32,000 bases of DNA from an uncultured Oscillospiraceae bacterium (GCA_949878425.1 CATLAL010000001.1:168706-200705); one strand, 5' to 3'; counted from the first letter of the stretch, positions 1-32,000 are shown. Numbers and translations: made by a program. Notes: generated by a model from the letters alone, not told the origin.

Positions 1-63
1 CGCCGGCTGGAGCGTTTCCTCTGGAACAGAGCCGCCCCGGCTGTCATAGAGTAGAGCAGCGGC

Positions 64-990
64 ATGGATACCCTGCCGCGCATTCTTGTTCCGGCACTGC
101 CCGGAACGCGTTATGGAGTTTTGAATATGTCGATGCCTTCCTTTCCGTCCAACGGGGCGGACATGACACGAGAGGAAGCCCTGACCATGATTATTGCGTC
201 CATCGCCATGGAGGAGCTTGCTCTGAGCCATATTCTCAACGCCGAGGGTGAGAAACTGCAATATATCTTAGGAACTTTGCCGGGTACAAGTCCCTACGCC
301 TGTCCTCAGGATGTTCTGACCGTCAATAAAAGCGTGACAGCTCTCGTCGAGGCGGTCACGCAAAACCAGATGCTGCTGAAAAACAAACTGAGCCAGGTGC
401 TGGAGTTCTGTCCGCTGCCCCCGGCGCCGCCCCCGCCCTGCAGGCCGGAGCCCTGTCCCCCGCCCTGCCAGACCCGCCCCTGCGCGCCGCCTGGGCCGCC
501 GCTGTGTCCGTCCCCCTGTCCCTTGCCCTATCCGGCTCCCCACAGGGAGCGCGCCTGTGAAAGCAGCGCCCTCCAGCTGGCAGGCCGGCGGGAAGGAGCG
601 CCGTGGAATCCGGGCTGCTGCCTGACCTGGAGAAAGCGGAGCCGGTTGGGAAAAGCCATTCGCTGGGACGAGTGCGCTCCAGCCCAGATTTATCTGAGCC
701 CAGGAAGAGCTTACATGGTCCAGTACACGCTGAATGTCCGCGCCGCGGCTCCGGCGGATGGGACGGGAACAATTTTTCTCAAGCAGTCGCCCTGCGGTAT
801 ATTTACAGACGCGCTGCCTCTGCGCTTCTCGATGGAGCACCTGGCGCGGGGCCCCCGATCTCTGCATATGGTCTCCGTGCTGCATCCCTGCTCAAATTAC
901 GGATGCGAGACGTGCCTGACCCTGGTGCTGGATGCCAAAGGCGCCTTATGTGTGGAGGGCGCTGTCATGGATGTTGCGGAGCTGCCATGA
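64..990 (+). CDS. Hypothetical protein: helical N-terminal region (motif EELALSHILNAEGEKLQ), Pro/Cys-rich linker, Cys-containing beta-rich C-terminal domain
   Basis: Long ORF in the same direction as the following amidase, with its stop overlapping that gene's ATG (ATGA at 987-990). The low-complexity stretch PLPPAPPPPCRPEPCPPPCQTRPCAPPGPPLCPSPCPLPYPAP lies at about 412-540. The start is ambiguous: ATG at 127 has the best SD (GGAG 115-118), and ATG at 64 is the longest option. Confidence 0.6.
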   Translation: MDTLPRILVPALPGTRYGVLNMSMPSFPSNGADMTREEALTMIIASIAMEELALSHILNAEGEKLQYILGTLPGTSPYACPQDVLTVNKSVTALVEAVTQNQMLLKNKLSQVLEFCPLPPAPPPPCRPEPCPPPCQTRPCAPPGPPLCPSPCPLPYPAPHRERACESSALQLAGRREGAPWNPGCCLTWRKRSRLGKAIRWDECAPAQIYLSPGRAYMVQYTLNVRAAAPADGTGTIFLKQSPCGIFTDALPLRFSMEHLARGPRSLHMVSVLHPCSNYGCETCLTLVLDAKGALCVEGAVMDVAELP

Positions 991-1763
991 GCGGATCCGC
1001 AAGTCAGCCGGAGGAGGTCAAAGGAGGTGTATTCACTGTGACGGGTGAACAAGGATTGACAATAAAAGAGCAGCTGGCAAACCCAAACAACTACGGCGGG
1101 AAGAGAACGGCAGACCAGATCCGGTATTTGGTCATCCACTATACTGGCAACGACGGAGATAACGCGGCAAATAACGCAGCCTATTTCCAGAGAACCGTGG
1201 TACAGGCCAGCGCCCACTACTTTGTGGATGATACCGCCATTTATCGTTCTGTACCGGAGCTCTGCGCGGCCTGGGCTGTAGGCGGAAAAAAGTACGCCGA
1301 CGCCGAACAGACCGGCGGCGGGACCATGTATCACATTGTCACCAACGCCAACTCCATCAGCGTGGAGCTGTGCGACACGGTGCAGGATGGAACCTACCAG
1401 GCCACGGAGGCCACGCTGGAAAACGCGTTTGCCCTGTGCCGGGAGCTGATGGCGAAGTATCAGATTCCGCTGGAAAACGTCTGCCGGCATTTTGATGTGA
1501 CCGGGAAGCGCTGCCCGTCCTATTTTGTGGACCCTGAGAAGTGGGCGGAGTTTAAGAGGAGACTGGAGGTGTGGAAGACAATGGATAACAACCCAAGCCC
1601 TGTCCATAAGGAGGGCGTGGAGTGGGCTCTGAAGGAGGGGATCCTCCTCGGGGATGACAGCGGGGATCTGATGCTCCATCAGGGGCTGACACGGGAGCAG
1701 TTCTGCACCATGCTGAAGCGGTGGAGCGATCAGATGGAGCGGGGAGCGCCGGCAGCGCCTTAA
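987..1763 (+). CDS. N-acetylmuramoyl-L-alanine amidase (Amidase_2/PGRP-type, endolysin-like) with a C-terminal SLH-like wall-binding repeat
   Basis: Motifs typical of Amidase_2 lysins are present: IRYLVIHYTGN, SAHYFVDD, ISVELC, NVCRHFDVTGKRCP. The C-terminus, EGVEWALKEGILLGDDSGDLMLHQGLTREQFCTMLKR, resembles one SLH repeat. An alternative start is GTG at 1038, preceded by GGAGG at 1023-1027. Confidence 0.85.
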   Translation: MSGSASQPEEVKGGVFTVTGEQGLTIKEQLANPNNYGGKRTADQIRYLVIHYTGNDGDNAANNAAYFQRTVVQASAHYFVDDTAIYRSVPELCAAWAVGGKKYADAEQTGGGTMYHIVTNANSISVELCDTVQDGTYQATEATLENAFALCRELMAKYQIPLENVCRHFDVTGKRCPSYFVDPEKWAEFKRRLEVWKTMDNNPSPVHKEGVEWALKEGILLGDDSGDLMLHQGLTREQFCTMLKRWSDQMERGAPAAP

Positions 1764-1799
1764 AGCGCCAGAGCCGTCAAGAGGCGTCTTTCAAGAGCA

Positions 1800-1832
1800 A
1801 GCTCCCGCCGGTAGAACCGGCGGGAGCTTTTT
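1800..1832. terminator. Bidirectional intrinsic terminator between the convergent amidase and holin-like genes
   Basis: A 12-bp perfect stem AGCTCCCGCCGG / CCGGCGGGAGCT with loop TAGAA, followed by TTTT. Confidence 0.7.
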
Positions 1833-1866
1833 GGTATGCGCTTCCCGGCAAAAAAGCGAGTTCGCT

Positions 1867-2088
1867 TCACATCTTCTCTTCCGCAGCCTTTTTGACTCCC
1901 TGCGCATCCACCCTGCCCTCGGTAATGATGTAGGACACCACGGAAGCTGCCGATACCACAGCGCCTGCTACGGAGCTGATGGCGCCCTCGTCCAGGCCGA
2001 ACACCATGGCCAGCCCCGTGACGATGCCCGCCATCGCCGCCCAGAGCTTGCGGGAGCCCAGCTTTCGTTTCCAGTCAATCTGATTCAT
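1867..2088 (-). CDS. Holin-like small membrane protein (73 aa, two predicted TM helices, charged C-terminal tail)
   Basis: The sequence MNQIDWKRKLGSRKLWAAMAGIVTGLAMVFGL...VAGAVVSAASVVSYII...KKAAEEKM has holin-like topology. The SD AAGGGGAA lies upstream of the ATG, and the gene is adjacent to the amidase. Confidence 0.6.
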   Translation of the reverse strand: MNQIDWKRKLGSRKLWAAMAGIVTGLAMVFGLDEGAISSVAGAVVSAASVVSYIITEGRVDAQGVKKAAEEKM

Positions 2089-2172
2089 AGCGTACCGTTC
2101 CCCTTGTCGTAAGATTATCGGATATTTAAACCGTTTCGCCTGCCTTCTGCTCCGCTGGACAAATTTGAAGAA

Positions 2173-2259
2173 TCAGAGGACCACGCCGCCTATCACGCCC
2201 AGCGCAGACAGGAGCTCCGCCAGCATCACAAATGTATCCGTACCAATGGTCATTTCCAT
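2173..2259 (-). CDS. Possible 28-aa hydrophobic peptide (MEMTIGTDTFVMLAELLSALGVIGGVVL), below the ORF-track cutoff
   Basis: Hand translation gives this ORF. GGAGAA sits 6 nt upstream of the ATG at 2259. It is on the same strand as, and 84 nt upstream of, the holin-like gene. There is no homology evidence. Confidence 0.25.
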   Translation of the reverse strand: MEMTIGTDTFVMLAELLSALGVIGGVVL

Positions 2260-2461
2260 ACCTGGTTCTCCGCTCTAATTCCCGCGTTGGGCGCTGCTTC
2301 CCGGCGGAACGATGGAGGCGGCGCGTGCAGGCGGCTGCCGGGATCGGAGTACGGCGGCATGACATCTGCCGCCGCCGTTCCAGCCTATGAGGGAAACGGC
2401 AATTTGGTTCCGTGCGCCCGTACTTCAGCAGTCGGTCAACAAGCCGGTTTCGCTTCTCTCC

Positions 2462-2490
2462 TTGACCCCGGGCGGCGCGCATGGTATCAT
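2462..2490 (+). promoter_or_regulatory. Putative sigma-A type promoter for the MATE gene
   Basis: TTGACC (2462-2467), a 17-nt spacer, then TATCAT (2485-2490), about 85 nt upstream of the ATG. Confidence 0.35.
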
Positions 2491-2573
2491 GGAGCGGCCG
2501 GAGGCTGTCAAGGGGATCTTCCCCGGCTGTACGGGAGAGCACGGCGGATTATTTTGAAAAGGATGGGATCCAT

Positions 2574-4010
2574 ATGGCCGGAGATATCCAATGGAACCGG
2601 TTTCTGGCGCCGGACGCAGAGCCCAGCCTGGGCGAACAGATGGGGCTTGTGGCGCGGCTGAGCGTCCCCATCATTCTCTCTGAGATCAGCTCCACGGTGA
2701 TGAGCTACGCGGACTCGGCCATGGTGGGGTCCCTGGGGGCCGCGGCCACGGCGGCGGTAGGGCTGGTGGCCAGCAGCACCTGGCTCTTCAACGGCATGGG
2801 AATGTGTATCGTTACGGGGTTTTCCATCCAAATCGCCCAGCTCATTGGCGCGGGACGGCTGGGGCGGGTACAGTCGGTGGCGCGCCAGGCCCTGCTGGTC
2901 AGCGCGGCGGTGGGGCTGCTCTTCGCGGCCGCGGCGGCGCTGCTCAGCGGACCCCTGCCGGTTTGGCTGGGGGGCGGGCCGGACGTGTGCAAGGACTCCT
3001 CCCGCTACTTCCTTCTCTACGGCTGCGGCCTGCCGGCTGTGCTGCTGCGGCAGATGGGCGGGAGTATGCTCCAGTGCAGCGGGGATATGAAAACCCCCAG
3101 TGCGCTGAATATCCTTATGTGCGTTTTGAACGCGGCGTTTAACGCCTTTTTCATCTTCCCCACCCGAACTGTAGCCCTCCTGGGGATGCATCCCACCATT
3201 TTCGGGGCGGGAATGGGCGTTGCGGGGGCGGCTCTGGGCACGGTGATGAGCGAGGCGGTTACTACGGTGCTGATGCTGTACTGCGTGTGCCGCCGCTCCC
3301 CTGTGCTGCGGCTGGAAAAGGGCATTCCCTGGCGTCTGGAGCGCGGCTGCATGACAACCACCGTACGGCTGGCCGTCCCCATCGCCCTGGAGCGGGTAAC
3401 CACCTCTCTCGCCCAGATCGCGGGGACAAGAATCGTCTCTCCCCTTGGCACCGCGGCGGTGGCGGCCAACTCCCTGGCCGTAACGGCGGAGGGGTTCTGC
3501 TATATGCCCGGCTACGGCATGGCGGCGGCGGCCACTACGCTGGTGGGACAGAGCATCGGCGCGGAGCGGAGAGATCAGGCCAAACGGTTCGCCTGGCTGA
3601 GCGTAGGGCTGGGCGTGGGCGTCATGACAGGTACCGGCGTCCTGATGTACATCGCCGCGCCGTGGCTGTTCTCCTTGCTGACGCCGGACGCGGCGGTTCA
3701 GGCGCTGGGGGCCCAGGTGCTCCGCATTGAGGCCTTCGCCGAGCCCCTTTTCGCCGCGTCCATCGTGGCTGCCGGAGCCCTGCGGGGCGCGGGGGACACC
3801 CTGCTCCCCAGCGTCATGGAGCTGGGGAGCATGTGGGGCGTGCGGATTCCGCTGGCTGTGGCGCTGGTTGGGCCGCTGGGCCTGCACGGCGTGTGGATCG
3901 CCATGTGCAGCGAGCTGTGCGTCCGGGGGCTGCTGTTCCTCCTGCGGATGTACCGCGGCAGGTGGCTGGAGCTCCGGACCATCAGCGCGGACCATAGCCA
4001 GCACAGTTGA
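2574..4010 (+). CDS. MATE family efflux transporter
   Basis: Polytopic membrane protein with typical MATE N-terminal signatures (VPIILSEISSTVMSYADSAMVG, LQCSGDMKTP, LRGAGDTLLP). The start is chosen at the ATG at 2574, the first ATG after the putative promoter (upstream purine-rich stretch AAAAGGATGGGATCC, weak SD). Confidence 0.9.
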   Translation: MAGDIQWNRFLAPDAEPSLGEQMGLVARLSVPIILSEISSTVMSYADSAMVGSLGAAATAAVGLVASSTWLFNGMGMCIVTGFSIQIAQLIGAGRLGRVQSVARQALLVSAAVGLLFAAAAALLSGPLPVWLGGGPDVCKDSSRYFLLYGCGLPAVLLRQMGGSMLQCSGDMKTPSALNILMCVLNAAFNAFFIFPTRTVALLGMHPTIFGAGMGVAGAALGTVMSEAVTTVLMLYCVCRRSPVLRLEKGIPWRLERGCMTTTVRLAVPIALERVTTSLAQIAGTRIVSPLGTAAVAANSLAVTAEGFCYMPGYGMAAAATTLVGQSIGAERRDQAKRFAWLSVGLGVGVMTGTGVLMYIAAPWLFSLLTPDAAVQALGAQVLRIEAFAEPLFAASIVAAGALRGAGDTLLPSVMELGSMWGVRIPLAVALVGPLGLHGVWIAMCSELCVRGLLFLLRMYRGRWLELRTISADHSQHS

Positions 4011-4067
4011 GAGAGCCAGAGGCCTGCCGGCGCGAAAAAACCGAAGCTCTTGAGTTCCCCCTGACAG

Positions 4068-4117
4068 AGGAACGCCCCAGCAGGAAATTATAGCATAATT
4101 CCTGCTGGGGCGTTCCT
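4068..4117. terminator. Long perfect hairpin downstream of the MATE gene (putative terminator)
   Basis: A 19-bp perfect stem: AGGAACGCCCCAGCAGGAA (4068-4086) pairs with 4099-4117, with the 12-nt loop ATTATAGCATAA. Only a weak T-tract (TTCT) follows. Confidence 0.5.
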
Positions 4118-4303
4118 TCTCCCCTGGTTTCGCCGATAAACCCAAGGTCAGCATAGTGGATTTCCACGATCTGTTCTGCGTGCTTGGAATATTTCGCGTT
4201 TTTCTTGTGCACCACGGTTTTCCGGATGAACAGCCGTTCAGATCAAGAGGAAACAGTTTGAAAAAAACATTGACACACTGGACGCAATTTAGCGAAAAAG
4301 ATA

Positions 4304-4332
4304 GTGAAAAGGGGCCTTGAATGTGCTATAAT
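4304..4332 (+). promoter_or_regulatory. Putative extended -10 promoter upstream of a long rsmA leader
   Basis: GTGAAA (4304-4309), a 17-nt spacer ending in TGC, then TATAAT (4327-4332). Confidence 0.45.
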
Positions 4333-4401
4333 AGATGCAAGCTCAAAAAGCCGTATTCCGTTATCTTGTAATTCCTAACTTGGCAGAATACTAGAGCTTG
4401 C

Positions 4402-4560
4402 TTGAAAAATGTTAACACGCCCAAACAGCAGGTCTTTTTCCGCCGCGCATTGCCAAGCTTCCCTGCAATACATCCAGTATTCCCGCGTCAAATTGGCTTC
4501 GCCTGGCGGCGAAAAAATCCCTCGCTCTTGGGCATATTCCCATTGTTCAAACAGCGCCTA
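4402..4560 (+). repeat. Copy A (degenerate) of a ~155-160-nt dispersed repeat, lying inside the rsmA 5' leader
   Basis: Hand alignment to 20679-20833 gives about 20 mismatches plus two small indels, roughly 85% identity. There is no consistent reading frame between the copies. Confidence 0.8.
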
Positions 4561-4607
4561 AACGCGGCAAATTCCGGGCTTGGGCCCGCTTATTCAGGGA
4601 GGCGTCT

Positions 4608-5480
4608 ATGGATCTCTGCAGCATTCAGGACATCCGGGCTCTGCTGGACCGGCATGGCTTCCGGTTCTCCAGGTCCATGGGACAAAACTTCCTCACCGCG
4701 GACTGGGTTCCGCGGGAGACCGCCGCCGCCTGCGGCGCGGACAGCGGCTGCGGCGTGCTGGAGATCGGGCCGGGGATCGGCTGTCTGACCCAACAGCTGT
4801 GCAGACAGGCCGCCCGGGTGGTCTCCGTGGAGCTGGACCGGGCCCTGCTGCCGGTGCTGGCGGAGACCATGGCAGGCACGGAAAATTTTACTCTGCTGCC
4901 GGGCGACATCCTGAAGCTGGATCTGTCCGCCCTGACGGACCAGTTCTTTTCCGGCCTGCGCCCGCTGGTCTGCGCCAACCTGCCCTACAACATCACAACG
5001 CCGGTTCTCCAGGCCCTGGCGGAGGCCCGCCGCTTCCAGACCCTCACCGTGATGGTTCAGCGGGAGGCGGCGCTGCGGCTGACCGCCGCGCCCGGCCGCG
5101 GAGAGTACTGCGCTTTTTCAGTGTACATGCAGTATTTTTATGATCTCAACATACTGTTTGAGGTCCCTCCGTCCTGCTTTTTTCCCGCTCCAAAGGTGAC
5201 CTCCGCCGTGCTGCACGGCCAGCTGCGCGCCGCGCCTCCGGTCTCCCCCGCCTGCGGAGAGGACTTTCTCTTTCAGACCATCCGGGCGGCCTTTTCTCTG
5301 CGGCGGAAAACCCTGCGCAACAGCCTGGCGTCCGTCTTTGGACACCGGCGAGACGCCATCGCCGGCGCCATCGCCGAAAGCGGCCTGCCGCCAACGGTCC
5401 GGGGGGAGGAGCTGGACCTTAAGGCCCTGGCCCTGCTGGCGGACCGGCTCTATGAGGCAATGGGAAATCCGCCGAAATGA
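4608..5480 (+). CDS. rsmA: 16S rRNA (adenine1518/1519-N6)-dimethyltransferase
   Basis: Contains GQNFL, the SAM motif VLEIGPGIGCLT, and NLPYNITTP. The SD GGGAGG lies 6 nt upstream of the ATG. Confidence 0.9.
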   Translation: MDLCSIQDIRALLDRHGFRFSRSMGQNFLTADWVPRETAAACGADSGCGVLEIGPGIGCLTQQLCRQAARVVSVELDRALLPVLAETMAGTENFTLLPGDILKLDLSALTDQFFSGLRPLVCANLPYNITTPVLQALAEARRFQTLTVMVQREAALRLTAAPGRGEYCAFSVYMQYFYDLNILFEVPPSCFFPAPKVTSAVLHGQLRAAPPVSPACGEDFLFQTIRAAFSLRRKTLRNSLASVFGHRRDAIAGAIAESGLPPTVRGEELDLKALALLADRLYEAMGNPPK

Positions 5481-5562
5481 GGGAGCGCAGGCTCCAATCC
5501 GGTTTTTTCGGTCATTGGGAGAGAGAACCCAGGAGGGCGCCGCAGGCGCTGCGCAGATGGAA

Positions 5563-6984
5563 TCAGTAGGCCAGCCTTTCCGCCAGCCAACCCTTCAGCT
5601 CACGGATGGAGAGTCGGACCTGCTTCATGGAGTCCCGCTCCCGGACGGTGACGCAGCCATCGGCGGGGGTCTTGTCGTCCCCCACGGTTTCAAAGTCCAC
5701 GGTGATGCAGTAGGGCGTGCCGATCTCGTCCTGGCGGCGGTAGCGCTTGCCGATGGAGCCGGCGTCGTCGTAGTCCACCATCCACTCCCTGCTGAGCTCG
5801 GCCTGGATCTCCTGGGCCTTGGCGGCCAGCTTCTTGCTCAGGGGCAGCACGGCGCACTTGAAGGGCGCCAGGGCCGGGTGGAGGCGCAGGACCGTGCGCA
5901 CATCGTTTTTCTCCGCGTCCACGACCTCCTCGTCGTAGGCGTCCACCAGGAAGGCCAGCACCACCCGGTCCGCGCCCAGGGAGGGCTCGATGACGTAGGG
6001 GATATAGCGCTCATTTGCCTCCTGGTCGAAGTAGGACTGGTCCTTGCCGGAGGTGTTCTGGTGGGCGGTGAGGTCAAAGCTGGTGCGGCTGGCCACGCCC
6101 CACAGCTCCCCCCAGCCGAAGGGGAACACAAATTCAAAGTCCGTGGTGGCGTTGGAGTAGTGGCTCAGCTCCTCCGGGTCGTGGTCCCGGAGGCGGAGGT
6201 TCTCCTCCCGCATGTTCAGCCCCAGCAGCCAGTCCCGGCAGAAGTTTTTCCAGTAGGAAAACCACTCCAGCTCCGTGCCGGGCTTGCAGAAGAACTCCAG
6301 CTCCATCTGCTCAAATTCCCGGGTGCGGAAGGTGAAGTTGCCGGGGGTAATCTCATTGCGGAAGCTCTTGCCCACCTGGCAGATGCCGAAGGGCAGCTTC
6401 CGGCGGGTGGTGCGCTGGACGTTCTGGAAGTTGACGAAGATGCCCTGGGCAGTCTCGGGCCGGAGGTAGACGGTGTTTTTCGCGTCCTCCGTGACGCCCT
6501 GGAAGGTCTTGAACATCAGGTTAAACTTGCGGATATCCGTGAAGTTGTGCTTGCCGCAGGAGGGGCAGGGGATGTTGTGCTCCTCAATAAACGCCTTCAT
6601 CTCCTCCTGAGAGAGGGCATCCACGCTCTTTTCCAGCTGGAAGCCGTTCTCCTGGGCCCAGTCCTCGATGATCTTGTCCGCCCGGAAGCGCTCCTTGCAC
6701 TCCTTGCAGTCCATCAGCGGGTCGGAGAAGCCGCCCACGTGGCCGGAGGCCACCCAGACCTGAGGGTTCATGAGGATGGCCGCGTCCAGCCCCACGTTGT
6801 AGGGATTCTCCTGGACGAACTTTTTCCACCAGGCTTTTTTTACATTGTTTTTCAGCTCCACACCCAGGGGGCCGTAGTCCCAGGTGTTGGCCAGACCGCC
6901 GTATATCTCGCTTCCGGCGAAAATAAAGCCCCGGCCCTTGCAGAGAGCCACAATTTTATCCATGGTCTTTTCTGTGTTTTTCAT
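5563..6984 (-). CDS. glyQS: Glycine--tRNA ligase (single-chain class II GlyQS type)
   Basis: Contains [59 protein letters not shown] and GADR. The start at 6984 is preceded by AGGAG, and a T-box leader lies upstream. Confidence 0.95.
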
Positions 6985-7024
6985 GTCGGTCCGCTCCTGT
7001 CTCATGATAAAATTTGCAGGTTCT

Positions 7025-7257
7025 AAAAAGAAAACGCCCCAAGCCTCACGGCTCAGGGCGGATTTCACATCCGTGGTTCCACCTGAGTTCGGGCTGGAGC
7101 CCGCGCTCTATGTCCGTAACGGGGACCTCCGGCGGGGCATTTCCGCTCCGCAGCTCCAAGGCGCCTTCGCCGCCAGCCTCATAGGGACTTGCACCGTCCG
7201 TCCCCTCTCTGCCTTCCGCTGGGCGGGTACTCCTCCTCTTCCTCGCTTCTTTTATGG
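7025..7257 (-). promoter_or_regulatory. T-box riboswitch leader controlling glyQS
   Basis: Read on the minus strand, the leader carries an AGAGAG box, an F-box CCGTTA (plus strand 7117-7122) and the T-box core GGTGGAACCACGG (plus strand 7071-7083). A terminator stem (7036-7059) is followed by TTTTCTTTTT. GGC triplets are present, but I could not place the specifier codon unambiguously by eye. Confidence 0.8.
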
Positions 7258-7263
7258 GACTTT

Positions 7264-7292
7264 ACTTTATCACTTTTTCGCTCAGGTGTCAA
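7264..7292 (-). promoter_or_regulatory. Putative promoter of the glyQS T-box leader
   Basis: On the minus strand: TTGACA, a 17-nt spacer, then TAAAGT. Confidence 0.5.
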
Positions 7293-7324
7293 GAAAAAAT
7301 TTCTCTTGTTTATAAAATTTATAG

Positions 7325-7353
7325 TTGACAAAGTCGAATCGAGCGGTTATAAT
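7325..7353 (+). promoter_or_regulatory. Consensus sigma-A promoter for the tRNA-Leu pair
   Basis: TTGACA (7325-7330), a 17-nt spacer, then TATAAT (7348-7353), about 30 nt upstream of the first tRNA. Confidence 0.7.
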
Positions 7354-7385
7354 AGACTTCGCTGGTTGTCCTGAAGGCGCCAAAT

Positions 7386-7470
7386 GCGAGTGTGCTGGAA
7401 CTGGTAGACAGGCACGTTTGAGGGGCGTGTGTCAACAGACGTACGGGTTCAAGTCCCGTCACTCGCACCA
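7386..7470 (+). tRNA. tRNA-Leu (anticodon GAG), CCA encoded
   Basis: Hand-folded cloverleaf. The acceptor is GCGAGTG/CACTCGC. The anticodon stem CACGT/GCGTG carries the loop TTGAGGG. There is a long variable arm and a T-arm GGGTTCAAGTCCC. Confidence 0.85.
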
Positions 7471-7501
7471 CTCTCCTCTTAACGGAGACCAGCCGATAAA
7501 T

Positions 7502-7589
7502 GCGCGAGTGGTGGAATTGGCAGACTCGCTAGATTCAGGTTCTAGTGTCCAATACGGACGTGCGGGTTCAAGTCCCGCCTCGCGCACCA
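7502..7589 (+). tRNA. tRNA-Leu (anticodon CAG), CCA encoded
   Basis: The acceptor is GCGCGAG/CTCGCGC. The anticodon stem CTAGA/TCTAG carries the loop TTCAGGT. There is a long variable arm and a T-arm GGGTTCAAGTCCC. Confidence 0.85.
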
Positions 7590-7616
7590 ACTTGCATTGA
7601 CAAAAAGATGCAGGCA

Positions 7617-7645
7617 AAAATCCCGCACTTCGGTGCGGGATTTTT
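7617..7645 (+). terminator. Intrinsic terminator after the tRNA genes
   Basis: AAAATCCCGCAC-TTCG-GTGCGGGATTTT followed by T. Confidence 0.75.
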
Positions 7646-7795
7646 GCACATAAAGCTGGAAATCAAGAGAAATCAGAAGCAATAATTGCTCATCGGAAAA
7701 ACCAGGGGGCGTAAAATAAAAATAACGTGCCGGAGATGCAGATCCGCCGAATTTGGGGATCTCAGGAAATACGCATGACTCGAACTCCCAAGCAT

Positions 7796-7852
7796 TCAAA
7801 AAAGCCGTCCACAGCCTGCCAGTTTTTTGGCAGACCGTGGGCGGCTTTTTTC
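7796..7852. terminator. Imperfect long hairpin flanked by an A-run and a T-run (bidirectional terminator-like)
   Basis: AAAAAAGCCGTCCACAGCCTGCCA-loop-TGGCAGACCGTGGGCGGCTTTTTT. Confidence 0.45.
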
Positions 7853-7864
7853 GTTTATTGCTTT

Positions 7865-8080
7865 AGCAAAAGGACATCTGGCGAAGCCAGATGTCCACGA
7901 ACCGCCCGCTAAGCGGGTGGGATTAAAGCTTAAGCAAAGAAACACCCAATCTGGTAAAACGGTGAGCGTTCAAGACACCAAAAAACAGAAGGGATGTTTC
8001 TTATGGCAAATAGTTTAGCACATACAAAGAGGGTATGCAAGTACCATATCGTATTCACACCAATATTGTGCATATATTGA
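7865..8080 (+). mobile_element. IS200/IS605-family remnant: left-end hairpins plus only the first ~20 codons of tnpA
   Basis: ATG at 8003 encodes MANSLAHTKRVCKYHIVFTP, which matches the conserved N-terminus of IS200-type Y1 transposases (SLAHT+W/R+CKYHIVF+PKYRR). The similarity ends at about 8062 and a stop follows at 8078-8080. Upstream hairpins are GGACATCTGGC-GAA-GCCAGATGTCC (7871-7897) and CCCGC-TAA-GCGGG. Confidence 0.6.
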
Positions 8081-8081
8081 C

Positions 8082-8219
8082 GGCCCCACTGGGCCCACCG
8101 GGCCTGCCGGCGAGATTACTCCCGCCGCTGCTGTGGCCAATGCCACCCAGTCCACTTTGCTGACCCAGTTTAACGCACTGCTGGCCAGTCTGCGGGCCGC
8201 CGGACTGCTGGCGACCTGA
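8082..8219 (+). pseudogene. 3' fragment of a collagen-like (GXY repeat) protein gene with no start codon
   Basis: The frame reads GPTGPTGPAGEITPAAAVANATQSTLLTQFNALLASLRAAGLLAT*. It is closed upstream by a TAG at 8016-8018 and has no RBS or ATG. It directly abuts the truncated tnpA. Confidence 0.55.
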
Positions 8220-8279
8220 GAGAGCGGGGGAGGACGGTGCGCCGCCCTTCCCCGCTCCAATATAGACCAGGGGATCGCA

Positions 8280-9383
8280 ATGAAAATTGTTGTCTATGCT
8301 ATCTGCAAAAACGAGTCTCAATTTGTGGATCAATGGATGGACTCCATGTCCGAGGCGGATCAGATCGTTGTACTGGACACCGGCTCTACAGACAACACCG
8401 TCCAGCGCCTGCGGGACCGGGGCGCCCTGACGGTACAGGAGGCCATCCTGCCCTGGCGGTTTGATACGGCCCGCAACCGCTCTCTGGACCTGGTCCCCGA
8501 GGACGCGGACATCTGCGTCTGTACGGATCTGGATGAGGTGTTTCGCCCAGGCTGGCGGGAGAAGCTGGAGCGGGCCTGGTTTCCCGGCTGCGCCCAGGCG
8601 TCCTACCGGTACGTCTGGAGCTTCAACCCGGACGGCTCCGAGGGCGTTGTGTTCTGGTATGAGAAGATCCACACCCGGCGCGGATTTCGATGGGTCCACC
8701 CGGTCCACGAGGTTCTGAAGTGGACCGGCGGCGGCGCTCCCGGCCCCAAGATCACGGTGGAAGGGGTCCAGCTGGACCACCATCCGGACCCCTCCAAATC
8801 CAGAGGGCAGTACCTTCCCCTTCTGGAGCTGTCCGTGGCGGAGGACCCGGCGGATGACCGCGGCGTCCACTATCTGGGCCGGGAATACCTGTACCATGGC
8901 CGGTGGGACGAGTGCATCCGCACCCTTCTGCGCCATCTCGCCATGCCCACGGCCACCTGGCGGGACGAGCGGTGCGCCTCCATGCGGTATATTGCTAAGG
9001 CCTTTGCCGGAAAGGGGGAGACAGCCGCTGCCCGGGACTGGTACTTGCGGGCCGCGGCCGAGGCGCCCTATCTCCGGGAGCCCTATGTGGACCTGGCCAT
9101 GCTGCTCTACGAGGAGGCGCTTAATGGGGCGGAGGACGCCTGGGAGGGCGTCCTCTACTTCACCGCCTGCGCGCTGGCCATCAGGGAACGGCCCAAGACC
9201 TATATCAATGAAGCGTCCAGCTGGGGCAGCCTGCCCCACGACCTGCGCGCCATTGCCTTCTACCGCACCGGACGGCGGCGGGAGGCCCTGGAGGCGGCCA
9301 AAAGGGCGCTGGCCCTGGAGCCGGAAAGCAGGCGGCTCCAGGACAATGCCGCACTGCTAGAGAAGGAGAGCGGGACGCGCTGA
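8280..9383 (+). CDS. Family 2 glycosyltransferase with a C-terminal TPR-like helical region
   Basis: The N-terminus KIVVYAICKNESQFVDQWMDSMSEADQIVVLDTGSTDNT...CTDLDE has a GT-A fold with a DxD-like motif. The C-terminal half is helical-repeat-like (YLGREYLYHGRWDECI, AIAFYRTGRRREALEAAKRAL). Confidence 0.8.
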   Translation: MKIVVYAICKNESQFVDQWMDSMSEADQIVVLDTGSTDNTVQRLRDRGALTVQEAILPWRFDTARNRSLDLVPEDADICVCTDLDEVFRPGWREKLERAWFPGCAQASYRYVWSFNPDGSEGVVFWYEKIHTRRGFRWVHPVHEVLKWTGGGAPGPKITVEGVQLDHHPDPSKSRGQYLPLLELSVAEDPADDRGVHYLGREYLYHGRWDECIRTLLRHLAMPTATWRDERCASMRYIAKAFAGKGETAAARDWYLRAAAEAPYLREPYVDLAMLLYEEALNGAEDAWEGVLYFTACALAIRERPKTYINEASSWGSLPHDLRAIAFYRTGRRREALEAAKRALALEPESRRLQDNAALLEKESGTR

Positions 9384-9400
9384 TCCGGCGCGTCCCGCTC
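9368..9400. terminator. 13-bp GC hairpin between the convergent glycosyltransferase and small ORF
   Basis: GAGCGGGACGCGC-TGATCCG-GCGCGTCCCGCTC. The glycosyltransferase stop codon lies in the loop. There is no clear U-tract. Confidence 0.55.
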
Positions 9401-9403
9401 TCC

Positions 9404-9583
9404 TCAGGGGTTGGGGTCCTCCTCCCGAAGGTCCTCCGGGCGGTAGAACAGCATCTGTGTGCCGAACATGCCGCCGAGGAGGATGGGCCTCCTCTCCTGC
9501 TCCCGCTGCCGGGCTTCCTCCGGAAACTCCGCGCGGAACCAGTCGCTGTCCTCCGGCAGAGGATACGAGCTATTTTCTCGCAT
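9404..9583 (-). CDS. Possible 59-aa acidic small protein downstream of abrB (below the ORF-track cutoff)
   Basis: Hand translation gives MRENSSYPLPEDSDWFRAEFPEEARQREQERRPILLGGMFGTQMLFYRPEDLREEDPNP. The SD GAGGTG lies 7 nt upstream of the ATG. No homolog recognised. Confidence 0.45.
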   Translation of the reverse strand: MRENSSYPLPEDSDWFRAEFPEEARQREQERRPILLGGMFGTQMLFYRPEDLREEDPNP

Positions 9584-9750
9584 TGTCTGTCACCTCACGG
9601 TTCGGCCTTGGACCCCATGGAAAATGGAGCCCAAGGCCTAGTGTGCCGCGAGGCGGCGGCATTATGCGGGCAATTTCCGGTACAGGCGTAGAAACGCCCG
9701 CCGCCGGCTCCGGCGGAAAAAGCCCTCGCTTGAGGCTGTGAATACAGATT

Positions 9751-10005
9751 CTAAGCCTGTCTGGCGGCCTCCTGCAGCTCCCGGAGACACTTGGGGCAGA
9801 TGTTCTTCCCCTTGAAGATAGCAATGTCTCGGGCGCTGTCACAAAAAATGCAGGTGGGCCGGTATTTTTTCAAGATAACGGCGGAGCCCTCCACAAATAT
9901 TTCCAGCGTATCCCGCTCCGCGATATCCAGGGTTCGTCGAAGCTCAATGGGCAGCACAATCCGCCCCAGTTCGTCGACCCTTCTCACAATCCCCGTGGAT
10001 TTCAT
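9751..10005 (-). CDS. abrB: AbrB-family transition-state regulator (clostridial type with a C-terminal CxxC...CxxC)
   Basis: MKSTGIVRRVDELGRIVLPIELRRTL is the SpoVT/AbrB swapped-hairpin signature. The SD GGGAGG lies upstream. Confidence 0.9.
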   Translation of the reverse strand: MKSTGIVRRVDELGRIVLPIELRRTLDIAERDTLEIFVEGSAVILKKYRPTCIFCDSARDIAIFKGKNICPKCLRELQEAARQA

Positions 10006-10195
10006 GTCTGCATCCTCCCATGTGTTGCTGATGATCCGGGTTTCGGCGGTCCCTTCCTGGTAAGAATATCACACTTATATACCGCTTTTCAACATAATTC
10101 GACAAAAAAACTAAAAATTTTTTTGCATCTTTTCTATTCCGCACTGTATACATAGAGAGACGGAGATGTCCGGAAAAGGAAGGGAGCGGCGTAAT

Positions 10196-10774
10196 ATGGC
10201 AATGGCATGGGTGTGGACGGGCATGGTGGCGCTCTCCGTGGTCTACGGACTGCTGAACGATACCATCGGCGCGGTAGGCAGCGCGGCAATGGAGGGGGCG
10301 GCGGCGGCGGTGGAGCTGTGCCTCAACATGGCGGGGATTATGTGCCTGTGGAGCGGGGTCATGTCCATTATGAAGGCCTGCGGCCTCATGGATGGTCTCA
10401 GCCGCCTGTTCCGGCCCATTTTAAGCCGCCTGCTGCCCCGGGCCTGCCGGGATCCGGAGACGCTGGCCGCCCTCTCTGGCAACGTGTCCGCCAACCTGCT
10501 GGGTCTGGGCAACGCCGCCACGCCCCTGGGCATCCGGGCCGCGCAGCGGATGGCCGCCGGGACCAACGGCCGGGCCAGCGACGAGCTGTGCACGCTGGTG
10601 GTGCTGAACACCGCCTCCATCCAGCTTTTGCCCACCACGGTGGCGGGAGTCCGCGCCGCCCTGGGATCGGGCAGCGCCTTTGACATCCTGCCGGCGGTCT
10701 GGTTGGCCTCCCTATTGTCTGTGGCGGCGGGACTCACGGCGGCCAAGATTTTCTCCAAGCTCTGGCGGGGCTGA
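10196..10774 (+). CDS. spmA: Spore maturation protein A (nucleoside-recognition/Gate domain membrane protein)
   Basis: Contains WVWTGMVALSVVYGLLN...AVELCLNMAGIMCLWSGVM...NLLGLGNAATPLGIRA, and is paired with spmB. Confidence 0.85.
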   Translation: MAMAWVWTGMVALSVVYGLLNDTIGAVGSAAMEGAAAAVELCLNMAGIMCLWSGVMSIMKACGLMDGLSRLFRPILSRLLPRACRDPETLAALSGNVSANLLGLGNAATPLGIRAAQRMAAGTNGRASDELCTLVVLNTASIQLLPTTVAGVRAALGSGSAFDILPAVWLASLLSVAAGLTAAKIFSKLWRG

Positions 10775-10787
10775 GGGAGGGGGAGCT

Positions 10788-11306
10788 ATGGATTATTCCG
10801 CCTATCTGGTCCCTCTGCTGCTGGTGTCGGTGGCAGTTTTCGCCATGGGGAAGCGGGTCAACGTCTACAGCGCCCTGACCGAGGGCGCGGAGGATGGACT
10901 GCGGGTGCTGATGCGGGTCCTGCCGGCCCTGGTGGGACTGATGACCGCGGTCTATATGCTGCGGGCCTCCGGAGCCATGGAGCTGCTGGGGGAGCTGCTG
11001 GCGCCCCTGTTGGTCCGGCTGGGCATCCCGCCGGAGACGGCGGCGCTGCTCTTCATCCGGCCCGTCAGCGGCAGCGGTGCGCTGGCCATCGGCAGCGAGC
11101 TCATGGCCTCCCACGGACCGGACTCCTACGTGGGCCGGGTGGCGGCGGTGATGCTGGGCAGCACGGAGACCACCTTTTATACCATCGCTGTCTACTTCGG
11201 CTCCGCCGGCGTCAGCAAAACCCGCTACGCCATTCCCGCCGCCCTGATCGCCGACCTCACCGGATTTATGGCCGCCGCCTTCGCGGTGCGGCTGCTGTTT
11301 GGGTGA
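10788..11306 (+). CDS. spmB: Spore maturation protein B
   Basis: Contains MDYSAYLVPLLLV...VYSALTEGAEDGLRV...RPVSGSGALAI...GSTETTFYTIAVYFG. The SD GGGAGGGGGAG lies upstream. Confidence 0.85.
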   Translation: MDYSAYLVPLLLVSVAVFAMGKRVNVYSALTEGAEDGLRVLMRVLPALVGLMTAVYMLRASGAMELLGELLAPLLVRLGIPPETAALLFIRPVSGSGALAIGSELMASHGPDSYVGRVAAVMLGSTETTFYTIAVYFGSAGVSKTRYAIPAALIADLTGFMAAAFAVRLLFG

Positions 11307-11360
11307 TTTTTTTCATCTGTCGGGAGTGCCTGTGTATACGATAGCTCCGGGGCTAACGCC

Positions 11361-11391
11361 GCCGGGGGCGAAAGCCCCCGGCGCGTTTTTT
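11361..11391 (+). terminator. Intrinsic terminator after spmB
   Basis: GCCGGGGGC-GAAA-GCCCCCGGC followed by GCGTTTTTT. Confidence 0.7.
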
Positions 11392-11440
11392 GGGTGCTTT
11401 TCGCACGGGCAAAACGTACCGTCCCCGTCCCGGGCCGCGA

Positions 11441-11472
11441 AAAGGGGGCCCGCCCCACGGCAGGCCCCCTTT
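11441..11472 (-). terminator. Putative terminator for the ispE/small-ORF unit
   Basis: On the minus strand, a hairpin GGGGGCC...GGCCCCC is followed by TTTTCG. Confidence 0.5.
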
Positions 11473-11477
11473 CCGCT

Positions 11478-11705
11478 TTATGAGAGATGGAGGAAAGAGA
11501 GAAGCAGATCCAGGCCCTTGAGTCGAAAGACAATTCCCTCCGACTCCCAGCGGAAGCCTCCGGCCATGTCGCTGGAGAGTCCGGCGGTGGTCAGCTGCTC
11601 CGCGATGGGGGAGAAGAGCACGCCCCACCACATGGGAAGGCTGTAGAGCAGCATGGCGCAGAGGCCGACAGCCAGGGAAATGAGCACCTTTGTCCGTAAT
11701 TTCAT
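11478..11705 (-). CDS. Possible small membrane protein (75 aa) downstream of ispE
   Basis: The ATG at 11705 gives MKLRTKVLISLAVGLCAMLLYSLPMWWGVLFSPIAEQ... with a hydrophobic N-terminus. The SD is weak. The gene sits between ispE and a terminator. No homolog recognised. Confidence 0.4.
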   Translation of the reverse strand: MKLRTKVLISLAVGLCAMLLYSLPMWWGVLFSPIAEQLTTAGLSSDMAGGFRWESEGIVFRLKGLDLLLSFLHLS

Positions 11706-11762
11706 AGCAAACACCGCCCATACTGGAGTTGTTGCATCCAGTATAGACGGTGTTTTCCGATT

Positions 11763-12629
11763 TTATACAGCCCTGCCCGCCGGCCGGCACAAAAAAGTGG
11801 CGGGGAACTGCCGGCCCAGGGCCTCCCTGGCCCGTTCAGCGTTCTCCCGGTCCCGGAACAGCCCAAACACCGTGGGGCCGCTGCCGGTCATGGAGGCCCC
11901 TATCGCCCCCAGCTCCAGCAGACGGCTTTTGATCTCAAATACCTGGGCGTACCGTCGGGGCAGCACGTCCTCGAATACGTTGTAGAGCCGCCGGGCAACC
12001 CCCTCCAGGTCGCCGGCCTCCAGCGCCGCCAGCAGGCCCGCCGTCTGGGGGTGGAAGCGCAGCCGTTTGACGCGCACCAGGGAAAAGAGCTCCGGCGTGG
12101 AGACGGCGCAGCCGGGCTTGCACACGGTGAGCCAGCACGGCGGAAGGGCCGGCAGATCCGTCAGCCGCTCCCCCCGCCCCTCCGCCAGCACCGTCCCGCC
12201 CCGGATACAGTAGGGGACGTCGCTGCCAACCAGGCTCCCGATCTCCTCCAGGCGCTCCAGGGGCAGCTCCGGCGCGTAGGCCCGGCGCAGAATCCGCAGC
12301 ACCGCCGCGCTGTCGCTGCTGCCCCCCCCCATGCCCGCGCACACCGGAATCCGCTTTTGCAGGCCAATGGACAACCCCGGCGGCGGCAGCCCCGTCTCCT
12401 CAAAAAAGCGGACCGCCGCCTTAACCGCCAGATTGCTCTCCCCCTTGGGAAGATACGGGAAATTTGTCTCCGCCTCATACCCCGGCTCCTCCCGAACGGC
12501 CACTGTCAGCTCGTCCGTTAAGTCGATGGACTGCATCACCATTCGCAGATCGTGGTATCCATCCGTCCGCTTCCCAAGTATGTCCAGCGTCAGGTTCAGC
12601 TTCGCGTAGGCCAGATCGGTATAGACCAT
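11763..12629 (-). CDS. ispE: 4-diphosphocytidyl-2-C-methyl-D-erythritol kinase
   Basis: Contains AYAKLNLTLDILGKRTDGYHDL and the GHMP kinase loop IPVCAGMGGGSSDSAA. The SD AAGGAG lies upstream of the ATG at 12629. Confidence 0.9.
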   Translation of the reverse strand: MVYTDLAYAKLNLTLDILGKRTDGYHDLRMVMQSIDLTDELTVAVREEPGYEAETNFPYLPKGESNLAVKAAVRFFEETGLPPPGLSIGLQKRIPVCAGMGGGSSDSAAVLRILRRAYAPELPLERLEEIGSLVGSDVPYCIRGGTVLAEGRGERLTDLPALPPCWLTVCKPGCAVSTPELFSLVRVKRLRFHPQTAGLLAALEAGDLEGVARRLYNVFEDVLPRRYAQVFEIKSRLLELGAIGASMTGSGPTVFGLFRDRENAERAREALGRQFPATFLCRPAGRAV

Positions 12630-12978
12630 AGGCGCTCCTTTCCGGCGCACGCTTTTGAAAATACCGCGCGCCCCTATTCCCTGATGAATACTGTATGCTG
12701 CCGTGAGCGCATATCCCGCGGTTCCGGCATATACTGGAGCAGCCGCGGAATGTGGGAGAGCACGCCGTCTGACTTTGCCGGCCGGGCCCTCTCCTCAATG
12801 CGCGGCAAAGAGCTTTTTGCGGATTTAACAGGATCAAGCTCAACAGGCGCCGCATAAACGGCTGCTCCCGCCGCCCTGGAAGAGACGGCGCTGGAGCCGC
12901 AGCCTTTATGCCGGAACCTGGTCCAAAAGAATTCCTGCCGCCTGGAATCCTGCGGGCGGCGGAAAAGAAGGGGACCAT

Positions 12979-13872
12979 ATGCGGCAGATTCAATGGCAGG
13001 ATCGATTTAATATCGGGGTCGAGATCGTAGATAAGGCGCACCGCAGGCTTTTTACCATTGTTGAAAAAATGATGGATCTCTATGTGGAGAAGCATGAGAA
13101 CAGATTCGCCTGTGTGGAAGGAATCAAGTATTTTAAGGCCTATGCCCTTCAGCATTTTGCTGAGGAGGAGGCCTATATGCGCCAGATCGGCTACGCCGGC
13201 TATTCAGCCCACAAGAAGCTTCACGACAAGATGAGGCTGGAAACGCTTCCGGCGCTGGAGCGCCTGCTCTACGACTCGAATTTTTCCACGGAAGCGGTGC
13301 AGCGCTTTATCGGCGTGTGCACCGGGTGGCTGACCGGCCACATCCTCATCGAGGACCGGGCTATTATCGGAACAGCGGACAACAAATCGGCTCTCCTGCG
13401 GCCGGAGGGGGAGTTGTCTGTGATTGATACGGTCATCGTCTCCCCCCTGCAGGAGATATTTGGATGTCAGATCCAATTTATCGGGACGTTTTCCACAAAG
13501 GATGCCATTTTGAACGCACAGTATTATGAGCTGACCTATAGCACCCAGGAGGAGCGCCTGCTCCGGATCATTTTGATTATAGAGGAGCGGATGCTGCTCC
13601 GCGCGGCGGGGTTGGCCTTTGGAATTGATTTTTACGAGAGGAATGAAATCGTCTGCTTCGCCATGCAGGAGATCGCGCAGAATCTGATTCAGCGGGCGGA
13701 GTTCGTCTTTGGGAGAAGGCCGGACGAATATCAGCTGGAAACGGGGCGCTTTTTAGAGCGGGAGGAGTTTTGTGAGATATTCGGAGCGCGGGAACCCCAG
13801 TACAGCCTGCTGTTTGAGGTAAAGGAGGGGTGCTTCGCCCTCTGCTTTGACCAGATTCCAGAACCCGGCTGA
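12979..13872 (+). CDS. Hemerythrin-like metal-binding domain protein with an extra ~160-aa C-terminal domain (possibly CheX/CheC-like)
   Basis: The N-terminus WQDRFNIGVEIVDKAHRRLF...HFAEEE...HKKLHD...HILIED fits the bacteriohemerythrin H/HxxxE/HxxxH/HxxxxD pattern. The C-terminal assignment is a weak visual resemblance only. Confidence 0.8.
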   Translation: MRQIQWQDRFNIGVEIVDKAHRRLFTIVEKMMDLYVEKHENRFACVEGIKYFKAYALQHFAEEEAYMRQIGYAGYSAHKKLHDKMRLETLPALERLLYDSNFSTEAVQRFIGVCTGWLTGHILIEDRAIIGTADNKSALLRPEGELSVIDTVIVSPLQEIFGCQIQFIGTFSTKDAILNAQYYELTYSTQEERLLRIILIIEERMLLRAAGLAFGIDFYERNEIVCFAMQEIAQNLIQRAEFVFGRRPDEYQLETGRFLEREEFCEIFGAREPQYSLLFEVKEGCFALCFDQIPEPG

Positions 13873-13978
13873 CCGGCCGCTCCCCGCGTTTTCGCGGCGT
13901 CCAGCCCAAATTTCCCATAGACAAGGGGAGCTTTGATCCCAACAGCTTCCCTAGCTTCCTTCTGAAACAGTACGCCAT

Positions 13979-14013
13979 ATAGGCGCCGCAGGGATTTCGC
14001 CCGCGGCGCCTAT
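13979..14013. terminator. Hairpin between the convergent hemerythrin-domain gene and ackA
   Basis: AGGCGCCGC-loop-GCGGCGCCT (9-bp stem) flanked by AT / AT. Confidence 0.45.
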
Positions 14014-14103
14014 TGTCAAGTCCCGCCGCGTTATTCAGCGTGGGAATCCGTTATGTATCGCGGGCCAGCGCGGCGCGGCGGCGGGGCCGCAAATCATGGC
14101 GGA

Positions 14104-15294
14104 TTACTTCTTGCACAGCTCGGCGGTATCCATGGCGATCATCAGCTCCTCGTTGGTGGGGATGACGAAGATCTTCACCCTGGAGCCGGCCGCGGAGACG
14201 TCCGCCTCCCTGCCGCGGACCTTGTTCTTCTCCGGGTCCATCTCCACGCCCATATACGCGAGCCCCTGGCAGATGTGCTCGCGCATATCCGTGGAGTTCT
14301 CGCCCACGCCGGCGGTGAACACGATGGCGTCCACCCCGCCCATGGCGCTGGCATACGCGCCGATGAACTTGCGCACCTCGTAGGCAAACTTGTCCAGAGC
14401 CAGCTGGGCCCGCGCGTTGCCCTTAGCGGCGGCCTCGTCCAGGTCCCGGAAGTCGGAGCTGACGCCGGAGATGCCCAGCACGCCGCTCTTCTTGTTGAGG
14501 ATGTTCAGCATCTCCTTGATATCATAGCCGTAGCGGCCCATGAGATACTCCAAAATGGTGGCGTCCACGTCGCCGGAGCGGGTGCCCATGGGGAAGCCGG
14601 CCAGGGGCCCCAGGCCCATGGTGGTGTCCACGCACTTGCCGTCCACCACGGCGGAGAGGCTGGAGCCGTTGCCCAGGTGGCAGCAGATCACCCGGCTGTG
14701 CTCCGGATTGCCCAGCAGGTCGATGGCCCGGGCGGAGACGTAGCGGTGGCTGGTGCCGTGGAAGCCGTAGCGGCGCACGTCGTCCTTCTCGTAGTACTCG
14801 TAGGGGATGGCGTAGATGTACGCCTTGGGGGGCATGGTCATGTGGAAGGCGGTGTCAAAGACGGCCACCTGGGGGGTGTTGGGCATGATCTTCTGGCAGG
14901 CCTCGATGCCCATGAGGTTGGCGGGGTTGTGGAGGGGCCCCAGGGGGATACACTTCTTGATGGCCTCGATGCACTTGTCGTCGATGATGCAGCTCTCGGT
15001 GAAGGCCATGCCGCCGTGGAGCACCCGGTGGCCCACGGCCGCGATCTCGTCCGTGGAGCGAATCACGCCCTTCTCCGGATCCGTCATGATGTCCAGCACC
15101 GCCTGGATCGCCTCGCCGTGGGTGGGCATGGGGATGTCCTGCTTCACATCCTCCCGGCCGGGGACCTTGTGGGTCAGGCGTCCGTCGATGCCGATGCGCT
15201 CGCACAGACCCTTGGCAAAGACCTGGCCGCCCTCGGACTCCATGAACTGATACTTCAGAGAGGAGCTGCCTGCGTTAATAATCAGAATTTTCAT
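14104..15294 (-). CDS. ackA: Acetate kinase
   Basis: Contains MKILIINAGSSSLKYQ, GHRVLHGG, FDTAFH, YGFHGTSH and IPTNEE. Confidence 0.95.
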   Translation of the reverse strand: MKILIINAGSSSLKYQFMESEGGQVFAKGLCERIGIDGRLTHKVPGREDVKQDIPMPTHGEAIQAVLDIMTDPEKGVIRSTDEIAAVGHRVLHGGMAFTESCIIDDKCIEAIKKCIPLGPLHNPANLMGIEACQKIMPNTPQVAVFDTAFHMTMPPKAYIYAIPYEYYEKDDVRRYGFHGTSHRYVSARAIDLLGNPEHSRVICCHLGNGSSLSAVVDGKCVDTTMGLGPLAGFPMGTRSGDVDATILEYLMGRYGYDIKEMLNILNKKSGVLGISGVSSDFRDLDEAAAKGNARAQLALDKFAYEVRKFIGAYASAMGGVDAIVFTAGVGENSTDMREHICQGLAYMGVEMDPEKNKVRGREADVSAAGSRVKIFVIPTNEELMIAMDTAELCKK

Positions 15295-15492
15295 GGGTTT
15301 TCTCTCCTTGCTTTGTTGTTATTGTTTTGTCATTTTTTGTTTCCGTACTGTGACTTGCTTTTCCGGCGGCATGCCGTTACAATAAAGCTATCCATATTGT
15401 AAACTATTCTTGCCGGTTAGACAACCATTTTTTGGAGTTTTTTCTAAAAAATACGGTTGTAGACCGGCGCTTGTCGTGGAGGAGGAGCGGCT

Positions 15493-16710
15493 ATGGCCGT
15501 GGCGGGCGTGATCGCGGAGTACAACCCCTTCCACCGGGGTCACGCCTGGCAGATTGCCGAGATCCGCCGCCGGCTGGGACCGGACACGGCGGTGGCGGTC
15601 TGCATGAGCGGAAACTTTGTTCAGCGGGGGGACTTCGCCCTCCTGCATAAAGGGGCCCGGGCGGAGATGGCCCTGCTGGGAGGGGCGGACCTGGTGCTGG
15701 AGCTGCCCACCCCCTGGTCCGCCGCCGGGGCGGAGCGGTTCGCCCAGGGGGGCGTATCGGTTCTGGCGGCCGCGGGCGTAGTGGACTATCTGGCCTTCGG
15801 CTGCGAGAGCGGAGCGCTGGAGCCCCTGCAAAGGATCGCGGCCTGTCTGGACAGCGAGCCCTGTCGCGCCGCCCTGCGCCGCTTTTTGGACAAGGGCATG
15901 TCCTTCGCCGCCGCCCGGCAGGCGGCGGTGGAGGAGCTGACGGACCGGGAGACGGCCTCGTGCCTGTCCCAGCCCAATAACGCCCTGGCGGTGGAGTACC
16001 TGCGATCGCTGAGGCCCACCGGCATCCGGCCTCTGGCCCTGCCCCGGGTGGGGGCGGGGCATGACAGCGGCGCGGAGAGCGATTTCCCCTCCGCCGACGC
16101 CATCCGGGAGCGGATTCTCTCCCATGGCGGCTGGCGCGCCATGCTGCCGGAAGCGTCCACCGCCATTGTCTCCCGGGAAATCGAGGCCGGACGGGCCCCG
16201 GCTTCCATGGCCGCCTGTGAGCGAGCCCTCCTGGCCCGGCTGCGGCGGATGTCTGAGGAGGACTTTCGCCCCTATGACGGAGGAAACGAGGGGCTCTACC
16301 ACCGCTTTTACGACGCGGTCCGCACTGCCGCCACGCTGGAGGATATCCTCCGGATGGCAAAGACAAAGCGCTATCCCCTGGCCCGGCTGCGGCGGATGCT
16401 GCTCCAGAGCGCTCTGGGCGTTCCCCAGGCGGCTCAGGGGGAGACGCCACCCTATCTGCGGGTCCTGGGGACCAGCGGGCGGGGCCGGGCGCTGCTGCGG
16501 CGGATGAAGGGGACGGCAAAGCTGCCCGTGCTCACCAAGCCCAGCCACATCCGGCGGCTGGACCGGGAGGCCCAGCGGGTCTTTGCCCAGGAATCGCTCT
16601 GCACGGACCTCTACGTCCTGGCCTGCCCGGACCTCCGGGAGGCGGGGCCGGGAGGCGAGTACCGGGCGGGACCGGCGGTGCTGCCGTTCAGGAAAGGAGA
16701 CGACCTATGA
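15493..16710 (+). CDS. tmcAL: tRNA(Met) cytidine acetate ligase (UPF0348/YlbM family nucleotidyltransferase)
   Basis: Contains GVIAEYNPFHRGHAWQI...MSGNFVQRGDFALLHKGARAEMAL..GADLVLELP, typical of TmcAL. Confidence 0.85.
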   Translation: MAVAGVIAEYNPFHRGHAWQIAEIRRRLGPDTAVAVCMSGNFVQRGDFALLHKGARAEMALLGGADLVLELPTPWSAAGAERFAQGGVSVLAAAGVVDYLAFGCESGALEPLQRIAACLDSEPCRAALRRFLDKGMSFAAARQAAVEELTDRETASCLSQPNNALAVEYLRSLRPTGIRPLALPRVGAGHDSGAESDFPSADAIRERILSHGGWRAMLPEASTAIVSREIEAGRAPASMAACERALLARLRRMSEEDFRPYDGGNEGLYHRFYDAVRTAATLEDILRMAKTKRYPLARLRRMLLQSALGVPQAAQGETPPYLRVLGTSGRGRALLRRMKGTAKLPVLTKPSHIRRLDREAQRVFAQESLCTDLYVLACPDLREAGPGGEYRAGPAVLPFRKGDDL

Positions 16711-17546
16711 AAAAGCTTGTAACCGTCCTGCTGGCCCTGTGTCTGTGCCTGCTGGCAGCCTGTGTGGGGCTGGAGAACGCCGCTCCCGCCGGTCAGGAGC
16801 CGGAGGCCCCCTCCGGCGAAGCTCTGCCGGAGTACCGGGTGGAGACCATCGAAGCCCAGGAGAGCTTTCAAGCCTCGGACGGCACGGAGCTGGCCAGCTG
16901 CTCCTATGAGCTGCCGGCCCTGTCCATCGCCAATCTGGGGGACCTCTCCCCGGAGAAGGCGGAGGCGGCCCAGCGGTCCGCGGATACCTTCAATGAGAAG
17001 ATGCAGGGCATGCTGGACAACTCCGTGGCCTGGGGTAAGGATGTTGCCGACAGCGCCTCCGGTGTCTACGGCGACGGATACCTCGCGGAGGGCTACTACG
17101 ACCAGTGCTCGTATCGCGCCAGCATCTGCGGCCAGATTGTCAGCGTCCGGGTGGACACCGCCAGCTATACCGGGGGCGCGCACCCCAACTCCTATGCCGC
17201 CAGCTACCTGTTTGATCTGGCTGCGGGGCAGTTTATCAATCCAACCCAGCTGGCGGACGAGCCGGAGACCTTCCGGTCCGGCGCGGCGAAGCTGCTGCTG
17301 GAGAAGGCGGAGGCATCGGACGCCCGGGAGAGCTACTGGTCCGATTACGAGGAGAGTATCTCCCGATGGAACGAAGGGACGGTGCTCTTTGACGGGGAGG
17401 GAATGGAGGTCGTCTACTCCCACTACGAGCTGGGGCCCTACGCCATTGGAGAGGTGTCCCTGCGCCTGCGCTACGAGGAGATCGCCGACCTGCTGGGGCC
17501 CGGCGGCCTGGATCGGCTGGGCGTCCGGCTGGAGCCGGAGAGCTGA
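16707..17546 (+). CDS. Lipoprotein with a DUF4163/DUF3298-like (RsiV/PdaC-type) domain
   Basis: The signal peptide carries the lipobox LLAAC. It contains the ...YTGGAHPNSY... motif characteristic of DUF3298. The start overlaps the tmcAL stop (ATGA). Confidence 0.8.
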   Translation: MKKLVTVLLALCLCLLAACVGLENAAPAGQEPEAPSGEALPEYRVETIEAQESFQASDGTELASCSYELPALSIANLGDLSPEKAEAAQRSADTFNEKMQGMLDNSVAWGKDVADSASGVYGDGYLAEGYYDQCSYRASICGQIVSVRVDTASYTGGAHPNSYAASYLFDLAAGQFINPTQLADEPETFRSGAAKLLLEKAEASDARESYWSDYEESISRWNEGTVLFDGEGMEVVYSHYELGPYAIGEVSLRLRYEEIADLLGPGGLDRLGVRLEPES

Positions 17547-17555
17547 CTTTGTAAA

Positions 17556-17588
17556 GCCGGCATACAGGGGGCTGTATGCCGGCTTTTT
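17556..17588 (+). terminator. Intrinsic terminator after the lipoprotein gene
   Basis: GCCGGCATACAG-GGGG-CTGTATGCCGGC followed by TTTTT. Confidence 0.8.
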
Positions 17589-18098
17589 CGCAGAGCATGT
17601 GCCTATCTGCACGACAGCACCGGGGGTATCCCCCCGGACCCCCGGGGAGTTCCGCGCTCCGGCGCGGGGCCGCTTTTTGACGCCAAAGAGCGGCCGGAAA
17701 AACCGCTGGACCTACGGTCCAGACCCCCTTGCTTTACGGGAGTCCAGAATAAGTCCTAAACCTCTCAGCTCCTGAGTCAAAAGCGCACTTCTGCGGGTTT
17801 GGCGTTCGTCCCGCTCCGCATGCCGGCCCTTTGAGGGGGGGGGATCTACCGTCGGCCTATGACCGGGACGGTTCTTTAAAATAGGGGCGTTCCAATCGCC
17901 GGACCTGTAGGGGCGAGCATCGCTCGCCTTTACACGGATTCAGCAAACCGGAAGAGCTGCGGATGATTGAACCCGGCCTCCGTCGGGTGCGCGTCCAAAA
18001 TGGTTCTATCCCTTCGTGGGCCGGCAGGCGGAGCCGGCCCACGGGGGGCAGAGCCCCCGGTGCTAACGACAAGATAGGCATTCGCGGAACCCGAGGTT

Positions 18099-18144
18099 AC
18101 AAAGTTTCGCCGGGAAAAGTTTTTCTTAAAAAAGGATGTATGCC
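18099..18144 (+). repeat. Partial copy of the two-hairpin intergenic module, ending in TGTATGCC 22 nt before the comM ATG
   Basis: ACAAAGTT...TTTTTCTTAAAAAAGGATGTATGCC aligns with the right half of the modules at 24848-24897 and 26497-26545. Confidence 0.45.
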
Positions 18145-18166
18145 GGAAGAAGTTGGAGGAAGCGCT

Positions 18167-19684
18167 ATGGTTGTCACAGTTCAGTCCCTGGGGCTCCAGG
18201 GGATCACGGGCTACGAGGTAGCGGTGGAGTGCGCCCTCTCCGGCGGCCTCCCGGCCTTTGACGTGGTGGGGCTTCCCGACGCGGCGGTGAAGGAGGCCAG
18301 GGAGCGGGTCCGGGCGGCGGTCAGGAGCTGCGGCGCCAAGCTTCCCGTCTCCCGGATTACCGTGAATCTGGCCCCCGCGGCACTGCGCAAGGAGGGCACG
18401 GTCTACGACCTGCCCATTCTGCTGGGCATTCTGGCGGCCCAGGGGGACGTGGAGCCCCCGAGCCAGGACGCCGCCTTTCTGGGGGAGCTGTCCCTGACCG
18501 GCGCGCTGCGGCCCATCACCGGCGTGCTCCCCATGGCCATGGCCGCCGCCCGCTGCGGGCTCCGGTCCCTATACGTCCCGGCGGAGAACGCCGCCGAGGC
18601 CGCCCTGGCCGGAGACCTCGCGGTCTACCCGGTAGAAACTGTGGAGGCCCTGCTGGCCCATCTGCGGGGAGAGCGGGCCATTCCGGCGGCCCGGGAGTGG
18701 GCCCCGGAGGCCGGGGCGGAGGCCGGACCGGACTTCGCCGAGGTGATGGGCCAGGAGAACGTGAAGCGGGCCATGGAGGTGGCCGCCGCCGGAGGGCACA
18801 ACATCCTGCTCATCGGGTCGCCGGGGGCGGGAAAGTCCATGCTGGCCCGGCGGCTGCCCTCCATCCTGCCGGATATGACCCGCCGGGAGGCCCTGGAGGC
18901 CACGGAGGTCTGGTCCGTGGCGGGCATGACGGACAGCCGGCACCCCCTGCTCCGCCGCCGCCCCTTCCGCAGTCCCCACCACACCGTCTCAGCGGCGGCT
19001 CTGGCCGGCGGCGGAACCGTGCCCAGGCCCGGGGAGATCTCCCTGGCCCACAACGGGGTGCTCTTTCTGGACGAGCTGCCGGAGTTTGGCAGAGACGCCC
19101 TGGAGGCCCTGCGCCAGCCCCTGGAGGACGGGGAGGTGACCATCACCCGAACTGCCGGCAGCGTGCGCCTGCCCAGCCGGTTCATGCTGGTGTGCGCCAT
19201 GAACCCCTGCCGGTGCGGCTGGCGGGGCCACCCCTCGGGCCGCTGCTCCTGCACGGACGCTATGGTGGAGCGGTATGTCAGCCGCATCTCCGGACCCCTG
19301 CTGGACCGAATGGACCTCCATGTGCAGGTGCCCTCGGTGGAGTTCGAGGCCATGCGCCGGCGGGAGAAGCCGGAGCCCTCCTCCGCCGTAAAGGCCCGGG
19401 TGGACGCGGCCCGCTCCCTCCAGGGGGAGCGTTTCGCCGGCACGGAGGTCTCCTGCAACGCCCACATGACCCCCGCCATGGTGGGCCGCTTCTGCGGTCT
19501 GGACGGCGCGGGGGAAAAGCTCCTCCAGGCCGCCTACGCCCGCATGGGCCTCACCGCCCGCAGCCACGACCGCATTCTGCGGGTGGCCCGGACCATCGCC
19601 GACCTGGAGGGGGAGGCGCAGATCGCCGCGGCCCACCTGGCGGAGGCCATCCAGTACCGGAACACGGATATTCTGCGGAGCTAG
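18167..19684 (+). CDS. comM: YifB/ComM family Mg-chelatase-like AAA+ ATPase
   Basis: There is an N-terminal Lon-protease-like domain. It contains Walker A LLIGSPGAGKS, plus GVLFLDELPEF and RILRVARTIADLEG. The SD GGAGGA lies upstream of the ATG at 18167. Confidence 0.9.
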   Translation: MVVTVQSLGLQGITGYEVAVECALSGGLPAFDVVGLPDAAVKEARERVRAAVRSCGAKLPVSRITVNLAPAALRKEGTVYDLPILLGILAAQGDVEPPSQDAAFLGELSLTGALRPITGVLPMAMAAARCGLRSLYVPAENAAEAALAGDLAVYPVETVEALLAHLRGERAIPAAREWAPEAGAEAGPDFAEVMGQENVKRAMEVAAAGGHNILLIGSPGAGKSMLARRLPSILPDMTRREALEATEVWSVAGMTDSRHPLLRRRPFRSPHHTVSAAALAGGGTVPRPGEISLAHNGVLFLDELPEFGRDALEALRQPLEDGEVTITRTAGSVRLPSRFMLVCAMNPCRCGWRGHPSGRCSCTDAMVERYVSRISGPLLDRMDLHVQVPSVEFEAMRRREKPEPSSAVKARVDAARSLQGERFAGTEVSCNAHMTPAMVGRFCGLDGAGEKLLQAAYARMGLTARSHDRILRVARTIADLEGEAQIAAAHLAEAIQYRNTDILRS

Positions 19685-19688
19685 GCCC

Positions 19689-20048
19689 TCAGCGGTCATC
19701 CAGGAGAGGCCCGAAGTGCCGGGCAAAGAGCTCCTCCGCGTACGCCTTCAGCTCCGCCTCAAAGCCCTCGTAGGCCGCCAGCACCCGCCGGCCCTCCGCC
19801 GTCAGGGACGCGCCTCCTCCGTTTCGGCCGCCGGCGGCGGCGTCCACCAGCTTCATCCCCAGGCCCCGCTCCGCCTCCCGCAGGATGGTCCAGGCCTTGG
19901 AGTAGGCCATCTCCATGTCCTGAGCCGCCGCCCGGAGGGAGTGGAGCCGGTCTATTCTCCGCAAAAGCATGGCCACCCCGGGGCCGAAGCACTTTTTGTC
20001 CGTGTACAGCCGGGCTGTGATGCCGGGGTGCAGCCGGATCTCTCCCAT
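19689..20048 (-). CDS. ModE-N/LysR-type winged-helix transcriptional regulator (119 aa, DNA-binding domain only)
   Basis: Contains GPGVAMLLRRIDRLHSLRAAAQDMEMAYSKAWTILREAERGLGMKLV...GGASLTAEGRRVL. The SD GGAGGAGG lies upstream of the ATG at 20048. Confidence 0.75.
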   Translation of the reverse strand: MGEIRLHPGITARLYTDKKCFGPGVAMLLRRIDRLHSLRAAAQDMEMAYSKAWTILREAERGLGMKLVDAAAGGRNGGGASLTAEGRRVLAAYEGFEAELKAYAEELFARHFGPLLDDR

Positions 20049-20217
20049 CGCCCTGTCCTCCTCCGATTTTTGCCCAGTATACCACGGCAACCGCCGCCGG
20101 ACAACGGGTTTTGCCTCAAATTTCTGTTTACTGTCCGGATTTTCGGACACGTCGCGGTGTATCCTATGTACAGAAGCAAAGAAAAACCGTCGGCTGTACA
20201 GAAAGGAGCGCGGAGCG

Positions 20218-20319
20218 ATGAAGGGGTATTACAACGGCAGCGGCTACATGGGATACGTGGACGGGCGGTGGATGCTGTTCGCCAGCGAGCAGGACTACCG
20301 GGAGTATCTGGAGGAGTAA
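20218..20319 (+). CDS. Possible 33-aa small protein MKGYYNGSGYMGYVDGRWMLFASEQDYREYLEE
   Basis: The SD AAGGAG lies 9 nt upstream of the ATG. It is divergent from the ModE-like regulator. From memory it resembles short conserved proteins of gut Clostridia; this is unverified. Confidence 0.5.
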   Translation: MKGYYNGSGYMGYVDGRWMLFASEQDYREYLEE

Positions 20320-20418
20320 TACTTTTTCTTGAAAGCGTCGCTTACGGCGCCCCTTGGGCGCTGGCGAGCCTAAACCGCCTTGCAGGCGGTCCACGGAAAA
20401 AGTATCAAAAAGAACTTT
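20319..20418 (-). repeat. Copy of the AT-hairpin module (minus orientation) with a ~60-nt GC-rich insertion in its loop
   Basis: ATACTTTTTCTTGAAAG[...]GGAAAAAGTATCAAAAAGAACTTT aligns with 29441-29480 and 26296-26398. Confidence 0.5.
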
Positions 20419-20540
20419 AATGCGAGCCTAAACCCATTGCTATTCCAAGATTTCTGCCCGATGACGTTTGGATGCTTTTAACTGGAGAATAGGGCATGTT
20501 TGATATTTTTCAAACATGCCCTAGTATAGGCATACCGTAA

Positions 20541-20572
20541 AAGCCAGAGGACCATGGGCCCTCCGGCTTTTT
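20541..20572. terminator. Terminator-like hairpin with flanking A- and T-runs
   Basis: AAGCCAGAGG-loop-CCTCCGGCTT (one mismatch) followed by TTT. Confidence 0.45.
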
Positions 20573-20678
20573 ATAGTGAATAAAGTTGAAAAGCAATAAA
20601 GTTTAGGTCCGCCCTTTTCAAAGGGCGGCGGGGTCTGGGGCAGAGCCCCAGCGGGTTTGGGCAGAGCCCAATTCTTGT

Positions 20679-20833
20679 TTGAAAAATGTCAGCATACCCA
20701 AACGGCGGGTCTGTTCCCGCCATGCATTGCCAATTTTCCTTGCAATACATCCAGTATTCCGGCGTCAAACTGGCTTCGTCTGGCGAAAAAATTCCTCGCC
20801 ATTGGCATATTCCCATTTTTCAAACAGCGCCTA
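20679..20833 (+). repeat. Copy B (better preserved) of the ~155-160-nt dispersed repeat with 13-bp terminal inverted repeats
   Basis: TGTTTGAAAAATG (20676-20688) is the perfect reverse complement of CATTTTTCAAACA (20814-26). Internal hairpins are GGCGGG-TCTGTT-CCCGCC and CCAGT-N13-ACTGG. Confidence 0.8.
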
Positions 20834-20871
20834 GAGACTGTTAAAAAAGTGGTGCGGAGCCTTTTTTGCCG

Positions 20872-22443
20872 CTACATCAGGGGGGCCACGGCCTTCAGGA
20901 GGGCGCCCATCAGCTTCAGGCTCCGCTTCTCATGGCGGACCGTCTCCGGCGTCACGGCGCGGCACTTGGCCAGCGTGGCCTGGAAGTCCGCCTCGATCTC
21001 CGGCACACAGGCGGTCCCGTAGAGGTAGGTGGCGCACTCGAAGTGGTGGTACAGGCTGCGGTAGTCCAGGTTGATGGTGCCCACCACCGCCTCCCGGCCG
21101 TCGCTGACAAACACCTTGGCGTGGACGAAGCCGGGAGTATACTCGTAGAGCTTCACGCCGGAGGCCAGCAGGGAGGCGTAGTGGGTCTTAGCCAGGGCGT
21201 AGGGGACCTTCTTGTCCGGGATGCCCGGCAGGATCAGGCACACCTCCACCCCCCGCTCCGCCGCGAACTTCAGGGCGGTCTCCATCTCCCCGTCCAGAAT
21301 CAGGTAGGGGGACATGATGTGCACATAGCGCTGGGCCCGGTTCAGAATGTCCATGTACACCCGCTCCCCCACCTTGTCCCCGTCCAGGGGGCAGTCGCCG
21401 TAGGGGAGCACCCAGCCCCGCTCCTCCTCTTGGGTGGGAACAGGGCCGGCCAGGAAGCGGTCAAACTCCGGCTCCCTGACGTCGATGGACCACATCTGCA
21501 AAAATAGCAGGGTAAAGCTTTTCGCCGCCTCCCCCTTGACCATGACGGCGGTGTCCTTCCAGTGGCCGTGCTTTTGGATGTGGTTGATGTACTCGTCCGC
21601 CAGGTTCACGCCGCCGTTGAAGGCGGTGTGGCCGTCGATCACTAAAATTTTCCGGTGGTCCCGGTAGTTGTAGTGGGTGGAGACCAGGGGCGCCACCGGG
21701 GCGAACATCTTGCACTGGATGCCAAGGGCCCGCAGCCGCTTGGGGTAGTCGTGGGGCAGGGTGGAAAATTCGCAGGTGCCGTCATACAGCACCCGCACGT
21801 CCACCCCCGCCGCCGCCTTGCGCTCCAGAATGTCCAGCACCTTCCCCCACATGAGCCCCTCATCTATGATGAAGTACTCCAGGAAGATGAAGCGCTCCGC
21901 CCGCTCCAGCTGGCGGAGCATCTCCGCCCACTTGTCCTCCCCCAGGGGGAAGAAGGTGACGGCGGTACGGTCAAAGACCGGGTAGCACCCGCTGCGCCGG
22001 ATGTAGCGGGCCAGGGCCGCGGCTCCCGGATTCTCCGCCGCCAGGGCCTCCAGGACCTCTGGGGATTGGGGGATGGCGCCTCGGGTCTGCTCCGTCAGCT
22101 GGCTTAGCCGGGCCTTCACCGCCCGGTGGCCGATGTCGCTCTGGGTGTACCAGAACAGCAGCGCGCCGAATACCGGCATCAGCATGATCACGATGAGCCA
22201 GGTGATCTTCGCCGTGGGGTCGATGGCGCTGTTGAGAAGCCAGAGCACCATGCAGGCGGTGAACAGGGCCGTTCCTCCCAGGATGTAGGGCAGAATGCCC
22301 GCGAACCATTGGAACACGCTAAACAGGGCGAAAACCTGGAGCGCCAGCAGGACGAGAATCAGGCCCATCCGGCTGAAGATGGCGTGGATAAGACCCTTTC
22401 GCCCCCTCCTCAGCAGGGACAGACCGTTGCTGTCGCGCTTCAT
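20872..22443 (-). CDS. cls: Cardiolipin synthase
   Basis: There are N-terminal TM helices and two PLD HKD motifs (HRKILVIDG..., HAKVFVSDG...). The start lies 1 nt after the recD2 stop, with GGAGGAGGAG upstream. Confidence 0.9.
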   Translation of the reverse strand: MKRDSNGLSLLRRGRKGLIHAIFSRMGLILVLLALQVFALFSVFQWFAGILPYILGGTALFTACMVLWLLNSAIDPTAKITWLIVIMLMPVFGALLFWYTQSDIGHRAVKARLSQLTEQTRGAIPQSPEVLEALAAENPGAAALARYIRRSGCYPVFDRTAVTFFPLGEDKWAEMLRQLERAERFIFLEYFIIDEGLMWGKVLDILERKAAAGVDVRVLYDGTCEFSTLPHDYPKRLRALGIQCKMFAPVAPLVSTHYNYRDHRKILVIDGHTAFNGGVNLADEYINHIQKHGHWKDTAVMVKGEAAKSFTLLFLQMWSIDVREPEFDRFLAGPVPTQEEERGWVLPYGDCPLDGDKVGERVYMDILNRAQRYVHIMSPYLILDGEMETALKFAAERGVEVCLILPGIPDKKVPYALAKTHYASLLASGVKLYEYTPGFVHAKVFVSDGREAVVGTINLDYRSLYHHFECATYLYGTACVPEIEADFQATLAKCRAVTPETVRHEKRSLKLMGALLKAVAPLM

Positions 22444-22444
22444 C

Positions 22445-24688
22445 TTACGTCTCCTCCTCCCTTTCTTTTGGGGCGGGCCCGTTCTTCAGCCGCCAGCGCA
22501 GGCCGCTGTAGCGCCGCTGCTGGCGGTCGTTGGCCGCCATGCGGCCCAGCGCGGCGTCGTCCCCCACCACCACCAGCAGCTCCCTGGCCCGGGTGAGGCC
22601 GGTGTACAGCACCCCCCGCACCATCAGGGCCGGGGCGGCGGGCAGGGCCACCAGCACCACCGCCCGGTACTCGCTGCCCTGGCTCTTATGTACCGTCACC
22701 GCGTAGGCCAGCTCCAGCTCGGAGAGCATGTCCGCCGTGTAGGTGGCGGTCCTGTCGTCAAAGCGGATGGTCAGCAGCTCGCCGCCGGGGTCCATGTCCT
22801 CCACCTGGCCCACATCGCCGTTGAAGATGCCGGAGCCGGTGACGCCGTCGTCCCGGACCCAGAGCACGTCGTAGTTGTTGCGCACCTGCATCACCCGGTC
22901 CCCGGTCCGAAACACGATCTCCCCCCAGGCCTTCTGCCGCTTCTCCGGGGCAGGGGGATTCAGCGCCGCCTGAAGGGCCCGGTTCAGCGCCCCGGTGCCC
23001 CACTCCCCCTTCCGGGTGGGGCAGAGGACCTGGATCTGGCTGGCGGGGACGCCCATGCTCTGGGGCAGGCGCTTCCCGCACAGCTCCACCACCAGCTCCA
23101 TAGCCGCCAGGGGGTCCCGGCGGCGCATGAAGAAGAAGTCGCTGTCCGCGCTGTTGCGCAGCTCCGGCAGGCCCCCCCGGTTCACCGCGTGGGCGGCCCG
23201 GATGATGGCGGAGGCCTGGGCCTGGCGGAAGATCTCCGTGAGGGCCACCGTCTCCACCCGGCCGCTGCGGATGAGATCGCCGAACACGTTCCCCGGCCCC
23301 ACGGAGGGCAGCTGGTCCGGGTCCCCCACCATGATGAGGCGGCAGTCGTCCCGCAGAGCCGCCAGCAGGGCGCTCATGAGGGGCAGGTCCACCATGCTCA
23401 TCTCGTCCACAATCACCGCCTCCGCCTTCAGGGGCTCCTTCTCGTTCTTCTGGAAGGCCACCTCCCCGGTCTCCTCCTTCCAGATCATGCCCAGAGCCCG
23501 GTGGACGGTCTGGGCCTCCCGGGAGCAGAGCTCCCCCAGCCGCTTGGCCGCCCGGCCCGTGGGGGCCATGAGCATGGTCCGGCAGCCCAGGGCGTCCAGC
23601 ACGGCCACGATGCCCCGCACGGAGGTGGTCTTTCCGGTGCCGGGGCCGCCGGTGAGCAGCACAACCCCCTGCCGCGCCGCCAGCTCCACCGCCCGCCGCT
23701 GGGCCGGGGCGTAGGTGAGGCCCTGGGCCTCCTCGATCTGGGAGAGAATCCGGTCCGCCTGGTTGGACACATAGTCCGACCGGTCCGCCTGGCATTGGAG
23801 CATCCGCTCCAGCTTCTCCGCCACGCGGACCTCCGCCTCAAAGAGCCGGCGGAGGTAGCAGGCGTCCACCTTCGCCACCGACTGGCGGAGGACGCTGCCC
23901 CGGGCGATAAGGCCGTCCAGAGCCGCCTCCACCATGTCCGGCGGGCAGTCGATGAGCTGCGCCGCCGCGGCAGCCAGCTTGTCCCGGGGCAAAAAGACGT
24001 GGCCGTTGTTCAGGTTGTAGCTCAGCTCAAAGAGGACAGCCGCCTCTATCCGCCGGCGGCTGTCCCCCGCCATGCCCATGGAGAGAGCGATCTCGTCCAT
24101 AACGGAGAAGTCCACGCCGTAGACCTCCTCCACCAGCAGGTAGGGGTTGTCCTTCACCGCCTCCAGGGCCCCGGCGCCGTAGCGCCGGTAGAGCCGCAGA
24201 GCCAGGCTCAGAGGCAGGTCGTTGCGGGAGAGGAACTCCAAAAGCCGCCGCATGCCGGTCTGGTAGCGGTAGCTCTCCCCGATCTCCCGGGCCTTCCGGG
24301 GCGTAATGCCCCGGATCTTGGCCAGCAGCTCCGGCTCCTCCTCCAGCACCCGCAGGGTGTTGACGCCGAAGCGCTGGACCAGCCGCTCCGCTGTGGCGGG
24401 GCCCACCCCCTTGATGATGCCGGAGGAGAGATAGTCCAGGATCTCGTCCTCCGTGGTTGGCATGTGCCGCTCCACCTGGCTGGCCTGGACCTGCTCTCCG
24501 TGGACCGGATGGCTCACCCACTGGCCGGTGACGATGAGGTTCTCCCCCGGCGCCGCGCAGGGGATGGTCCCCACCACCGTCACAGCCTCCCCGTCGGAGG
24601 TCACCAGACGCAGCACCGTGTAGCCGTTCTCCTCGTTCTGGAAAATTACGTGCTGTACCGTCCCGTCAACGCTGCACCGCCCGTTCAT
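22445..24688 (-). CDS. recD2: RecD2-type SF1 ATP-dependent DNA helicase (RecD/TraA family)
   Basis: The N-terminal OB/HhH region has NGYTVLRL and GIIKGVGPATAERLV. It contains Walker A LTGGPGTGKTT, plus DEMSMVD, GDPDQLPSVGPG and AVTVHKSQGSE. The SD GGAGG lies 7 nt upstream of the ATG at 24688. Confidence 0.9.
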   Translation of the reverse strand: MNGRCSVDGTVQHVIFQNEENGYTVLRLVTSDGEAVTVVGTIPCAAPGENLIVTGQWVSHPVHGEQVQASQVERHMPTTEDEILDYLSSGIIKGVGPATAERLVQRFGVNTLRVLEEEPELLAKIRGITPRKAREIGESYRYQTGMRRLLEFLSRNDLPLSLALRLYRRYGAGALEAVKDNPYLLVEEVYGVDFSVMDEIALSMGMAGDSRRRIEAAVLFELSYNLNNGHVFLPRDKLAAAAAQLIDCPPDMVEAALDGLIARGSVLRQSVAKVDACYLRRLFEAEVRVAEKLERMLQCQADRSDYVSNQADRILSQIEEAQGLTYAPAQRRAVELAARQGVVLLTGGPGTGKTTSVRGIVAVLDALGCRTMLMAPTGRAAKRLGELCSREAQTVHRALGMIWKEETGEVAFQKNEKEPLKAEAVIVDEMSMVDLPLMSALLAALRDDCRLIMVGDPDQLPSVGPGNVFGDLIRSGRVETVALTEIFRQAQASAIIRAAHAVNRGGLPELRNSADSDFFFMRRRDPLAAMELVVELCGKRLPQSMGVPASQIQVLCPTRKGEWGTGALNRALQAALNPPAPEKRQKAWGEIVFRTGDRVMQVRNNYDVLWVRDDGVTGSGIFNGDVGQVEDMDPGGELLTIRFDDRTATYTADMLSELELAYAVTVHKSQGSEYRAVVLVALPAAPALMVRGVLYTGLTRARELLVVVGDDAALGRMAANDRQQRRYSGLRWRLKNGPAPKEREEET

Positions 24689-24706
24689 GGGGCCACCTCC
24701 TCTTTT

Positions 24707-24897
24707 GGGCATACATTCTTTCCTTTGTAAACAAGGAAAAAGGGCAAAAAGAAACGCCTTTTCCGCGAAACGATCCTTTCGCTCTGCCTTTTTATCGTGA
24801 GAAGTCTGCGCTCCTTTTCTCATCCATCAGCAAAGCGGCAGCTTTGCGGACAAAGTTCTTTTTGATTCTTTTTCTTTCAAGAAAAAGAATGTGTGCC
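24707..24897. repeat. Inverted doublet of a ~70-nt two-hairpin module (REPIN/MITE-like) filling the intergenic region
   Basis: The right copy at 24830-24897 reads GCAAAGC-GGCA-GCTTTGC / ACAAAGTTCTTTTTG / ATTCTTTTTC-TTTCAA-GAAAAAGAAT / GTGTGCC. The left copy at 24707-24782 is the degenerate reverse complement, GGGCATACATTCTTTCC...GGAAAAAG..CAAAAAGAAAC..GCGAAA-CGATCC-TTTCGC. Confidence 0.7.
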
Positions 24898-25227
24898 TGA
24901 AAAGTAGTCCGCGATCTCATCCTTTTGGCACAGGGACACCCAGCGGTCCTCCTTGACCAGGAGCTTTGCGAGCTTTTTGCCCTCCTCGCTGAGGCCGCAG
25001 TCCACCAGAAGAATAAGGCCGAAGAGGCCCTGCTCATAGCGCAGCCGCTCCAAAGCGTGGACCTGCTGCTCCAGTGCATCCCCGTCTCCCTGGGCGGGAA
25101 TGAGGGCTACCACCCCCTGCCGCTGCTCCGGCTTTGCGTACAGCACCGCCTTCACCGCCGCCCACATGAGGGAGGCCAGACCAATGGCGGCCAGCAGAGC
25201 CACCAGTCCATCCTGCCATAGCTGCAT
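24877..25227 (-). CDS. Hypothetical membrane-anchored protein (116 aa)
   Basis: The SD GGAGG lies 6 nt upstream of the ATG at 25227. There is an N-terminal TM segment (GLVALLAAIGLASLMWAAV). The last ~7 codons are encoded by the repeat module. No family recognised. Confidence 0.55.
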   Translation of the reverse strand: MQLWQDGLVALLAAIGLASLMWAAVKAVLYAKPEQRQGVVALIPAQGDGDALEQQVHALERLRYEQGLFGLILLVDCGLSEEGKKLAKLLVKEDRWVSLCQKDEIADYFSGTHSFS

Positions 25228-25313
25228 AAGTTCCTCCAATCCGCCGCGATAGCGCGGCTTTTGCGTTCCTTATGTCAGCTTATGCGGCGTATGGACGGTT
25301 TGACAGGGGAAAT

Positions 25314-25760
25314 TCAGACGGCGGAGCGCACCATTTCAAGCTCGGCCAGATTGCCCGAAAGCCGCTTCTCTTCCCCGGTAAAGACGTACCCGCACCGCCG
25401 GTAGAGCGTCTGAGCGGCAAGATTATTGCTCAGCACCCAGAGCTGAGGCGTTCCGGTGCAGAGCCCCTCTGCAAAATGCAGCAGCTTTGTCCCGTATCCC
25501 CTGCGTTGCTCACCCGGCAGGACATAGAGGTTTCCGATCAGCCGTCCGCATACGGATACAACCCCTTTCGGATCGCCCAGCAAGAGCAGGTAGAAGCGCC
25601 GCCCCCGCTCCATCTCCCCGCGGATGTACACCATCTGTCGGGCCGTTGTATGGGCCGCCACGAATTCCGCAGAGCAGAACCCCTTGTGGGACTCCCTCCA
25701 GGATAGGGCGTGGACCCGGGCCGCGGCCTCCAGGTTTTCTTCCGTAACAAGCGCAAACAT
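25314..25760 (-). CDS. GNAT family N-acetyltransferase
   Basis: Contains the acetyl-CoA binding motif LYVLPGEQRRGYGTKLL. The SD AAGGGGGG lies upstream. Confidence 0.85.
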   Translation of the reverse strand: MFALVTEENLEAAARVHALSWRESHKGFCSAEFVAAHTTARQMVYIRGEMERGRRFYLLLLGDPKGVVSVCGRLIGNLYVLPGEQRRGYGTKLLHFAEGLCTGTPQLWVLSNNLAAQTLYRRCGYVFTGEEKRLSGNLAELEMVRSAV

Positions 25761-25775
25761 ACCCGTACGCCCCCC

Positions 25776-26261
25776 TTAGAACAGGCTGGCCACCCCGAAG
25801 GTGAGGATACTGATGGCCACCCCGGCGATGAGCACCCCCGCTATAATGGACGGCAGCGCCTTGCGCAGAGGCATGTCCAGAAACGCCGCAGCCAGGGAGC
25901 CTGTCCAGGCGCCGGTCCCAGGCAGGGGAATGGCCACGAATAGCAGCAGGCCTAAATATTTGTATTTCGTCACCTTCTGGCCCTTGAGGTGGGCCTTTCG
26001 CTCCAGCTTGTCCACCAGGTGGTTGAGCCGGGGGACCTTCCGGCGGATCCAGAGAAAGATCCGCCGGATGTAGACGATAATGAAGGGCACCGGGAGAATG
26101 TTGCCAATCACCGCCGCCAGAAACGCCGCCCATACCGGCAGCCCCCTGGCTACGCCAAAGGGTATCCCCCCCCGCAGCTCCACTACCGGAATCATGGACA
26201 CCAGCGCGGTGAAGCAGAACTCCCCCGCCGCCGTGCCCGTAAGCCACTGCATTAAATCCAT
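25776..26261 (-). CDS. COG2426-type putative small multidrug export membrane protein
   Basis: Contains ALVSMIPVVELRGGIPFG...ILPVPFI...IPLPGTGAWTGSLAA, characteristic of this family. The SD AGAGG lies upstream of the ATG at 26261. Confidence 0.8.
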   Translation of the reverse strand: MDLMQWLTGTAAGEFCFTALVSMIPVVELRGGIPFGVARGLPVWAAFLAAVIGNILPVPFIIVYIRRIFLWIRRKVPRLNHLVDKLERKAHLKGQKVTKYKYLGLLLFVAIPLPGTGAWTGSLAAAFLDMPLRKALPSIIAGVLIAGVAISILTFGVASLF

Positions 26262-26287
26262 GAAAAACCTCTTTTCTGCGCGTATGC

Positions 26288-26545
26288 GGGCATACATACT
26301 TTTTCTTTGTGAACAAACCGCTCGCCGCCCTTTGGGCGGCCTGGACCGCTAGTGCCCGCTTCGCGGTCACTGCAAGGAAAAAGTATCAAAAAGAAAAACC
26401 TTTTGCGGAAAAACTGCGTTTTGCCTTTTGGGTATATTGAAAATATTGAAATTGGCTCGTTACAAAATACAAGAGCAAAGCGATAGCTTTGCGATCAAAG
26501 TTCTTTTTTGATTCTTTTTTCTTTCAAGAAAAAAGAATGGATGCC
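26288..26545. repeat. Second inverted doublet of the two-hairpin module, with a nested GC-rich insertion in the left copy
   Basis: The right copy at 26475-26545 is about 90% identical by eye to 24830-24897. The left copy at 26288-26400 reads GGGCATACATACTTTTTC...[GC-rich hairpins]...GGAAAAAGTATCAAAAAGAAAAAC. Confidence 0.7.
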
Positions 26546-26570
26546 CTAACGCTCTAAATGCCCTAAATGC

Positions 26571-29399
26571 CTACCGGGCCAGAACCTTTTTGAGATATTT
26601 TCCCGTATAGCTGGCCTGGCAGGCGGCGACCTCCTCGGGGGTACCGGTACAGACGACGGTACCGCCGCCGTCGCCGCCCTCGGGGCCAAGGTCGACGATA
26701 TGGTCCGCGCACTTGATGACGTCCAGGTTGTGCTCGATCACCACCACGGTATTGCCGGCGTCCACAAGCCGCTGGAGGACCTCCAGCAGCTTGCCCACGT
26801 CGTCGGTATGGAGGCCGGTAGTGGGCTCGTCCAGGATATAGATGGTGCTGCCGGTACTGCGGCGGCTAAGCTCGGTGGCCAGCTTCACCCGCTGGGCCTC
26901 GCCGCCGGAGAGGGTGGTGGAGGCCTGGCCCACCTTGATATAGCCCAGTCCCACGTCGCACAGGGTCTCCATGCGGCTGCCGATCTTGGGCAGGGCCTTG
27001 AAGAACTCCTTGGCCTCCTCGGCGGTCATCTCCAGCACGTCGTAGATATTCTTCCCCTTATAGCGGACCTCCAGGGTCTCCCGGTTGTACCGCTTGCCCT
27101 TGCAGACCTCGCAGGGGACATAGATGTCCGGCAGGAAGTGCATCTCGATCTTCAGCAGGCCGTCCCCGGAGCAGGCCTCGCACCGGCCGCCCCGGACGTT
27201 GAAGCTGAACCGGCCGGAGTTGTAGCCCCTGGCCTTGGCCTCGGGCGTGGAGGCGAAGAGGTCCCGAATGTCGCTGAACACCCCGGTGTAGGTGGCGGGG
27301 TTGGACCGGGGGGTGCGGCCAATAGGGCTCTGGTCGATGCCCACCACCTTGTCCAAATACTCCTCCCCCTCCATGGCCCGGTGCTTCCCCGGGCGGCACT
27401 TCATCCGGTTCAGGTCCGCCCCCAGGCGCTTGAAGAGGATCTCGTTGACCAGGGAGCTCTTCCCGGACCCGGACACGCCGGTGACGCAGGTGAAGGTCCC
27501 CAGGGGGATGGAGACGTCGATATTTTTCAGGTTGTTCTCCGCCGCGCCCCGGATCACCAGGGCCTTTCCGCTGCCCTGCCGGCGCTCCCTGGGCACGGCG
27601 ATGGACCGCCGGCCGCTGAGGTACTGGCCCGTGAGGGAGGCGGGGTTGGCGGCCACCTCCTCCGGCGTACCGGCGGCGATGATCTGCCCGCCGTGGACGC
27701 CCGCGCCGGGGCCCACGTCGATGATATAGTCCGCAGAGCGCATGGTGTCCTCGTCGTGCTCCACCACGATGAGGGTGTTGCCCAGGTTCCGCAGCTGCCG
27801 CAGGGTCTCCAGCAGCTTGTCGTTATCCCGCTGGTGGAGGCCGATGGAGGGCTCGTCCAGGATGTAGAGCACCCCCATGAGGCTGGAGCCGATCTGGGTG
27901 GCCAGCCTTATGCGCTGGCTCTCGCCGCCGGAGAGGGTGGCAGCGGAGCGGCTGAGGGTCAGATACTCCAATCCCACGCTCCGCAAAAAGCCCAGCCGGG
28001 CCTTGATCTCCTTGAGGATCTGGTCCGCAATCATGGACTGGGTCCTGGTGAGGGTCAGCCCCTCCACGAATTCCAGGGCCTGGTTGACGGGCTTGGTGGT
28101 GAAGTCGTAGATGCTGCTGCCCCCCACGGTCACCGCCAGGCTCTCCATCTTCAGCCGCCTGCCCTTGCACACCGGGCAGGGGCACTCGCTCATGATCTCC
28201 TCCAGGTCCCGGCGGGAGGCGTCGGACTGGGTCTCGCTGTAGCGCCGCTGGAGGTTGTTGCAGATGCCCTCAAAGGGCTGCCGGAGCACGCCCTTGCCCC
28301 GGGGCTGGTCGTAGTGGAGCTCCAGCTCCTCCCCCTTGGTGCCGTAGAGGATGATCTCCCGCACCGCCGGCGTCAGCTCCCGCCAGGGGGTGGTCAGCTT
28401 GAAGCGGTACTTCTTGGCCAGGGCGTCGAAGTACATGCGGCTGATGCCGTCCCCCCGGATGTTCTGCCAGCCGCTGGCCTGGATGGCCCCGTCCAAAATG
28501 GACTTCTCCTGGTCCGGCACAATGAGGTCCGGGTCCGCCTTCAGCTGGCTGCCCAGGCCCGTGCAGGCGGGGCAGGCGCCGTAGGGGTTGTTGAAGGAGA
28601 ACATGCGGGGGGCCAGCTCCTCAATGCTGACGCCGCAGTCCTCGCAGGCGTAGTTCTGGGAGAAGAGCAGGTCCCGCTCCTCCTGGAGGACGTTGGCGAT
28701 CACCAGGCCCCCGGAGAGGCCCGAGGCGGTCTCCACGCTGTCGGTCATCCGCTGGCGCACGTCGGGCCGGACCACCAGCCGGTCCACCACGATCTCAATG
28801 TTGTGCTTCTTGTTCTTCTCCAGCTTGATCTCCTCGGTCAGCTCGTAGAGGGAGCCGTCCACCCGGGCCCGGACGTAGCCGGACCGGCGGGCGTCCTCAA
28901 AGACCTTCTGGTACTCCCCCTTCCGGGCGCGGACCACCGGGGCGAGAATCTGCACCCGGGTCCCCTCCGGCAGCTCCAGAATCTGGTCAATGATCTGGTC
29001 GATGGTCTGCTGGCGGATCTCCTTGCCGCAGACCGGGCAGTGGGGCGTGCCCACCCGGGCCCAGAGCAGGCGGAGGTAGTCGTAGATCTCCGTCACCGTG
29101 CCCACGGTGGACCGGGGGTTCTTGCTGGTGGTCTTCTGGTCAATGGAGATGGCCGGGGAGAGGCCGTCGATGTAGTCCACGTCCGGCTTCTCCATCTGGC
29201 CCAGAAACATCCGGGCGTAGGAGGAGAGGCTCTCCACGTACCGCCGCTGGCCCTCGGCGTAGATGGTGTCAAAGGCCAGAGAGCTCTTCCCCGACCCGGA
29301 GAGGCCTGTCACCACCACCAGCTTGTCCCGGGGGATCTCCACGTCCACGTTCTTCAGATTGTTTTCTCTCGCGCCCTTGATGTAGATTTTGTCCTGCAT
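26571..29399 (-). CDS. uvrA: Excinuclease ABC subunit A
   Basis: Contains [48 protein letters not shown], two ABC modules and zinc-finger CxxC pairs. The start is set at the ATG at 29399 (SD GAGG 8 nt upstream). Confidence 0.95.
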
Positions 29400-29433
29400 A
29401 TCCATTTCCTCTGCTGTTTTTTCGCGTACATTT

Positions 29434-29505
29434 GGCATACAGTCTTTTTTCTTGAAAGAAAAAAGACTCAAAAAAAGAACTATTTGCCGCAAACCTGCGG
29501 TTTGC
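29434..29505 (-). repeat. Singleton copy of the two-hairpin module between the M28 peptidase gene and uvrA
   Basis: Read on the minus strand: GCAAACC-GCA-GGTTTGC / GGCAAATAGTTCTTTTTTTG / AGTCTTTTTTC-TTTCAA-GAAAAAAGACT / GTATGCC. It carries compensatory changes relative to the other copies. Confidence 0.65.
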
Positions 29506-29542
29506 TCCCGGATTTTTGGTGGGGATGATATGGCTATGGCTG

Positions 29543-30481
29543 TTACAGGGATTCCGCCAGCCGCACCGCCCCGTCCCGGAGCAGCGCGATGTTCTCCTCC
29601 TGGAAAACGGTGTCCTTTTTGGTATGGATCCGGTCCATATAGTAGCCGATGATCCGCCTTTCCTTCAGGGCGCAGACGCCCACGCCCCGCTTGAAGGACG
29701 CGTTGTCCGAGGGGTAGAAGCCAAAGCCCCGGACCACCTCCGTCCGCTTCTCCCCCCGGCCCCGGAAGGCCCTCTCAATCTTCGCCAGGGTCCCGCCGTC
29801 CTTTTTCAGCCGTGCGCCGGGGAAAAATTGGATGAAATCCCCGTCGGACACGCAGTCGAAGTTGATGTTCAGGGTCTCCCGTTTCGCCCTTTTGTGGGCC
29901 CTGGTGAAGGCGGCGGAGCCGAACATGCCCTTCTCCTCGTTGTCGAAGAACACGAGGCAGACCTTCTCCCGGTCCTCCTCCGGCAGGGCCAGGGCGGTCT
30001 CCAGGAGGGTAATGACGCCGCTGGTGTTGTCGTTGGCGGTGTGCCTATTGGCCGGGCCGTCGAGGATCCACCAGACGAAGAAGGCGCACAGGGCGATGGA
30101 AGTGACGGGCATCAGCAGCAGGAGCTTTGGTGCGTGCAGCTCCACGATCACGGCCAGGAGGACGCCCTCCAGGATTGCCACCGCCAGAAACAGCGGGATA
30201 ATCAGCAGCAGCTGGTAGCAGACATAGAAAAGCAGGTTCCTGGGGGTAATAAAATTGGGGACCGGCAGCGCGGCGCAGGTGTCGTAGTGGGCGGAGAAAA
30301 TCACCTTGGCCGCCTCCGGGTCCCCTGCCACTACGTTTTTCGCGGCGAAGCCCTTTTCTACCTTCGGCGCGTAGCCCGCCCGCTCCAGCTCCCCGCACAG
30401 CCAGGCGCGGAAGGCTTCCTTCTGTCTCCTGGATTTGCGGACCTGGAAGTCCGAGAGAACGGTATGGGATTGGGGCGTCAT
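29543..30481 (-). CDS. M28-family zinc metallopeptidase with an inserted hydrophobic (membrane) segment
   Basis: Candidate M28 ligand motifs occur in order: [20 protein letters not shown], and DRIHT. About 85 residues of largely hydrophobic sequence sit between the first two. The start overlaps the XRE gene stop (ATGA). Confidence 0.7.
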
Positions 30482-30720
30482 AAGGGCCTCCTCTCATCGG
30501 AACGGCCCAGAAGGTAATCGGTGGTCACGCCGAAATAATCCGCCAGGGCCATCAAGGATGTGGCGGGGATATTGATCTGGCCGTATTCGATCTTTTGATA
30601 ATGATTGGGACTGCAATTTAAAAACTGCGCCATGTCAACCTGTTTTGCGTGCGTTTCTTTGCGCAGCAATTTTAGTCGAGCCGAAAAATTCTGCAATTGA
30701 TCTATTTTTTCGTTTTTCAT
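30478..30720 (-). CDS. XRE-family helix-turn-helix transcriptional regulator (80 aa)
   Basis: LKLLRKETHAKQVDMAQFLNCSPNHYQKIEYGQINIPATSLMALADYFGVTTDYLLG is a typical Cro/CI HTH. The SD AAGAGG lies upstream. Confidence 0.85.
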   Translation of the reverse strand: MKNEKIDQLQNFSARLKLLRKETHAKQVDMAQFLNCSPNHYQKIEYGQINIPATSLMALADYFGVTTDYLLGRSDERRPL

Positions 30721-30731
30721 ACGGCAGCCTC

Positions 30732-30786
30732 TTGACACATCGTAAAACGCGGTATATAATATACATTGTAAAACGCGGTGAGACAA
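30732..30786. promoter_or_regulatory. Overlapping divergent promoters with a 12-nt direct repeat (candidate operators)
   Basis: The plus-strand promoter is TTGACA (30732-37), 17 nt, TATAAT (30755-60). The minus-strand promoter is TTGTCT (30781-86), 17 nt, TATATT (30758-63). GTAAAACGCGGT occurs at 30742-30753 and 30768-30779, one copy in each spacer. Confidence 0.6.
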
Positions 30787-30798
30787 GGGGGATTTTCC

Positions 30799-31068
30799 AT
30801 GGATGACATCTATGAATGGCTCTTCGATCAATATGCCCTGCCGCAGATGCAGGACATCGCCGGAGGGCAGGACCAGGTTCTGGACCGGCTGGCCGGGGCG
30901 CTGCGCCTTTCCCGGAACGGGCGGCGCAGCTTGATGGACATCGCGGACAATATGCGCGTCCAATGGGGGACCGAGGCATTTGTTCTGGGGCTGCGGATGG
31001 GCCTGGGACTGTGCGGTCCCAGGCCGCGGGAGACGGACTGCGGGCGGCTGTCATACCTCTTTCCTTAG
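30799..31068 (+). CDS. Hypothetical small protein (89 aa), divergent from the XRE gene
   Basis: The SD AAGGGGG lies 7 nt upstream of the ATG at 30799, downstream of the consensus promoter. Its 3' end overlaps the uvrB 3' end by 18 nt. No family confidently recognised. Confidence 0.5.
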
Positions 31069-32000
31069 CTCGATGATCCGGTCTCTCAGCACGGCGGCGT
31101 ACTCGAACTCCAGCATCTTGGAGGCCTCCTTCATCTGCTTCTCCAGCTTGAGGATCTCCTCCTCCACCTCCCGCTTGGTCAGCTTCTTGCCGGACCTCTT
31201 CTGGGTCTCCGCCTCCGCCTTGCTCAGCTCCAGGATCTCCCGCACGGACTTGATCACCGTCTTGGGAACGATCCCGTGGGCCTTGTTAAACTCGTCCTGA
31301 AGCTTCCGCCGCCGCTCCGTCTCGTCCATGGCGGCGCGCATACTGCGGGTAATGGTATCCGCGTAGAGGATCACCAGGCCCTCCGCGTTTCGGGCCGCCC
31401 GGCCGATGGTCTGGATGAGGCTGGTCTCGCTGCGCAGGAACCCCTCCTTGTCCGCGTCCAGAATGGCCACCAGGCTCACCTCCGGCATGTCCAGGCCCTC
31501 CCGGAGGAGGTTGATGCCCACCAGCACGTCGAACTCCCCCAGCCGCAGATCCCGGATGAGCTCCATGCGCTCGATGGTCTCCACGTCGTGGTGCATGTAG
31601 CGGACCTTGATGCCCGCCTTGGTCAGATAGGCCGTCAGATCCTCCGCCATCTTCTTGGTCAGGGTGGTCACCAGCACCCGCTCGTTCCGTGCGGAGCGGG
31701 CGTTGATCTCCCCGATAAGGTCGTCGATCTGGCCCGTGACGGGCCGCACCTCCACCCTGGGGTCCAGCAGGCCCGTGGGCCGGATCACCTGCTCCACAAT
31801 CTGGTCCGCCTGGCCGCGCTCGTAGTCCGCCGGGGTGGCGGAGACGTACACCGCCTGGTGGAACCGGGTCTGGAACTCGTCAAACTTCAAGGGCCGGTTG
31901 TCAAAGGCGCAGGGGAGGCGGAAGCCGTAGCCCACCAGGCTCTCCTTCCGGGCCCGGTCGCCGTTGAACATGGCCCGCACCTGGGGCAGCGTCACGTGGC
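31051..32000 (-). CDS. uvrB: Excinuclease ABC subunit B, C-terminal part (the gene continues beyond the window)
   Basis: It contains helicase C-terminal motifs ([55 protein letters not shown]). The C-terminal UVR domain reads [18 protein letters not shown]. Confidence 0.95.

Follow-up and report, generated by a model that had tools for sequence, protein, structure and literature searches.

The window analyzed here, a 32,000-nt stretch of DNA from an uncultured Oscillospiraceae bacterium, contains repeated copies of a two-hairpin module. We consider it probable, with a likelihood of roughly 70%, that this module represents an undescribed family of a known kind: small, non-coding, insertion-derived repeats that belong to one Oscillospiraceae clade (Oscillibacter/Pelethomonas-like gut bacteria) and are inserted singly. 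The family is new; the kind of element, REP/BIME-like, is already known. No Rfam family reached its gathering threshold on the module and the best sub-threshold matches had E-values above 0.5; in the entire window, which has ~63% G+C, one T-box and two tRNAs were the only Rfam matches. The literature on Oscillibacter or Oscillospiraceae repeats yielded no description that matched the module. The family is well supported as insertion-derived and structurally constrained; its mobilization route and any benefit to the host we infer.

Module anatomy and copies in the window

The unit is a single module of ~50–75 nt that consists, in this order, of an optional GC mini-hairpin, a pyrimidine tail (AAAG-TTC(T)n-GA), an A/T hairpin and a GTATGCC-like head. 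The GC mini-hairpin has the general form GCRAARC, a loop of the G-N-A type and GYTTYGC. The A/T hairpin is perfect, comprises 11–14 bp and has the same run length n in both arms. A 47-nt core, AAAGTTCTTTTTGATNCTTTTTCTTTCAAGAAAAAGNATGTATGCC, is almost invariant across 14 Oscillospiraceae species-representative genomes. At its variable position N both sides change together (ATTC/GAAT, ATAC/GTAT, AGTC/GACT, ATCC/GGAT), a pairing that was not imposed by the pattern used in the genome search.

From 20.9 kb onward all genes of the window lie on the minus strand and encode cardiolipin synthase, RecD2 helicase, a 116-aa protein, a GNAT acetyltransferase, a small multidrug export protein (Sm), UvrA, an M28 peptidase, an HTH protein and UvrB; a ComM-like gene starts on the plus strand at 18167. 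The modules fill the A/T-rich gaps between these genes, and the genes flanking copies in the window and in relatives are ordinary housekeeping genes. Seven copies are present in the window, four clear (A, B, C and E) and three degenerate or partial (D, F and G; Table 1). The initial annotation had counted at least five to seven, and all seven were found at, or within a few bases of, the places it had assigned to them; its reading of the GC-hairpin stems was likewise correct. Scores were obtained with a covariance model of ~23–24 copies from other genomes plus copy A, so that the score of copy A itself is partly circular. The spacer CAAAGTTCTTTTTG occurs at seven window sites with at most three mismatches compared to 1.1 expected sites. 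GTATGCC alone is not significantly enriched in the window (8 sites vs 3.0 expected).

Table 1. Position, strand and composition of the module copies in the window
Feature	Position	Strand	Score or basis	Composition and remarks
Copy A, core	24851-24897	+	76.3 bits, E 7e-15
Copy A, whole	24830-24897	+	core score and fold	canonical long form; GC hairpin 24830-24847 (GCAAAGC-GGCA-GCTTTGC), tail 24851-24864, AT hairpin 24865-24890, head GTGTGCC 24891-24897
D/A doublet, variable central spacer	24783-24829
Copy B, core	26496-26545	+	59.9 bits, E 2.5e-11
Copy B, whole	26475-26545	+		n = 6 variant; GC hairpin 26475-26492, core 26496-26545
Copy C, core	29434-29484	-	56.2 bits, E 1.7e-10
Copy C, whole	29434-29505	-	core score	n = 6, AGTC/GACT closing pair; head 29434-29440, AT hairpin 29441-29468, tail 29469-29484, GC hairpin 29489-29505 (GCAAACC-GCA-GGTTTGC)
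Copy D	24708-24762	-	19.6 bits, E 0.015	degenerate
Copy D, whole	24707-24782	-		head 24708-24714, imperfect AT hairpin, tail, GC hairpin 24765-24782
Copy E, core	26289-26404	-	44.4 bits, E 5.5e-7	~58-nt insert in hairpin loop
Copy E, whole	26288-26425	-	core score, fold	head 26289-26295, AT arms 26296-26314 and 26373-26386, tail 26387-26400, imperfect GC hairpin 26407-26425
Nested insert in AT-hairpin loop of copy E	26315-26372	-		~58 nt, GC-rich, two hairpins
Copy F	20385-20419	-	18.6 bits, E 0.026 (tail part)	partial
Copy F, whole	20319-20419	-		partial, without head and GC hairpin; right arm 20319-20335, GC-rich loop insert 20336-20394, left arm 20395-20405, tail 20406-20419
Copy G	18115-18144	+	17.8 bits, E 0.038	weak
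Copy G, whole	18099-18144	+		weak/degenerate; tail and head recognizable, AT hairpin largely lost

Copy A points into the 3' end of the 116-aa gene, the last codons and TGA stop (24877-24879) of which fall within the copy, and the head of copy D is located 20 nt from the recD2 start codon (24688). Heads also lie close to start codons in copy E (27 nt from the Sm start at 26261), copy C (35 nt from the uvrA start) and copy G (23 nt upstream of the comM-like start). The head of copy B, GGATGCC, faces the uvrA stop (26571). Extra head-like repeats follow some copies: TAAATGCC motifs are repeated downstream of copy B at 26546-26570, and head-like repeats are also found just downstream of the copy at 1008-1054 of the related locus L002. 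In copy F, the right arm overlaps the TAA stop (20317-20319) of a plus-strand gene. Copy E, annotated initially as a module spanning 26288-26400, is real, but its length is due to the separate GC-rich insert with two hairpins in its loop. A related GC-rich insert is present in copy F, and the orthologue of copy E in locus L035 is without the loop insert.

Distribution among genomes

When 185,579 species, each represented by one genome, were scanned for the pattern GTTCTTTTT-N10-40-AAAAAGWMTGKRTGCC, 34 loci were returned; 29 belong to 14 Oscillospiraceae genomes, namely Oscillibacter, Pelethomonas and MAGs, in which as many as 7 loci were found per genome. The remaining five are chance matches in unrelated phyla that are devoid of the palindrome. 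No module matches were obtained in viral contigs and phages, and plasmids gave only one partial, unrelated match. The covariance model detected 41 full-length copies in the first 29 loci (~216 kb), and with the further copies found in relatives 53 pass E <= 2e-5; 58 copies were analyzed altogether.

Insertion history at orthologous loci

We compared orthologous Sm-gene loci from ten conspecific contigs, from L035/L036 (94% protein identity) and L037-L041 (86–88%), and from 80 further metagenome loci at 69–87% identity. The ten conspecific contigs do not differ in any of the three intergenic regions and thus display no within-species insertion polymorphism. Between related species, presence and absence of modules differ at orthologous sites, and some copies cut ORF ends. 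In most relatives uvrA, Sm, the small-protein gene and recD2 are separated by 20–50 nt only; in some, the gene string starts with uvrB, a RAYT-like gene, ybaK and uvrA. These short spacers indicate that uvrA-Sm-small protein-recD2 is probably an ancestral operon.

Between uvrA and Sm, a doublet of 200–310 nt exists only in the clade of the window, L035 and L082, while the spacer measures ~31 nt in the nearest outgroup L081 and is similar in most relatives. Copies B and E, which form this doublet, have orthologues in L035, and copy B also in L082. Upstream of recD2 the spacer of most relatives is 20–40 nt long, and modules occur there in the window clade, in L057 (not in its sisters L078 and L091) and in L100; this patchy presence implies at least three gains. 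Within the 3' end of the small-protein ORF of L057, 24 nt have given way to ~117 nt that include a module, and the original last codons of the ORF are still visible downstream of the module. Copy A is absent from L035 and L082, where the orthologues of copy D are singles upstream of recD2, so the D/A doublet arose when copy A landed beside the older copy D. By reading into copy A the protein of the window ends in SGTHSFS, whereas that of L035 ends in SGAH. In the L053 group, a doublet is found at a different site directly after the Sm stop. Copy C occupies the place of a uvrA promoter (TTGACA-N17-TATCCT) that is conserved in most relatives.

Judged from these filled and empty sites, modules are shown to be insertions into formerly short operon spacers, between closely packed genes that are probably co-transcribed, and to have arrived one at a time and in either orientation. 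They insert without target-site duplication: a flanking direct repeat was found neither at the seven doublets inspected nor at singles. The comparison also shows that doublets are two modules inserted back to back, and that modules, once in place, can outlast speciation while compensatory changes preserve both hairpins. In the window, L035 and L082, the cores of the uvrA-Sm doublet still score 45–76 bits; the Sm gene of these three species shares 80–89% nucleotide identity (63–73% at four-fold degenerate sites), and the central spacer of the doublet is only 28–61% identical. Among the three species, this doublet shows three closing pairs (A-T, C-G and T-A), GC stems that differ with compensation (e.g. 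GCAAAGC vs GAAAGGC) and run lengths n of 6, 4 and 5, which the tail run follows in parallel. At this doublet the fold must have been kept by selection or by conversion from other copies. With regard to the mobility proposed in the initial annotation, this one doublet is syntenic in three species, but there are clear gains elsewhere.

At the junction of copy A (marked by a slash), the empty site of L035 reads GGCGCACAT/TAA where the window reads GGCACACAT/TCTTTTT. Likewise, the empty site of L078 is AAATATCTG where L057 has AAAAGTATG. The head in these empty sites suggests that insertion may follow a target preference or that joining may take place within microhomology, with two or three filled/empty comparisons as the basis for a target preference. 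The GTRTGCC end that had been regarded as a part of the module does recur, but it is partly present in empty sites and not always within the inserted DNA.

Inverted doublets and the search for a mobilizing enzyme

Back-to-back inverted modules fill 24690-24876 and 26262-26570 of the window, in agreement with the earlier description of two intergenic regions nearly filled by inverted pairs able to form a long hairpin. As single strands, both doublets fold better than shuffled sequences (z = -3.7 and -4.8), and the minimum-energy structure of D/A is a long foldback. Further doublets were found at L003, L020, L022, L025, L033, L035, L053/L059 and L082. Their heads point outward, each module has its own GC hairpin and 30–50 variable nt lie between the modules.

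The architecture of such pairs had been equated with that of REPIN doublets mobilized by IS200-like RAYT transposases. Under the strict definition (PMC3337134, PMC3116915, PMC5581495), the inverted doublet would be the replicating unit, moved by a single-copy RAYT flanked by the same repeats, and singles would be decay products. This would agree with the recurrence of doublets at at least eight other loci, with their capacity to fold into long hairpins and with the vertical inheritance of one doublet in three species. In addition, RAYT-like genes occur in Oscillospiraceae, and RAYT Group 1 has been reported in Clostridia (PMC5581495). However, most copies are singles, and it is the singles that score highest and are best conserved, while the D/A doublet was built by adding copy A next to an older single.

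The enzymes themselves were sought by tblastn over 897 kb with IS200, IS608 TnpA and E. coli RayT sequences as queries. The IS200 and IS608 queries yielded only a truncated IS200 left end in the window (7860-8066), with the sole Y1-transposase trace at 7994-8066 and with hairpins unrelated to the module; a full-length IS200/IS605-type element with module hairpins at its ends was not found with these queries in the ~900 kb. The RayT query detected a RAYT-like family of ~160 aa in relatives, which matches NCBIfam NF047646 (REP_Tyr_transpos; E 3e-16) with 59.5 bits, below the curated cutoff of 80, and has 1090 homologues, each on few contigs. The genes sit inside uvrB-ybaK-uvrA or ybeY-era operons with spacers of 8–30 nt. 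No modules flank them, and six 20-kb loci around three RAYT-like clusters (~120 kb) are free of the module. At the syntenic uvrB-uvrA position, the window species carries HTH and M28 genes instead of a RAYT-like gene. Neither a RAYT or IS200-type tnpA flanked by the same hairpins nor any other transposase gene flanked by copies was seen in the ~900 kb of related DNA. We thus regard the strict REPIN interpretation as unlikely: the insertion unit is the single module, and the RAYT-like genes sampled in relatives lack flanking modules. The label REPIN/BIME/MITE-like is appropriate as an analogy (extragenic, structured, insertion-derived) but does not extend to strict REPIN membership. A MITE of a DDE transposon was also rejected, given that single modules have no terminal inverted repeats and that target-site duplications are absent from the seven doublets.

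For singly inserted repeats, a plausible route would be the insertion of a folded single strand by a structure-specific enzyme acting in trans, which could be a HUH transposase of the IS200/IS605 or RAYT type, or perhaps a recombinase, and would prefer a GGCAYACAT-like target. By analogy to REP/BIME in enterobacterial operons, retained copies might serve as neutral-to-useful intercistronic hairpins in polycistronic mRNA rather than as promoters or terminators. A point against this explanation is that the near-identity of the core across genera and the long retention at one site would fit a host-selected function equally well.

Compensatory change and run-length coupling

The claim that both hairpins keep their pairing while their sequence changes is supported by compensatory change in stem 1 as well as stem 2. 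Across 53 aligned copies (41 distinct), 99.6% of the cells of the AT hairpin pair, and two-sided changes affect 5 of the 11 pairs (33 cells). The covariation score amounts to 0.245 compared to 0.084 in shuffles, none of 500 shuffles reached the observed value, and slid partners gave at most 0.037. Of 56 copies, 34 have a perfect GC hairpin of at least 6 bp that starts or ends 1–6 nt before the core, a feature present in 4.6% of random windows and in 1.3% of shuffled sequences as background. The stems are of at least nine compensated types, including GCAAAAC, GCGAAAC, GCAAAGC, GAAAGGC, GCAAGGC, GCAAACC, GCCAAAC and GGAAAAC, and the loops are mostly G-N-A or G-N-N-A. Being multi-copy, extragenic and palindromic with a compensated stem, the module is a REP/BIME-type extragenic palindrome in the broad sense. 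Imperfect pairs (G.T vs A.C: 2 vs 2 in the AT hairpin, 3 vs 0 in the GC hairpin) are too few to tell the folding strand.

Of 50 parsed copies, 48 have one common length (n = 4, 5 or 6) for the tail T-run, the left-arm T-run and the right-arm A-run. Coupled lengthening of a T-run and an A-run had been recognized before; the coupling is real, but it comprises three segments and not two, as the T-run of the spacer also covaries. In asymmetric variants, the tail mirrors the left arm and is not a direct repeat of it. In terms of sequence, a pyrimidine-motif triplex requires a mirror pyrimidine repeat and a purine arm. It is conceivable, albeit rather doubtful, that the three Y/R segments form a Y·R-Y triplex, either as H-DNA in the duplex or as U.A-U in a transcript or single strand. 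In that case the fold and not the sequence would be recognized by the enzyme that inserts next to GGCAYACAT-like sites, and/or operon mRNAs would be protected by it at their 3' ends. The equal run length n, the parallel 6/4/5 change at one orthologous site and the mirrored tail would all fit a triplex. In conflict with it, the 5-nt linker must be unpaired, whereas the covarying lower stem is well supported. If true, a selected triplex motif would for the first time form the basis of a dispersed bacterial repeat.

Placement relative to genes

Genes were called with a simple, crude GC3-based finder that reproduces the local gene starts. On this basis, the midpoint of 57 of 58 copies lies outside predicted genes, with ~77% of the DNA being coding, which bears out the extragenic location assumed at the outset. 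The 48 classified copies fall mainly into two groups: ~19 in which the head mostly precedes a start codon by 16–37 nt, and ~28 in which it mostly lies within 0–16 nt, often 0–2 nt, of a convergent stop. Where the flanking genes are co-directional, one orientation occurs 17 times and the other 18 times. Given this parity and the placement at gene boundaries, no orientation-dependent function such as that of a promoter or terminator is expected.

A mobile sigma-A promoter cassette that serves the gene it points at, with TTGATN as -35 element, AAGNAT as -10 element and a start in GTATGCC, could nevertheless be considered in view of the ~19 copies that end shortly before a start codon and of copy C, which sits at the place of the conserved uvrA promoter. 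The spacing between both elements is exactly 17 in the commonest variant (n = 5), and promoter reuse is documented (PMC3575422). This spacing changes, however, to 19 for n = 6 and 19–21 for n = 4 and increases by ~58 nt in copies E and F. The hexamers match at only 8 of 12 positions, a scan finds no sigma-70-like site anywhere in 24600-29600, and half of the copies point into a convergent 3' end or lie antisense between co-directional genes. Furthermore, the compensatory changes keep the hairpin and not the hexamer. Altogether, a promoter cassette appears improbable. Motifs of sigma-E/K/H, LexA/Cheo, CodY, Rex, ComK and SinR, compared by eye, were discarded: none fits all copies and none explains the compensation.

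The same low probability applies to a non-mobile RNA element that was evolved by the host and arose in place, e.g. an intrinsic terminator, an attenuator or a protein-binding site. Such an element would agree with a core that is conserved both between genera and at an orthologous site, as well as with the tight placement at gene boundaries; on the minus strand, the GC hairpin of copy B is also picked up by a loose terminator scan. Yet a U-tract follows neither hairpin in either orientation: the AT hairpin is followed by GTATGCC, and what comes after the GC hairpin is GCAAAAAG on one strand and of mixed sequence on the other. The hairpins are therefore compatible with read-through. Terminator-like sites are not enriched (6 vs 4.4 expected), both orientations are equally frequent, and the near-identical ~47-nt cores beside unrelated genes, their patchy presence and the truncation of ORF ends require insertion. 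Finally, a chance likeness of low-complexity A/T-rich intergenic DNA might be suspected from arms that are T- and A-runs and from the lack of enrichment of GTATGCC alone, but is already refuted by E-values down to 1e-14 (with copy A in the model), the same ~47-nt core in 14 species and the shuffles, which never attained the observed covariation.

Relation to known systems

In its behavior, the family of singly inserted modules is closest to REP/BIME elements (overview in PMC3337134), and in its presumed mechanism closest to miniature elements of the IS200/IS605 type, which are single-strand, duplication-free and target-adjacent. With the REP/BIME elements of Enterobacteria the module shares that it is a short extragenic palindrome with conserved single-stranded flanks found within operons and after stop codons, that it forms inverted pairs with variable linkers, that its stems are compensated and compatible with read-through, and that it persists for long. 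REPs are GC-rich imperfect palindromes of ~35 nt with a GTAG head. In contrast, the module combines a perfect A/T hairpin, a mirrored pyrimidine tail and a separate GC mini-hairpin in a Firmicute host and shows no link to a RAYT in the loci sampled. REPIN-RAYT systems resemble it in inverted doublets, long hairpins, vertical persistence and extragenic location, and RAYT-like genes exist in Oscillospiraceae; they differ in that the single module is the insertion unit here and that the RAYT-like genes have no flanking modules and do not co-occur with modules in the sampled loci.

Miniature elements derived from IS200/IS605 (PATEs, 'peel and paste') likewise have no terminal inverted repeats and cause no target-site duplication; like the module, they carry hairpins at both ends, and one end always abuts a conserved short sequence, in their case a TTAC-type target. 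Unlike in PATEs, the two hairpins of the module are dissimilar, and no cognate TnpA with such ends was found. The supposed target of the module is also longer (7–9 nt) and loosely conserved in diverged copies. Correia elements of Neisseria, RUP, BOX and SPRITE of S. pneumoniae and bcr1 of the Bacillus cereus group are small, dispersed, structured intergenic repeats near genes as well and are conserved across species of a genus. Correia, RUP and bcr1 possess terminal inverted repeats and TA or TTTAT duplications, whereas the module has neither terminal inverted repeats nor duplications and no sequence similarity to them. Integron attC sites are comparable in the precedence of structure over sequence, the variable loop (up to ~58 extra nt), the position right after ORFs and the junction motif common to the target. 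However, extrahelical bases, R''/R' core symmetry, an integrase and a cassette array are missing from the module, which occurs in both orientations among housekeeping genes.

Implications

In Proteobacteria, small structured repeats (REP, BIME, Correia) influence how operons are expressed, how stable mRNAs are and how genomes rearrange. To our knowledge, very little that is comparable has been described for the abundant, mostly uncultured Oscillospiraceae of the gut. The module family provides a ready marker for its Oscillospiraceae clade. For genome annotation, modules are relevant because they create false ORF extensions, and they may also break MAG assemblies. The copies described here constitute natural insertions in DNA-repair operons (uvrA, recD2, comM), one of which sits at the place of a conserved uvrA promoter. 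Finally, the combination of target-like junctions, the absence of duplications and the three-way coupling of run lengths could point to an unrecognized structure-specific transposition or recombination process in these bacteria.

Module copies and the sequences around them

In most relatives, among them loci L037, L053, L054 and L097 from other Oscillospiraceae genomes, uvrA shares a conserved promoter/operator, CTTGACATTAAAAATNNGTTTCNNTATCCT. This has been lost in the window species (29400-29545), where the intergenic module copy C takes its place. Two further module copies, E and F, carry inserts that are related to each other, and the orthologue of copy E in L035 is without the insert. Either the insert is a mini-element nested within the module, or the copies carrying it make up a subfamily with a long loop. 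Tandem head-like fragments directly adjoin some module heads on their downstream side; repeated events, or slippage, may have left them behind as footprints.

Other repeats and a possible replication terminus

Both copies of a direct repeat in the window, separated by 16 kb, are non-coding, and no Rfam match was obtained for this repeat. A second, G+C-rich family takes up large stretches between genes in several species; at locus L120 it lies immediately upstream of a gene resembling REP-associated tyrosine transposases (RAYT-like), within 68 nt that duplicate the 3' end of uvrB. The window also contains a truncated IS200-like element with no sequence relationship to the modules: the initial ~24 codons of its Y1 transposase (MANSLAHTKRVCKYHIVFTP...) are present before the frame is broken, and the hairpins GGACATCTGGCGAAGCCAGATGTCC and CCGCCCGCTAAGCGGGTGG lie 5' of the start. 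The replication terminus may lie within the window; cumulative GC skew is maximal at ~18500-20900, a region that also holds a hairpin at 20492-20524, and genes converge at 20.3-20.9 kb.

Features in the window and in loci of other Oscillospiraceae
Feature	Position	Strand	Description
Truncated IS200-like element	window 7860-8066	+	start of Y1 transposase, two hairpins
Loop insert, ~58 nt	window 26315-26372 (copy E), 20336-20394 (copy F)		GC-rich, two hairpins, in AT hairpin loop
Tandem head-like fragments	window 26546-26570; L002 1055-1085		TAAATGCC x2; GAATGTATGCC then AATGTATGTATG
Direct repeat, 112 nt	window 4397-4508, 20674-20785		85% identical
Second repeat family	window 17600-18090, 20590-20670; L037 4042-4758; L120 251-404		G+C-rich, GGGGTCTGGGGCAGAGCCCC-like hairpins
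Hairpin	window 20492-20524		TAGGGCATGTTTGA...TCAAACATGCCCTA
RAYT-like (HUH/Y1) gene	L120 486-986; L132-L136 10001-10528 (L136: 6519-7046); L137-L138 10001-10519		

A RAYT-like gene in housekeeping operons

The RAYT-like gene is conserved in Oscillospiraceae housekeeping operons, in the order uvrB-RAYT-ybaK-uvrA or ybeY-RAYT-era-recO. As its spacers measure just 8-30 nt and no repeats flank it in these operons (L120, L132-L138), the gene looks domesticated.
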